Positions 1 through 64,000 of a stretch of 64,000 bases of DNA are shown in pieces. The position numbers and the translations under genes were made by a program. Each line of letters starts with the position of its first letter. Positions within the stretch are counted from its first letter, which is position 1. The notes beneath the pieces were generated by a model. That model did not search any database, was not told the DNA's origin, and saw nothing but the letters and a program-made list of their open reading frames with translations. Origin of the DNA: Thermoanaerobaculia bacterium (GTDB lineage: Bacteria; Acidobacteriota; Thermoanaerobaculia; UBA5066); NCBI GenBank assembly GCA_963719225.1, contig CAVRAY010000001.1, positions 1,760,001 to 1,824,000 on the forward strand, written 5' to 3'.

Positions 1-2
1 TG

Positions 3-836
3 CGCGAGAGCTCACTCTCGTTCGACGGCAGGCGGGCGCGGGCCGACACCGTGGAGTTCCTTGCCGACTCGGATGCGGACGTCCGTCCGGTGTTGCGCCT
101 TTCGGGGCGCGTCCCCTCCGAGGCGCGTTCGCTGACGTTCTCGAGCGGCATGGACTCGGGGACGTGGATCTTCCGCGCGAGAACGCCGGGAGGGGCGCGC
201 GCGGAGCCGCAGTTCCTGAACGGCAGAGAGACCAGCCGCCCCGTAGCGCTCGGCTCGCCAGAGGCGCCGCAGACGCGTGTGCAGGTCTTCCGGCGCTTCC
301 TCGGCCTTGGCTTCACACACATTCTCCCGGAGGGGACGGATCACATCCTCTTCGTCCTCGGGATCTTCCTCCTCTCGGTACGGTGGAAGCCGATGCTGAT
401 TCAGGTCACCGCTTTCACGGTGGCGCACACGATCACGCTCGGGCTGACGATGTACGGCCTGATCTCGCTCCGACCCACGATCGTCGAGCCGCTGATCGCC
501 CTCTCCATCGTCTACGTCGCGGTGGAGAACGTGCTCACCTCGAAGCTGACGCCCTGGCGGCCGGCCGTGGTCTTCTGTTTCGGCCTGCTGCACGGCATGG
601 GCTTCGCCAGCGTTTTGCGCGAGATCGGCCTTCCCCGGTCCGAGTTCGTCACGGCCCTCTTCTCCTTCAACCTGGGTGTCGAGTGCGGACAGCTCAGCGT
701 GCTTGTCGGAGCGTTTCTTCTCCTCGGCCTGCCGTTTCGCGAGAAGCCCTGGTACCGGGCGCGCATCGTCGTCCCCGGATCCGTCGTCATCGCGGCGATC
801 GGCCTCATCTGGTTCATCCAGCGGGCTTTCCTCTGA
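3..836 (+). CDS. HupE/UreJ-family membrane protein (5' end outside window)
   Basis: GFTHILPEGTDHILF, FTVAHTITL, FGLLHGMGFA and FNLGVE motifs; the frame is open to the window edge. Confidence 0.85.
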   Translation, partial: RESSLSFDGRRARADTVEFLADSDADVRPVLRLSGRVPSEARSLTFSSGMDSGTWIFRARTPGGARAEPQFLNGRETSRPVALGSPEAPQTRVQVFRRFLGLGFTHILPEGTDHILFVLGIFLLSVRWKPMLIQVTAFTVAHTITLGLTMYGLISLRPTIVEPLIALSIVYVAVENVLTSKLTPWRPAVVFCFGLLHGMGFASVLREIGLPRSEFVTALFSFNLGVECGQLSVLVGAFLLLGLPFREKPWYRARIVVPGSVVIAAIGLIWFIQRAFL

Positions 837-854
837 TCGGTTTATGCTTTAGAC

Positions 855-1631
855 ATGACGACATCCGGGACGCTTCCCAACAAGCTCGTCCTCGTCCGCC
901 ACGGCGAGAGTACGTGGAACCTCGAGAACCGTTTCACGGGCTGGGTCGACGTCGGGCTTTCCGCGAAGGGCGTCGAGGAAGCGCGGGCCGGCGGGAGGCT
1001 GCTGAAGGAAGAGGGTTTCCGCTTCGACCGCGTCTTCACGTCGCTCCTGACGCGGGCGATTCTCACGGCGCAGATCGTTCTGGAGGAGATCGACCAGCTC
1101 TGGCTGCCGGTCGAGCGCTCGTGGCGGCTGAACGAACGGCACTATGGCGCGCTCACGGGCCTCAACAAGAAGGAGACGGGGCAGAAGTATGGAGACGCGC
1201 AGCTTCACCAGTGGCGGCGCGGTTACGCGGTCATGCCGCCTCCACTCGAGGAGGATGATCCCCGGCAGCCGCGCTTCGATGTGCGTTACGCGAAACTGCC
1301 GCCCGAGCTGCTGCCGCGAGCCGAAAGCCTCGAGACCGTCGTGGCCCGCACGCTCCCGTACTGGTACGACGCGGTCGTGCCGCGAATCGCGTACGGAGAG
1401 CAGGTCCTCGTGGCCGCGCACGGCAACAGCCTGCGCGCGCTCGTGAAGCACCTCGACGGCATCTCGGACGCGGACATCCCCGAGCTGAACATTCCGACCG
1501 GAATCCCGCTCGTGTACGAGCTGGACCGCGACATGAGGAAGGTGTCGAGCCGCTATCTCGGCGACCAGGAGGCCGCGAAGAAGGCCGCCGAGGCCGTCGC
1601 GAAGCAGGCGAGCGCAGGCCCGGGCGCTTAG
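855..1631 (+). CDS. gpmA: 2,3-bisphosphoglycerate-dependent phosphoglycerate mutase
   Basis: [44 protein letters not shown]. Confidence 0.97.
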
Positions 1632-1660
1632 CCGAGCTCAAGCCGCTGTGAACGTGAGAC

Positions 1661-1689
1661 TTGCGCCTCCATGGGGGATCTGCTAATCT
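1661..1689 (+). promoter_or_regulatory. sigma70-type promoter for rpmB-rpmG
   Basis: TTGCGC-N17-TAATCT with TG extended -10; GGAGG RBS at 1703-1707. Confidence 0.6.
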
Positions 1690-1715
1690 CATGGATTCTG
1701 TCGGAGGAGCTCGAG

Positions 1716-1952
1716 ATGTCCGGAATCTGTCAGGTCACGGGAAAGCGCGCGGTTTCGGGGAACAAGGTTTCCCACGCGAACAACAAGACGAAGCGGCTCT
1801 TCAAGCCTAACCTCCGCTCGCAGCGTTTCTGGATCGCGAGCGAAGGGCGTTGGGTGCGCCTGCGCGTGTCGACGGCCGCGATGCGGACGATCGACAAGAA
1901 GGGGATCGAGGCCGTCGTCGCCGGGATGCGGCGCGAGGGGAAGAGGATCTAG
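1716..1952 (+). CDS. rpmB: 50S ribosomal protein L28
   Basis: [33 protein letters not shown]; RBS upstream of ATG 1716. Confidence 0.97.
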
Positions 1953-1955
1953 CCC

Positions 1956-2108
1956 ATGCGCGAGAAGGTGAAGCTCGTCTCCACGGCGAACACGGGTTAC
2001 TTCTACACGATCACGAAGAACAAGAAGCTCCATCAGGACAAGATGGAAGTGAAGAAGTACGACCCCAAGATCCGCAAGCACGTGGCGTTCAAGGAATCCA
2101 AGATCTGA
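1956..2108 (+). CDS. rpmG: 50S ribosomal protein L33 (50 aa, Cys-less type; absent from ORF track)
   Basis: Manual translation [50 protein letters not shown]. Confidence 0.97.
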
Positions 2109-2123
2109 CCTGCAGAGCCCGGC

Positions 2124-4265
2124 GTGGAACGCTTTGATCTCGTCGTGATCGGCTCTGGGCCGGCAGGCGAAAAGGGCGCCGCCCAGGCCGCGTACTTCGG
2201 AAAGTCCGTCGCTCTCGTCGAGCGGCTCGCCGAGCCCGGCGGCGTCTCCGTCCATACCGGGACGCTCCCGTCCAAGACCCTCCGCGAGTCCGCCCTTTAC
2301 CTCACCGGGTTCCGCCGGCGCGAGCTCTACGGGATGTCCCTCCGCCTGGATCGCCAAAAGAGCCTGCGACAGCTGACCGGACGGCTCCGCGACGTCACGG
2401 CGGCGCAGACGCGGCAGATCAAGCGCAACTTCGAACGCCACCGGATCACGACGATCGCGGGCCGCGCGCGCTTCCTCGACCCGGGCACGATCGGCGTCTT
2501 CGACGCGGAGGGGGTGGAGACGAGGCGGCTCGCGTTCGACGCGGCTCTCGTGGCGGTGGGCTCCTCGCCTCTTCCGCCGCGCGGCCTCACGTTCGACGAC
2601 CCCGACGTCGAGGACTCGGATCGGATCCTCGATCTCGACCGGATCCCGAAGTCGCTGGCCGTGGTCGGCGGCGGCGTCATCGGCTGCGAATACGCGTCCC
2701 TCTTCGCCGCGCTCGGAACGACCGTCACGCTCATCGAGGGCCGTGACCGGCTGCTGGGCTTTCTCGACGGCGAGGTGTCGTCGACGCTGAAGATCGCGCT
2801 CGAGCGGATGGGCGGAGAGGTCCTCCTCGGCGACGCCGTCGAGACGATCAGCCGCGAGGCGAATCTCCCGGCGAACGCCCTGAGGTTGACGCTGAAGTCG
2901 GGGCGCGTACTCGCCGCGGACAAGGTCCTGTTCTCCGCCGGGCGCCGCGGAAACACGGAAGGACTCGGACTGGAGAAGGCCGGCGTCGTGTTCGACGAGA
3001 AGGGCCGGATCCCTGTCAACGACCACTTCCAGACGAACGTGCCGCGGATCTACGCCGCGGGAGACGTCGTCGGGTTCCCGGCGCTCGCCGCGACCTCGAT
3101 GGAGCAAGGGCGCGTCGCCGCCTGCCACGCGTTCGACATTCCCTTCAAGACTGCGGTCGCCCGGCTTTTCCCGTACGGCGTCTACACGATTCCCGAAGTC
3201 TCGATGATCGGCGCCACCGAGGAGGAGCTGAAAGAGCGAGGTGTTCCCTACGAGGTGGGAAGGGCGCGGTACGAGAACAACGCACGGGGACAGATCACCG
3301 GCGACCTGGACGGTTTCGTGAAGCTCGTCTTCGACCCCACGACGCGGAAGCTCCTCGGAGCGCATCTCATCGGCGGGGGTGCGACGGAGCTCGTCCACGT
3401 CGCGCAGATGGTGATGCTGAAAGAGGGCGGACTCGACGACTTCATCCACTCCGTCTTCAACTTTCCGACGCTCGCCGAGTGCTTCAAATACGCGGCCTAC
3501 GACGGGTTGCAGCGCCTCTCCCACCGCGAGGGGAGTACACCGCTCGAACGGATGGCGGAGGTCGCCGCGTCGAACGCCGGGTCCCATCCCCCGGCTCGTG
3601 CCTGGTTCGTCGGAATCGATCTCGCCGACCCGTTCGCCCGCACGAGCCGCCCCGTGACGCTCGCGCTCATGGATCGCTGGCGACGCGTTCGCTTCGTCAC
3701 GTGGACGTACGATCCGGCCGGCGAGAGGATGATTCCCGAACACGTCGCGGCGGAAGGTTTTGTCGTCGCGATCGACGGGCCGCAGGGGCTCGCAGCGAGG
3801 GGCCGGACGATGCGGCAGGCCGAGCGCCTGTTGCGCGCTCCCGGCAAATCGGGAGAGACGTTTGCGGGAGGCGGGAAACCTTACGCCGGCTTCATCCGCG
3901 GCAGTGTCGAGCTCTTCGGCGCTCTCCGGAAATCGGGGCTGGGGCTTCTCAGGGAGGCGCCGTGGGAGTCGACGGCGCTCCTCGAGGTCTATCCCGGCGA
4001 CGCCTGGCCGAAATGGGCGGGGCGAAGGCCTCCGAAAAAAACTCTACCGGCCGGGCGCCGCGCGCGCTACGACATGCTGCGCGAACATGGCCTCGAGCTC
4101 CCCGTCGGATGCGACGCCGTCACGCACGATCAGCTCGACGCGGCGGCCGCCGCGTTCCTCGCCTACCTCTGGGCCACCGGCAACGCCCGGGAGTTCGGAG
4201 ATCCGCCGGTCTGGGACGCGGAAGCTGGCTGCATCCGCGAAGGGATCATCGTCAGCGTTCCGTAG
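2124..4265 (+). CDS. sthA: Soluble pyridine nucleotide transhydrogenase fused to a C-terminal DUF429-like domain
   Basis: GSGPAGE, HTGTLPSKTLRE, GGGVIGCEYA, FNFPTLAECFKYAA; then GIDLA...IDGPQGL...EVYP...DQLDA. Confidence 0.85.
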   Translation: MERFDLVVIGSGPAGEKGAAQAAYFGKSVALVERLAEPGGVSVHTGTLPSKTLRESALYLTGFRRRELYGMSLRLDRQKSLRQLTGRLRDVTAAQTRQIKRNFERHRITTIAGRARFLDPGTIGVFDAEGVETRRLAFDAALVAVGSSPLPPRGLTFDDPDVEDSDRILDLDRIPKSLAVVGGGVIGCEYASLFAALGTTVTLIEGRDRLLGFLDGEVSSTLKIALERMGGEVLLGDAVETISREANLPANALRLTLKSGRVLAADKVLFSAGRRGNTEGLGLEKAGVVFDEKGRIPVNDHFQTNVPRIYAAGDVVGFPALAATSMEQGRVAACHAFDIPFKTAVARLFPYGVYTIPEVSMIGATEEELKERGVPYEVGRARYENNARGQITGDLDGFVKLVFDPTTRKLLGAHLIGGGATELVHVAQMVMLKEGGLDDFIHSVFNFPTLAECFKYAAYDGLQRLSHREGSTPLERMAEVAASNAGSHPPARAWFVGIDLADPFARTSRPVTLALMDRWRRVRFVTWTYDPAGERMIPEHVAAEGFVVAIDGPQGLAARGRTMRQAERLLRAPGKSGETFAGGGKPYAGFIRGSVELFGALRKSGLGLLREAPWESTALLEVYPGDAWPKWAGRRPPKKTLPAGRRARYDMLREHGLELPVGCDAVTHDQLDAAAAAFLAYLWATGNAREFGDPPVWDAEAGCIREGIIVSVP

Positions 4266-4303
4266 GGCCGTGTTCATTCGGTTACCATCGATTCGGAGAC
4301 GGT

Positions 4304-5522
4304 GTGGACTCAACCGCATTATTCGGCTCGTCCGTCTGGTCGCTGCTCAGGAACAAGCTGCGCAGCTCGCTCACGGTCCTCGGTATCACGATCGGAATCG
4401 CGGCCGTGATCTGCGTCGTGGCGATCGGCAAGGCGGGACAGGCGCGCGTCGAGCAGCACCTCGCGAACCTCGGGGACAACTTCGTCTGGATCGAGGCCGG
4501 GGGGCGCGCCGTGAACGGAGTGCGCACTGGGCCGCGCGGGACGAAGACGCTGACGCTCGGCGACGCCGTCGCGATCAAGAGCCAGATTTCCCTGATCAAG
4601 AGCGTCTCGGCGAACGTCGACGCCTCGGTCCAGGTCGTCTACGGAAACCAGAACTGGTTCACGACCTTCCGCGGGCGTCTCGCCGGAGTACTTCGAAATC
4701 AAGCGCTGGACGATCGAGCTCGGCGCCGCGTTCGCACAGGACGACGTCGAACGGGCGGCCGACGTGTGCGTGATCGGCCGCACGATCCGCCGGCAGCTCT
4801 TCGGCGTCGAGGACCCGATCGGCAAGGTGATCCGTTTGAAGAGCCTGCCGTGCAAGGTGGTCGCGACGCTCCGGCCGAAGGGACTTTCGCTCTCCGGCCA
4901 GGACCAGGACGACACGATCATCCTTCCCTACTCGACGGCCCAGAAGAAGCTGATGGGGATCACCTGGCTCGACGACATTCTCTGCTCGGCCGTCTCGCAA
5001 GACGTCGTCAAGCTCGCCGGCCAGCAGGCCGGGGCCCTCCTGAGGGAGCGCCATCACCTCCGCCCCGAGGAAGAGGACGACTTCAACATCCGCAACCCCG
5101 AGGACGTGATCCAGGCGCAGCTCGAGGCGAGCCACACACTGACGCTCCTCCTCATCGCGATCGCATCGATCTCTCTCCTCGTGGGCGGGATCGGGATCAT
5201 GAACGTCATGCTCGTGTCGGTCACGGAGCGGACGCGGGAGATCGGAGTCCGCGTGGCCGTCGGCGCGACCGAGGAGGAGATCCGGCTCCAGTTCCTCGGC
5301 GAGTCCGTGATGCTGAGCGCCGTCGGCGGGGCGGCCGGCGTTCTCGTGGGCGTCGTCGGCTCTTTCTTCGCCGGGCGCGCCCTCGGCTGGCCGATGCAGA
5401 TGTCGGCCGAGGCGGTGCTCCTTGCGGCGCTTTTCTCCATCGCCGTCGGCGTCTTCTTCGGATACTACCCGGCGCGCAAGGCGAGCCGTTTGGATCCGAT
5501 CGAAGCTCTTCGATATGAATAG
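4304..5522 (+). pseudogene. MacB/FtsX-type ABC permease with one frameshift (may be a sequencing error)
   Basis: RNKLRSSLTVLGITIG in one frame and GGIGIMNVMLVSVTERTREIG...LDPIEALRYE in another; apparent extra G near 4673-4675. Confidence 0.8.
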
Positions 5523-6851
5523 ACGATCGGCTCCTCGTGGGGCCCGGAGTCTGCGCTCTCGCTGGTGATCCTCGGAGCGGAAACGTCCTCAACCGCGGCG
5601 ATCGCCTGCACTGCACCTCACCGCGAAGGTCGCAGCGGGGCGAGATCCGGGACGTCGTGGACGCCACCGGCTCCGTCAACGCGGTGATCACCGTGCAGGT
5701 CGGCTCGCAGGTCTCCGGGACGATCGCGAAGCTCAACGCCGATTTCAACTCCCGCGTCCAGAAGGGCGACGTCGATCGCCCTGATCGACCCGCAGCTCCT
5801 CGACGGTGCGCTCAAACAGGCGCTCGCCGACCTGGAGAACGCGAGGGCGAACGTCGCTTGCCGCGGAGGCGAACCTGCGTAAAGGCGCGGAGCGACGCTG
5901 GTGCAGACGAAAGCCGACTACGAGCGCGCGCAGTCGATCGTCGAGGAGACGGCGTCGGGACCCAGCAGGCGCTCGACCTCGCGAAGGCGGGCTACGAGTC
6001 CGCGAAGGCCGCGCGTCGATGCCGCCGTCGGCGAACGTGACGCAGGCGAAGGCGCAGGTCGCCAGAAGGAGGCCGCCGTGTCGGTCGCCCGCACGAACCT
6101 CGCACTACACCGTGATCCGCTCGCCGATCGACGGGACCGTCGTGGCGCGGAACGTCGACGTCGGCCAGACCGTTGCGGCCTCGCTCCAGGCGCCGACGAT
6201 TTTCACGATCGCCCAGGACCTCACAAGATGCAGGTCTACGCGAAGGTGGACGAGTCCGACGTCGGCCGCATCCGGATGGGACAGCCCGTGACGTTCAAGG
6301 TCGACGCATTTCCGAAGGAGCTTTTCACGGCGTCGTGAGCCAGGTCCGAATGAACCCGACGACCGTGCAGAACGTCGTGCACGTACGATGCCGTCGTCGA
6401 GTTCCAGAACCCGGATCTCAAGCTCTTCCCGGGCATGACCGCGTACGTGACGATTCCCGTCGCGACGGTCGACGACGTCGTCAAGATCCCAACGCCGCGC
6501 TGCGCTACAAGCCTCCGATGTCCCCGGAGATCGTGCGTGCCCTCTATGCGAAGCACGGGATCGACACCGGGGCGAAGCGGATGCCGCCGTCGCATCGACC
6601 GCCCGAGGCGGCACCGCGCCACCAGCCGCGGCTCCTCGGCGGGGGCCCCGTGGCGAGGATGCCGTCGTCTGGAAGCGACTCGCCGACGACTCGCTCGAGC
6701 CGGTCCGGATCTCCCTCGGTATCACGGATCACACGTACACGCAGGTGGGACGCGTCCTCGATCGGGCAGCTCGAGCCGAACGACGACGTCGTGACGAGCT
6801 CCGTGCCGTCGAAGTCCCTACCGCCCGGCGCGCGAGGGAATTCGGCGTTGA
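5515..6851 (+). pseudogene. MacA/HlyD-type periplasmic adaptor with many frameshifts
   Basis: Fragments VQVGSQVSGTI, IRSPIDGTVVARNVDVGQTVAASLQAPT, VDESDVG and PGMTAYVTI are spread over different frames. Confidence 0.75.
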
Positions 6852-7603
6852 CACCCGGAGGTCTCGGAGGACGATCCTCCGCGTCGAGGATGTCCACAAG
6901 TACTACGAGCTCGGCGAGACTCGGGTCCACGCGCTGCGCGGGGTGAGCGTATCGGTCGAGCGCGGGGGATTCGTCGCGATCATGGGGGCGAGCGGCAGCG
7001 GCAAGTCGACGTTCATGAACATCCTGGGCTGCCTCGACCGGCCGAGCTCGGGGCGCTATCTCCCTCGACGGTGTCGACGTCTCCGGCCTCGGGAAGCAGG
7101 AGCTCGCAGCGATCCGGAACCGGAAGCTCGGCTTCGTGTTCCAGGGATTCAACCTCCTGCCGCGCACGACGGCGCTCGAGAACACGCAGCTTCCGACGCT
7201 CTATGCAGGCGTCGACAAGCGCGAGCGCGCCGAAAGGGCCCGGCAGGCGCTCGCGCTCGTCGGGCTCGCCGAGCGCGCCGGCCACTTTCCGTCGCAGCTT
7301 TCCGGAGGCCAGCAGCAGCGTGTGGCGATCGCGCGGGCCCTCGTGAACCACCCGTCCATCCTCCTCGCGGACGAACCGACCGGGAACCTGGACAGTCGCA
7401 CCGCCGTCGAGATCCTGGAGATCTTCCAGGAGCTGAACGAGCGCGGGCTGACGATCGTGCTCGTCACGCACGAGCACGACATCTCGCAGTTCGCGAGGCG
7501 CGTGATCCTGTTCCGCGACGGAAGGATCAGGAAGGACGACCCCGTGAAGGACCCGCCGCGCGCGCGCGACGTCTTGAAGACGCTCCCGACGCTCGAGGAC
7601 TGA
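6848..7603 (+). pseudogene. MacB/LolD-type ABC ATP-binding protein, frameshifted
   Basis: GASGSGKST in one frame, [15 protein letters not shown] and [10 protein letters not shown] in another; shift near 7060. Confidence 0.8.
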
Positions 7604-7625
7604 CGGAGAGCCGTGACGACCGGCG

Positions 7626-7724
7626 TCATTTCGAGTCCAGGAGAACGAGGTCGCCCATCGTCATGGCCTCGTCGCCCTTTCCGGTCGGCACGAAGGCGCC
7701 CCTGAGGAGAAGGGCGCGTTTCAT
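7626..7724 (-). pseudogene. Remnant of a DUF1259-like gene
   Basis: MKRALLL joined to [22 protein letters not shown], continuing out of frame as MTPVVTAL; resembles the recalled DUF1259 MGDLVLLxxEVxPV motif. Confidence 0.45.
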
Positions 7725-7726
7725 GG

Positions 7727-10456
7727 TCAGTTCCCCTTCGGTTTTCCCCACGGGTCGACCTCGACGGGAGGCTGGAGCCCGAGGTCCTTGAGCTGTGGCA
7801 GGATCGTCGCCTTGTCCCCGACGAGGACGAGGACGCCGCGGTCGAGCGCGAGCGCGGTTCGTGCGATCGCGTTCACCGCGGGGGCATCGAACGTCGCCTG
7901 GGCGGCGAGGTCCTCGCCGAGCATTTCGAAAGGCGCGCCGAGCTCGACGTACTGGGTGCCGGTCGCGAGGATGCCCGAAAGGCCCGAGAAGGACTGCACG
8001 GCGGAGTTCTTCACCATATCCCGCGCCTTGCCGACCTCTTCCGGGGTGACGTCGCCGCCGGAGAGCTTCGCGAACTCGGCGAGGAACTCCTTGAGGGAAG
8101 GTCCCGTGACCTTCGAGGTGACTTCGGCGCCGGCGCTGAACGTGCCGAGCGCGCGGCCGAGCCCGAACCGGGCGGTCGCCCCGTAGGTGTAGCCGTTCCT
8201 TTCCCTCAGGTTCTGGTTCAGGCGGCTCGTGAACGTGCCGCCGAGGATCGTGCCGAGCAGGCGGAGCTTCGGGCGCGCGGGATCGGCGAACTTCGGCGCG
8301 GGCGCGGCGAAGCGGACGCTCGTCTGCGGCGCCTCGGGACGGTCCACGAGGAAGACGCGCGGCCCGCGAATCGTGAGAGCGGAGGCCGCCGGGAGCGGGA
8401 CAGCGGGCGGACGAGGGCCTTCTGCCTTCCAGTCGCCGAACGCCTTCTCGAGCGCCGCCCGCGTCTCGGAGACGGAGAGGCTCCCCGCGACGACGAGGGT
8501 TGCCAGGTCGGGACGGACGAGCGCCGCACGCTCGGCCTTGACCCGGTCGAGCGTGATCGCCCCGACGGATGCCGGCGTTCCGCCGACCGGCCAGGCGAAG
8601 GGATGCCCGTCGCCGTAGAGCTCGCGGCTCACGACGCGCGCGGCGACCTCCTCGGGTCGATCGTCGGATTGTGCGAGATCGTCGAGCGTGAGCCTCTTCA
8701 CCCGCGCGAAATCCTTCTCCTCGAGGCGCGGCCGGCGCACGGCATCCGCGAGGAGGGCGGCGCCCTTCGCGAAGTTGCGCGAGAGGATCGTCATCCTGGC
8801 CTCCAGCGCTTCGCGGCCCGCCGACGCCGAGAACTGTCCGCCCAGCGCGGCGACCGCCTCGCCGAACCGTAGCGCGTCGAGGTCGCCCGCGCCCTCGTCG
8901 AGCATCTGCGCGGTCATCGAGGCGAGGCCCGCGTCGTGGCCGTCCGCGGCCGTCAGCGCGCCGCCCGTCTGGAAAACGAGCGCCGCCGCGGTGAGCGGCA
9001 GATCGGGCGTGCTCCAGAACTGGACGGGAATCCCGTTCGCGAGCGTGAAGCGTTCCGGCGCCGGCGGGCGGAAGGCGGCGGGCGCCCCGTCTTTCGGACG
9101 CGCGTCGCGGGGCCCCGAAGCGCGCTTCGGCTGCTCGGGGAGCACCCGGAAGAGAACGCGCGCGTTCTGCGTGATCACGCGCCGCGCGGTCTCGAGGACG
9201 GCCGCTCTCGTCGCTATTCGATACCGGTCGAGGTCCCGCTGGAAGCCATTCGGCTCGCCCCAGAAGAACTCGTACTGGTTCATGTAGTCGGCCCGCGTCT
9301 CGAGGCGTTGTAGCGCGGCGAGCTTTCCGGCCTCGATCGAGGCCTTGCGCTCGTCGAGCTCCTTTTCGGTCGGCCCTTCCTTCAGGAACCTCGCGAGCTC
9401 CTCGTCGACGACCTTCTCGACGCGGTCCAGATCGGCGTCGGGGCGCGTCTGCACGTCGATGCGGAAGATGGAGCCGAGGAGCTGGCTGGCGTTGTACGCC
9501 GTGACGGAGCTGGCGAGCGCGTCGTCGACCACGAGGCGCTTGTAGAGGCGGCTGCTCTTGCCGTCGGCGAGGACGGCGGCGACGAGGTCGGTTTCGGCGT
9601 CGCCGGGACCGAAGCCCTTGGGCGCGTGGTAGGCGAACGAGAGCTGGGGAAGCTGGACCTTGTCGAAGGCGACGCCCCGCTTCACGCCGGCCAGCGTCGC
9701 GGACGGCACCTCCCGGCGCTGGGGCTCGGCGCCGCGCGGGAGCGTGCCGAAGAGCTTCTCGACCAGGGGACGGATCTCCTTCGGATCGAAATCGCCCGCG
9801 ACGACGAGGCTCGCGTTGGACGGGAAGTAGTACGTCGCGAAGAAGTCCTTCACGTCGGTCACCTGCGCCGCCTTGAGGTCCTCCTCGGTCCCGATCGCGG
9901 GAAAGTGATACGGGTGCGCCGGCGGGTAGAGCAGGTACTCGATCGCGAGGTCCGCGCGGCCGTAGGGCTGGTTCTCGTACGTCTGCCGCAGCTCGTTGAG
10001 GACCACGTCGCGCTGCAGGTCGATCTTCTTCTGGTCCATCGCGCGCGCGAGGTCCTCGAGGCGGTCCGCGTCGAGCCAGAGGAGAGTGGGAAGCAGAGAA
10101 GCAGGACCGGTCGAATAGTAATTGGTCCGGTCCGAGGTCGTCGAGGCGTTGTTCGATCCGCCCGACGCCTCCATGATCCGGTCGAACTCACCGTTCGGCA
10201 CTCGTTCGGTGCCCATGAACATCAGGTGCTCGAAGAGGTGGGCGAAGCCGCTGCGGCGCGGGGGCTCGTCCTTGCCGCCCACGCGGTACCAGATGTTCAC
10301 CGCCGCGACGGGCAGGCGGTGATCCGGGTAGAGGATCACGGTCATTCCGTTCTTCAGCGTGAGCTTCTCGACGGCGAAGCTCTGAGCGGAAGTACGGACG
10401 GAGGCGAGAAGCACGGCGGCAAGGGCGAGAGAGGCGACGGCGGCACGTCGGGTCAT
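7727..10456 (-). CDS. M16 family zinc protease (secreted, two M16 halves)
   Basis: Signal-like N-terminus [18 protein letters not shown]; inverted zinc motif HLFEH; SRLNQNLRE. Confidence 0.92.
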
Positions 10457-10540
10457 GAAGTTCCTCCGGCAGTCCTGGCACACATCGACGCGATGAAGAT
10501 TACGGCGGGCACGGGAAAAAGTTGCTAGGATTCGCGGCAG

Positions 10541-11155
10541 TTGAAATCCGTCTCTCCCATCGTCCTTCCGCCGCTCCCCTGGGCCGAGAACGCGCTCGAG
10601 CCCTTCATCTCGAAGAACACGATCGGCTTCCATTACGGCAAGCACCACAAGGCGTACGTCGACAACCTCAACGGGATGGTGGCCGGAAAGCCGGAAGCCG
10701 ACATGGACCTCGTCGCGATCGTGAAGAGTGCGGCCGGGAAGTCCGACAAGACGGCGATCTTCAACAACTCCGCCCAGGTCTGGAACCACACGTTCTACTG
10801 GAACAGCCTTCGCCCGAAGAGCGACGCGAAGATGCCGAAGGAGATCTCCGAGAAGATCGACGCGTCCTTCACGGGCGGCTACGAGGCCTTCAAGCAGGAG
10901 TTCTCGGACACGGCGATGGGGCAGTTCGGGAGCGGCTGGGCGTGGCTCGTCTCCGACGGCGGAAAGCTCAAGGTCGTCAAGACGCCGAATGCCGAGAATC
11001 CGCTCACGACTTCGGCCACGCCGCTCCTGACGCTCGACGTCTGGGAGCACGCGTACTACCTCGACTACCAGAACCGCAGGAAGGACTACGTCGCCGCCGT
11101 GGTCGACAACCTCCTGAACTGGGACTTCGCGGCGAAGAACGTGCCGAAGGGTTGA
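10541..11155 (+). CDS. sodB: Fe superoxide dismutase
   Basis: HYGKHH, FNNSAQVWNH (Fe-type Ala-Gln), FGSGWAW, DVWEHAYY. Confidence 0.93.
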   Translation: MKSVSPIVLPPLPWAENALEPFISKNTIGFHYGKHHKAYVDNLNGMVAGKPEADMDLVAIVKSAAGKSDKTAIFNNSAQVWNHTFYWNSLRPKSDAKMPKEISEKIDASFTGGYEAFKQEFSDTAMGQFGSGWAWLVSDGGKLKVVKTPNAENPLTTSATPLLTLDVWEHAYYLDYQNRRKDYVAAVVDNLLNWDFAAKNVPKG

Positions 11156-11171
11156 GGGCTAGGGAGAGACC

Positions 11172-11759
11172 ATGGCGCCGCCCAAGGACGTGACGGACAT
11201 CTTTCGCCTCTACCAGGGCCAGTGGGAAGTCGCCCTCGAACGATGGGAAAAGAAATGCGCGCCCGTGCTGCAGGACAGGGAGAAGTTCCGAGTGACCGAC
11301 GAGGCCGTCTCCGACGAGGAGCCGCGCGATGACTCCAACTTCCCTGAAATGTACCAGCACTACCTCGATGACCTCTCTCCTGAAGCGCGCAAGCGCGCCC
11401 TCGGGCCCCTCGCGGCACGCTGCGAAAAGGTCATCCCGGAACTGAAACGCGTCATCGTGATGCTCCAGGAGGCACAGCGCAGCGGAGTCTGGTCGGGTGC
11501 TCCCCAGCTCCGGAGTTCGGTCTTCGAGGTGCCCCGATTCGTCGCTGGCAAGACCGTGGATCACATTGCCCGCGAGGAGAGGATGACGGTCCTGGAAGTC
11601 AAGGGCGAATGGTGGCGCGTCCGGACGATGCGGGGGAAGGAAGGCTGGGTTCACCGCTCGCGGGTGAAACCCCAGCTTCCGGTCGAACTCTCGTCGAAGC
11701 CGGGGACCGCCGGCGATTCCAAGTTCGAGCTCGACGTCGAACTCGCGCCTCGAGGGTGA
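11172..11759 (+). CDS. Hypothetical protein with C-terminal bacterial SH3 domain
   Basis: VLEVKGEWWRVRTMRGKEGWVH SH3b pattern; RBS upstream. Confidence 0.7.
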   Translation: MAPPKDVTDIFRLYQGQWEVALERWEKKCAPVLQDREKFRVTDEAVSDEEPRDDSNFPEMYQHYLDDLSPEARKRALGPLAARCEKVIPELKRVIVMLQEAQRSGVWSGAPQLRSSVFEVPRFVAGKTVDHIAREERMTVLEVKGEWWRVRTMRGKEGWVHRSRVKPQLPVELSSKPGTAGDSKFELDVELAPRG

Positions 11760-11795
11760 ACGGCGTTTCGTGGTCGAGGGCTGCCCGGCGCGGGG

Positions 11796-12776
11796 TCAGC
11801 CCGGCGCGGACTCGAGACGCCGCACGTACCAGTCGACGCCGTCCTCGAGGCCCACGGGCTTCTTCGTGAATCCCTGCGCAGTGAGGCGGTCCATTTTAGC
11901 CTCGGTGAAGTACTGGTAACGGGCGCGGATCGTCTCGGGCGTCGGGACGAAGACGATTCGCTCCGGCACGTCGAGAGCCCGGAAGACGGCCTTGGCGAGG
12001 TCCAGAAACGTGCGCGCCTTCCCGGTTCCGACGTTGTAGATCCCGGAGGTCACCGGCTTTCTCAGGGCGAACCACATCGCCTCGACGGCATCGGACACGT
12101 CCACGAAGTCCCGCGACTGGTGGCCGTGGGGAACGTCCGCGCGGTGGGATTCGAAGAGGCGGATCTCGCCCTTCGCCTTCGCCTGGTCGTAGCCGTGGAG
12201 GACCACGCTGGCCTGCGGCCCCTTGTGGCGCTCGCCGAAGCCGTACACGTTGAAGAAGCGGAACCCCGCCCATGCGGGCGGCGTGCGCCCCGCGGCGGCT
12301 TCTTCGAGCGCCCAGAGGTCGAAGCGGCGCTTGGACTCGCCGTAGGGGTTCAGCGGCTTCAGGCGCGGCACGAGCGCGTCCGCGTCGTCGAACCCGAGCG
12401 CGCCGTCGCCGTACACAGCGGCGCTCGAGGCGTAGACGTACGGAATGCCGAGTCGGCGGGCCTCGTTCCAGAGACTTTTCGAGTAATCCACGTTGAACCG
12501 CCGGAGGAGCGCCTCGTCCAGCTCGGTCGTGGACGAGATCGCTCCCATGTGGACGATCCCCCCGAGCGGCTCGCGCGAAGCTTCGAGCCAGGGCGCCAGC
12601 TCTTCGACGTCGAGCTTTTTCCCGAAGTCGAGGCGGGCGTGCTCGGGACGGCTCGTGAACGCATCCTCGTGGTCGACGCTGACAACGCGGACACCGCGCG
12701 CGTTGCACGACTCCACGAAGCGGGCGCCGATGAACCCGGCCGCGCCGGTCACGAGGAGCGTCTCGGGTGAGCTCAC
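11796..12776 (-). CDS. hldD: ADP-L-glycero-D-manno-heptose 6-epimerase
   Basis: TGAAGFIG, HMGAISSTTE, YASSAAVYG, PLNPYGESK, RFFNVYG, YQYFTEA. Confidence 0.9.
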   Translation of the reverse strand: MSSPETLLVTGAAGFIGARFVESCNARGVRVVSVDHEDAFTSRPEHARLDFGKKLDVEELAPWLEASREPLGGIVHMGAISSTTELDEALLRRFNVDYSKSLWNEARRLGIPYVYASSAAVYGDGALGFDDADALVPRLKPLNPYGESKRRFDLWALEEAAAGRTPPAWAGFRFFNVYGFGERHKGPQASVVLHGYDQAKAKGEIRLFESHRADVPHGHQSRDFVDVSDAVEAMWFALRKPVTSGIYNVGTGKARTFLDLAKAVFRALDVPERIVFVPTPETIRARYQYFTEAKMDRLTAQGFTKKPVGLEDGVDWYVRRLESAPG

Positions 12777-12834
12777 GTGGGGATCCTACGGGATCTCGCT
12801 TGGCAACTTCACCTCTTCTTCCTATGCTCCGGGC

Positions 12835-13803
12835 ATGACGATCAGCGCGTTCTTGAAGCACCATTTCCGCCATTTCAACTCCGCCACCCTCGTGGACGCG
12901 GCCGAGGCATGGAACACGCTGCTCGCGGGCGGCGGCCGGATGTTCCTGACCATGGCCGGCGCGATGTCGACGGCCGAGCTCGGCCTGTCGCTGGCAGAGA
13001 TGATCCGGCAGGGGAAGGTCCACGCGATCACGTGCACGGGAGCGAACCTCGAGGAGGACGTCTTCAATCTCGTGGCGCACGACCACTACGTGCGCATCCC
13101 GCACTATCGGGAGCTGAGCCCCGCCGAGGAGAGCGCGCTCCACGCGCGGCACCTGAACCGCGTCACGGACACGTGCATCCCCGAGGAGGAGGCGATCCGG
13201 CGGATCGAGCTCGCCGTGCTCAACGAGTGGACCGCCGCGGACCGCGAGGGCGAGCGGTATTTTCCCCACGAGTTCCTGTACCGGATCCTCCTTTCCGGGG
13301 AGCTGAAGGAGTACTACCAGATCGATCCGAAGGACTCGTGGCTCCTCGCGGCGGCCGAGCGGAACCTCCCGATCTTCGTCCCCGGCTGGGAGGACTCGAC
13401 GCTCGGCAACATCTTCGCCGCCCACTGCATCGAGAAGGAGATCAAGAACGTCCACACGGTGCGGACCGGCATCGAGTACATGACGGCCCTCGCCGAGTGG
13501 TACACCGCGACGGCGCCGAAGACGCCCGTTGGCTTCTTCCAGATCGGCGGCGGCATCGCGGGCGATTTCCCGATCTGCGTCGTGCCGATGCTCCACCAGG
13601 ACCTCCGGCGCGACGGGGTTCCCCTGTGGGCGTACTTCTGCCAGATCAGCGACTCCACGACGAGCCTCGGGAGCTACAGCGGCGCTGTCCCGAACGAGAA
13701 GATCACGTGGGGCAAGCTCGGCGAGAAGACGCCGAGGTTCATCATCGAGTCCGACGCGACGATCGTGGCGCCCCTCATGTTCGCGTACGTGCTGGGGTGG
13801 TGA
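12835..13803 (+). CDS. Deoxyhypusine synthase-like protein (probably polyamine/homospermidine synthesis)
   Basis: AGAMSTAELG, TGANLEED, GSYSGAVPNEKITWGK, ESDATIVAP. Confidence 0.9.
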   Translation: MTISAFLKHHFRHFNSATLVDAAEAWNTLLAGGGRMFLTMAGAMSTAELGLSLAEMIRQGKVHAITCTGANLEEDVFNLVAHDHYVRIPHYRELSPAEESALHARHLNRVTDTCIPEEEAIRRIELAVLNEWTAADREGERYFPHEFLYRILLSGELKEYYQIDPKDSWLLAAAERNLPIFVPGWEDSTLGNIFAAHCIEKEIKNVHTVRTGIEYMTALAEWYTATAPKTPVGFFQIGGGIAGDFPICVVPMLHQDLRRDGVPLWAYFCQISDSTTSLGSYSGAVPNEKITWGKLGEKTPRFIIESDATIVAPLMFAYVLGW

Positions 13804-13805
13804 GC

Positions 13806-14720
13806 ATGAGACGGGCGGGGATTCTCGCCGCGACCGCGATGGCCTTGGCGTTTGCCTCCTGCCGGAAGAGCGAGCCACCGAAGCCCGCCGCGGGCCTGGA
13901 AAAGCCGTATGCCCTCAAGGGCGTCGTCGTCTCGATCGACCGTGCGGGAGGGAAAGTCACCGTCAGGCACGAGGCGGTGTCGGGTTACATGGACGCCATG
14001 ACGATGCCTTTCGCGGTCTCCGAGCCGAAGCTCCTCGAGGACCTCAGGCCCGGCGACACGATCGAGGCGAAGCTGCTCGTCGGAGAGCGCGACTCGCACC
14101 TGGAAGGCATCGTCGTCTCGCGCCCGCCCGGCACGCCGTCCGTCGAGGTGATTCCCGCGCAGGGGAGCTACGGGAAGCCGGGCGACGCCGCGCCGGTCAC
14201 GATCCTCGTCGATCAGGACGGGAAGGCGTTCTCCCTCGCCGATTTCAGGGGCAAGGCGGTGGCGGTGACGTTCATCTTCACGCGCTGCCCGCTTCCCGAC
14301 TTCTGTCCGCGCATGAACCTGAACTTCTCCGAGGTGGAGCGGCGCCTCGCGTCGGATCCGAAGCTCTACGCGGACACGGAGCTCCTCTCGGTCAGCTTCG
14401 ATCCCGAGCACGACACGCCGGCCGTCCTGAAGGCCTTCCGGGAGCCGTTCCTGAAGGGAGCTCCCGGAGTCACACCGGGCCACTGGCGTTTCGCCACGGG
14501 CACGCTCGGGAACATCAAGGAGTTCGCGGGATTCTTCGGGCTCACGTACCTGAAGACGGGAGATCAGTTCGTTCACAGCCTGGCGACCGCGGTCATTTCC
14601 CCGGACGGGAAGCTCCTTTCGCTCCGCCGCGGCAACGACTGGGAGCCGAAAGATCTCGTGGAGGATCTGAAGCGTGCCGCTGCCGGTGAGAGGCCGCGCG
14701 TGGAGACGGCCGCGCGATGA
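13806..14720 (+). CDS. SCO/SenC lipoprotein with N-terminal CusF-like copper-binding domain
   Basis: Lipobox FASC; HEAVSGYMDAMTMPF; FTRCPLPDFCP; VSFDPEHD; HSL. Confidence 0.88.
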   Translation: MRRAGILAATAMALAFASCRKSEPPKPAAGLEKPYALKGVVVSIDRAGGKVTVRHEAVSGYMDAMTMPFAVSEPKLLEDLRPGDTIEAKLLVGERDSHLEGIVVSRPPGTPSVEVIPAQGSYGKPGDAAPVTILVDQDGKAFSLADFRGKAVAVTFIFTRCPLPDFCPRMNLNFSEVERRLASDPKLYADTELLSVSFDPEHDTPAVLKAFREPFLKGAPGVTPGHWRFATGTLGNIKEFAGFFGLTYLKTGDQFVHSLATAVISPDGKLLSLRRGNDWEPKDLVEDLKRAAAGERPRVETAAR

Positions 14721-15325
14721 AGGCGCTCCGGCTCACGGCCATCGGCGGCGCCGTCCTTCTCGGCATGCTGGGCCTCCATCAGCTCGTGTACGCCCTCATG
14801 AGCCGCGGACACGTCTCGGACCTGCCGAGGCTCGGGCGCGTGCCCGATTTCGCGTTCCTCTCCGAGCGCGGCCGCCCCGTCGCCGCGCGCGACCTCGAAG
14901 GAAAGGTGTGGATCGCGGATTTCATCTTCACGCGCTGCGGCGGCACGTGTCCGGCGATGTCCGAGCGGATGGCCACGCTCGCGGACACGCTGAAGGACGA
15001 GCCGCGTGCGGCTTTCGTCTCGTTCGACGTGGATCCCGAGCACGACAGCCTCGCCGATCTCGCGACCTATTCGCGCCAGCACCGAGCCGACCCCGGGCGC
15101 TGGACGTTCCTGCGCGGCGAAAGGCCGGCCGTGCGCGCGCTCGCGGGAGAAGGTTTCAAACTCGCGGTCGTGGACGGACATGCCGACGATCCGGAGCCGA
15201 TCCTCCATTCCTCGCACTTCGTCCTCGTCGACGGAAAGAGGGAGATTCGCGGCTACTACGACGGACTCGAACCCGGCGGCGTCGAGAAGCTCGCCGCCGA
15301 CGCCCGGCGGCTCGCGAGGGACTGA
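14717..15325 (+). CDS. SCO/SenC family protein
   Basis: FIFTRCGGTCP, VDPEHD, ILHSSHFVLVD. Confidence 0.9.
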   Translation: MKALRLTAIGGAVLLGMLGLHQLVYALMSRGHVSDLPRLGRVPDFAFLSERGRPVAARDLEGKVWIADFIFTRCGGTCPAMSERMATLADTLKDEPRAAFVSFDVDPEHDSLADLATYSRQHRADPGRWTFLRGERPAVRALAGEGFKLAVVDGHADDPEPILHSSHFVLVDGKREIRGYYDGLEPGGVEKLAADARRLARD

Positions 15326-15343
15326 GGCCCCTATACTCCGCGC

Positions 15344-16045
15344 GTGTCGATTCTCGAGGCGCGAGGCCTGACGAAAACGTATCGCGTCGGAAGCGAGAAG
15401 GTCGTCGGCGTGGCCGACGCGACGCTCACCCTCGAGGCGGGATCCTTCACGGTCCTCGCCGGCCCCTCCGGCAGCGGGAAGACGACGCTCCTGAACCTCC
15501 TCGGCGTTCTCGACCAGCCGGATTCCGGAACGCTCCTCTTCGAAGGAAAGGACGTCTCGGGTCTCGACGAACGTGCGCGCGCGCGGCTCCGCCGCGAGAG
15601 GCTCGGCTTCGTCTTCCAGACGTACCAGCTCGTCCCGGTGCTCTCGGCGGAAGAGAACGTCGCCCTCGCCCTGTGGATCCGCGGCCTGCCCGAGGACGCG
15701 TGCGCCGCGCGCGCGCGTCAAGCGCTGGCGGCCGTCGGCCTCGCCGGGCTCGAAGACAGGCGGCCCGACGCCCTTTCGGGGGGGCAGCGGCAGCGCGTCG
15801 CGGTGGCGCGCGCTCTCGTGGGCGAGCCGGTGCTCATCCTGGCAGACGAGCCCACGGCGTCGCTCGACTCGGAGACGGCCGCCCGCCTCATCGACCTTTT
15901 CGAGGAGCTTCACCGCGCGCGCGGCGTGGCGTTCCTCTTCTCGAGCCACGACCCGCGCATCGTCGAGCGGGCGGAGCGGCGGATCAAGCTTCAGGACGGG
16001 CGAGTCGTCGCGGACGAGCGCGCGCCCGCGGGAACGCGCGCATGA
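15344..16045 (+). CDS. ABC transporter ATP-binding protein (LolD-like)
   Basis: GPSGSGKT, LSGGQRQR, ADEPTASLD. Confidence 0.93.
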   Translation: MSILEARGLTKTYRVGSEKVVGVADATLTLEAGSFTVLAGPSGSGKTTLLNLLGVLDQPDSGTLLFEGKDVSGLDERARARLRRERLGFVFQTYQLVPVLSAEENVALALWIRGLPEDACAARARQALAAVGLAGLEDRRPDALSGGQRQRVAVARALVGEPVLILADEPTASLDSETAARLIDLFEELHRARGVAFLFSSHDPRIVERAERRIKLQDGRVVADERAPAGTRA

Positions 16046-17271
16046 GCCGCTGGGCGCGTCTCGCCGCCCGGAACCTCCGCCGCCACGCGCGCCGGACGCT
16101 CCTCACGGGCTCGATCGTCGTGGTCGGGTTCGTGGCCGTCACGATGACCTCCGGCTTCGTGTCCCAGACGTTCTCGTCGCTCAAGGCCGCGACGATCCGC
16201 GGGACCGGCGGCCACCTGCGGATCCTCGACCCCAGGGCGGCGGGGAAGACCGACGACGAGGCGGCCGTCCTCCTGCTCGACGACTGGCAGGGACTCGCTG
16301 CCGTCGTGAAGAAGGACCCGCGCGTCGTTCAGGCCATGCCGAAGTTGTCGTTCTTCGGGCTCGTCGCGAAAGGCGAGAAGAGCGCGGCGTACATCGGGAC
16401 CGGGACCATTCCGGCGCTCGAGAAGAATGCCTCTCTCGCCTCCGATACGGTCGTGTCGGGGAGCTTCCTGTCGAATCCCGACACGGACGAGGTCATGCTC
16501 GGATCCGGCCTCGCGCGTGCTCTCGGCGCGAAGACGGGGGACCTCGTCACCGTGATGGCGACGACGCCCGACGGCGCTCTGAACGCGGTGGACGCGTCCG
16601 TTGCCGCGGTGCTCTCGTATCCGATCAAGGAGATCGACGACCGGCTCCTCTTCCTCCCTTATGCCGCGGCCTCGAGGCTCCTCAAGTCCGAGGGGAAGGC
16701 GAACACGCTCGTCGTGCTCCTCAAGGACGACGCCGACGTGGATGCCGCCGCGCGCGAGCTCTCGAAGAGCCTCGAGGCGGCCGGACGCCCCGTCGTCGTG
16801 AAGACCTGGCTCGAGACCGCCGCGTTCTACAAGCAGGTCAAGCTCCTCTACATCGCGATCTTCTTCTTCATGGGCCTCGTGCTCTCGACGGTCGTCATCC
16901 TCGCCGCCGCGAACACCATGACGATGTCGGTGTTCGAGCGAACGCGCGAGATCGGGACGCTTCTCGCGATCGGAATGGAGCGCGGGCAGATCCGGACGCT
17001 TTTCCTCCTCGAGGGCCTCCTCCTCGGGGTCGTCGGCTCGGCCGTCGGCGCGGCGGCGTCGTTCGTTCTGAGGCTGATCCTGAACGCGTCGGGCATCATG
17101 CTGCCGCCTCCTCCGGGCGGGACGCGTGGAAACGTCCTGCACGTGGACTTCATCCCGCTCGCGTACGGGCTCGGTTTCGCGATCATGTCGCTCACCCTCC
17201 TCGTCGCCGCGTGGTGGCCCGCACGCCGCGCGGCGCGGCTGAACCCCGTGGAGGCGCTCGGGCATGTTTGA
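16042..17271 (+). CDS. ABC permease (LolC/E, FtsX-like)
   Basis: RNLRRHARRTLLT, SVFERTREIGTL, LNPVEAL. Confidence 0.9.
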   Translation: MSRWARLAARNLRRHARRTLLTGSIVVVGFVAVTMTSGFVSQTFSSLKAATIRGTGGHLRILDPRAAGKTDDEAAVLLLDDWQGLAAVVKKDPRVVQAMPKLSFFGLVAKGEKSAAYIGTGTIPALEKNASLASDTVVSGSFLSNPDTDEVMLGSGLARALGAKTGDLVTVMATTPDGALNAVDASVAAVLSYPIKEIDDRLLFLPYAAASRLLKSEGKANTLVVLLKDDADVDAAARELSKSLEAAGRPVVVKTWLETAAFYKQVKLLYIAIFFFMGLVLSTVVILAAANTMTMSVFERTREIGTLLAIGMERGQIRTLFLLEGLLLGVVGSAVGAAASFVLRLILNASGIMLPPPPGGTRGNVLHVDFIPLAYGLGFAIMSLTLLVAAWWPARRAARLNPVEALGHV

Positions 17272-18007
17272 TTCCGGCCCTCTTCACTTTCTAAGCAGAA
17301 TTCTCTTTCTTTGTCTTATCTCCTCCTCCGTGTCTCGGGCCGAGGATCCCGCGGCGCTGCTGCGGCGCGCCGAGCGCATCAAGGATGCCTGGCCGGAGGT
17401 CGTCATCACGCTGCGCGTGACGACGACGCAGGCCGGCGCGCCGCCGGCCACCGGGATCTTCTCGGTCGAGGCGAAAGGCCGCGACAAGTCGCGCATCCGC
17501 TTTCAGAATCCTTCCGACGCCGGCAAGTCCGTCGTCCAGGTCGGTGACGACGTCTGGCTCGTCCTGCCGAACACGAAGAATCCGATCCGTGTGCCGAAGA
17601 GCCATCGCCTGAGAGGCGGATTCTCGGCGGCCGACATGGCGCGCACGCGGTTCGTGGACGACTACGACCCGGTTCTGGAGCGGACCGACGTGCTGAACGG
17701 CATGAGCTGCGCCGTCCTTCGTCTCACGGCGAGAGCGGGGAAGCATCCCTCGTATCCGATTGTGCGCGTCTGGATCGACGAGAAGGAAGCGCTCTACCGC
17801 AAGGCGGTTTTCCTCGTCTCGTCGGGAAAGACCGCGCGGGAGACCACGTTCGACGCGTACCGTCCGTTCCACGGCATCCTCTCGCTCGCGAAGATGACGA
17901 TCGTGGATACGCTCCGGACGGGCACGACGGTCGTCGAGTACCTCGACTACGAGAAGAAGAGTCTTCCGGACTCGACGTTCGAGGTCAGGACGGCCCCGCC
18001 GGCTTGA
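17264..18007 (+). CDS. Outer-membrane lipoprotein-sorting (LolA-like) protein
   Basis: Signal-like N-terminus; LRGGFSAADM and VRVWID pattern; in an operon with the LolD/LolE-like ABC. Confidence 0.75.
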   Translation: MFDSGPLHFLSRILFLCLISSSVSRAEDPAALLRRAERIKDAWPEVVITLRVTTTQAGAPPATGIFSVEAKGRDKSRIRFQNPSDAGKSVVQVGDDVWLVLPNTKNPIRVPKSHRLRGGFSAADMARTRFVDDYDPVLERTDVLNGMSCAVLRLTARAGKHPSYPIVRVWIDEKEALYRKAVFLVSSGKTARETTFDAYRPFHGILSLAKMTIVDTLRTGTTVVEYLDYEKKSLPDSTFEVRTAPPA

Positions 18008-19877
18008 CGGCGAGCCACCGCGCGAACCACCTCACGAGAGTCACGTTCGAGCGGATGCGATTCGGGAGCTTCTGGAAGCCGTGGCCCTCGTCCGGGAAGA
18101 GGACGTACTCGACGGGAATGCCCCGCTTCTTCAGGCTCGCGGCGACCTGCTCGGCCTCGATGACGGGAACGTTCGTGTCGTTCGCGCCGTGGAGGATGAG
18201 CGTGGGCGTCTTGACGCGGTCGATCCTCGTGAGCGGCGAGAGCCTGTCGAGCATTTCGCCCTCGGTGTCCGGATCTCCGTACTCGATCTTCGAGATCGCG
18301 GCCATCCAGGCTTCCGTATGCTCGAAGAACGTCTTGAAGTTCACGACGCCGAAGAGGTCGACGCCGGCCGCGAACATGTCCGGGTAATCGGCCAGCCCGG
18401 CCATCGTCATGTAGCCGCCATAAGAGCCGCCCATGATCCCGAGGCGTTTCGGGTCGGCGACGCCGGCCTTCACGACCGCATCCACGCAGGAGACGATGTC
18501 CTTGACGGCGTTCGCGCGCAGCGCGCCGTTGTCGAGGTTCACGAAACGCTTCCCGAAGCCCGCCGAGCCGCGGACATTCGGCGCGAAGACGGCAATGCCT
18601 TGCGAGACGAGCGCCTGGTAATCACTTCGAAAAGACGGTACCTCCTGCCCCTCGGGCCCTCCGTGGAAGGACAGGACGACGGGACCTGGGCCCTTCGAGC
18701 CCTTCGGCCGATAGAGCCATCCGGAGAGCGGCTCGCCGTCGTGAGCCTTGAATCTGAGCAGCTCGGGAGAGACGAGAGAGGAAAGATCGACGCCCGGGTG
18801 GGGGCTCTCGGTGAGGCGGGTGAAGCGCGGAGAAGAGGAAGAGATTTCTTCGAGTAGGAAGATGTCGGACGGCGCCGTCGCGCTCGACACGGTCATCGCG
18901 AGCGTCTTGCCGTCGCGCGACCACGTCAGGCCGGACGCGAGATCTCCGGGCAGCTTCGGCCCCGAACGCATTTCCTTTCTAAGCAAATCTTCAAACGCCA
19001 GTTCATGGCGCCCCGCCACGTTCCAGATGAGCGCGGCCTTCTCTCCCTTTTCGTCGATCGCAAACGACGCGAGCTCCGCATCCTCCCGCGCCGCGACGAT
19101 CTCGATCGGACCGGGGACGCCGGCATCGGACACGGCGATCCGCGCGAAGGCGAGCCTGTCCCGATTTCCATTCGAAGAAATCCAGAGGACCTTTCCGTCC
19201 GGAGAGAACACACCCGAATAGGTTCCCGGGCCTTCATGCGGCGTGAGGAGCATCTCCTTCTTCGTCGCGAGATCCACGAGAAAGAGGTCGTTGCTGCCGC
19301 GGTAGCGTAGGCGATTGAGGAGGGCGCGCTTTCCGTCGCGCGACAGATCCTCGAAGCCGCCGATGCCCGGGTTCGTGACGACGAGCTCGAGCGCTCCGGT
19401 GTCGGGATCGTAGAGGTAGGCGTCGATGGCTGCGCCCATTCGCCGATTCGAGCCCAGGGCGAGCTTCCGGCCGTCGTGACGAAAGCCGCCGAGGCGGTTC
19501 GTCTCCTTGCCGCCATCCGTGAGGCGCTCGAGGCCCGTGCCGTCGGGGCGCACGAGGTACACCTGCGTGTTCATGCCGCCGCCGGGTGCGAGGGTGAACG
19601 CAATCCACTTGCCGTCCGGCGACCATTCGACCCCGCCGACGGGATCGTCGGACGACGTGACCATGCGAGGGAACCCGCCCTTCGCCGGCACGGTCCACAC
19701 CTGCGGCAGTCCGCTGAGATTCGAGACGAAGGCGATCGTGCTCCCATCGGGGGAGAAGCTCGGCGAGCGCGAGAAGCCGACCCGCGACATGCGCGAGACC
19801 GCGGTCTCGAGGTCGTCGGCGGCGAGGGGGAACACGGCGAGGGCGGCAGCGGCGGCGAGGAGCATCTTGAATTGCAT
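17985..19877 (-). CDS. S9 prolyl-oligopeptidase-family peptidase with TolB-like propeller
   Basis: FSPDG/WSPDG repeats, HGGP, GGSYGG, HGANDTNV, DEGHGF. Confidence 0.93.
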   Translation of the reverse strand: MQFKMLLAAAAALAVFPLAADDLETAVSRMSRVGFSRSPSFSPDGSTIAFVSNLSGLPQVWTVPAKGGFPRMVTSSDDPVGGVEWSPDGKWIAFTLAPGGGMNTQVYLVRPDGTGLERLTDGGKETNRLGGFRHDGRKLALGSNRRMGAAIDAYLYDPDTGALELVVTNPGIGGFEDLSRDGKRALLNRLRYRGSNDLFLVDLATKKEMLLTPHEGPGTYSGVFSPDGKVLWISSNGNRDRLAFARIAVSDAGVPGPIEIVAAREDAELASFAIDEKGEKAALIWNVAGRHELAFEDLLRKEMRSGPKLPGDLASGLTWSRDGKTLAMTVSSATAPSDIFLLEEISSSSPRFTRLTESPHPGVDLSSLVSPELLRFKAHDGEPLSGWLYRPKGSKGPGPVVLSFHGGPEGQEVPSFRSDYQALVSQGIAVFAPNVRGSAGFGKRFVNLDNGALRANAVKDIVSCVDAVVKAGVADPKRLGIMGGSYGGYMTMAGLADYPDMFAAGVDLFGVVNFKTFFEHTEAWMAAISKIEYGDPDTEGEMLDRLSPLTRIDRVKTPTLILHGANDTNVPVIEAEQVAASLKKRGIPVEYVLFPDEGHGFQKLPNRIRSNVTLVRWFARWLAVKPAGPS

Positions 19878-19990
19878 TGCCGCAATGTTATGCCGAGGTC
19901 AGCCGGCTGGCGGTCGAGCGGGCGAACGCGCCGAAGGCGGCGCCTTGGGGCCGAGTCGGAATCGACGCGCAGACCTCGGCGATCTCGGCA

Positions 19991-20878
19991 TCACTCTTGG
20001 GGGCGCGGGGTCTCGAGTGTCGTGTCCAGGTCGGACCCGCTCTCGAGCACCCAGCCGACCTCGCCGACATCCTTCGGTCGGGTCGCGGGGTCCTTCTCGA
20101 GACAGCTGGCAACGAGGTCCCGCAGCTTCTGGGAAACCTCCGGGCCCAAAGACCGCCAGTCGGGCGCGCCCGCGAGGACGGCCGCGAGCGATTCCGTCGC
20201 GTTTCGGCCTGCAAACGCGTGGCGGCCCGAGAGCATCTCGTAGAGGACGCACCCGAAGGACCAGACGTCGGACGCCGGCCCGACCGGCTCACCGCGCACC
20301 TGCTCGGGCGACATGTAGCCCATGGTGCCCACGGCGAATCCGATGCCGGTCACCACGGAGGCCGTATCGGCGACGGAGATGTTGCCGGGGGCGCCGGCCC
20401 CTGGCGCCGTCCGCGCGAGGCCGAAGTCGAGGATCTTCGCGCCCGCGCTCGTGAGGAAGATGTTCTGGGGCTTGAGGTCACGGTGGACGAACCCGAGCTC
20501 GTGCGCATGCGCGAGCCCCCGCGCGACGTCCGAGCCGATGCGGCGCACCTCCGACTCGGAGAGCCGCCCGCGGGCGAGCCGCGCCGCGAGGGTCTCCCCC
20601 TCGAGGAGCTCCATGACGAAATAGGCGACGGCGCCTTCGCTTCCCGCGTCGAAGAGCGTGCAGACGTTGGGATGCGTGAGCCGGGCCGCGATCTTCGCTT
20701 CGCGCGCGAATCGGCGGAGCGCGTCGGGATCGTCGCCATGCCGCGCGCCAACGACCTTGAGCGCGACGTCGCGATCGAGTCGCGTGTCGTGCGCCCGATA
20801 CACCTCGCCCATTCCTCCGGCGCCGAGCGGGGCAAGGACCTCGTACGGCCCGAGGCGCGTCCCAGCTCTGAGCGTCAC
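19991..20878 (-). CDS. Hanks-type Ser/Thr protein kinase (kinase domain only)
   Basis: GAGGMG, VALK, HRDLKPQN, DFG, GTMGYMSPE. Confidence 0.9.
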   Translation of the reverse strand: MTLRAGTRLGPYEVLAPLGAGGMGEVYRAHDTRLDRDVALKVVGARHGDDPDALRRFAREAKIAARLTHPNVCTLFDAGSEGAVAYFVMELLEGETLAARLARGRLSESEVRRIGSDVARGLAHAHELGFVHRDLKPQNIFLTSAGAKILDFGLARTAPGAGAPGNISVADTASVVTGIGFAVGTMGYMSPEQVRGEPVGPASDVWSFGCVLYEMLSGRHAFAGRNATESLAAVLAGAPDWRSLGPEVSQKLRDLVASCLEKDPATRPKDVGEVGWVLESGSDLDTTLETPRPQE

Positions 20879-20891
20879 GTCCCGAGCGCTT

Positions 20892-22370
20892 TCATCGACG
20901 GGAACGCGGCGTCGCGCTCCTGTTGCCCGACATCAGCGCGACGTAGATGCCGCCCGCCGCGAAGAAGCCCACGAACCAGGCGTAGTCGTAGAGGGGCTTC
21001 AGCGGCGGGATCACGAGGCCGCCCCACGCAAGGAAGCAGCCGGCGAATGTCGCGACGACCGCGGGAGCATTCCAGCCGCCGTATGCGCCGTCCTTCAGGT
21101 AGAGCGCCTTGAGGTCGAGGGTCTTCTTCCGCACGATCCAGTAGTCGGCGATCAGGACCCCCGCGATCGAGCCGAGGCCTCCCGAGTAACCGAGCAGCCA
21201 CGTGAAGATATAGCCCTTCGGGTCGGCGAGGAGGCGCCACGGCTGCATGGCGATGCCGAGGAGACCGGTGATGAGGCCGCCCGTCTTGAAGCTGATGTAG
21301 CGGGGGAGGGCGTTCGCGAAGTCGTTCGCGGGCGAGACGACGTTCGCGGCGATGTTGACGGCCAGCGTCGCGACGACGACGGAGAACATCGCGACCGCCA
21401 CGACGAGCGGGTTCGTGAATTTCCCGACGAGCTTGACGGGATCCCAGATCGCCTCGCCGAAGATGATCGCGCTCGCGCTCGTGATGAGGACGCCCATCGC
21501 CGCGAACGCGAACATCGTCGTGGGCAACGCGACGGCCTGGCCGACGACCTGCTCTCTCTGGCTCCGGCCGAAGCGCGTGAAGTCCGGCATGTTGAGCGAA
21601 AGCGTGGCCCAGAAGCCGATCATCGCCGTGAGCGAGGGGATGAAGACGGGGAAGAACGCGCGGAACGTCCGGAATTTTCCGGGCTGGGCGAGGAGCGGCC
21701 CGAGCCCGTTCGCCTTGTTCACGGCCCACACGAGCAGGACGATCGTCACAACGAGGACGTAGGGGGCGGCCCAGTTCTCGACCTTGCGGAGGAGGTCCAT
21801 GCCCCGGTAGATGACGAAGATGTTCAGACCCCAGAAGAGAAGGAACGAGAGCCATTCCGTGGTCGTGTGGCCGGAAAACCCGGAGCCCAGGAGCGTGGGC
21901 CAGCCCGGGAAGACCGCGGCGAAGAAGGTGTAGAGAGCCTCCCCGCCGATCCAGGTCTGGATCCCGAACCAGCCGCAGGCGACGAGGGCGCGCATGAGCG
22001 CCGGCAGGTTCGAGCCCGCGGTGCCGTAGGCGGCGCGCGCGAAGACCGGGAATGGGATGCCGTATTTCGTACCGGGGTGGGAGTTCAGGAGGATCGGCAC
22101 GAGAACGATCGTGTTGCCGAGGAGGATCGTGAAGAGCGCCTGCTTCCAGTCCATCCCGCTGTTCATGAGGCCCGAGGCCAGCATGTACGTCGGGATGCAG
22201 TGCGCCATCGAGATCCACAGCGCGGCGTAGTTGTAGGTCGTCCACGTTCGGCGGGCGACCGGAACGGGCGCGAGATCGTCGTTGTAGAGCGGGCTCCGGG
22301 CGATCGCGGACGTATCCGCGAGCTCGACGCGGCCGTCCGCGTGGGCGATCTCGCCGGTCCCCGCGCTCAT
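20892..22370 (-). CDS. NCS1 nucleobase:cation symporter (PydP-like)
   Basis: LYNDDLAP, WTTYNYAALW, GWFGIQTW, WATLSLNMPDFTR, NIAANVVSP. Confidence 0.93.
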   Translation of the reverse strand: MSAGTGEIAHADGRVELADTSAIARSPLYNDDLAPVPVARRTWTTYNYAALWISMAHCIPTYMLASGLMNSGMDWKQALFTILLGNTIVLVPILLNSHPGTKYGIPFPVFARAAYGTAGSNLPALMRALVACGWFGIQTWIGGEALYTFFAAVFPGWPTLLGSGFSGHTTTEWLSFLLFWGLNIFVIYRGMDLLRKVENWAAPYVLVVTIVLLVWAVNKANGLGPLLAQPGKFRTFRAFFPVFIPSLTAMIGFWATLSLNMPDFTRFGRSQREQVVGQAVALPTTMFAFAAMGVLITSASAIIFGEAIWDPVKLVGKFTNPLVVAVAMFSVVVATLAVNIAANVVSPANDFANALPRYISFKTGGLITGLLGIAMQPWRLLADPKGYIFTWLLGYSGGLGSIAGVLIADYWIVRKKTLDLKALYLKDGAYGGWNAPAVVATFAGCFLAWGGLVIPPLKPLYDYAWFVGFFAAGGIYVALMSGNRSATPRSRR

Positions 22371-22396
22371 GAGGTGCCGGAATGGTAACCCGGGTG

Positions 22397-23530
22397 CTAG
22401 CGCCTGGGGGGAGCGAGCGCGCCGAGGGCGGGCCTTTCCGCGATCATCTTCGAAAGGGCGAGCCCTCCGGCGCGAAGAGCGTCGGGCGAGCCGGGACGTG
22501 CGGCGAGCAAGGCGCCGGCGTCCCCTTCGATCGCGCTGTACGTGTCGGCCGCCACCAGGCCAAGCCACGGATCGGTACTCGGCGTCAGGAAGAGCTCGTC
22601 GTAGATGCGGTTCGTGAGGGCAGCGAGGTCGACAGGCCGGTTGGATCGTGAAAGCCACTGCTGGATCGTCCGCCGCAGAGAAACGTTGAGTGCCGTATCG
22701 GCGGCAAGCGACTGCTCGAAGTTGCGCACCGCGCGGGCGAAAGCGCTCGCGTCGGCGCCTCGCATCTTCACGCGCATGAGCTGGAGGCTGCTGGCGTCGA
22801 GGACGGTGCCCCTATTACCTTCTAAGAAATCTTTGGTGCTCTTCTTCCGTCCCCTCTCTATCTCTTGCAGAAACTCTCTCGGTCCCCAGAGTCCTGGCAA
22901 GACGTCGACAATGTCGGCATTGCTTGTCAGTAGGTAATGCAGGCTGTTTCCCGTGATCGTTCTCTCGAGCTTTCGCCCGTCTCCGAAGTCGATCGTGATT
23001 TTCGGTACCGGCCGAACGGATTCCCAGTGGAGAATCCAGTTGTTCCGCAGCTCGTCCGAGATCGCCGCATTCGCGTACAGCACGGTACGGAAGAAGCGGC
23101 TGTTCGCGCAGCTGAGCTCTTCGTCGAGGTTCCCGTGGAGGCGCAGGGAGAGGATCGGCTTTCCGGCTTTCGCGGCCGCGGCCTTCGCTGCGGCGAAGTC
23201 GGTGTACCAGTAGAGGCCCGACCACGCTGCGTCGCGCTGGCGCGCCACCGCGTCGAGGCCGGCCCGGAGCCGTTCCCATTCCGGCCGGAGAGGCGCCCCG
23301 GCGGCGAGGCCCTCGCGCATCGATTCGATGGCCGGGAGATTTTCTTCGAAGATGAGATTGAGGCCAGGCGGGCCCATTTCCCGGAGGCGCGCCCGCGCAG
23401 TGCCAGCGAGCGCCGGGTTCGCCAATACGGCGTCGCTTGCGAGTCGGTTTGTTTCGGAGACGGCCGCTGGCCCCGAGAGCAGTGCTGTGGTTGCCGCCAG
23501 GAGGAACGCCGTCGTCGATCTTCCCTTCAT
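22397..23530 (-). CDS. Secreted hypothetical protein with thioredoxin-like (SelN-like) core
   Basis: Signal-like N-terminus; WYTDFAAAKAAAAKAGKPILSLRLHGNLDEELSCANSRFFR. Confidence 0.7.
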   Translation of the reverse strand: MKGRSTTAFLLAATTALLSGPAAVSETNRLASDAVLANPALAGTARARLREMGPPGLNLIFEENLPAIESMREGLAAGAPLRPEWERLRAGLDAVARQRDAAWSGLYWYTDFAAAKAAAAKAGKPILSLRLHGNLDEELSCANSRFFRTVLYANAAISDELRNNWILHWESVRPVPKITIDFGDGRKLERTITGNSLHYLLTSNADIVDVLPGLWGPREFLQEIERGRKKSTKDFLEGNRGTVLDASSLQLMRVKMRGADASAFARAVRNFEQSLAADTALNVSLRRTIQQWLSRSNRPVDLAALTNRIYDELFLTPSTDPWLGLVAADTYSAIEGDAGALLAARPGSPDALRAGGLALSKMIAERPALGALAPPRR

Positions 23531-23613
23531 AGAAAATCTCCCGGTGGCTTCCTGCGCCAGAAAGGCGAGCCAGTGCCGAAGATGCAAGAGGGCCGCCAGA
23601 AACCGACGGCCTC

Positions 23614-24033
23614 TCAGCGCGCTTCGGGCCGGACGTACGTCAGGGTATGGTGCGTGAGGAGCGCACCGTCCCTCGTCAGGCAGGACGCCTCGCCGTAGGT
23701 CGTCCGCTTCCCGGGCCGCAGGACCTTCGCCCGGCAGAGGAAGTCCTCGCTCCGGGCGCTCTGCAGGAACGACGTCTGCATGTGGCTGGTGACGGACGTG
23801 TCGTCGAGGCCGCACTGTGTCTTGATGGCGAGCCACATCGCGACGTCGGCCGCCGTCATGAAGACGATGCCGCTCACGATGCCACCGGGGCGCTCCCATT
23901 CCTTTCGAAAGGGGACCTCCAAGGTGCAGACGCCGTCCCCGAGGGACTCGACCCGGAAGCCGAACGGGCGCGTGAACGCCTTCTCGTGCGCGAGGAGCGC
24001 CTGCAGCTCCTCGACTCGGACGGACAGACTCAT
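23614..24033 (-). CDS. PaaI-family hotdog thioesterase
   Basis: GIVSGIVFMTAADVAM, VTSHMQTSFL, GKRTTYGE. Confidence 0.85.
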   Translation of the reverse strand: MSLSVRVEELQALLAHEKAFTRPFGFRVESLGDGVCTLEVPFRKEWERPGGIVSGIVFMTAADVAMWLAIKTQCGLDDTSVTSHMQTSFLQSARSEDFLCRAKVLRPGKRTTYGEASCLTRDGALLTHHTLTYVRPEAR

Positions 24034-24126
24034 CTCGGCCTCCGCGGAGAGGATAGCGGGGCCGTATCGCCTTTGCCTTCGAATCGGCTTAAGCTAAAGA
24101 TTCATTCTCTTCGGGGGAGGTCTCAG

Positions 24127-25263
24127 ATGAGCGCCGATCTCTCGGTCATCTTCACGGGCATTCAATTCGAGAACCCGTTCCTCCTCGCGTCGGCGCCGCC
24201 CACGGAATCGGACACGAACATCATGCGGGCCTTCGAGGCGGGCTGGGGCGGCGTCGTGACGAAGACGATCGGCCTCCATCCCGTCGTGAACGTCGCCGGC
24301 CCGAAGACGAAGTTCCTCAGGACCGATGCCCGCTCGCCGCGGATCTCGATGAAGGCGCGTCCGGACTCGGTCCTCCACTCCTCGTGGAACTGGGAGCTCA
24401 TCTCCGACAAGCCTCTCGACTGGTGGGTCGGCCGCCTCTCCAAGATCAAGAAAGCGTTCCCGAAGAACGTGCTCGTCGCCTCGATCATGGCGGGATCCGG
24501 CAACGACAAGGAGCTCTCCAACTGGCAGCTCCTCGCGAGGACCTGCCAGGACGAGGGCGTGGACGCCCTCGAGCTGAACTTCTCGTGCCCGCACATGGAC
24601 CGCGACGACATGGGCTCGAACATCGGGAAGTCGAGCGGCCTGACGTCGATCGTCACGAAGGCCGTCAAGGAGGTCTCGAAGGTGCCGGTGTGGACGAAGT
24701 TGACGCCTTCGACGACCGATATCGCAGTGGAGGCAGGCGCCGCGTTCCGCGGCGGCGCGGACGCGATCACGTCGTCGAACACGTTTCCGTCGATCCCCCT
24801 CGTCGATCCCGAGACGCTCGACTTCGAGATGAACGTGGACGGCTACACATCCTCCGGCGGCCTCGGCGGACCCGCGATCCTGCCGCTCGCGCTCGCGAAG
24901 ATGGCCCAGATGACGCGCGCCTTCCCCGACAAGTCCTTCTCCGGCATCGGCGGCATCTCGGACTTCTCGCACGCGCTCAACTACTTCCTCCTCGGGTGCG
25001 GCACCGTGCAGGTGTGCACGGCCGCGATGCTGGACCACGCGATCGGCCCGAACGTGATCAAGACGCTCAAGCAGGGGATGGCCGAGTTCCTCGAGAAGAA
25101 CGCCGACAAGGGGTGGAAGTCTCTCGAGGGCTTTCGCGGGCTCCGTCGCGACCGCGTCGTGCCGCAGTCACAGATCCGTCGCCCGAACCCGGGCGAATAC
25201 CACGGCGGGCACGAGGCCGAAGGCTACGCGGCGCCCGAGCCGGTTATCTCGACGAAGGAGTAG
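24127..25263 (+). CDS. preA: Dihydropyrimidine dehydrogenase catalytic subunit lacking the C-terminal Fe-S domain
   Basis: NPFLLASAPPT, GWGGVVTKT, NWELISD, ELNFSCPH, SGIGGI, VQVCTA; GGAGG RBS. Confidence 0.88.
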   Translation: MSADLSVIFTGIQFENPFLLASAPPTESDTNIMRAFEAGWGGVVTKTIGLHPVVNVAGPKTKFLRTDARSPRISMKARPDSVLHSSWNWELISDKPLDWWVGRLSKIKKAFPKNVLVASIMAGSGNDKELSNWQLLARTCQDEGVDALELNFSCPHMDRDDMGSNIGKSSGLTSIVTKAVKEVSKVPVWTKLTPSTTDIAVEAGAAFRGGADAITSSNTFPSIPLVDPETLDFEMNVDGYTSSGGLGGPAILPLALAKMAQMTRAFPDKSFSGIGGISDFSHALNYFLLGCGTVQVCTAAMLDHAIGPNVIKTLKQGMAEFLEKNADKGWKSLEGFRGLRRDRVVPQSQIRRPNPGEYHGGHEAEGYAAPEPVISTKE

Positions 25264-25265
25264 CC

Positions 25266-30917
<5,652 letters not shown>

Positions 30918-30979
30918 GCGTGCGCGACCGCTAGGGCCGTTCGATTCCTGTGTCTGATGCGCGGGATCTTAACCCTCTT

Positions 30980-32206
30980 CTATTCGTACCGGAGCGCTTC
31001 GATCGGGTCGAGGCGTGAAGCCTTGAGGGCGGGATAGAAACCGAAGCCCACGCCGACGAGGGCCGAGAAGACGACCGCCATGACGATCGCCTGCGGCTGG
31101 ATCGAGACGGGCCAGCCCGCCAGGCGCGCGACGAGGTGCTGGATCCCGAGCCCGGTCGCGACCCCTGCCGCGCCGCCGGTCACGGCGAGCGCGATCGCCT
31201 CGACGAGGAACTGCGCCTGGATGTCGCGGCCCTTGGCGCCGATCGCCATCCGGACGCCGATCTCGCGCGTCCGCTCGGTCACCGAGACGAGCATGATGTT
31301 CATGATGCCGATGCCGCCCACGAGGAGCGACACGCCTGCGATCGACCAGAGGAGCGCGCTCATCGTCTTGCTCCTGGCCTCCGCCTGCTGGATCATCTCC
31401 GTCTGCGACCGGATGATGAAGTCGTCCTCCTGGCCCGCAGCCTTGTTGATCCGGTGCCGCTGGCGGAGAAGCGCCGTGAGCTCCTCCTGCGCGCGGGTCA
31501 CGAGCTCGTCCGATGCGGCCGAGACGAGGATCTGGCCGACCGCGGTCGTGCCCATGAGCTTCTTGCGCACCGTCTCGTAAGGCGCGACGACGAGGTCGTC
31601 CTGGTCCTGGCCCTGCGTCGAGCCGCCCTTGGACTCGAGGACTCCCGCGACCCTGAACGGGATGTTCTTGATGCGAATCGTCTTGCCGACCGGATCCTCG
31701 TCGCCGAAGAGGGTCGTGGCGACGGTCTGGCCGAGCACGCAGACCTTCGCGGCAGCGTGGTCGTCCTGATCGGTGAAGAACTGGCCGGAGGCGAGGTTCC
31801 ACGAGCGAACGAGCGGCCAGTCGACCTGGGCTCCCTGAATGGACGTCGACCAGTTCTGGTTCCCGTAGATGACCTGCGCGACGGTCCGGATCGAGGCCGA
31901 GACGTACGAGATGGTCGACACCTCCCGGCGGATCGCATCCACGTCGTCCTCGGAGAGCTTCGAGCTGGCCCCGAAGCCGGCTCGCGCGCCGGAGGACGTG
32001 GTGCTTCCGGGAATCACCATGAGGAAGTTCGTCCCGAGGGACTTCAGCTGGTTTTCGGCCTGCATCCGCGCGCCCTCGCCGATGCCCACCACCGCGACGA
32101 CGCAGGCGACGCCGATGATGATGCCGAGAGCGGTCAGGAGCGACCGCAGCTTGTTGCGGGAAAGAGCCCGGAAGGCGACTTTGAGGATGTTCGAAGCCTT
32201 GGTCAC
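30980..32206 (-). CDS. MacB-type ABC permease (intact, no adjacent ATPase)
   Basis: RNKLRSLLTALGIIIG, GGIGIMNIMLVSVTERTREIG, LDPIEALRYE. Confidence 0.92.
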   Translation of the reverse strand: MTKASNILKVAFRALSRNKLRSLLTALGIIIGVACVVAVVGIGEGARMQAENQLKSLGTNFLMVIPGSTTSSGARAGFGASSKLSEDDVDAIRREVSTISYVSASIRTVAQVIYGNQNWSTSIQGAQVDWPLVRSWNLASGQFFTDQDDHAAAKVCVLGQTVATTLFGDEDPVGKTIRIKNIPFRVAGVLESKGGSTQGQDQDDLVVAPYETVRKKLMGTTAVGQILVSAASDELVTRAQEELTALLRQRHRINKAAGQEDDFIIRSQTEMIQQAEARSKTMSALLWSIAGVSLLVGGIGIMNIMLVSVTERTREIGVRMAIGAKGRDIQAQFLVEAIALAVTGGAAGVATGLGIQHLVARLAGWPVSIQPQAIVMAVVFSALVGVGFGFYPALKASRLDPIEALRYE

Positions 32207-32230
32207 CGCGAGCTCCGCCCGCTCCCGCGC

Positions 32231-33553
32231 TCAGGCCCAGCCGGCCAGCGACTCGTCGAGGACCTTGAGCGCCTCGTCCACCTCGGCCGCGCTCACGACG
32301 AGCGGAGGGGAGATTCGGATGACGTTGCCGTAAAGGCCTCCCTTGCCGATCAGGAGGCCGCGCTTCTTGGTCTCCTCGAAGAGACGGACCGCCTTTTCGG
32401 GTGCCGGCGTCCGGTCCTGGATCGTCTCGTCGGCCACGAGCTCGAGACCCTGCATGAGGCCCATGCCGCGAACGTCGCCGAGCGTTTTCGGATACTTCTT
32501 CTTGAGCCCGTCGAGTCCGGCGCGCAGGCGGCCGCCCATTTCGGCGGCGCGTTTCGGCGCGTCCATCTCCTCCATGACCTCGATCGTGGCGTTCGCGGCG
32601 GCCGAGGAGATCGGGTTGCCGCCGAACGTCGAGATCGTGAGCGCCTTGAACGAGTCCGCGATCTCCGGCGTGGCGATCGTGACCCCGAGGGGCATCCCGT
32701 TCGCGACTCCCTTGGCCATCGTCATGATCTCGGGCTCGACGTTCCAGTGCGAGATGCCGTACCACGAGCCGCCCGTGCGCCCGAAGCCCGTCTGCACCTC
32801 GTCGCAGATGAAGACGCCGCCGTATTTCCGGACGATGCCGACGGCGATCTCGAAGTATTCCTTGGGCGGCGTGACGAATCCGCCGACGCCCTGGATGGGC
32901 TCGGCGATGAAACCCGCGATCTGGCCGGTCGTCGTCGTCTTGATCAGCTCCTCGAGGTCCTTGGCGCAGGCGACGCCGCACGACGGGTACGTGAGCTTCA
33001 GCGGGCAGCGATAGCAGTACGGCGAGGGTGCGTGCTTGATCGCGGCGATCTGCGTCGGCACCGCGCGCCACGGCGCGTGTCCGGTGAGCGACTGCGCGAG
33101 CATCGAGCGGCCCGAGTAGCCATGGCGCAGCGCGATGATCTCCGTGCGCCCCGTGTAGACCTGCGCCATCATGACGGCGGTCTCGTCGGCCTCCGTGCCC
33201 GAGCACGTGAAGAACGACTTCTGGAGCCGCCCCGGCGTCAGCCGCGCGAGCTTCTCGGCCAGCTCGACGATCGGGAGCGTCGGATAGAGCGTCGAGACGT
33301 GGCCGAGCCGGTCCAGCTGCACCTTGACGGCCGTGTTCACCTTGTCGTTCGCGTGCCCGACGGAGATCGTCAGGATGCCGCCGAAGAAGTCGAGATACGT
33401 CTTCCCGTCGGCGTCCCGAACGCGCATCCCCTTGCCCGATTCGAGGACGACGGACTCCTTGTAGTAGTTGGCGACGGAAGGAAAGAGGTACTGCTTGTGC
33501 TTTTCGCGGACTTCGGCAGAAGAAAGAGTCTTGGTTTCGGAAATAGGGCTCAT
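32231..33553 (-). CDS. Class III aminotransferase, probable beta-alanine/3-aminoisobutyrate aminotransferase (PydD/AGXT2-like)
   Basis: YLDFFGG, SGTEADE, AEPIQGVGG, DEVQTGFGRTG, MAKGVANG; pyrimidine-catabolism context. Confidence 0.85.
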   Translation of the reverse strand: MSPISETKTLSSAEVREKHKQYLFPSVANYYKESVVLESGKGMRVRDADGKTYLDFFGGILTISVGHANDKVNTAVKVQLDRLGHVSTLYPTLPIVELAEKLARLTPGRLQKSFFTCSGTEADETAVMMAQVYTGRTEIIALRHGYSGRSMLAQSLTGHAPWRAVPTQIAAIKHAPSPYCYRCPLKLTYPSCGVACAKDLEELIKTTTTGQIAGFIAEPIQGVGGFVTPPKEYFEIAVGIVRKYGGVFICDEVQTGFGRTGGSWYGISHWNVEPEIMTMAKGVANGMPLGVTIATPEIADSFKALTISTFGGNPISSAAANATIEVMEEMDAPKRAAEMGGRLRAGLDGLKKKYPKTLGDVRGMGLMQGLELVADETIQDRTPAPEKAVRLFEETKKRGLLIGKGGLYGNVIRISPPLVVSAAEVDEALKVLDESLAGWA

Positions 33554-33597
33554 GAGAGGGCTCCCTTCGGCTGGCGGCAAGATATTCTCCTCTTCCA

Positions 33598-34986
33598 GTG
33601 TATTTCAAGCAGTTCTACCTGGGATGCCTGGCGCACGCGTCGTATCTCATCGGAGACGGAGGCGAGGCCGTCGTCGTCGATCCGCGCCGCGACGTGGACG
33701 AGTACATCGCCGAGGCAGAGTCGCAGGGGCCGACGATTCGATGGATTCTCGAGACGCACCTCCATGCCGACTTCGTGAGCGGGCATCGCGAGCTGGCCGA
33801 GCGCACGGGCGCCACGATCGTCTTCGGGGAAAAAGCCCGCGCCGAGTTCCCCCATCGGGCTGTCCGCGACGGAGAGGAGATCCGGGTGGGCAGCCTCGTC
33901 CTGCGCGTTCTCGCGACTCCCGGACACACGCCCGAAAGCATCTCGGTCCTCGTCCTCGACCCGGAGCCGCGCCTCGTGCTGACGGGCGACACCCTTTTCA
34001 TCGGCGACGTCGGCCGGCCCGATCTCGCGGCTTCGCCGCGAGGCCTGACGGCGGCGGACATGGCGGGGCAGCTCTACGACTCCCTTCACGGGAAGCTGCT
34101 CGCCCTTCCCGATTCCGTGGCGGTCTACCCGGCGCACGGCGCGGGCTCTCTCTGCGGCCGGAACATCTCGAGCGAGACGTCCTCCACGATCGGGGTCCAG
34201 CGCCGGACGAACTACGCGCTCCGTCCGATGCCGAAGGAAGCCTTCGTGAAGCTGATGACGGAGGACCTGCCGGAGGCGCCGGCCTATTTTCCTCGGGACG
34301 TCGAGATCAACCGCTCCGGGGCGCCGTCTCTTCCCGAGCGGCGCGCACCCGCCGCCCTCTCACACGCCGACGTCGAGCGCCTCACCGGCACGGGAGCGGT
34401 TCTCGTGGACGTGCGTCCGCCCGCGGCGTTCGGAGCGGGGCATCCCGAAGGTGCCGTGAACGTCGGCCTGGGTGGACAATTCGCCTCCTGGTCGGGCGCG
34501 CTCCTTCCGCCTGACAAGCCGCTCGTCCTCGTCACGGAGGACGAGAGCGGCGCGGAAGAAGCCGTGACGCGTCTGGCGCGCGTCGGCCTCGAAAACGTCG
34601 CAGGGTTCCTGGACGGCGGCGTCGCCGCGTGGGATGCGGCCGGGCTGCCGCTCGGGCGGATGGGGCAGATCGACGTCGCCGAGCTGAAGGCACGACTCGA
34701 CGAAGATCCGGGCCTTCGCGTTTACGACGTCCGCCGGACGCGCGAATACGCGGCGGGGCACGTGCCGAGCGCGGTGTCCGTTCCCCTCGACGAGCTCGCG
34801 CGCGAGATCGACGAGCGAGCGCCGCAGGGCCCAGTTGCGATCATCTGCGCGAGCGGCTACCGCTCGAGCATCGCGGGCAGCCTGCTCCTCCGGCGCAAGG
34901 GAGTCGAGCCGATCAACGTCGTCGGCGGCACGAATGCCTGGGTCGCTGCGGGATATCCGACGGAGGAAGAGAAGAGATTTTCTTAG
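33598..34986 (+). CDS. MBL-fold hydrolase (persulfide dioxygenase-like) with two rhodanese domains
   Basis: ETHLHADF, TPGHTPE, GDVGRPDL, PAHGAGSLCG, CASGYRS. Confidence 0.9.
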   Translation: MYFKQFYLGCLAHASYLIGDGGEAVVVDPRRDVDEYIAEAESQGPTIRWILETHLHADFVSGHRELAERTGATIVFGEKARAEFPHRAVRDGEEIRVGSLVLRVLATPGHTPESISVLVLDPEPRLVLTGDTLFIGDVGRPDLAASPRGLTAADMAGQLYDSLHGKLLALPDSVAVYPAHGAGSLCGRNISSETSSTIGVQRRTNYALRPMPKEAFVKLMTEDLPEAPAYFPRDVEINRSGAPSLPERRAPAALSHADVERLTGTGAVLVDVRPPAAFGAGHPEGAVNVGLGGQFASWSGALLPPDKPLVLVTEDESGAEEAVTRLARVGLENVAGFLDGGVAAWDAAGLPLGRMGQIDVAELKARLDEDPGLRVYDVRRTREYAAGHVPSAVSVPLDELAREIDERAPQGPVAIICASGYRSSIAGSLLLRRKGVEPINVVGGTNAWVAAGYPTEEEKRFS

Positions 34987-35101
34987 AAGGTGAATGGGGG
35001 AGAGCCGCTCGAGGAAGAGCTGCGCCGTCGCCGACTGTCAAAGCCCTACCCACCCTTCTAAGAAATTTTGCAGACCCTCACATGTCCGCTGAGACGCTCA
35101 T

Positions 35102-36487
35102 CTATGTGCGGGTCTTCCTTAGCAAGAAATTCCCTCGTCCTGGTTTCCCCAAAAACTTTCCGTTCTCGACGATCACTTCGCCGCGCGAGATCACGGTGTC
35201 CGTCGCGCCCTGGACGACGCGGCCTTCGTACGGCGTGTAGTCGACGCGCTGGTGGAGCGTCGAGGCGTTCAGCGTGATCTTGCGGTTCGGGTCGAAGACG
35301 ACGAGGTCGGCGTCGGAGCCCGGGGCGATCGTCCCCTTCTTCGGGAAGAGGCCGAAGATCTTCGCGGGCGACGTGGAGGTCAGCTCGACGAAGCGGTTCA
35401 CGGAGATGCGGTTCTCCACGACGCCGCCGTCGTAGAGGAGGGACATCCGCGTCTCGATCCCCGGGGCGCCGTTCGGAATCTTCGAGAAGTCGCCCTGGCC
35501 GAGCTCCTTCTGGCCCTTCATGCAGAACGGGCAGTGGTCCGTCGACACCGCCTGCAGGTCGTTCATCCTGAGGCCGCGCCAGAGCGCCTCTTCGTTGCCT
35601 TTCGCGCGGAGCGGCGGCGACATGACGTACTTGGCGCCCTCGAACCCGGGCTCCTCGTAGTTGGCGTACGAAAGGAAGAGGTATTGCGGGCAGGTCTCGG
35701 CGTGCATGGGGAGGCCGCGGTCGCGCGCCTCGGCGATCTTCTCGAGCGCCTCGGCGGCCGAGAGGTGGACGACATAGAGCGGCACGCCCGCCATCTCGGC
35801 CAGGCAGATCGCCCGGTACGTGGCCTCGGCTTCGGCGCGCGGCGGCCGCGTGAGCGCGTGCCACTTCGGGGCCGTGTGGCCCTCGGCGAGCGCGCGCCTG
35901 ACGAGCACGTCGATGACGTCGCCGTTTTCGGCGTGCATGCAGATCGTGCCGCCGTTCTCTCCGGTCCGGAGGAGCGCGCGGAAAATCGAGCCGTCGTCGA
36001 GCATCAGGACGCCGCGATACGCCATGAAGAGCTTGAACGACGTCACGCCTTCCTTGACGAGGACGTCCATCTCCTTCTCGACGAAGTCGGGAAGGTCCGT
36101 GATGATCATGTGGAAGCCGTAGTCGATCGCGGCCTTGCCTTCCGCCTTCTTCGTCCACGCATCGAGCGCTTCGCGCAGCGCCTGGCCTTTGTACTGGATC
36201 GCGAAGTCCACGATGGACGTCGTGCCGCCATGCGCGGCGGCGATCGTGCCGCTCTCGAAATCGTCGGCCGACGTCGTGCCGCCGAACGGCATGTCGAGGT
36301 GCGTGTGCGCGTCGATGCCGCCCGGGATCACGAGCTTGCCCGTCGCGTCGAGGACGCGGGCGTCGAGAGCGGGCGCCGTGCCGGCGGCGAAGATCGCGGA
36401 GATCGTCGAGCCCTCGACGAGCACGTCGCCGAGGTAATCGTCGACGGCCGTGACGACGCGGCCTCCCCTGATGAGAAGACGGCTCAT
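35102..36487 (-). CDS. hydA: Dihydropyrimidinase
   Basis: PGGIDAHTH, SFKLFMAY, MHAENG, AETCPQYL, STDHCPF. Confidence 0.95.
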   Translation of the reverse strand: MSRLLIRGGRVVTAVDDYLGDVLVEGSTISAIFAAGTAPALDARVLDATGKLVIPGGIDAHTHLDMPFGGTTSADDFESGTIAAAHGGTTSIVDFAIQYKGQALREALDAWTKKAEGKAAIDYGFHMIITDLPDFVEKEMDVLVKEGVTSFKLFMAYRGVLMLDDGSIFRALLRTGENGGTICMHAENGDVIDVLVRRALAEGHTAPKWHALTRPPRAEAEATYRAICLAEMAGVPLYVVHLSAAEALEKIAEARDRGLPMHAETCPQYLFLSYANYEEPGFEGAKYVMSPPLRAKGNEEALWRGLRMNDLQAVSTDHCPFCMKGQKELGQGDFSKIPNGAPGIETRMSLLYDGGVVENRISVNRFVELTSTSPAKIFGLFPKKGTIAPGSDADLVVFDPNRKITLNASTLHQRVDYTPYEGRVVQGATDTVISRGEVIVENGKFLGKPGRGNFLLRKTRT

Positions 36488-36497
36488 GCTGTGCCTC

Positions 36498-36583
36498 GCG
36501 GGGCCGGAGCCCCTCCTCCTGCTCGCGCAAACTCGCTTCGCTCAGACAGTGCGCTCGGGAGTCGGAAGGGCTCCGCCCCCCGC
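36498..36583. repeat. REP/MITE-like palindromic element
   Basis: Arms GCGGGGCCGGAGCCC and GGGCTCCGCCCCCCGC, inner GCGCA/TGCGC, loop AACTCGCTTCGCTCAGACAG. Confidence 0.6.
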
Positions 36584-36629
36584 TCGTCTTTCTTTCTAAG
36601 CAAATCTTTCTTCGTGCTCTTCGTACATT

Positions 36630-37493
36630 TCACAGCGCGACCAGCCGGTCGTACGTCTCCGGCCGCCGGTCCCGGAAGAACTGCCACGTGCGGCGGACCT
36701 CCTCGATCAAATCGAGGTCGCACGTCGCGACGACGAGCTCGTCCTTGTCTTCGCTGGCGGTCGCGAGGAAGCTGCCACGCGGATCCACGATGTACGACGA
36801 CCCGTAGAAGCGCCCGATGTTCCAGGGAGCTTCCGTCCCCACGCGGTTCGACGCCGCCACGAAATAGCCGTTCGCGACGGCGTGCGCGGGCTGCTCGAGC
36901 TTCCAGAGGTATTGCGAGAGGCCGGCGACCGTCGCCGAAGGGTTGAAGACGATCTCGGCGCCGTTCAGGCCCAGCGCGCGGGCGCCCTCCGGGAAGTGCC
37001 GGTCGTAGCAGATGTAGACGCCCACTTTCGCGTACCGCGTCTGGAAGACCGGATAGCCCATGTTGCCCGGCTTGAAGAAGTACTTCTCCCAGAAGCCGGA
37101 CGTGTGAGGGATGTGGTTCTTGCGGTACTTGCCGAGGTACGTCCCGTCGGAGTCGTAGACGGCGGCGGTGTTGTAGTAGACGCCCGCGTCCTCCCGCTCG
37201 TACACGGGCACGACGACCGCCATCCGGTATCGCTTCGCGACCTTCGCGATCGCCTCGGTCGTGGGTCCCGGCACGCTCTCGGCGGCGTCGTACCAGTGCG
37301 GGTCCTGCGACGGGCAGAAATACGGGCCGTTGAAGATCTCCTGCAATCCGAGAATCTGCACGCCCTTCTTTCCCGCCTCGTGGATGAGGGGGAGCGTGGC
37401 CTCGAGCGCCGCCTTTTGGACCTTCGAAACGGGTGCTTTGGTGTCCGAGATCGGGTTGTGAGTCTGAATCAGGCCGACCGAGACCTTTCTCAT
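36630..37493 (-). CDS. Beta-ureidopropionase (nitrilase family)
   Basis: LQEIFNGPYFC, YRKNHIP, FWEKYFF, ICYDRHFPEG; adjacent to hydA. Confidence 0.9.
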   Translation of the reverse strand: MRKVSVGLIQTHNPISDTKAPVSKVQKAALEATLPLIHEAGKKGVQILGLQEIFNGPYFCPSQDPHWYDAAESVPGPTTEAIAKVAKRYRMAVVVPVYEREDAGVYYNTAAVYDSDGTYLGKYRKNHIPHTSGFWEKYFFKPGNMGYPVFQTRYAKVGVYICYDRHFPEGARALGLNGAEIVFNPSATVAGLSQYLWKLEQPAHAVANGYFVAASNRVGTEAPWNIGRFYGSSYIVDPRGSFLATASEDKDELVVATCDLDLIEEVRRTWQFFRDRRPETYDRLVAL

Positions 37494-37537
37494 TCGCCTA
37501 CGTCCTCTTTACCTTCTAAGAAATCTCCCGGTCTTTC

Positions 37538-39058
37538 TCAGAACCACCGCTCGATGACGACCTTCTGATCCGTGTAGAAGACGACGCTGTCGCGGCCGGT
37601 CGCCTTCACGTCGCCGAAGAAGCTCTCTTTCGAGCCTCCGAACGGGAAGAACGCCATCGGCGCCGCGACGCCGACGTTCACGCCGACCATCGCCGGAGGC
37701 GCCTGCATCGCGAAGTCGCGCGCGGCCTTGCCGCTCGTGGTGAAGATCGACGTCGTGTTCGCCTGCGGGTGCGCGTGGAGGAGCTCGAGCGCGCTCGCCG
37801 TGTCCGGCACGTTCACGAGCGACAGCACGGGCCCGAAGATCTCTTCGCGTCCGATGGACGACTTCGGATCCACCTTGTCGAACACCGTGGGACCGAGGAA
37901 GAAGCCCTTCTCGCGGCCCTTCACGGTATGTCCCCGCCCGTCGAGGAGGAGCTCGGCCCCCTCGGCGATCCCTTTCTCGATGTACGAGACGACGCGCTGC
38001 CGCGCGCTCTCGCGAATGACCGGACCCATGGAGACGCCGGGCTCGGCGCCGTCGCCCACGCGGATGGACTTCGCCGCCGCGACGAGACGCTCCCTGATCT
38101 CGCCGTGCGATTTTCCGATCGTGACGACGACCGAGCCCGCGAGACAGCGCTCGCCCGCGCAGCCGTAGCAGGATTCCGAGACGATGCCGATGGACTTGTC
38201 GAGGTTCGCGTCGGGCATCACGACGATGAAGTTCTTCGCGCCTCCGAGGGCCTGCACGCGTTTTCCCGCGTGAGTGCCCGTGCGGTAGACGTGTTTTGCG
38301 ACGGGTGTCGAGCCGACGAAAGACACGCCGCGGACGTCGGGGTGCTCGCAGAGGCCGTTCACGACGTCGACGCCCCCGTTCACGATGTTGACGACACCGG
38401 GGGGAACGCAGCCCTCGAGGAGCTCGTGGATGCGCTTCTGCGAAAGCGGCACGAGCTCCGACGGCTTCATGACGAACGTGTTTCCCGTCGCGACCGCGAA
38501 CGGCAGGAACCAGAGAGGCACCATGGCCGGGAAGTTGAACGGCGCGATGGCCCCGAAGACGCCGAGAGGCTGGCGGTGGACGTCGCAGTCGATGCCGCGC
38601 GCGATGTCCTCGAGGCCCGAGCCCATCATGAGCGAGGGCATGCCGCACGCGACCTCCACGCACTCGATGCCGCGCCGCACCGAGCCGCGGGCCTCGTCCA
38701 GCGTCTTGCCGTGCTCGGTCGTGACGATCCGGGCCAGCTCCTCGAAGTGCTCCTCGAGGCGGTTCTTGAAGGCGAACATGGTCCGGGCGCGCTCGACGAC
38801 CGGAGTCGCGCGCCAGGCCGGGAACGCGGCCTTCGCGGCCGCGACGGCGGCGTCCACGTCGCCCCTCGTCGAGAGCGGAGTCTTCGCGATCACCGCGCCC
38901 GTGGCCGGATTGAAGACGTCGACCGTGCCCGAGGCGCGCGCATCGACCCACATACCGCCGATGAAGTTCGAGAGGACGGGAACGGGAACGGCGTGAGACC
39001 CGGACGACAGGGCGCGATGGGTGCCGGACGTGGTCGCGGTGGGGGCGGAAGGAGCCAT
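37538..39058 (-). CDS. mmsA: CoA-acylating (methyl)malonate-semialdehyde dehydrogenase
   Basis: PFNFPAMVP, KPSE, SFVGST, GGAKN, AGERCLA, FGGSKESFFG. Confidence 0.93.
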   Translation of the reverse strand: MAPSAPTATTSGTHRALSSGSHAVPVPVLSNFIGGMWVDARASGTVDVFNPATGAVIAKTPLSTRGDVDAAVAAAKAAFPAWRATPVVERARTMFAFKNRLEEHFEELARIVTTEHGKTLDEARGSVRRGIECVEVACGMPSLMMGSGLEDIARGIDCDVHRQPLGVFGAIAPFNFPAMVPLWFLPFAVATGNTFVMKPSELVPLSQKRIHELLEGCVPPGVVNIVNGGVDVVNGLCEHPDVRGVSFVGSTPVAKHVYRTGTHAGKRVQALGGAKNFIVVMPDANLDKSIGIVSESCYGCAGERCLAGSVVVTIGKSHGEIRERLVAAAKSIRVGDGAEPGVSMGPVIRESARQRVVSYIEKGIAEGAELLLDGRGHTVKGREKGFFLGPTVFDKVDPKSSIGREEIFGPVLSLVNVPDTASALELLHAHPQANTTSIFTTSGKAARDFAMQAPPAMVGVNVGVAAPMAFFPFGGSKESFFGDVKATGRDSVVFYTDQKVVIERWF

Positions 39059-39097
39059 GCGTCACCTCCAGGGGGAACGCGATTCTATGCCCGCCTT

Positions 39098-40315
39098 TCA
39101 GCTTCGCGCGAGCAGCGCAGCGACCCGGTCGAGGATCCTCTCGGCGACCTCGGCCTTCGAGAGCAGCGGCAGCTCCTCTGCCCCGCCCGCGTCGATCAGG
39201 GTGACGCGGTTCGAGTCGGAGCCGAAGCCCGAGTCCGTTCGCGAGACGTCGTTCGCGACGACGAGGGAAACGTTCTTCTCCTGCAGCTTTTTTCGCGCGT
39301 TCGCGACGAGATCGTTCGTCTCGGCCGCGAATCCCACGACGCACATGGGCTGTCCGGTCTTCGCGCGCGCTTCGGCGACGGCCGAGAGGATGTCGGTCGT
39401 GCGCTCGAGCTCGAGGACCGGCGGGCCCGCGTCCTTCTTGATCTTCTGTGCGGCAGGCCGCGCCGGGCGGAAGTCCGCGACGGCAGCCGCCATCAGCAGA
39501 GCATCCGCGCCGGCGCAAGCCTCGAGGACGGCACGCGCCATCTCTTCGGCGGATCCCACGTCGATCCGCGTCGCGCCCGTCGGCGTGGGCAGAGGACATG
39601 GTGCCGCGACGAGCGTCACCTCCGCTCCGCGGTCGAGAGCGGCCTGGGCGAGCGCGAAACCCTGCTTGCCGGACGAGCGGTTCGCGAGGACGCGCACCGG
39701 ATCGACGGGCTCCTCCGTGCCTCCTGCCGTCACGACGACACGCCTTCCGGAGAGGGGGCCGTTCCGGCCGACCGCGTGCCGGACGTGGCCCAGGATCTCC
39801 TCCGGCTCGAGCATGCGGCCGCGACCCGCGAGGCCGGAGGCCATCCGGCCCTCGGCGGGCCCGAGCACGGTGGCGCCGCGCATGTGAAGGGTCGCCAGAT
39901 TCGCCTGGACGGTGGCGTGCTTGAACATTCCGGCGTCCATCGCGGGAGCGACGAGGAGCGGGCACCGCGCCGCGAGGGCGGTCACGGTGAGGAGGTCGTC
40001 GGCCAGCCCGTGCGCGAGCTTCGCGAGGACGTCGGCCGTCGCGGGCGCGACGAGGAGGAGATCCGCGCCTTCGCCGAGGCCGACGTGCAGGACGTGCGCC
40101 TCCGCGCCCCAGAGGTCCGCGTAGGCAGGGCGCCCCGTCAGGGACTGAAACGTCAGAGGCGTGACGAACCGCGCCGCGGCGGCCGTCAGGATCGCGTCCA
40201 CCTGCGCGCCTGCCTGCGTGAGCTGGCTCGCGAGGTCGGCCGCCTTGTACGCGGCGATGGACCCGCTGACGCCGAGGAGGATTCTCTTCCCGCGGAGGAC
40301 CTCGATCGTGTCCAT
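39098..40315 (-). CDS. coaBC: Phosphopantothenoylcysteine decarboxylase/synthetase
   Basis: GSIAAYKA, APATA, APAMD, TAGGTEEPVDPVR, NRSSGKQG, GFAAET. Confidence 0.96.
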   Translation of the reverse strand: MDTIEVLRGKRILLGVSGSIAAYKAADLASQLTQAGAQVDAILTAAAARFVTPLTFQSLTGRPAYADLWGAEAHVLHVGLGEGADLLLVAPATADVLAKLAHGLADDLLTVTALAARCPLLVAPAMDAGMFKHATVQANLATLHMRGATVLGPAEGRMASGLAGRGRMLEPEEILGHVRHAVGRNGPLSGRRVVVTAGGTEEPVDPVRVLANRSSGKQGFALAQAALDRGAEVTLVAAPCPLPTPTGATRIDVGSAEEMARAVLEACAGADALLMAAAVADFRPARPAAQKIKKDAGPPVLELERTTDILSAVAEARAKTGQPMCVVGFAAETNDLVANARKKLQEKNVSLVVANDVSRTDSGFGSDSNRVTLIDAGGAEELPLLSKAEVAERILDRVAALLARS

Positions 40316-41085
40316 CAGTCGCCCACGTTCATCTCGTGGACGAGACGCAGGCCGTCCAGGGTCAGCCACGGCGCCACGACGTCGATGGCCGTCGTCTCCT
40401 TCGCGACCGTCTCGGCGAGGCCGCCCGTCGCGACCACCTTCATCGCCGGTCCGAGCTCTTTCCGGAAGCGCGTCACCATTCCCTCCACGAGGCTCACGTA
40501 TCCGAACAGCATTCCCGACTGGATGGAATGCACGGTGTTCTTGCCGATCGCGGACGGCGGGCGCACGAGATCCACGCGGGGGAGCTTCGCCGCGCGCTGG
40601 AACAGGGCCTCCGCCGCGATGCCGATGCCGGGCGCGATGGCGCCGCCGAGGTAGTCGCCTTCCAGGGAGATCGCGTCGAAAGTCGTGGCGGTGCCGAAGT
40701 CGACGCAGCACGCCGGACCGCCGTAGAGATGGCTGATCGCGACGGCATCCACGACCCGGTCCGCGCCGACCTGCTTGGGATCGTCGTACCGGATGCGTAC
40801 CCCCGTCTTCACGCCGGCGTCCACGACGAGCGGCGTCCGGCCGAGATACCGCACCGCGGCCTCCTCGAGGACTCCCGTGAGCGGCGGCACGACCGACGCC
40901 ATGACGACCGCGTCCACGGCCTCGACCTCGAAGCCCGCGTGCTCGAGCAGGTCGTCGAGGAGCATTCCGTACTCGTCCGCCGTCCGGTTGTGAACGGTCG
41001 CGAGGCGCCACCTCGGCCCCGGCACGGCGGCGTCGTAGAGGCCGAGCGTGATGTTGCTGTTCCCGACGTCGATTGCGAGAAGCAT
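40315..41085 (-). CDS. coaX: Type III pantothenate kinase
   Basis: AIDVGNSN, VGADR, DFGTATT, GGAIAPG, ATGG. Confidence 0.95.
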   Translation of the reverse strand: MLLAIDVGNSNITLGLYDAAVPGPRWRLATVHNRTADEYGMLLDDLLEHAGFEVEAVDAVVMASVVPPLTGVLEEAAVRYLGRTPLVVDAGVKTGVRIRYDDPKQVGADRVVDAVAISHLYGGPACCVDFGTATTFDAISLEGDYLGGAIAPGIGIAAEALFQRAAKLPRVDLVRPPSAIGKNTVHSIQSGMLFGYVSLVEGMVTRFRKELGPAMKVVATGGLAETVAKETTAIDVVAPWLTLDGLRLVHEMNVGD

Positions 41086-41924
41086 CAGGTCCCTCCGAGG
41101 ACGACGTTGTCGATGAGCCGCGTCTTTCCGATGCGCGCGGCGAGGGAGACGAGCGCGGGGCCGTGGACGCGCTCGAGCTCGGCGAGGGTTTCAGCGTCCG
41201 CGACGGAAACGTAGTCCGGCCGGACGAGCGGCTCGCCCTCGAGCGTTTTCGTCAGGACCGCGCGCAGCCGGCCGGCGTCGCGCTCGCCCGAGTGGAAAGC
41301 GGCGCTGGCGGCTTCGAGGGCGCGATGAAGCACCGGGGCCGCGCGGCGCTCGTCGGGGCCGAGGTAGGCGTTCCGGCTGCTCATGGCGAGCCCGTCCTTT
41401 TCGCGCACGATCGGGCACACGACGACGTCGACCGGAAGAGACAGATCCTCGACCATCCGCCGGATCACGGCGATCTGCTGCGCGTCCTTCTGCCCGAAAT
41501 AGGCTCGAGTCGGATGGAAGACGTTGAAGAGCTTCGCCACGACGGTCGCGACGCCGCGAAAGTGTCCGGGACGCCGGGCGCCTTCCAGCGGCGCACTCAC
41601 GTCCTCCACCGTGATCCACGTCTGGAATCCCGGCGGGTAGACCTCGCTAGCCGACGGAGTCCAGACGGCGTCCACGCCGAGCGAGGCGAGAAGTCCGAGA
41701 TCGGCGTCGAGAGCCCTCGGATAGGCGGCGAAGTCCTCCGCGGGTCCGAACTGCGCGGGGTTGACGAAGATGCTCGCCGCGACGTGCTCGTTCTCCTTCC
41801 GCGCGCGGGCCACGAGTGAGAGATGGCCTGCGTGCAGCGCGCCCATCGTCGGCACGAGGCCGAGCGACCCTTCCCGCGAAGCCCGGAACGCCCGCACCTC
41901 GGAGACCGTCGTGAGGACCTTCAT
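41085..41924 (-). CDS. panC: Pantoate--beta-alanine ligase
   Basis: VPTMGALHAGH, SIFVNPAQF, RPGHFRGV, FGQKD, MSSRN, RLIDN. Confidence 0.97.
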   Translation of the reverse strand: MKVLTTVSEVRAFRASREGSLGLVPTMGALHAGHLSLVARARKENEHVAASIFVNPAQFGPAEDFAAYPRALDADLGLLASLGVDAVWTPSASEVYPPGFQTWITVEDVSAPLEGARRPGHFRGVATVVAKLFNVFHPTRAYFGQKDAQQIAVIRRMVEDLSLPVDVVVCPIVREKDGLAMSSRNAYLGPDERRAAPVLHRALEAASAAFHSGERDAGRLRAVLTKTLEGEPLVRPDYVSVADAETLAELERVHGPALVSLAARIGKTRLIDNVVLGGT

Positions 41925-42796
41925 GCGGCGGCGCGCGCGGCGAAGAGGCGCAGCAGCGCCTCGTTCGCGGGAGTGGGAACTCCGAGGCGTGCGCCCTCGC
42001 GCACGACGGCGCCGTTGATCGCGTCGATTTCCGTGGGCGCACCCCTGAGGACGTCCTGCAGCATCGAGGAGAGGTTCGAGGCCGTGGCGCGGGCGACGCG
42101 ACGCGCCTCCGCGGCGGCGTCCGGGAAGGGAAGAGCGATTTCCTTCGCGCGCGCGACCTCCGCGACCTCGTTCGCCGCGCGCTCGAGGAGCGACAGGGCT
42201 TCGGGGCGTTCCAGGAGCTGGCCGTTCGGAACCTCCAGGATCGCGGTAAGCGCGTTGATGCCCGCGTTCACGGCGAGCTTTCCCCACGCGAGCGAAACGC
42301 CGAGAGCGGGGTCGACGGCACGCGCGTCGAGACCCGCGGAGCGAAAAAGGGCGGCGAGGGACTCGGGGCCGGCGATGTGCGTGGGGCCGTCGCCCGCCGG
42401 GCGCACGCGTCCGGGCGCGACGAGCGTCGCACCCTGCTCCGTCACGCCGAGGAGCGCTCGCGGGCCGAGCTTCTCGACGTTTCCGAGACCGTTCTGAAGG
42501 GTGAGGACGTGGCCGTCCCGGCCGGTCAACGCGGGAACCTCGCGCGCGACGCGGTCGGTCTGCCACGACTTCACGAGAACGAGGACGAGAGTCCCGGCGT
42601 CGAGCGGCGTCCCGAGGCGTACGGCCTTCACGGCGACCGCTTCTTCCGAGCCGGGAGCGTCGACGAGGATGCCGCGCGCCGCGATCGCGTCGATCCCTTC
42701 GGTCCACGTGCCGACGAGCGTGACCTCGGCCACGCGCGCGAGACGCGCTCCGAAGAAGCACGCGAGCGCTCCCGTCCCGAGGACGTGGATCTTCAT
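41921..42796 (-). CDS. panE: Ketopantoate reductase
   Basis: GTGALA, LQNGLG, KLAVNAGINAL, SSMLQD, TEIDAING. Confidence 0.92.
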   Translation of the reverse strand: MKIHVLGTGALACFFGARLARVAEVTLVGTWTEGIDAIAARGILVDAPGSEEAVAVKAVRLGTPLDAGTLVLVLVKSWQTDRVAREVPALTGRDGHVLTLQNGLGNVEKLGPRALLGVTEQGATLVAPGRVRPAGDGPTHIAGPESLAALFRSAGLDARAVDPALGVSLAWGKLAVNAGINALTAILEVPNGQLLERPEALSLLERAANEVAEVARAKEIALPFPDAAAEARRVARATASNLSSMLQDVLRGAPTEIDAINGAVVREGARLGVPTPANEALLRLFAARAAA

Positions 42797-42799
42797 GGT

Positions 42800-43681
42800 T
42801 CAGTGCGCCGTCTCGGCGTCCCATTCGCGCGCGATCGCCCGAAAAACGTCCTCGTCGAGCGGGTGCGCGTGGGCGGCCTCCGGAAAGCGCCCCGTGCGGA
42901 CGTCGTCGACGTAGGCGGCGAACGCCCGCGCCATCTCCTCGTGGAGATTCGCATACTGCTTGACGAACTTCGGGGCGAAGCCGTCCGTCAGTCCGAGGAT
43001 GTCGTGCGTCACGAGAACCTGGCCGTCGCATGCGGCTCCGGCGCCGATTCCGATCGTGGGGATCGAGAGACGGCGCGTGATGAGGCCGGCGAGACGATCC
43101 GGGATGGCTTCCAGCACGAGCGCGTGACAGCCGGCGTCTTCGAGGGCGTGGGCGTCCTCGACGAGGCTCCGCGCCGCGGCGGCCGATTTGCCCTGGGTCT
43201 TGAAGCCTCCGAGCTGGTTCACCTTCTGCGGGGTCAGGCCGATGTGACCCACCACCGGGATTCCCGCTCCGACGAGAGCTCGAACCGCGGGCACGACCTC
43301 GCGGCCGCCTTCCATCTTCACGGCGTTCATGCCGCCTTCCTTCAGGAAGCGGCCGGCGTTCCGCACGGCGTCGGCGACGGAGGCCTGGTACGAGAGGAAC
43401 GGCATGTCGCCGACGAGATGGGCGATCTTCGCGCCGCGCGCGACGGCCTTGGCGTGATGGAGCATCTCCTCCATCGTCACGGGCAGCGTGTTCTCGTACC
43501 CGAGGACGACCATGCCGAGCGAATCGCCCACGAGGATCGAGTCCACGCCGGCGCGGTCGAGGGCGCGGGCGGTGGGGAAGTCGTACGCGGTGAGCATCGT
43601 GATCGGCTCGCCGCGCTCCTTTTTCGCGCGAAGCGTCTGAAGTGTGATTTTCCGATGCGGGGACGGTGAGGTCGTGGACAT
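42800..43681 (-). CDS. panB: 3-methyl-2-oxobutanoate hydroxymethyltransferase
   Basis: LTAYD, LVGDSLG, DMPF, KMEGG, HIGLTPQ, IGIGAG, DGQVLV. Confidence 0.97.
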   Translation of the reverse strand: MSTTSPSPHRKITLQTLRAKKERGEPITMLTAYDFPTARALDRAGVDSILVGDSLGMVVLGYENTLPVTMEEMLHHAKAVARGAKIAHLVGDMPFLSYQASVADAVRNAGRFLKEGGMNAVKMEGGREVVPAVRALVGAGIPVVGHIGLTPQKVNQLGGFKTQGKSAAAARSLVEDAHALEDAGCHALVLEAIPDRLAGLITRRLSIPTIGIGAGAACDGQVLVTHDILGLTDGFAPKFVKQYANLHEEMARAFAAYVDDVRTGRFPEAAHAHPLDEDVFRAIAREWDAETAH

Positions 43682-43824
43682 GGCTATCTTCTCCGTGAAA
43701 GTAAGATGCCCTTCGAAAAGATCTCGAACGGTCGACGCGTCCAGGTCGCAACCGCGATCCCGGCGCGACGAGAATCATAGACCCGTTGCGGCCGCAGGTC
43801 CACGGCCCCGCGGGAATCTTGGAG

Positions 43825-44172
43825 CTACGGCGACAAGACTCGTCGAAGCAACGACTCGAGCGCGAGACGGTCCAGCTTCTCCAATCGTCCGAGCCTTCGC
43901 AGGCGGAGACTCTTCTCGAAGGTCGCCAGGACGGGCTTGATCGTGGAAGGGCCGATCAGGCCGGCCTTCTTCCACCCCGTGATGGGGAGATGGAAGCCCG
44001 AGTCTCTCTGCACCTGGCTCGTGATGGCCATCAGTACGATGTCGGGAAGATTCTGGTTGCAGGCGGCCGAACTGACCACGACCGCGGGGCGGCGCTTGGT
44101 GCCGGCCTGATTCGTGAACGGGAAGGGGACCAGGACGATGTCGCCGAACTCAAAGCTTGTCGTAGGCGGCAT
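43825..44172 (-). CDS. PemK/MazF-family toxin
   Basis: GDIVLVPFPFT...KRRPAVVVS...AITS. Confidence 0.9.
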   Translation of the reverse strand: MPPTTSFEFGDIVLVPFPFTNQAGTKRRPAVVVSSAACNQNLPDIVLMAITSQVQRDSGFHLPITGWKKAGLIGPSTIKPVLATFEKSLRLRRLGRLEKLDRLALESLLRRVLSP

Positions 44173-44371
44173 CGATCGGGTTGTCCCACACGCGGCGGAA
44201 CGAGGGCTCCGACATCTTCAGGGCAGCGCGCCGAAGCTTGTCGTCCTCGTTTTTCTGCCGGAGGAAGTCGACGAAGTCCTCCACCTCGGTCAGCCTCTCG
44301 GGAGGAAGCTCTCGGAGTTTGTCGTCGAGCGACGGCGGCCGGGGAGCACGGGAGTTGACGGCTTTCTTCAT
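44150..44371 (-). CDS. DUF2281-like antitoxin
   Basis: LPPERLTEVEDFVDFL...SEPSFRRVWDNPIDAAYDKL; overlaps the toxin start. Confidence 0.8.
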   Translation of the reverse strand: MKKAVNSRAPRPPSLDDKLRELPPERLTEVEDFVDFLRQKNEDDKLRRAALKMSEPSFRRVWDNPIDAAYDKL

Positions 44372-44434
44372 CGCTCCTGATTCTACGCGCTCCGGCGACT
44401 CAGCATCGTCAGCTCGCGTGACGGCCGGCGCCTT

Positions 44435-45946
44435 TCACTGCCGGCGCACGAAGCTCCAGAATTCCTTTTCGAGGGACTTCGTATCCGTGCCGAGGGCGGC
44501 AGCGAGTGCGTCGAGGCCCGCGGGCGCGCCGAGTGCCGCGGCGCGGAGGAAGACGCGGAAACGTTCCGTGCGCGCCGGATCCCCGCCGAGAAGGAAGCGG
44601 ACGAGGAGACCGGCCTGGGTGTAAGCGTCGCGCCGCGTGCGGGCGTGGGCGAAAAGACGGGTGGCTCGCTCGAGCACCCCGGAGAGGGGCAGTCCGCGGC
44701 CAGCACGAACGCGCTCGAGGAACTCCTTCACCGTGGCGCGGGAACCTGACGAGACGCGCACCACGCGGTCGCCCGTTTTCCGTTCCGACGTGACCGAGTC
44801 GAGAGTTCCGCTCAGGAGCCGGCCCTCCGCGTCCGCCCGGCACCACGCGAGATCTTCCGACAGGCCTTCGGCGATCCACGGCGGGGCCTCCCGCGCGAAG
44901 ACCTCCTGCGACAGGAGGTGCGCCAGCTCGTGTACGACGGTCTGCCGCGTCTCTTCGGCCGTGAGTCCGGCCAGCGCCGCGGCGATTCCGCCGCCCGCGT
45001 GCCCGCGCGTGTCGAGAGTCTCGGGATCCGACCGCGGCACGTGCACGCCCTCCACCCAGACGATGCGCTGCCGGTCCACGAGGGCCGTGAGCCGCCTCGT
45101 GGCTTCTTCGAACGCCTTTGGTCCCGAGACGTCCGTCGCGTCGGACGCTTTTCCCCATGCCGCGGCTTCGGCCGCTCCGGTGCCGACGGTCCAGATGAGG
45201 AGCGGCACGCGGAGGCACCCGAGGAAGTTCCGGGCGGCCGGGGCCGGGAGCCGGCTGGCGTCCTTCGAGCCCGCGAGCAGCAGAACGACCGCTCGCGGAC
45301 GGCTGTTCGCCGAGACATCGAGGCCCGCGACCGCCACGGCGTCGGCGAAGCGGCGCTCCTCCGGCAGGCCGGGCGGGAAGACGCGCCTTCGTCGAGAACG
45401 ACCGAGATTTCGCCGGATCCCTCTTCCGACGCGACGACCTTCAAGGGAGCGCCGTTGGCGAGAAACCAGCCGCCCATCTCGCTTGCAGAGGGCAGCTTCT
45501 TCTTCTCGAAGAGGATCGGCACGGCGGTCAGTTCGGCCTGTGTCTGGTCGCGATTGAGGCCTCCGAACGTGATCTCCGCGGAGGTGGAGGTTTGTCCGGG
45601 AAACTCCAGCTCGGCCCGCAGGAAGTGGAGCTGCTCTGGGACGAACGCGGGAAGCGCGATCCGGGAAGGGTCGAGAGCGAAGCCTCGGCCAGGGACCGCT
45701 GGAGTTGATCTTCTGCAAGGTCTTTCCGATTTCCACGCCGGAGGCGTCGAAAGCGGTCGCTTCGAGGTGGTGAGGCACCGGCGAGGGACCGAAATCGACG
45801 TCGATCCGCCAGGGCTCGCCGCGGAGGCGGCCCAGCATCCGGCCGTCCAGTCGGACCTCGACGGCCGCGACCTCCTTCTCGACGGCCAACTCAACCGGAT
45901 GGACACCGCTGACGAGACCCAGGAAGATGGAGATAAACGTCAGCAT
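44435..45946 (-). pseudogene. Degenerate/chimeric hypothetical gene with C-terminal gluzincin-type motif
   Basis: Protein-like text switches frame near 45690 and back near 45390; C-terminal HELAH...WIAEGLSE. Confidence 0.5.
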
Positions 45947-46114
45947 CCCGGCCAGATACTCATTTTCTGAGAAATCTTCATTTCCGGGGCCTGATTCATC
46001 CTCATCAGTCGTTTTTTCTCTTGACACACCTCATTCGTGAAACAATTCATCCAGGTTCAACTAGGAGTACCAGACCCGTGGTCCACGCGGGCGCGGTTCC
46101 TCCAGGAGTCGTCC

Positions 46115-46741
46115 ATGGCAACGTGGGACACGACGGAAGGCATGGGGCTGACGCCGGCACTCGCTGGTGGTGGTTCGATGGCTGAAGCGTCGGTCCTGCG
46201 CGCCGTTCTCTCAGACGAGCTTCCCGTATCGGACGACGTCTCTTCGGAAGCCGCGGGCATCACTCCCGGAGAGTGGGACTGGACCGCGCTGAACAACGTG
46301 CTCCGCCCCAAGCTGATCGGCCTCGCGGTGAGGAAGTACAACTTCAGCCGCGAAGAGGCGGAAGACGCGGTTCAGACCGTCTACATGCGCGTTCTCGCGC
46401 GTGATCCGCGCGTCAAGGACCCGATCGGCTACGTGAAGATTGCGTTCCTCAACACCTGCCTGAACATTGCGATGGCGAAAGAGCGCAGCGTCCAGCAGAT
46501 GCCGGAAGAGATGGACGTGGCCGACCCGAAATGCGAGAAGGTCACGGCGCGCCTCGAGGCCGTGCGCATGGTCAACAAGGCCATCCGCAGTGCCGGGCCG
46601 AAGTGCAAGCGCATCGTGCGGCTCTACTTCGGGCAGGAATACAGCCTGGCCGACATGACGAAGGCCACGGGCTACTCCAAGAAGACCGTGTGGAAGCGCA
46701 TCTGGGGCTGCCTCGACAAGATGCGTAAGGTGCTCGCGTGA
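46115..46741 (+). CDS. ECF-type sigma-70 factor
   Basis: Region 2 SREEAEDAVQTVY; region 4 RIVRLYFGQEYSLADMTKATGYSKKTVWKRI; AGGAG RBS. Confidence 0.88.
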   Translation: MATWDTTEGMGLTPALAGGGSMAEASVLRAVLSDELPVSDDVSSEAAGITPGEWDWTALNNVLRPKLIGLAVRKYNFSREEAEDAVQTVYMRVLARDPRVKDPIGYVKIAFLNTCLNIAMAKERSVQQMPEEMDVADPKCEKVTARLEAVRMVNKAIRSAGPKCKRIVRLYFGQEYSLADMTKATGYSKKTVWKRIWGCLDKMRKVLA

Positions 46742-48174
46742 GCGCGGAGCTCCGGGCTGTGTCTTCGCACCCCGAGCAGTGGGAGCTCTTCGAGCTCGTG
46801 ACCGAAGGCTCGACCGAGCTGAATGCGCACGTGAAGGCGCACGTCGTCGCCGGCTGCCCGTCGTGCGGCAAGCACCTCGACGACATCCGCACGCTCTCGA
46901 GGGCGCGCGAGATGAAGGAAGAGTTCGACGCCTTCTTCGACGAGCTGCCCCAGGACGACGCCCCGCCCTCCGAGCGCGAGGAGTTCCTCCTCAAGTTCAA
47001 GAAGAAGAACCGCCCCGCCGACCGCCTCGGCCGCCTCTCCCACGACGGCCGCCAGCTCGCGGCGGAAATCGTGAAGGCGGTTTCGGAAGAAGGGCTCGAC
47101 AAGGCGAAGGAGCTGCTTGGGAAGATCGAAGCGGACCCGAGCCGCGGGTACGCGTACCTGTATGCATGCCAGCTTGCAGCGCCGAAAGCTTCCAGTAATC
47201 CTGCGATGTATGTTGAGTTCGCAAAGTGTGTCGCAGAGTCCACGCGTAGCCTTCCCTATCTCGTTGAAAAGGGGCCAGCTCAACCCGTGTGCCGCGAACA
47301 GGTGCTCGGAGAGGCCGGGCTTTTGGAGTCAAACGCTCTGAACTTCCTCGGAGAGCCAACCGCAGCGCGAAAGGCGGCACAAAAAGCGCGCCTGAGTTTC
47401 GTCGAGGCCAACGAGGACAGTTTCGCTCTCGCGCTTGTGGATTATTTCGAAGGGTCAGCGGCCACGTTCGAGGGCGACTTCAATGCAGCCTGGAAGCTCT
47501 TGAAGGCCGCGCGTGCGGAGTTCCAGATCTTTGGGCAGGAGAACTGGCAGGGCCGAAGCGACGCCTCACTCGGAACGGTGATGCTCGGTAGGGGCAAGAA
47601 CGAGTCGGCCGTGTATTTCTTCGAAAGTGCGTTGCGGAACCTCCATCCGGTACTCGACGAAGCAGCTTACGCGAATACGGTGATCAACCGCGGTGCTTCG
47701 CTGGTGAGTCTCGGCCGCCTGGACGCGGCGAAGTCTGCTTTCGCCAAGGGCCTCGTGTTTGCTCGTCGCCTGAATCTCAAGGTCGGGCTCTTCATCATTC
47801 GTTACGGTCTTGCGACAATCGAGCTGCTCCGGAATCATCCTACGAAGGCGTTGGACCTCTTCCAGCGAATTCGCGAGGATGCGAGACGCGAAGGCTTCTC
47901 CGCGCGTGTCCTCTCGGCTGATCTTCGGATCGCCGAGTGCCTGGGTCGACTTGGACGTGCCGAAGAGATGACCGAGTGCTTGAGCGAACTCCGTAATTCG
48001 GAGTTGATAGGTGTTGCGGGCTTTGATTCAGGCCTCCGTGAGCTCTTCGCTACCGTGGATCAGGAAGCGGTTTCGACCGATCTTCTGGCGCATGTCGCCC
48101 GGTTCGTTGAGGGCCACGATCGCGGTTCGCGCGCTGCTTACAAACCATACCGTCTGGTTGCGAACGGAAGTTGA
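46738..48174 (+). CDS. Soluble protein with N-terminal Zn-finger (HxxxxCxxC, ZAS-like) and TPR-like helical repeats
   Basis: HVVAGCPSC; repeats such as NRGASLVSLGRLDAAKSAFAKGL; GTGA overlap with the sigma gene; no obvious TM helix. Confidence 0.75.
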   Translation: MSAELRAVSSHPEQWELFELVTEGSTELNAHVKAHVVAGCPSCGKHLDDIRTLSRAREMKEEFDAFFDELPQDDAPPSEREEFLLKFKKKNRPADRLGRLSHDGRQLAAEIVKAVSEEGLDKAKELLGKIEADPSRGYAYLYACQLAAPKASSNPAMYVEFAKCVAESTRSLPYLVEKGPAQPVCREQVLGEAGLLESNALNFLGEPTAARKAAQKARLSFVEANEDSFALALVDYFEGSAATFEGDFNAAWKLLKAARAEFQIFGQENWQGRSDASLGTVMLGRGKNESAVYFFESALRNLHPVLDEAAYANTVINRGASLVSLGRLDAAKSAFAKGLVFARRLNLKVGLFIIRYGLATIELLRNHPTKALDLFQRIREDARREGFSARVLSADLRIAECLGRLGRAEEMTECLSELRNSELIGVAGFDSGLRELFATVDQEAVSTDLLAHVARFVEGHDRGSRAAYKPYRLVANGS

Positions 48175-48211
48175 TCGTTCTCTAAACATCGTTCATAGAC
48201 AGGGGGCCGAG

Positions 48212-48295
48212 GTGCCATGAACCGGGTACCTCACATGATTTCTTTTAAGAGGGGGGTCAAAGGTGTGCCCCCGTCTGTCCGTGTATATAGCCCAC
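48212..48295 (+). promoter_or_regulatory. Promoter-like repeat copy 1 (putative ECF promoter plus operator)
   Basis: GTGCC-N8-GGTAC...GGGGGTCAAAG-N12-CTGTCC-N7-TAGCCCAC. Confidence 0.6.
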
Positions 48296-48361
48296 AGCTG
48301 GACAACCACAGCACTAACCAATTGTTGGTGATCCGTTAGCGCGGAGCACCAGGAGGACGTA

Positions 48362-48487
48362 ATGAGAGAGTTCGATTGTGAGTTCAGCTTGTTTTCATAT
48401 TTCATTGATCTACTTGGACTTAAGGGTAGTTCCTCGGAGGACGCGTCCGGCACGTGCAACATCAACGCCGGACCCATCGGCGCCTGA
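48362..48487 (+). CDS. 41-aa peptide MREFDCEFSLFSYFIDLLGLKGSSSEDASGTCNINAGPIGA (absent from ORF track)
   Basis: Perfect AGGAGG at 48351-48356; follows repeat copy 1; imperfect hairpin after the stop (~48512-48535). Confidence 0.7.
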   Translation: MREFDCEFSLFSYFIDLLGLKGSSSEDASGTCNINAGPIGA

Positions 48488-48587
48488 CAACTAATTCCCA
48501 ATAACTAACCAACAGGCTGGCTTGGCTAGCCCTGTGCAAGGTGTGTTTGCGCGTGAAATCGCGCGTTTTCGTGTTCTTGGCTGGTCA

Positions 48588-48670
48588 GTGCCCCGAATTG
48601 GGTACTCGAAAAAAAATCTTTGGTAAGGGGGTCAAAGCTGCGTGGCGGCCTGTCCTTACTATTAGCCCAC
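48588..48670 (+). promoter_or_regulatory. Promoter-like repeat copy 2
   Basis: Same blocks and same N8/N12/N7 spacing as copy 1. Confidence 0.6.
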
Positions 48671-48739
48671 CCTTAGACGAACCCTCGCCCAAGCTGGTGG
48701 ACATTCGAGCAAATGAAGCCGCTGGTTCCCCTTGGCCGC

Positions 48740-48862
48740 TCACGCCGGCGCCGAGGCGGATGTCTCCGCCCCTCGCCCCGCGTACCGCGCGATGCCGTTT
48801 CCGAACGACCAGCTCTCCTTCGGGACCTCGACGAGGTTCACGAGGACGTCCTCTTCCCTGAA
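48740..48862 (-). pseudogene. C-terminal fragment of a tautomerase-family gene
   Basis: Manual translation REEDVLVNLVEVPKESWSFGNGIARYA; the 5' part is missing. Confidence 0.65.
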
Positions 48863-48927
48863 CCCAGCGTAAACGCCCCCACGGTCCGATACGATCCAGC
48901 GACCGCCAGCGCGTATCATCGCTTTGG

Positions 48928-49170
48928 ATGCCGACCGTTCTTCGAGATGGTCCCTGGCGCTTCTACTTCTTTAGTCACGAACCGAATGAACCTCCTCACA
49001 TCCACGTTGACCGCGATGATTTGTCGGCCAAGTTCTGGCTCGGACCAGTGGCTCTCGCACGTAATTTCGGATTCAGTGCGAACGAGTTGCGACGGCTCGA
49101 GGCAATCGTGAGGGAGCGCGAAACGTCTTTCCTGGAGGCATGGTATGGGTATTTTGGCCAGCAGCTCTGA
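48928..49170 (+). CDS. DUF4160 protein (putative TA component)
   Basis: MPTVLRDGPWRFYFFSHEPNEPPHIHV...AKFWL. Confidence 0.9.
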   Translation: MPTVLRDGPWRFYFFSHEPNEPPHIHVDRDDLSAKFWLGPVALARNFGFSANELRRLEAIVRERETSFLEAWYGYFGQQL

Positions 49171-49414
49171 CGAACGAGTCACGGGAGTGAGCGTGACGGA
49201 CGATGCCCTCACTGTGTCGCTCGGCGACGGTCGCGTGATTTCCGTGCCTTTGGCATGGTATCCGCGCCTTCTTCACGCGACGGTCGATCAGCGCGCGCGC
49301 TGGCAGGTGAGCGCAGGTGGGTATGGTATCCACTGGCCAGAGATCGATGAAGACCTCTCGGTCGAGGGGCTTCTCAGGGGCGCTCCGGCTCCGCGAACGA
49401 CCGTGAAGGTCTAG
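49145..49414 (+). CDS. DUF2442 protein (putative TA component)
   Basis: DGRVISVPLAWYPRL, GIHWPEIDEDLSVEGLL. Confidence 0.9.
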   Translation: MGILASSSDERVTGVSVTDDALTVSLGDGRVISVPLAWYPRLLHATVDQRARWQVSAGGYGIHWPEIDEDLSVEGLLRGAPAPRTTVKV

Positions 49415-49419
49415 GTACC

Positions 49420-49812
49420 TCACACCAGCTTGTGACCCGCGCGCTGGAGCGCGGCAATCGCCTGGTTCAGGTGGATCTTCTTGACGAGGATGTAGTCCGT
49501 GTCGAACGTCGAGAGGGCGAAGAGGCTGATCTCGGCCTCCGCGAGGGGCTTCGCGAAAGAGGCGAGGACGCCGATCGCGTCGGGCGGGAAAGGGCCGTGG
49601 AGCTTCAGGATAGCCCAGCCGCGCGCGACGCGCAGGTCGAGGCCGTCGAGGACCGGGGGAAGGCGCAGCTCGTCGCAGACGATCGAGAGTTCGTCGTCGG
49701 CCCGGGTGATCGACGTGAAGGCTTTGCCGGCCCAGGCCGGAAGGGGAGCTTTCGCGGACAGGCGGCAGATCGCATAGGAGCCGGGGATCACGGAGAAACG
49801 CTGACCACGCAT
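49420..49812 (-). CDS. ACT-domain protein (ACT_7/CASTOR-like)
   Basis: SITRADDELSIVC, LAEAEISLFALSTFDTDYILV. Confidence 0.88.
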   Translation of the reverse strand: MRGQRFSVIPGSYAICRLSAKAPLPAWAGKAFTSITRADDELSIVCDELRLPPVLDGLDLRVARGWAILKLHGPFPPDAIGVLASFAKPLAEAEISLFALSTFDTDYILVKKIHLNQAIAALQRAGHKLV

Positions 49813-49825
49813 CTTTCCCGTCCGT

Positions 49826-50254
49826 TCACGCGAACGGATTCCGAACGCGAATCGCTCCGAACGACTGCCCGGCGTTGAGGTCTTCCGACCAGATCGTCGC
49901 GCAGCGGAGCTGGCTGGCGCTCTGCAAGATGAGGGCGTCCCAGAGGGAGATACGTTTCTTTCGATGGAGGTCGATGGCCGCGAGGACGTCCGCGCGAACG
50001 GGTTCGTGAAGAGTCCATTGCGAAAGGTCCTCGATCAGCGCGGCGGCTCCCGCTGCCGGCATCGGCTTCGACACCTTGCGGGTGATCGTGACGTAGAGCT
50101 CCTGCAGGACCTGAAGGCTGAGACAGCCCTGCCCGGAGCGCCACAGGCCGGCGACGAGCTCGCGTGCCTGCTCAGCTTTGGCCCCTGCGCCTCCGTCGTA
50201 GGCGTAAACCAGGACGTTCGTGTCGACGAATTCCCGGACCGGTTCAGCGCTCAT
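49826..50254 (-). CDS. PIN-domain (VapC-like) toxin
   Basis: FVDTNVLVYA, QVLQE, SLWDALI, WSEDL. Confidence 0.92.
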   Translation of the reverse strand: MSAEPVREFVDTNVLVYAYDGGAGAKAEQARELVAGLWRSGQGCLSLQVLQELYVTITRKVSKPMPAAGAAALIEDLSQWTLHEPVRADVLAAIDLHRKKRISLWDALILQSASQLRCATIWSEDLNAGQSFGAIRVRNPFA

Positions 50255-50492
50255 GGAGCGAGCCGCGGGTCCACGTGACCTGGCCCCGTGTGCCGAGGTT
50301 CAGAGGCCGCTTCAGCCGCGCGAGCGCGCGCTCGCGAGCCGCGGCATAAGCGTCCTCACGCTCGACGATCTCTTCCAGCATTCCGGCGAGAAGGGCCGAG
50401 ACGGAGGTCTGCCGCTCGACCGCGAGGATCTTCACCTTCCTGAGAACGGGCTTCGGAAGCGCGAGCGTGATGTTCTGGATGGGCTCTTTCAC
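50244..50492 (-). CDS. Ribbon-helix-helix antitoxin
   Basis: QNITLALPKPVLRKVKILAVERQTSVSALL...WTRGSLHER; overlaps the PIN gene. Confidence 0.85.
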   Translation of the reverse strand: MKEPIQNITLALPKPVLRKVKILAVERQTSVSALLAGMLEEIVEREDAYAAARERALARLKRPLNLGTRGQVTWTRGSLHER

Positions 50493-50513
50493 GCGAAAGA
50501 GTGTACCACGCGT

Positions 50514-51197
50514 TTACGTGACTTTCGGTCCTTGCTCGGCCTGGCCCATGTGGTGCTTGATCATCTCGCCCTCGGCGATGTAGATGGCCTCCTCGCCGAT
50601 GTTCGTGGCGAGGTCGCCGACGCGCTCGAGGTTCTTCGAGACGCTCATGATCTCGATCGAGGCGCTGATGAGCGCCGGGTTCTCGGCCATGTAGGTCAGG
50701 AGCTCGCGGATGATGGACTTGTTCTTCTCGTCGAGGATGTCGTCGCGCTTGCAGACGTCGAGGGCGAGCGCGCTGTCTTTCCGGATGAACGCGTCCAGCG
50801 ACTCCTTCAGCATGCCCCGCGCGATCTCGGCCATGTGGGGGATGTCGATCCACGGCTTGAACGGGCGGAAGCGGGAGAGGCGCTCGGCGCTCTCGGCGAT
50901 GTTCACGGCGTGGTCGCCGATCCGCTCGAGGTCAGCGTTGATCTTGAGGGCCGACACGAGGAGGCGCAGGTCCCCCGCGACCGGCTGCTGCGTGGCGAGG
51001 AGGTCGATGGCGTCCTCGTCGTTCCTGATCTCCATCTGGTCGATCACCTTGTCGCGCTCGATGACCTTCCGCGCCTTCGCGGCGTCGGCCTCCACGAGCG
51101 CCTCGACCGCCAGGCGGATCTGGTTCTCGACCTCGGCGCCCATGCCGATGAGCTGCCGGCGCAGGCTCTCGAGCTTCTCGGAAAAATGTTCTTTCAT
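50514..51197 (-). CDS. phoU: Phosphate signalling protein PhoU
   Basis: QQPVAGDLR, DLERIGDHA, NLERVGDLATNI. Confidence 0.96.
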   Translation of the reverse strand: MKEHFSEKLESLRRQLIGMGAEVENQIRLAVEALVEADAAKARKVIERDKVIDQMEIRNDEDAIDLLATQQPVAGDLRLLVSALKINADLERIGDHAVNIAESAERLSRFRPFKPWIDIPHMAEIARGMLKESLDAFIRKDSALALDVCKRDDILDEKNKSIIRELLTYMAENPALISASIEIMSVSKNLERVGDLATNIGEEAIYIAEGEMIKHHMGQAEQGPKVT

Positions 51198-53023
51198 GAG
51201 GTCTCCTTGGTGCGTTCCAGGGCGACGTCGCGCGGCACCGCCGCCGGCAGCGTGACGGTGAAGCGGCTGCCCTTGCCCGATTCGGACTCCACGCGGATCG
51301 TGCCGCCGTGGAGGATGAGGAGGTGCTTGACGATCGCGAGCCCGAGGCCCGTGCCCGGGACGGACTTCGCGCGGGACGGATCCACGCGGTAGAAGCGCTG
51401 GAAAATGCGGTCCTGCTCGGTGCGCGGGATGCCGATGCCGCGATCCACGACGTGGACGACGACGAAAGACGTGTGCCCGGGGCCGATCGGTATTCCACCC
51501 TCGGCGAGGACGTCGACGCGCTGGCCGGCGGAAGAGAATTTGACGGCGTTGTCCACGAGGTTGCGGAAGACCTGCGAGAGCCGGCGGCGGTCGCCGACGA
51601 TCTCGAGATCCTCGCTCGCCTCGACGGCGACAGACACGCCGCGCGCGTCCGCGGCCGGGGCGAGGTCGCGCACGACGGAGCTGAGGAGCGGCTGCAGGGG
51701 AATGCGCTCGAGCGCCAGCGTCACGGCACCGGACTCGATCTGCGAGAGGTCCGTGAGGTCCGAGACGAGCGCCTCCATCTCCGACGACTGCCGCTCGAGG
51801 ATGCTCATGAGCCGCGCGAGGTCGGGCGGGAGGTCGCTCTCGCCGGCGAGCGTCTCGACGGCTGCGCGGATCGCCGCGATCGGGGTCCGGAGCTCGTGGG
51901 AGACGTCCGAGACGAAGCGCCGCCTCATCGACTCCGTGCGGTCGCGCTCGGTCACGTCCCGGACGACGCCGACGGCGGCGGGCTCGCCGGCCGCCTTGCC
52001 GTGGGGGACGGCGCGGACGTTCACCTCGAGGACCTGCTCGGGCGAGGTCTCCCCGCCGAGGCGGAGGACGGCCGTCTCCTCGGACGAAGACTCGCCCCGG
52101 ATCCCGGCCGCGAAGAGCCGGAGCGTCTCCGGGTCGCGCACGAGATCCACGAGCGCGTGCCGCGGAGCGCCGGCGGGCGCGCGGAGGAGGGCCAGGGCGG
52201 CCGGGTTCGCGTCGAGGAGCGCGAGAGTCCGGTCCACGACGACGAGCCCGACCGGGACCTGCTCGAAGACGGTGCGCGCGAGAAGACGCGCCCTCTCGCT
52301 GCCCTCGCGTTCCGCTGAGACGAGACGGGCGAAGCGCGCGAGCGCGAGGAAGACCTCCTGCGTCTCCTCAGATCCGCCCGCGGGCGGCACGGGGTGGCGG
52401 CCAGCCGCGGCGTCGGCGACGCCTGCGCGCACGCGCTCGAGGTCGTTCGCGTGGCGCTGGCGGATGACGATGACGAACAGCCCGACGAGGAGCCCCGCCG
52501 CGAGCGACACCTGATAGAGCGTGTCCCGGAACGGCGTCTCGAGGAGGTCGAGCTCGTTCTGGCTGACCGCGAGCCGCAGATAGCCGTACGGGGCCGCCTC
52601 CGGTCCCACCCGGCGCGCGACGTAGACGAAGGGCTCGAGAACCGTGGCGGACGTTCTCGCGCCGAAGCCGATCCCGTCTCGCCGCGCTGCGAGAACCTCC
52701 GGGCGCGAGGCGTGATTTTCGAGGCGCTCGAGGCGCTCGGGCGGGACCTCGCTGTCGCCGAGCACCGCCCCGTCGGCGGCGATGAGCGTCACGCGCGCAC
52801 CGGCCTGGCGGGCCGCCTGCAGGACCCGGTCGACGGGGTGAGACTGGGTCCTGAGGTCCCCCTCGAATTCGGGCGAAAGACGCTCGAGCTTCTCGACGAG
52901 CTCGCGCCGGCTGTTCCCTTTCACGACGGAGTCCAGAACGCGCGAGAGGGCGAATGCGAAGACGCCTCCGAGGACGACTCCGAGGAGGACCGGCACGAGC
53001 GAGCGGCGCAGGATCCGGCTCAT
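51194..53023 (-). CDS. phoR: Phosphate regulon sensor kinase
   Basis: ENHASRPEV, FVSDVSHELRTP, NLVDNAVKF, FYRVD, GTGLGL. Confidence 0.9.
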   Translation of the reverse strand: MSRILRRSLVPVLLGVVLGGVFAFALSRVLDSVVKGNSRRELVEKLERLSPEFEGDLRTQSHPVDRVLQAARQAGARVTLIAADGAVLGDSEVPPERLERLENHASRPEVLAARRDGIGFGARTSATVLEPFVYVARRVGPEAAPYGYLRLAVSQNELDLLETPFRDTLYQVSLAAGLLVGLFVIVIRQRHANDLERVRAGVADAAAGRHPVPPAGGSEETQEVFLALARFARLVSAEREGSERARLLARTVFEQVPVGLVVVDRTLALLDANPAALALLRAPAGAPRHALVDLVRDPETLRLFAAGIRGESSSEETAVLRLGGETSPEQVLEVNVRAVPHGKAAGEPAAVGVVRDVTERDRTESMRRRFVSDVSHELRTPIAAIRAAVETLAGESDLPPDLARLMSILERQSSEMEALVSDLTDLSQIESGAVTLALERIPLQPLLSSVVRDLAPAADARGVSVAVEASEDLEIVGDRRRLSQVFRNLVDNAVKFSSAGQRVDVLAEGGIPIGPGHTSFVVVHVVDRGIGIPRTEQDRIFQRFYRVDPSRAKSVPGTGLGLAIVKHLLILHGGTIRVESESGKGSRFTVTLPAAVPRDVALERTKETS

Positions 53024-53733
53024 CGCGCGAACTTGTATCCCACGCCGACGACGGTCTCGATCACGCCGTCGCCGATCTTCTTGCGGAGCGAACGAATGTG
53101 GACGTCCACGGTGCGCGTCTCGATCTCGGCGGCGTAGTCCCAGAGCCGGTTCAGGATCGTCTCGCGCGACACGACGCGTCCTCCGCTCCGGATCAGGAGC
53201 CAGAGGAGGTCGAACTCCTTCTTCGTGAGATGGACGGCGTTCCCTTCGCTCTCCACGGTGTGGCGCGCCCGGTCGATGCGGAGATGGCCGTCGTCGTAGA
53301 CGTCGTCCGGCGACTGAGGAGCCGCGGCGCGGCGGAGGTGCGCCGCGATGCGGGCGAGAAGCTCCTTCATCGAAAAAGGCTTCGTGACGTAGTCGTCCGC
53401 GCCCAGCTCGAAGCCGAGCAGCTTGTCGCGCTCTTCCACGCGCGCCGTGAGCATGATGATCGGGACCCGGCGCGTCTCCTCGTGCTTCTTCAGCTCGCGG
53501 CAGATCGTGAGGCCGTCCACGTCGGGCAGGTTCAGGTCCAGGACGATCAGGTCCGGAGGGCGCACGAGAAGCTCGTCGAGGGCCACGAGGCCGCCGGCGA
53601 AACGCTCGATCTCGTACCGGCCGTCCTTCTTGAGGTTGTAGACGAGCGTGAACGCGAGGTCCTCGTCGTCCTCCACGATGGCGATCCGAGGCCGCGAGGA
53701 CGGGGCACCCGCAGGCGCCGTCTCTCCCCTCAT
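53020..53733 (-). CDS. phoB: Phosphate regulon response regulator (OmpR family)
   Basis: [34 protein letters not shown]; pst context. Confidence 0.88.
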
Positions 53734-54578
53734 CCAAATCTCCCCGTTATGTAGTCTTCAGTAGTCTTTTGCCGGGGCTTCGTGAAGATGATCTCGGTCT
53801 TGTCGAACTCGATGAGCTTGCCGAGCATGAAGAAGCCCGTCTCTTCCGATACGCGCGCGGCCTGCTGCATGTTGTGCGTCACGACGACGATGGTATAGCG
53901 CTCCTTGAGCTCGAAGATGAGCTCCTCGACTTTGCTCGTCGCGATCGGATCGAGCGCCGAGCAGGGCTCGTCCATCAGGAGGATCTCCGGCTCGACCGCG
54001 AGAGCGCGCGCGATGCAGAGGCGCTGCTGCTGGCCGCCGGAGAGGCCGAGGGCCGACGTCTTGAGGCGGTCCTTGACCTCGTCCCACAGGGCCGCGCGCA
54101 CGAGCGCCGACTCGACGCGCTCCGTGAGCTCCGAGCCGCTGAGGGCGCTGTTGATCCTCAGTCCGTAAGCCACGTTGTCGTAGATCGACTTCGGGAACGG
54201 ATTCGACTTCTGGAAGACCATGCCGACGCGCCGACGGAGGTCGACGATGTCGATGTCGGACCCGTAGATCTCGCGCCCGTCGAGAAGGACGTTCCCCTCG
54301 ACCCGCGTGTCGGGGATGATGTCGTTCATCCGGTTCAGGCACCTCAGGAACGTCGACTTGCCGCAGCCGGAGGGCCCGATGAATGCGGTCACCGACTTCT
54401 CGCGGATGGAGATCGAGATGTCGTGAAGCGCCTGGTTCGGCCCGTAGAAAAAGTCGAGATGTCGCGCCTCCATCCGGACGGGAAAGGAGGCGCTCTCTGC
54501 CGTCGCCGGGCGGGCGACGGCGGGAGCCGGCTTCACGAGGGTGTCGGCAGCTCTGTCGGGCACAGCGGTCTCCATCAT
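53730..54578 (-). CDS. pstB: Phosphate ABC transporter ATPase
   Basis: [33 protein letters not shown]. Confidence 0.97.
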
Positions 54579-55423
54579 GTGCGATGCATCCTCTCGAGGC
54601 GCTTCGTGACGACGCGGGCGAGGACCGAGAACAGGAAGACGACCGAAACGAGGACGAGCGCGCCGGCCCACGCCTGCCGGTGCCAGTCTTCGTAGGGCGA
54701 GATCGCGTACGTGTAGATCTGCACGGTCAGGGACGCGATCGGCTGCGAGAGCGTCGTCGACCAGAATCGGTTCGAGAAAGACGTGAAGAGAAGGGGCGCC
54801 GTCTCTCCCGAGATGCGCGCGAGCGAGACGAGGATCCCGGTCATGATGCCCGGGAGCGCCGCCGGGAGCATGACCGTGAAGGCGGCGCGCGAGCGGGTAG
54901 CCCCGAGAGCGAGGGCGCCTTCGCGGAGCGTCGGGGGGACGAGGTTGAGAAGCTCCTCGGTCGTCCGCGTGATGATCGGGATCATCATGAAGCCGAGCGC
55001 GATGCCGCCGGCCAGGGCGCTGAAGTGCTTGACGGGCAGGACGACGAGCGCGTACGCGAAGATCCCGATCACGATGGACGGGATCCCGTTCAGGACGTCC
55101 GCGGTGAACCGGACCGCCGTCGCGAGCCGGGATTTCGGGTATTCGGAGAGGTAGATTCCGGACACGAGGCCGACGGGAATCGCGAGGAGCGAGGCGAGGC
55201 CGATCAAGGTGAGCGTGCCGACGATCGCGTTCGCCATGCCGCCGCCCAGCTCGCCGACGGGCTTCGGCATCTTCGTGAAGAAGTCCCAGCTGAGGGACGA
55301 GAAGCCCTGCTTCAGGACGTAGAAGAAGACGAGGAAGAGTGGAACGAGCGCGAGCGCGACGGACGCGGCACAGAGCCCGACGACGGCGTTCGAGAGGAGC
55401 TTGCGCCGGGAATTGCGGCTCAA
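54575..55423 (-). CDS. pstA: Phosphate ABC permease
   Basis: [28 protein letters not shown]. Confidence 0.96.
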
Positions 55424-56388
55424 GCGGCTTCACCAACCGGCAGCGCCGCCGCCTTCGGCGCCTCCACCCTGACCTCGCGGTTGACGCTCCAGATCAGGAA
55501 GCGTGACGCGGCGTTGATGAGGAGCGTGATCGCGAAGAGCACGAGCCCGATCTCGACGAGGGCGGACAGGTAGAGGTCGTCCGCGGCTTCCGTGAACTCG
55601 TTCGCGATGACGGCGGCCATCGTGTACTGCGGCGCGAAGAGCGACCAGATGACCTTCGGGCTGTTGCCGATCACCATCGTGACGGCCATCGTCTCCCCGA
55701 TCGCGCGGCCGAGGCCGAGGATGACGGCCCCGGCGACGCCGGTCCGCCCGTATCGCAAGGCGACCTGGATCGCCTCCCAGCGCGTCGCGCCGAGCGCATA
55801 AGCGGCCTCACGCTGCGTCGCGGGCACGGCCTTGAGGACCTCGCGCGCGACGGAGGACGTGAACGGAATGATCATGACCGCGAGGATCAGGGCGGCGGAG
55901 AGCATCCCGACGCCGAGCGGCGGGCCGGAGAAGAGCGGAAGGCTTCGGGCCCAGGCGGGGGTGAGAATCTCGAGCTTCCGCACGAGCGGAACGAGGACGA
56001 AGACACCCCAGAGGCCGTAGACGATGGAGGGAATGGCGGCGAGGAGCTCGGTCAGGAATGCGAGAGGAGTCCTCAGGAATCGCGGCGAGAGCTCCGAGAG
56101 GAAGATCGCGATCCCGAGCGCGACGGGCGTCGAGATCAGGAGAGCGAGAAAGGAGGAGTAGAGCGTGCCCCAGATGAACGGCAGAGCGCCGAAGTCTCCG
56201 GCGACGGGATCCCACGTCTTCGTCCTCCAGAAGTTGAATCCGAATTCCACGATCGAAAGACGCGACTCACGCCAGAGGACGAACGCGATCCCCGCGACGA
56301 GAAGCACGACGAGCGCCGCGAAGAAGCCGGTCCCGACGCGGAAACCGAGATCCTCGCCTTTCCGTCGCGGGTACGGGCTTTTCGGCAT
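55420..56388 (-). CDS. pstC: Phosphate ABC permease
   Basis: [30 protein letters not shown]. Confidence 0.96.
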
Positions 56389-56412
56389 CGCGTGCTCCTC
56401 CGGATTCCGGAG

Positions 56413-57453
56413 CTAGAGTTTGATCTTCTTCAGGGCTTCCATTTCGAGGGCGACTACCTCCTTCGGAAGCGGGGCATAGCCGAGATCGGCGCAGTACTTC
56501 TGCCCTTCCGTCAGAGCCCAATGCATGAAGTCGACCATGATCTTCGCGAGCTTCTTGTCCTTCGGATTTTCGTAGAAGAGCAGCCAGGTGAAGGAGCTGA
56601 CGGGATACACGCCGGGCCCGGGCGCATTCGTGATCGAGACGCGAAAGTCCTTCGGCATGGCCTTGGCCGCGCCAGCTGCCGCCGCGGTCACGGAGTCGAG
56701 CGACGAACGGACGAATTCTCCGGCCATGTTCTGGACCGACCCGTACGAGATCTTGTTCTGGATCGCATAGATGAGCTCGACATAGCCGATCGCGCCCGGG
56801 GTCTGTTTCACGAGGCCGGCCACGCCCTCATTCCCTTTACCACCGACGCCGACAGGCCAGTTGACGGAGGTCGCGATGCCGACCTTCTTCTTCCACTCGG
56901 GAGAGATCTTCGAGAGGTAGTCCACCCAGATGTACGTCGTGCCCGAGCCGTCCGAGCGATGTGCGACGGCGATGTCCATGACGGGGAGGTTCACTCCGGG
57001 ATTCAGCTTCGTGATCGCGGGGTCGTTCCACTTCGTGATCTTGCCCAGAAAGATGTCGGCGAGGACCGGCCCCGTGAATTTCAGCTCCGCGCTGACCCCG
57101 GGGATGTTGTAGACGGGGACGTCGCCACCGAGGACGGTCGGGAAGTGGAGGATCGCGCGCGGAGCCCCGGCGAGCTGGTCGTTCGTCATCGGCCCGTCGG
57201 AAGCGCCGAAGAAGACCGTCTCGTTCGTGAGCTGGCGAATGCCGCCGCCCGAGCCGATCGACTGGTAGTTGATCTCGATGTCGGGATGGAGCTTGTGGTA
57301 TTCGTCGAACCATTTCGAATAGATGGGGTACGGGAACGTGGCTCCTGCGCCGTTGATCTGGACCTTCTGTGCCGCGGCCGGGCCGGCGGCAAAGAGGATT
57401 CCGAGGAGAGCGGGGAAAAGAGACCGGAGATTTCTTTTGAAAGTGGTATTCAT
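56413..57453 (-). CDS. pstS: Phosphate-binding protein
   Basis: GAGATFPYP, YQSIGSGGG, HRSDGSGTT, GKGNEGV. Confidence 0.97.
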   Translation of the reverse strand: MNTTFKRNLRSLFPALLGILFAAGPAAAQKVQINGAGATFPYPIYSKWFDEYHKLHPDIEINYQSIGSGGGIRQLTNETVFFGASDGPMTNDQLAGAPRAILHFPTVLGGDVPVYNIPGVSAELKFTGPVLADIFLGKITKWNDPAITKLNPGVNLPVMDIAVAHRSDGSGTTYIWVDYLSKISPEWKKKVGIATSVNWPVGVGGKGNEGVAGLVKQTPGAIGYVELIYAIQNKISYGSVQNMAGEFVRSSLDSVTAAAAGAAKAMPKDFRVSITNAPGPGVYPVSSFTWLLFYENPKDKKLAKIMVDFMHWALTEGQKYCADLGYAPLPKEVVALEMEALKKIKL

Positions 57454-57511
57454 GTTCGCTTTCGTCTCCTGAAGTCGGGCGCCTCGCGCCGGGCGCTTCA
57501 TGGCGCCACGA

Positions 57512-57540
57512 TGTGAGACGCGGATGAAGTTCGTGTGAAG
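57512..57540 (-). promoter_or_regulatory. Pho-box-like tandem repeats upstream of pstS
   Basis: Minus strand CTTCACA-cgaa-CTTCATC-cgcg-TCTCACA, 11-bp period. Confidence 0.65.
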
Positions 57541-57608
57541 ACTTCCCGCAACTCTTTCTTTCTAAGAGATTTCTTTCTCTTCTTTCGTCGTTTGTCTTCG
57601 TCTTCTCT

Positions 57609-58721
57609 TCAGAAGTTGAAGAGCGTGTGAAGGGCGTAGAACTTGTTGTCGGCTTTCGCGGGCGCGAAGTTGTCGAACCTCTCCTGGGTGTAGTCCGCCA
57701 TGAGGGTGGAGACGATGCCGTGGCCGAAGTTGAACCAGTAGGCGATACCCACGATCGTGCGCTTCTGCTTCTGGTCGGTGTTCTGGTTCGGTTTGAGTTC
57801 GTCGTAGCGGATGAGGGCCTCGAGGCCGAAGGGCGTGCGTGGCGTCACCCAGACCGAGAAATCCTTCGGCTTGACCTCGGCCGAGCCGGGCGAAGCCTGG
57901 TTCGTGGCCTCGATGTACGTGAAGCCGAGGTTCACGTAGGGATGCTCGAACGTCGTGTCGACGATCCACCGGTTCTTCTTCTGGTCCTTCGCGACGTGGT
58001 CGGCGTTGTAATAGCCGGCGATTCTCCAGCCCTTCGCGACGGCGATGCCCGCGAGCGGACGCACCGAGGCGCGAACCTGGAAGCCCTTCTGGTCGTTCGC
58101 CTCGGCCTTGCTGTAGCCCTCGCCGTTGTAGATGCCGACGTGGACGTCGCCGTAGTTGTTCGGGAAGTTGACGTGGCTCGAGATCCCGAGATCGGAAGAC
58201 GTGATGAAGCCGTCCTTGTCGACCATGATCGGGCTCTGGAACCGGTAGCGATAAATGCCTTCGGCGTAGTCGATGTACGGCGTCTGCTGGAGTCCGATGC
58301 GGGCCCAGGAGCCCTTCGGCAGCCAGTCGTCCATGTTGAACTGTGCGAAGGCGTACTTGACCCGAACGGCGTAGCTGCCGGATAGCGTGCCCGTCGCGTC
58401 GGTCACGCGCACGAGGTCCGTCGTGATGCGGTACGAGAGCAGGTGGTGGAGCTGGCCGGTGATGTTGAGGTACGCGCGCGAGACGTTGAACGCGTTCGGG
58501 TTGTAGTCGCTCCCGTCGGCGTTCTTGGCGGTGGGCGAGTCCGTGTACGTGTAGTCCGCGAAGAGCGTGAATCCGACCTTGAGCGCGGGCTTGTCGTCCG
58601 GTGGGACGTAGCCGGCGGCGGGGGTGACCTGGGCGCGGGCGATTGGCGAGAGGGCGGTCACGAAGGCTGCGATCGCGACCGCGAGGACGGCGCGACGGGC
58701 GCCGATCGTCGGTTTCGGCAT
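57609..58721 (-). CDS. Outer-membrane beta-barrel porin, probably phosphate-related
   Basis: Signal peptide, FNVSRAYL, VKYAF, C-terminal Phe; directly upstream of pstS. Confidence 0.75.
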   Translation of the reverse strand: MPKPTIGARRAVLAVAIAAFVTALSPIARAQVTPAAGYVPPDDKPALKVGFTLFADYTYTDSPTAKNADGSDYNPNAFNVSRAYLNITGQLHHLLSYRITTDLVRVTDATGTLSGSYAVRVKYAFAQFNMDDWLPKGSWARIGLQQTPYIDYAEGIYRYRFQSPIMVDKDGFITSSDLGISSHVNFPNNYGDVHVGIYNGEGYSKAEANDQKGFQVRASVRPLAGIAVAKGWRIAGYYNADHVAKDQKKNRWIVDTTFEHPYVNLGFTYIEATNQASPGSAEVKPKDFSVWVTPRTPFGLEALIRYDELKPNQNTDQKQKRTIVGIAYWFNFGHGIVSTLMADYTQERFDNFAPAKADNKFYALHTLFNF

Positions 58722-58774
58722 AGAGAGTCCTCCTTCTTTCTCGGTCGGACTCTCCCGGAGCGCGATCAACGCAT

Positions 58775-58792
58775 TGCGAAGGTCAGGTAAAT
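58775..58792 (-). promoter_or_regulatory. Weak Pho-box-like pair upstream of the porin
   Basis: Minus strand ATTTACC-tgac-CTTCGCA, similar distance to the start codon as the pstS box. Confidence 0.35.
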
Positions 58793-58840
58793 CTTGCGTG
58801 TAGAGGGTGGACGCCGGCACGACACGTCACCGGCGCGTCC

Positions 58841-58865
58841 TTTTACACGGCCTTAACGGAATCCT
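58841..58865 (+). promoter_or_regulatory. Pho-box-like element facing the candidate sRNA
   Basis: TTTTACACGGCCTTAACGGAATCCT; 21/25 identical to 63288-63312 (minus strand). Confidence 0.6.
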
Positions 58866-58879
58866 GTCTCGACGCTCAA

Positions 58880-58964
58880 GAAGGAGGGATATCAAGAGAC
58901 ACGCACCGGCGCGCCCCGCGCGCGCCTTCCTCCTCAGCCCCCGGGGATCCGGGGGCTCTTTTTT
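58880..58964 (+). ncRNA. Candidate small RNA (5' end approximate)
   Basis: 7-bp GC hairpin 58908-58926, single-stranded TTCCTCCTC, then terminator; no ATG/GTG-initiated ORF. Confidence 0.5.
58936..58964 (+). terminator. Rho-independent terminator
   Basis: AGCCCCCGG-GGAT-CCGGGGGCT-CTTTTTT; U-tract on the plus strand only. Confidence 0.8.
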
Positions 58965-58972
58965 GGCGGATT

Positions 58973-59200
58973 CTATGAGCGGACTGGCTCGAGCTCCGGG
59001 GAGCTCTTCCTGCGGAAGTGCTCGACCTTGCGCTTCTGCTGGCGGGCCAGGAGCTCGGGATCCCGCTCGGGGATCTTGACTTCCTGTTCGTGTTCGCAGG
59101 CTGTGCAAATGCGCATGACCGTATCGGGAGGCGGCTTCAGGAGACTCACGACCATCTGGTTGGAAGCTCTGCATGCCTCGCAGGTCCAGAGATGAAGCAT
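58973..59200 (-). CDS. Small zinc-ribbon protein
   Basis: CEAC...CTAC; GGAGG RBS upstream. Confidence 0.65.
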   Translation of the reverse strand: MLHLWTCEACRASNQMVVSLLKPPPDTVMRICTACEHEQEVKIPERDPELLARQQKRKVEHFRRKSSPELEPVRS

Positions 59201-59396
59201 CGGTTTTCGACCTCCGCGCGGGCGTTTATCACACGTGCGTGCAGGTCACGTGAAGGCCCGGTGCACAGCAAGATCGGAACCAGGGGAGGGCGATGAGGCG
59301 AGAGAGAGGGCGGCCAAAATCGCCTTCATGGCAACTCAGAACCCGAAGGATCGGTCCGCTGCCTCTGCTTTTCGTGTCGTGCGCCTCGGCGAGGAT

Positions 59397-59909
59397 TCAG
59401 TGCGTGCGTCCGCGCGTGTCGAGGCGCTCGCTCAACGCGAAGCCGGTCTCCGAGTCCCTTCCGAAGACATCGACGTAGGCCACGGACGGGAAAAGACCTT
59501 TCGTCGCCGAGACGAAGACGCGTGAGAGGACGGCGTTTCGGCCGTCGATCTCGGTGAGGACCTCGGCGCAGCCCTCGCGTTCGCGCAGGAGAAGCGAGCG
59601 GTTGGGAAATGCGCGCATCTTGAGTGAGAACGCACCGGGCGAGGGTCCTTGCACGGCTTCGACCCCGTAAGCGCGGATCCTCTCGAAGAAGTTCAGCCCG
59701 AGCTCGCGGCCGTCCTCGGCCTTCATGAGCCAGAAGACCCGCACCGGTTTCTTCGGATCGAGCTGGCCGTCGGCGGCGTGCACCGCCTCGTACACGACGA
59801 CGTTCGCGTTCACATTCCTCTCGACGGTGAAGAGCGGCCCGCACGCTTCGTCCGCAGACAAGGCCGGCACGACGGCGATCAGGAGAAGCGCGCCAATCGA
59901 CTTCTTCAC
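59397..59909 (-). CDS. DUF4833-like secreted protein
   Basis: LFTVERNVNANVVVYE, LNFFERIRAYG, VAYVDVFG. Confidence 0.75.
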   Translation of the reverse strand: MKKSIGALLLIAVVPALSADEACGPLFTVERNVNANVVVYEAVHAADGQLDPKKPVRVFWLMKAEDGRELGLNFFERIRAYGVEAVQGPSPGAFSLKMRAFPNRSLLLREREGCAEVLTEIDGRNAVLSRVFVSATKGLFPSVAYVDVFGRDSETGFALSERLDTRGRTH

Positions 59910-59958
59910 GGGATCCCCATCGGGCCGGGATGGTACCTGCTCTTCGTATGATCGAGGC

Positions 59959-61197
59959 GTGAGCGGCGCCGAGAAGAACTACGAGCTCCTGGAAGGCCGC
60001 GAGGGCGTGCCGGTGAAGGCGTGGGTGAAGGGCGTGCCGTTCGAGGAGGAGGCCAAAAAGCAACTCCTGAACGTGGCGCGGCTGCCGTTCGTCTATCGGT
60101 GGGTCGCGGCGATGCCGGACGTGCACCTCGGCATCGGCGCGACGGTGGGAAGCGTGATCCCGACCGTGGGCGCGATCATCCCGGCCGCCGTCGGCGTGGA
60201 CATCGGCTGCGGAATGATGGCGACGCTGACGACGCTCGTCGCGAGCGACCTTCCGGATGATCTCAAGGGAATCCGGAGCGCGATCGAGCGCGCGGTGCCG
60301 CACGGGCGCACGAACAACGGCGGGCGCGGGGACCGCGGGGCGTGGGGAGACGCGCCGGATCCGGTCGCGGAAGCATGGAAGAGACTCGAGCCGGCCTACC
60401 GCCGCCTCCTCGACCGCCACCCTTCGCTCGACCGTGGCGCTCCGCCGGCGGCGCAGCTCGGCACGCTCGGCACCGGAAACCACTTCATCGAGGTCTGCCT
60501 CGACGAGAAGGACCGCGTCTGGTTCCTTCTCCACAGCGGCTCGCGCGGCGTGGGCAACCGCATCGGGACGCAGTTCACCGAGATCGCGAAGAAGGACATG
60601 AAAGCGGCAGGCGTGGACCTGCCCGACCGCGACCTCGCCTACCTGCCCGAAGGCACGGCGCACTTCCGTGACTACGTTGAAGGTGTCGGCTGGGCGCAGC
60701 ACTACGCCGCGACGAACCGCGTCCTCATGATGGAGCGCATCGTCGGAGCCGTGGCTTCCTCGGGAGACGTGCCGCCGTTCACGGTCGGCGGGACTGTCGT
60801 GAACTGCCACCACAACTACGTCGCGAAGGAGCGCCACTTCGGGCGCGAGGTCTTCGTGACGCGCAAGGGCGCCGTGCGCGCGGGCAAAGGGGAGCTCGGC
60901 ATCGTCCCCGGCAGCATGGGCGCGCGCTCCTACATCGTGCGCGGGCTCGGGAACCCCGAGAGCTTCGAGAGCTGCTCGCACGGCGCCGGCCGCCGGATGT
61001 CGCGCGGCGAGGCGAAGCGCCGCTTCACGGTGAAAGACCACGAGGAAGCCACGCGCGGCGTGGAATGCCGCAAGGATTCCGGGGTCATCGACGAGACGCC
61101 CGCCGCGTACAAGTCCATCGACGACGTGATGGCCGCGCAGCGCGACTTCGCCGAGCCCGTCGAGACGCTCCGGCAGGTCGTTTGCGTCAAGGGCTGA
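59959..61197 (+). CDS. rtcB: RNA ligase RtcB
   Basis: MPDVHLG, VGVDIGCG, GTGNHFIE, HSGSRG, HHNY, PGSMG, HGAGR, YKSID. Confidence 0.96.
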   Translation: MSGAEKNYELLEGREGVPVKAWVKGVPFEEEAKKQLLNVARLPFVYRWVAAMPDVHLGIGATVGSVIPTVGAIIPAAVGVDIGCGMMATLTTLVASDLPDDLKGIRSAIERAVPHGRTNNGGRGDRGAWGDAPDPVAEAWKRLEPAYRRLLDRHPSLDRGAPPAAQLGTLGTGNHFIEVCLDEKDRVWFLLHSGSRGVGNRIGTQFTEIAKKDMKAAGVDLPDRDLAYLPEGTAHFRDYVEGVGWAQHYAATNRVLMMERIVGAVASSGDVPPFTVGGTVVNCHHNYVAKERHFGREVFVTRKGAVRAGKGELGIVPGSMGARSYIVRGLGNPESFESCSHGAGRRMSRGEAKRRFTVKDHEEATRGVECRKDSGVIDETPAAYKSIDDVMAAQRDFAEPVETLRQVVCVKG

Positions 61198-61221
61198 GAC
61201 GGCAGAGTCCGAGCGCCAATC

Positions 61222-62448
61222 TCAGGCGACGGCAGGCAGGCGCGACGGCATGAGGTGCGTGCCCGGCCCGAGGCGGGCGCGGTGGCCCTGCCAGTCGACC
61301 TCGCGCGAGACGTACGGCACAACCTGCGTCGCGAGCTGAAAGAAGTCCTTGACCGGAAGCAGGAGGAGCTGCGCCGGAGTGAGGTCTGCGCGCGTCGCAC
61401 GCGCGAGGACGAAACCCTGCGCGAGCCGGAGAAGGAGGATGGCGCCGGCGGCGGCAAACGGCAGAGGCGGGAGGCCGGAGGGCCCGAGCGCCGCGCCGCC
61501 GCAGGCGAGGAGGGAAAACGGAAGCGGATTGAGGAGGAGCTCGCCCGTGTACGTCATCTTCGAGAAGGAATAGCGGATCTTTCCCCAGCGCACCTGGCGG
61601 TCCAGCGCCCGCCCGAGGGGTCTGTCGACCGTCACGTTGCGGACGACGACCGTCGAAAGTGCGATCCGAAAGCCCGCATCTTTCACGGCGCAGCCAATCG
61701 CCTGGTCCTCCGCGAGGACTTGTGCGAACGCCGCGAAGCCGCCGATCGCGTCATGGGCGGCCCGCGTCAGGGCCATGGACTTGCCCACGACGCAGGCGAC
61801 GCTTCCGGCGTCCGCGAGAACCGTGCCCGGCAGGACGAACGTGAGGAGGTGAAGGCTCTCGATCACGGCGCCGAACGACCGCGCGCCGGAGCCCGTGAAG
61901 ACGTTCGAGACGCAGCCGATCGCGGGATCGTCGAACGCGGCGACGGTCGCCGCAACGTCGTCGGGCTCGAGGCGCACGTTCGAGTCGGAAACGAAGAAGA
62001 TATCACCGCGGGCGGCGCGTGCCGCCGCGACGAGCCGCTCGACCTTCGGGTTCGAGAGCGCGATGCCGGTCCCTCCGCCCACGACGAGGCGGAACGGAGC
62101 ATCGGGAAAGCGAGCCATGACGCGCCGGGCGGTGGGCACCGCGGGATCCTCCTCGCGCTCGGCCGAGAGGATGACCTCGTACGTGACGCCCGTCAGGCGC
62201 GCGAAGGAGGCGAGGTTCTCCTCGAGGCCGTCGTCAAGCCCGGAGAGGGGCTTGAGGATCGAGACGCGCAGCGGCGTCGTGGTGAAAGCGGCCGGCAGGG
62301 AAGCGCTCGCGGCCGGCTCGCGCCGGCCGGGCGCGAAAGGGCGAGGCTTGTGTTTCCGCTTCCCGAGGAACCGGACGACGAGACCGGTCTGGACGGTCGT
62401 CAGCACGGCACCGATCGCGGCCAGGGCGAGGAGAATCGTCGTGATCAT
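61222..62448 (-). CDS. GT2/GT21 ceramide-glucosyltransferase (HpnI)-like glycosyltransferase
   Basis: SILKPLSG, NPKV, SDSN, LAEDQ, RQVRW. Confidence 0.88.
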   Translation of the reverse strand: MITTILLALAAIGAVLTTVQTGLVVRFLGKRKHKPRPFAPGRREPAASASLPAAFTTTPLRVSILKPLSGLDDGLEENLASFARLTGVTYEVILSAEREEDPAVPTARRVMARFPDAPFRLVVGGGTGIALSNPKVERLVAAARAARGDIFFVSDSNVRLEPDDVAATVAAFDDPAIGCVSNVFTGSGARSFGAVIESLHLLTFVLPGTVLADAGSVACVVGKSMALTRAAHDAIGGFAAFAQVLAEDQAIGCAVKDAGFRIALSTVVVRNVTVDRPLGRALDRQVRWGKIRYSFSKMTYTGELLLNPLPFSLLACGGAALGPSGLPPLPFAAAGAILLLRLAQGFVLARATRADLTPAQLLLLPVKDFFQLATQVVPYVSREVDWQGHRARLGPGTHLMPSRLPAVA

Positions 62449-62453
62449 GGCGC

Positions 62454-63233
62454 TCACGCGGTCGCCGGCTCGACGAAGCCGGGAATGACGGTGCAGGGGC
62501 GGAGCGGCTCGGTCTCGTCGGGGATGCGCGCCGCGACGGGGAACGGATCTGGCAGGCGCGTGATGCCGAGTCCCTTCCCGGTGCGAAGCGACGCGAGGAT
62601 CGCGTTCGGGCTCTTCTCGGCGCTCATGAGCGTCTTCCAAGCGTAGAGGTGCGGGCGGTCGTGGAAGTCGCTGTTGCCGACGTACGGGAGGCGGGCGCGC
62701 GAGACCTGCGGGAAGAGGTCCCACCGGCACGCGAGCTCCCAGAGGTCGATGAGCCGCGAGACCTCGCGCCGCTTGTTCCAGAGGTAGAACGTGTTCGCGA
62801 ACCAGTCGGACTGCTCGTTCGGATGGCAAGCCACCGTCACCGCGCCGGCTTCGCGGGCGCGGGTGAGCATCTCCTCGACTGGGCCGTCCGCCGGGACGAA
62901 GCGGTCGAGTCCGAGCGCGAGGGCGTGGGCCGAACGCTTCCCGCTGAGGGCGTTTCGCGTCAGCTCGCAGCCGGCGAGGACGACCATGCGGTGCTCGTCC
63001 CACGCGCGCCGCGCTTCCGTTTCGATCTCGGCGCGGTACGCGTCGAAGTTCTCCTTCGTGATCGACAGCCGGCAGCCGTGCGCGATCTTCCCGAGGAGGG
63101 AGTCCGTGTCGACGACGTGGTCGGTGATGGCGATGACGTCATGGCCGGTGCGCCCGAAGAGGTCTACGATCTCGGGAATCGACAGGCGTCCATCCGACCA
63201 GGTCGAATGCACGTGAAAGTCGGCCAGCAGCAT
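62454..63233 (-). CDS. PHP-domain phosphoesterase
   Basis: DFHVHSTWSDG, AITDH, CHP, NSDFH; AAGGAGG RBS. Confidence 0.9.
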   Translation of the reverse strand: MLLADFHVHSTWSDGRLSIPEIVDLFGRTGHDVIAITDHVVDTDSLLGKIAHGCRLSITKENFDAYRAEIETEARRAWDEHRMVVLAGCELTRNALSGKRSAHALALGLDRFVPADGPVEEMLTRAREAGAVTVACHPNEQSDWFANTFYLWNKRREVSRLIDLWELACRWDLFPQVSRARLPYVGNSDFHDRPHLYAWKTLMSAEKSPNAILASLRTGKGLGITRLPDPFPVAARIPDETEPLRPCTVIPGFVEPATA

Positions 63234-63287
63234 GATGGTTCGCCTCCTTCCCCGCGAAAGATGGGACCCGGGGGTCGAAAGGGGATG

Positions 63288-63312
63288 AGGAAGCCGTTCA
63301 GGCCGTGTTAAA
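63288..63312 (-). promoter_or_regulatory. Pho-box-like element upstream of the PHP-glycosyltransferase operon
   Basis: Minus strand TTTAACACGGCCTGAACGGCTTCCT. Confidence 0.6.
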
Positions 63313-64000
63313 TGTGCACAGATTTCTGTGCAGGGTTTTCCCGAAAGGGCCGAGAAAGGAATGACTTGCCGATTTCGCGGAAGATCCCGGCCGAAGGCCG
63401 CGGGCGGCGCTCGAAGGTCCCGGGATCGACCGCGAAAAGGCCGAACTTCGGGCCGTATCCGTCCAGCCATTCGAAGTTGTCGAGCAGCGACCAGTGAAGG
63501 TAGCCGGCGATCGGAACGCCCGCCGCCTCGGCCTCGGCGAGCGCGGCCAGGTGGGACTTCAGGAACTCGGGGCGAAACGAGTCGGCCCGGTCCGCGACGC
63601 CGTTCTCCGTGACGAGGACCGGGAGGCCGAGCGCTCCCGCGTCCCGAAGAAGGCCGGGGAAGGACGCCGGCGCGATCTCCCAGCCGTTGTCGGTGAGGCC
63701 GCGCCCATGCCGGTCGCGGTACGCGAAGCGGGTGAGGACGCGCGTCGCGGCCGGGAAGCGCACGTGCAGGCGCGAGTAGTAGTTGACACCCACGAAATCG
63801 AGCGAGCCCAAGAGCGCATCGCGGCGGCCCTTGAAACGCGTGAACGGCGGGATCCAGAGATCCCACCGCCCCGTCGTGAAGGCCTCGAGGAACGCCGTGT
63901 TGTAGAGCCGGCGCGCGTGGCGGGCGAGGAAGGCGTCGAGCGGGTTTCGCGGGCGGTCCGCGGCGAAGTCCATCATGTTGTGCGCGATGCCGATCGCCGC
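63308..64000 (-). CDS. Glycoside hydrolase family 1 (5' end outside window)
   Basis: DFVGVNYY, VTENG, WSLLDNFEW, KFGL. Confidence 0.92.
   Translation of the reverse strand, partial: AAIGIAHNMMDFAADRPRNPLDAFLARHARRLYNTAFLEAFTTGRWDLWIPPFTRFKGRRDALLGSLDFVGVNYYSRLHVRFPAATRVLTRFAYRDRHGRGLTDNGWEIAPASFPGLLRDAGALGLPVLVTENGVADRADSFRPEFLKSHLAALAEAEAAGVPIAGYLHWSLLDNFEWLDGYGPKFGLFAVDPGTFERRPRPSAGIFREIGKSFLSRPFRENPAQKSVHI

Follow-up and report, generated by a model that had tools for sequence, protein, structure and literature searches.

In the stretch of DNA analysed here (the window, 64,000 nt from the genome of an uncultured acidobacterium from soil), three genes form a conserved unit, encoding an ECF sigma factor, a soluble protein that joins a predicted zinc anti-sigma domain (ZAS) to a TPR body, and a tiny, fast-changing peptide (Table 1). 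As the original prediction had it, the ECF gene overlaps the soluble ZAS-TPR gene by 4 nt (GTGA, 46738-46741), and this overlap is retained in 23 of the 23 loci tabulated from a set of 25 orthologous loci. The perfect AGGAGG and the unannotated 41-aa open reading frame (ORF) that it had described were both located, the pro-peptide gene lying 187 nt from the TPR gene. That prediction had staked itself on homologous loci not lacking a small ORF. Among the 25 orthologous loci selected by their TPR gene, 22 carry such an ORF 3' of it and the contig ends too early in the other 3, and an ORF is present in all 43 non-duplicate promoter-bearing loci (42 ATG starts and one GTG). The order of the three genes, and the presence of a sequence element ahead of the peptide gene, are established by comparison of these sequences. 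In the same genome, 468 ORFs of 15-105 aa are led by GGAGG, of which only 2 end in P[IV]x, both behind an ECF/TPR pair; thus, the three-part arrangement goes beyond chance.

Table 1. Positions of the genes and sequence elements of the unit within the window.
Feature	Position	Strand	Basis or remark
Promoter-like element, housekeeping type, ahead of the ECF/anti-sigma operon (TTGACA followed by TG-n-AACAAT)	46021-46046	+	Spacer short for sigma-70
ECF sigma factor of 208 aa, beginning MATW	46115-46741	+	TIGR02937 above cut-off
Soluble ZAS-TPR protein, 478 aa; predicted anti-sigma factor and peptide receptor	46738-48174	+	Domain, fold and co-variation data
RNA hairpin of 7 bp behind the TPR stop codon, then A/T-rich stretch	48210-48231	+	Conserved pairing
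Bipartite element GGGGTCAAA-N14-TGTCC..TATAG, 44 nt	48252-48295	+	Conserved in relatives
Shine-Dalgarno sequence AGGAGG	48351-48356	+	GGAGGA in orthologues, 54-58 nt downstream of the element
Pro-peptide, 41 aa: amphipathic leader (acidic/aromatic), Ser/acidic linker and core at the C-terminus	48362-48487	+	
Predicted mature core INAGPIG, residues 34-40 (Ala41 possibly kept)	48461-48481	+	Heptamer three times in L007; many homologues carry tandem cores of period 7
Terminator-like hairpin 3' of the peptide gene	48549-48576	+	Each pair canonical in 27-30 of 31 sequences
Second copy of the promoter element, no ORF behind it in the window	48627-48670	+	Recurrence of the 44-nt element

Two further candidates at the locus were rejected: a 40-aa ORF (48217-48339), which overlaps the promoter and is conserved in neither start nor length, and an upstream HExxH gene (44435-46027, minus strand), considered as a dedicated peptidase, which is frameshifted and present in some loci only. 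Comparison of the orthologous loci revealed no conserved exporter or peptidase. Contigs assembled from RNA runs of relatives (4 runs from 3 studies, in small shares) span the ECF gene, the TPR gene, the promoter and the 3' end of the peptide gene, which reflects contig presence only and says nothing on transcription or translation.

The ECF protein consists of sigma-2 and sigma-4 regions only, at about 200 aa, as a sigma factor of this kind should; it matches TIGR02937 (43.4 bits, cut-off 42.9), with Pfam sigma70_r2 and r4 matched below cut-off only, and its mean pairwise identity among 23 orthologues is 90%. In its partner, a three-helix bundle (approximately residues 11-69; helices at 14-23, 30-37 and 41-69 in the structure model) precedes a helical/TPR solenoid (approximately 93-475). 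The bundle displays the zinc ligand pattern H11, H35-x4-C40-x2-C43, with H35, C40 and C43 unchanged in all 43 aligned homologues, and agrees with the ZAS class in ligand spacing (H/C-x(22-26)-H-x3/4-C-x2-C), in fold and in the position of its gene directly after that of the ECF. Its profile matches RslA, ChrR, DdvA (E 0.0017) and RsiW; zf-HC2 is matched by 14 of the 43 homologues, not by the window's own protein. The ZAS-like N-terminus proposed earlier is borne out by these data, and so is the TPR-like body, which matches TPR_12 above cut-off and is predicted to form an all-helical solenoid (pLDDT 87.8). In the fold search, LGN/Pins (Z 22.4 and 20.6) scored higher than any RRNPP receptor, matches of the latter kind including NprR (19.1), RapI (17.6) and PlcR (16.8); the TPR profile finds OGT, kinesin light chain and LGN as well as Rap 6t3h (E 2e-8). 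Matches in the ESM Atlas were to unnamed TPR clusters only, all from Acidobacteriota. A domain search of the protein returned no CHAT domain, and its sequence contains no hydrophobic membrane span, the helical solenoid continuing directly after the ZAS. Complex prediction of TPR residues 92-478 with peptide residues 12-41 scored 0.00 with controls not folded, and counts neither way.

A TTGACA-like box and a TG-n-(A/C/T)(A/C/G)(C/G)AAT box are found 5' of the ECF gene in 23 orthologous loci, and we infer that this element functions as a promoter. The hairpin behind the TPR gene, with canonical pairs in 30-32 of 32 sequences and GC/GU/AU and UA/UG exchanges, is possibly the terminator of the ECF-TPR operon. 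The promoter-like element originally described ahead of the peptide gene is not of the sigma-70 type: a promoter scan for such sites returned 0, and the 44-nt bipartite element shared with relatives is likely the ECF promoter of the peptide gene. GGTCAAA-N14/15-TGTCY has 77 matches in 29 genomes versus 1 control match, and 64 of the 77 target the module's own peptide genes; among the 13 non-module sites, 6 inside long ORFs and 1 without a G-run were set down to chance. In clade D, the promoter element and the sigma-4 helix deviate jointly. The second-copy element lies 200-360 nt 5' of a group-B ECF gene in 3 of the 7 loci having that ECF. The genome under study has no more than 3 promoter sites and no effector gene lies behind any of them, so that the output is thin or unseen, and a site at C1:3497042 was rejected as an ECF target since it falls inside a coding gene. 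In some relatives, promoter sites precede genes for ceramidase-like, lipase-like and exported proteins.

The peptides (n=74) are hypervariable, yet end in a 7-residue xxxxP(I/V)x core, often in tandem; the strict P[IV] end motif is present in 67. One orthologous locus, L007, encodes INAGPIG three times, and the core of another, L102, is INATPIG. Between the tandem cores of 16 peptides there are 78 synonymous versus 9 nonsynonymous differences, the copies having been chosen at ≥5/7 amino-acid identity, which lowers pN; on these sequence grounds the heptamer is under coding selection. The signal is likely this C-terminal heptamer, INAGPIG(A), rather than the Cys-containing stretch. In Agr systems, AgrB acts as processing enzyme and the core of AgrD is followed by a charged tail; here, no AgrB match was obtained in the 97% complete genome, and the core is C-terminal with no tail. 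Precursor length is 18-56 aa in 73 of the 74 homologues, and no hidden upstream extension of the 41-aa ORF was found. Its first 7 residues include 1 Arg and 3 acidic residues. The caveat that the peptide lacks a basic Sec n-region proved to hold genus-wide, with K/R among the first six residues in 6 of 74 peptides and an acidic N-terminus in 62. Sister genera have 10 homologous precursors with a basic, hydrophobic, Sec-like N-terminus, as judged by sequence pattern, and the same P[IV] end, and the amphipathic segment of the leader is retained from Sec-type precursors. The host lineage has two membranes, and the genome encodes an OppA-like protein, oligopeptide ABC ATPases and four OPT-family loci; in the genome search, SbmA was not found and PTR2 was matched below cut-off only.

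The proposed co-variation of TPR protein and peptide was also found. Across 23 loci, core similarity tracks TPR residues 201-400 when ECF, ZAS and intergenic DNA are controlled for (partial Mantel r 0.39, p 0.0002), whereas leader similarity shows no such relation (r 0.03, p 0.31), these p-values overstating the significance because kin are not independent; L024, L025 and L034, with ORFs lacking a terminal core and TPR genes that are also frameshifted, were left out. The signal resides chiefly in predicted groove positions, and the core follows neither sigma factor, ZAS, intergenic DNA nor leader. TPR positions 2, 5, 6, 9, 12 and 13 contact the ligand in HOP (PMC1261162); at these positions the TPR proteins of the window and L007 are 92% identical, versus 67% elsewhere. 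Given the rest, core and groove correlate at r 0.32 (p 0.0005); given the groove, core and rest at r 0.06; and among 300 random position sets, 15 attained the clade-A groove value. In the TPR tree, loci cluster by core type, and the window, L102 and L007 are joined at 99/98, whereas the ECF+ZAS tree parts the window from L007 at 100/100; the DNA and leader that separate TPR from core go with the ECF lineage rather than with the TPR. The co-variation was partly replicated in one paralogue clade, C (groove r 0.36, p 0.0015, with non-groove positions nearly equal at 0.32), and failed in another, D (groove r -0.20; rest given groove 0.51). In a clade-C subset, to which the second copy in this genome belongs, sigma-4 and ZAS are gone whereas TPR, promoter and peptide are kept, a state that a peptide-switch model does not explain.

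Some ECF/TPR copies have no peptide gene, and their grooves fit the peptides of other strains. In 4 of 4 such receptors with a known neighbour, groove similarity to another strain's receptor (0.83-0.97) exceeds that to the receptor of the same locus (0.64-0.75), and no peptide end matching the orphan receptor was found in genomes G022 (96% complete) or G018 (82%). These copies resemble eavesdropping Raps.

RRNPP systems are described by a pro-peptide of 10-100 aa, a Sec signal or SHP/PrgQ-type export by PptAB, a receptor of 250-500 aa, TPRs and adjacent genes (PMC10075063). Of the RRNPP-like circuit originally proposed, four of these five features (41-aa pro-peptide, 478-aa receptor, TPRs, adjacency) and the core/TPR co-variation stood. 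Membership in RRNPP is not established because the genus of the window lacks the Sec-type n-region, nor is ancestry, because the TPR fold resembles LGN/Pins as much as NprR/Rap. The likeness to Rap/Phr, NprR/NprX, PlcR/PapR and Rgg/SHP lies in a cytoplasmic TPR protein beside a pro-peptide with a C-terminal core (PMC10075063). Tandem pheromone copies (PMC11343458), orphan eavesdropper receptors and protein-protein output (PMC9765709) occur in RRNPP(A) systems, which the tandem cores, orphan receptors and fold matches to NprR, Rap and PlcR recall. In contrast to RRNPP(A) proteins of Bacillota, with their N-terminal HTH or Rap three-helix bundle, the predicted receptor here begins with a zinc anti-sigma domain; it is probably co-translated with a cognate ECF, in a diderm acidobacterial host whose genus has no Sec signal.

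With DdvS/DdvA of Myxococcus xanthus the module shares an ECF, a zinc three-helix anti-sigma domain with similar CHCC/HHCC ligand spacing, and TPRs. However, DdvA, which controls a defence island (PMC11506125), is a membrane protein (ZAS-TM-TPR-CHAT) with a periplasmic TPR-CHAT part and a proposed proteolytic release, whereas the protein described here is soluble, with neither a transmembrane helix nor a periplasmic TPR-CHAT part, and is encoded beside a peptide gene. The ZAS profile also links it to ChrR, RslA and RsiW. TPRs are tied to ECF control in ECF42, as a C-terminal extension, and in ECF267, with a FecR-like anti-sigma factor; neither these nor ChrR-type ZAS proteins, as that review presents them, feature a soluble ZAS-TPR fusion or an adjacent variable peptide (PMC7826278). 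A literature search, covering mostly non-subscription papers, found no account of the module.

The unit of sigma factor, ZAS-TPR protein and pro-peptide is probably a strain-specific pheromone circuit that follows the logic of Rap/Phr and acts through an anti-sigma factor, and the overall interpretation offered by the original prediction is supported. According to this model, the ECF and ZAS-TPR proteins would be co-translated from the housekeeping-type promoter, with the ZAS domain holding the ECF, and residual ECF activity would transcribe the peptide gene from GGTCAAA-N14-TGTC. The pro-peptide would be exported (through Sec in sister genera, along another route involving the amphipathic leader in this genus), be trimmed to about INAGPIG(A), re-enter through an Opp- or OPT-type importer and bind the TPR groove, where the shared P-I-x end would provide affinity and the four variable residues the pherotype. 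On binding, the ECF would be set free, which would feed back positively on the peptide gene and, in some relatives, switch on genes for exported hydrolases. This sign is moderately favoured over the opposite one because of the Rap/Phr analogy.

An alternative that we consider unlikely is a cell-autonomous sensor, in which the peptide is the TPR ligand and stays inside, its leader parked at the membrane until a membrane protease frees the core, the circuit reporting envelope or protease state or acting as a bistable switch or timer. A genus with no Sec signal, a locus with no exporter and an ECF element aimed almost solely at the module's own peptide genes would suit such a device, but TPR and core fall together into deep allelic classes that are shuffled relative to a conserved ECF (synonymous divergence near saturation at ~0.7 in TPR versus 0.22-0.46 in ECF), which argues against it, as do orphan receptors fitting the cores of other strains and the Sec-like precursors of sister genera. 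Still less probable is kin or danger recognition with no active export, in which cores released by lysis, vesicles or contact, cognate or foreign, turn on competition or defence genes. It would accommodate signal-less leaders, orphan receptors for foreign cores, the promoter sites before hydrolase-like and exported proteins in some relatives, and the ZAS match to DdvA; however, neighbouring cargo varies among loci with no defence genes conserved there, and the retention of the amphipathic segment from Sec-type precursors suggests directed processing. Very improbable is a RiPP-like or antimicrobial precursor merely regulated by the ECF, with the co-variation due to linkage or an immunity pair: spacer-less tandem heptamers, a Cys often preceding the core and a weak match, far below cut-off, to the RiPP-associated TPR protein HaaT point that way, but the Cys is not universal, no conserved modifying enzyme is nearby, and the DNA and leader between TPR and core do not follow the TPR.

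Extending the pheromone-circuit reading, we tentatively envisage, as a picture somewhat short of probable, a multi-channel pheromone network in a Gram-negative lineage that gates soluble anti-sigma factors, in which signal-less pro-peptides would exit by an undescribed route using acidic amphipathic leaders, and peptide-less ECF/double-TPR modules would hear the pherotypes of other strains. Cytoplasmic peptide quorum sensing has been described for Bacillota (PMC10075063, PMC9765709), and a pheromone-gated anti-sigma factor is not among the types set out in the ECF review (PMC7826278). If correct, the circuit would bring peptide communication into an abundant phylum of diderm soil bacteria and link it to sigma control, and would pose a concrete question as to how signal-less peptides are exported. 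Some 30 receptor-core pairs with named groove residues would offer a natural code, and the modules would yield orthogonal peptide-inducible ECF switches.

The 4-nt overlap between the ECF sigma gene and the gene for a soluble partner, as well as the ZAS-like N-terminus and TPR-like body of that partner, all read from the sequence in the original prediction, were borne out. The partner carries H11, H35, C40 and C43, of which the last three are invariant in the alignment of homologues (43/43), and a profile built from this alignment matched the zinc anti-sigma factors RslA, ChrR, DdvA and RsiW; zf-HC2 was matched by 14 of the 43 homologous ZAS domains and not by the window's own. In the AlphaFold2 model (pLDDT 87.8), a three-helix N-terminal bundle is followed, from about residue 93, by a helical solenoid, with fold matches to NprR (Z 19.1, rmsd 6.6, 319 aligned), RapI (17.6) and PlcR (16.8), and higher scores for LGN (22.4) and Pins (20.6). 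The ECF orthologues average 90% identity, whereas most of the accompanying TPR parts show 53-65% identity to that of the window; synonymous sites in the TPR part are almost saturated (about 0.7, versus 0.22-0.46 in the ECF). The TPR parts thus appear to be alleles of long standing that have been reassorted behind a conserved sigma/ZAS pair.

Features of the module, its surroundings and truncated paralogues (window positions unless a contig or locus is named)
Feature	Position	Strand	Remark
Ser/Thr kinase, 1882 aa	25268-30917	minus	TOMM kinase/cyclase fusion-like middle; two OppA-like ligand-binding domains
Toxin-antitoxin-like pairs flanking the module	43825-44380, 48928-49414, 49826-50492		PemK-like, DUF4160/DUF2442, PIN-type
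Frameshifted mosaic gene	44435-46027	minus	HExxH peptidase-like C-terminal part
ECF sigma gene	46115-46741		TIGR02937 score just above cut-off
ZAS-TPR gene, 478 aa	46738-48174		start overlaps ECF gene by GTGA
Promoter-like element, 44 nt	48252-48295		second copy 48627-48670
Shine-Dalgarno AGGAGG	48351-48356
Small ORF, 41 aa	48362-48487
Truncated clade-C modules	G000 C1:3074867-3076900; L038, L039, L042-L044, L047-L050, L052		ECF cut after sigma-2; partner without ZAS

TPR homologues are encoded in 28/28 same-genus genomes, in 55/62 genomes of the family (E 1e-40) and, phylum-wide, in 5/201 (E 1e-30), the unpublished G037 included; relatives belong to the Thermoanaerobaculia, Acidobacteriota. 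The AGGAGG and the unannotated peptide ORF noticed downstream of the pair are indeed present, and the ORF recurs: at 22 of 25 loci selected by TPR similarity, the element is followed 54-58 nt further on by GGAGGA and then by a small ORF, and at the other three the contig stops before that position. After addition of 26 metagenome loci selected for carrying the element, the ORF is found at all 43 non-duplicate loci. The layout is repeated in the paralogous clades C and D, the genome's own second copy belonging to clade C (peptide gene C1:3076745-3076900, core ISSTPIG x3). A strict P[IV] motif ends 67 of 74 distinct peptides, and 16 carry tandem cores, the copies of which differ by 78 synonymous and 9 nonsynonymous changes (pS 0.49, pN 0.02, the latter lowered because copies were chosen at ≥5/7 identity). 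Only 2 of 468 GGAGG-led small ORFs in the own genome end in P[IV]x, each behind an ECF/TPR pair. The small ORF is therefore a genuine gene that occurs across the family. The window core is assigned as INAGPIG(A), since the usual period is 7 and some tandem forms stop exactly at the heptamer.

Downstream of most clade-C peptide genes lies a conserved 136-aa gene (MLRSHLPKEEPAGDV...; L038-L052 and the C1:3077000 region). In sister genera (L202-L207, L079), some peptide genes are encoded on the strand opposite to the TPR gene and point towards it, with cores of the RK.PIG type. Some assemblies contain two modules of the window type, clade A (G016 C43/C159; G002 C64/C194; G024 C195/C60; G003 C6/C3), with differing cores in G002, where both are readable; either mixed bins or genuine multi-pherotype genomes could account for this.

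The element, GGTCAAA-N14/15-TGTCY, occurs at 77 sites in 29 genomes, compared with 1 for the reversed-pattern control, and modules account for 64 of them. Clades A and C have the element in common, together with the sigma-4 stretch S.KTVWKR, and in clade D both are different, which makes the element the likely promoter of the peptide gene for the cognate ECF; a separate TTGACA-type element is a candidate promoter of the ECF operon. Outside the modules, six intergenic sites and three more with a looser pattern precede three ceramidase-like genes, one LCAT-like lipase gene, two small uncharacterised genes and three whose products have exported-type N-termini, with no genus-wide target among the nine. 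The own genome has three sites only, at both peptide genes and at the orphan copy 48627. An orphan-type copy precedes the ECF of peptide-less ECF/double-TPR modules (group B) at 3/7 loci, and the copy at 48627 may be a relic. In the window (48627-48760) and at L104, L109, L119 and L033, a semi-conserved leader and a peptide-gene-like 3' stretch come after the second copy, with no ORF; what remains may be a B-operon relic, a decayed peptide cassette or a small RNA.

The peptide had been proposed as the TPR ligand, and its core co-varies with the TPR protein at window-type loci. Across 23 complete loci (frameshifted L024, L025 and L034 excluded), core similarity tracks TPR 201-400 (r 0.43; partial r 0.39 given ECF, ZAS and intergenic DNA); the leader, encoded between the two, shows no such relation (partial r 0.03). 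The TPR tree (32 rows) groups by core type, clustering the window with L102 (INATPIG) and L007 (INAGPIG x3; support 99/98), and in the ECF+ZAS tree L007 falls in the other 100/100 clade. Loci L003 and L006 have ECFs 97-98% identical to the window's, TPRs 57-59% identical and different cores. The groove was set in advance as TPR positions 2, 5, 6, 9, 12 and 13, which contact ligand according to the available part of PMC1261162. At 36 groove positions, the window and L007 are 92% identical, versus 67% elsewhere. Over 31 loci, r is 0.32 for core and groove given the rest and 0.06 for core and rest given the groove, an equal groove value being reached by 15 of 300 random position sets; permutation p-values overstate, as kin are not independent. 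The core thus seems to co-vary with the predicted groove in window-type loci. In clade C (17 loci), the groove reached 0.36, but non-groove positions also 0.32, and in clade D (15 loci) the signal failed (-0.20).

Some orthologues have a group-B module, a type absent from the window's genome, 0.6-6 kb downstream. It combines its own ECF with a protein of 740 aa, in which the ZAS is followed by a degenerate and then an intact TPR copy. At 4/4 loci with a known neighbour, the B groove is closer to another strain's receptor (0.83-0.97) than to that of its own locus (0.64-0.75). Matching peptide ends were not found in G022 (96% complete) or G018 (82%); control genomes scored. These orphan receptors parallel the eavesdropper Raps described in the accessible text of PMC9765709 and provide the best argument for signal passing between cells. 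Two peptide-less ECF/ZAS-TPR pairs (L046:2130-3518, L051:4487-5953) are convergent with clade-C modules, with grooves like those of other clade-C types, not of the neighbouring module.

The caveat that the peptide lacks a basic Sec n-region holds genus-wide: K/R occurs within the first six residues in 6 of 74 peptides, and D/E in 62. The leader is amphipathic (moment 0.45 in the window). Judged by eye, ten sister-genus precursors of 92-104 aa carry a basic/hydrophobic Sec-like N-terminus and other sister-genus modules have signal-less peptides. Because the N-terminus of these ten precursors leads into an amphipathic segment resembling that of the leader, then a linker of Pro and acidic residues and finally a P[IV] end, the window peptide looks like such a precursor minus its signal sequence. 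No conserved exporter or peptidase was found at the locus, whose neighbours are panB on one side and pst/phoU on the other; candidate importers in the genome are an OppA-like protein, oligopeptide ABC ATPases and four OPT loci. Alongside the missing signal, a cell-autonomous sensor is conceivable yet unlikely, the orphan receptors pointing to passage between cells; recognition borne by lysis or contact, which would also dispense with an exporter, is somewhat less probable still; and a RiPP-like precursor is very improbable.

Between panB and pst lies an insertion hotspot whose cargo varies. Pieces of the mosaic gene are separate or absent in relatives. Frames of ~1900 aa with two OppA-like domains recur across the genus, and the 1882-aa protein may be a kinase that senses peptides in the cytoplasm.

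What the sequences show is which genes are present, that the core is under selection and that it co-varies with the TPR protein; binding of the sigma factor and of the peptide, use of the promoter, export and the sign of control are predicted in the mechanism that we consider quite probable. The ZAS domain would hold the ECF; the peptide would be exported and trimmed to its core, which would re-enter the cell and bind the TPR groove; the ECF, thereby released, would transcribe the peptide gene along with genes for accessory enzymes that are exported. This mechanism leaves unexplained the truncated modules, ten clade-C loci and the own second copy, in which sigma-4 and ZAS were lost together and TPR, promoter and peptide kept. 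Their 4-nt overlap is intact, with two different forms of ECF truncation.

Of the RRNPP-like circuit originally envisaged, four of the five defining features given in the accessible part of PMC10075063 are present and the Sec signal is lacking. LGN and Pins, moreover, are closer in fold. The module would work similarly to Rap/Phr, tandem pheromones included (PMC11343458, in part), and this likeness does not imply that it belongs to RRNPP. ZAS and TPR also occur together in DdvA, which, unlike the window protein, is a membrane TPR-CHAT protein (PMC11506125, partial text). In the available part of the ECF classification (PMC7826278), TPRs are mentioned for ECF42 and ECF267 only; a term search of PMC12700828 returned neither Acidobacteria nor sigma, and our literature search found no description of a sigma/ZAS-TPR/peptide module. 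The receptor-peptide module is well supported as real.
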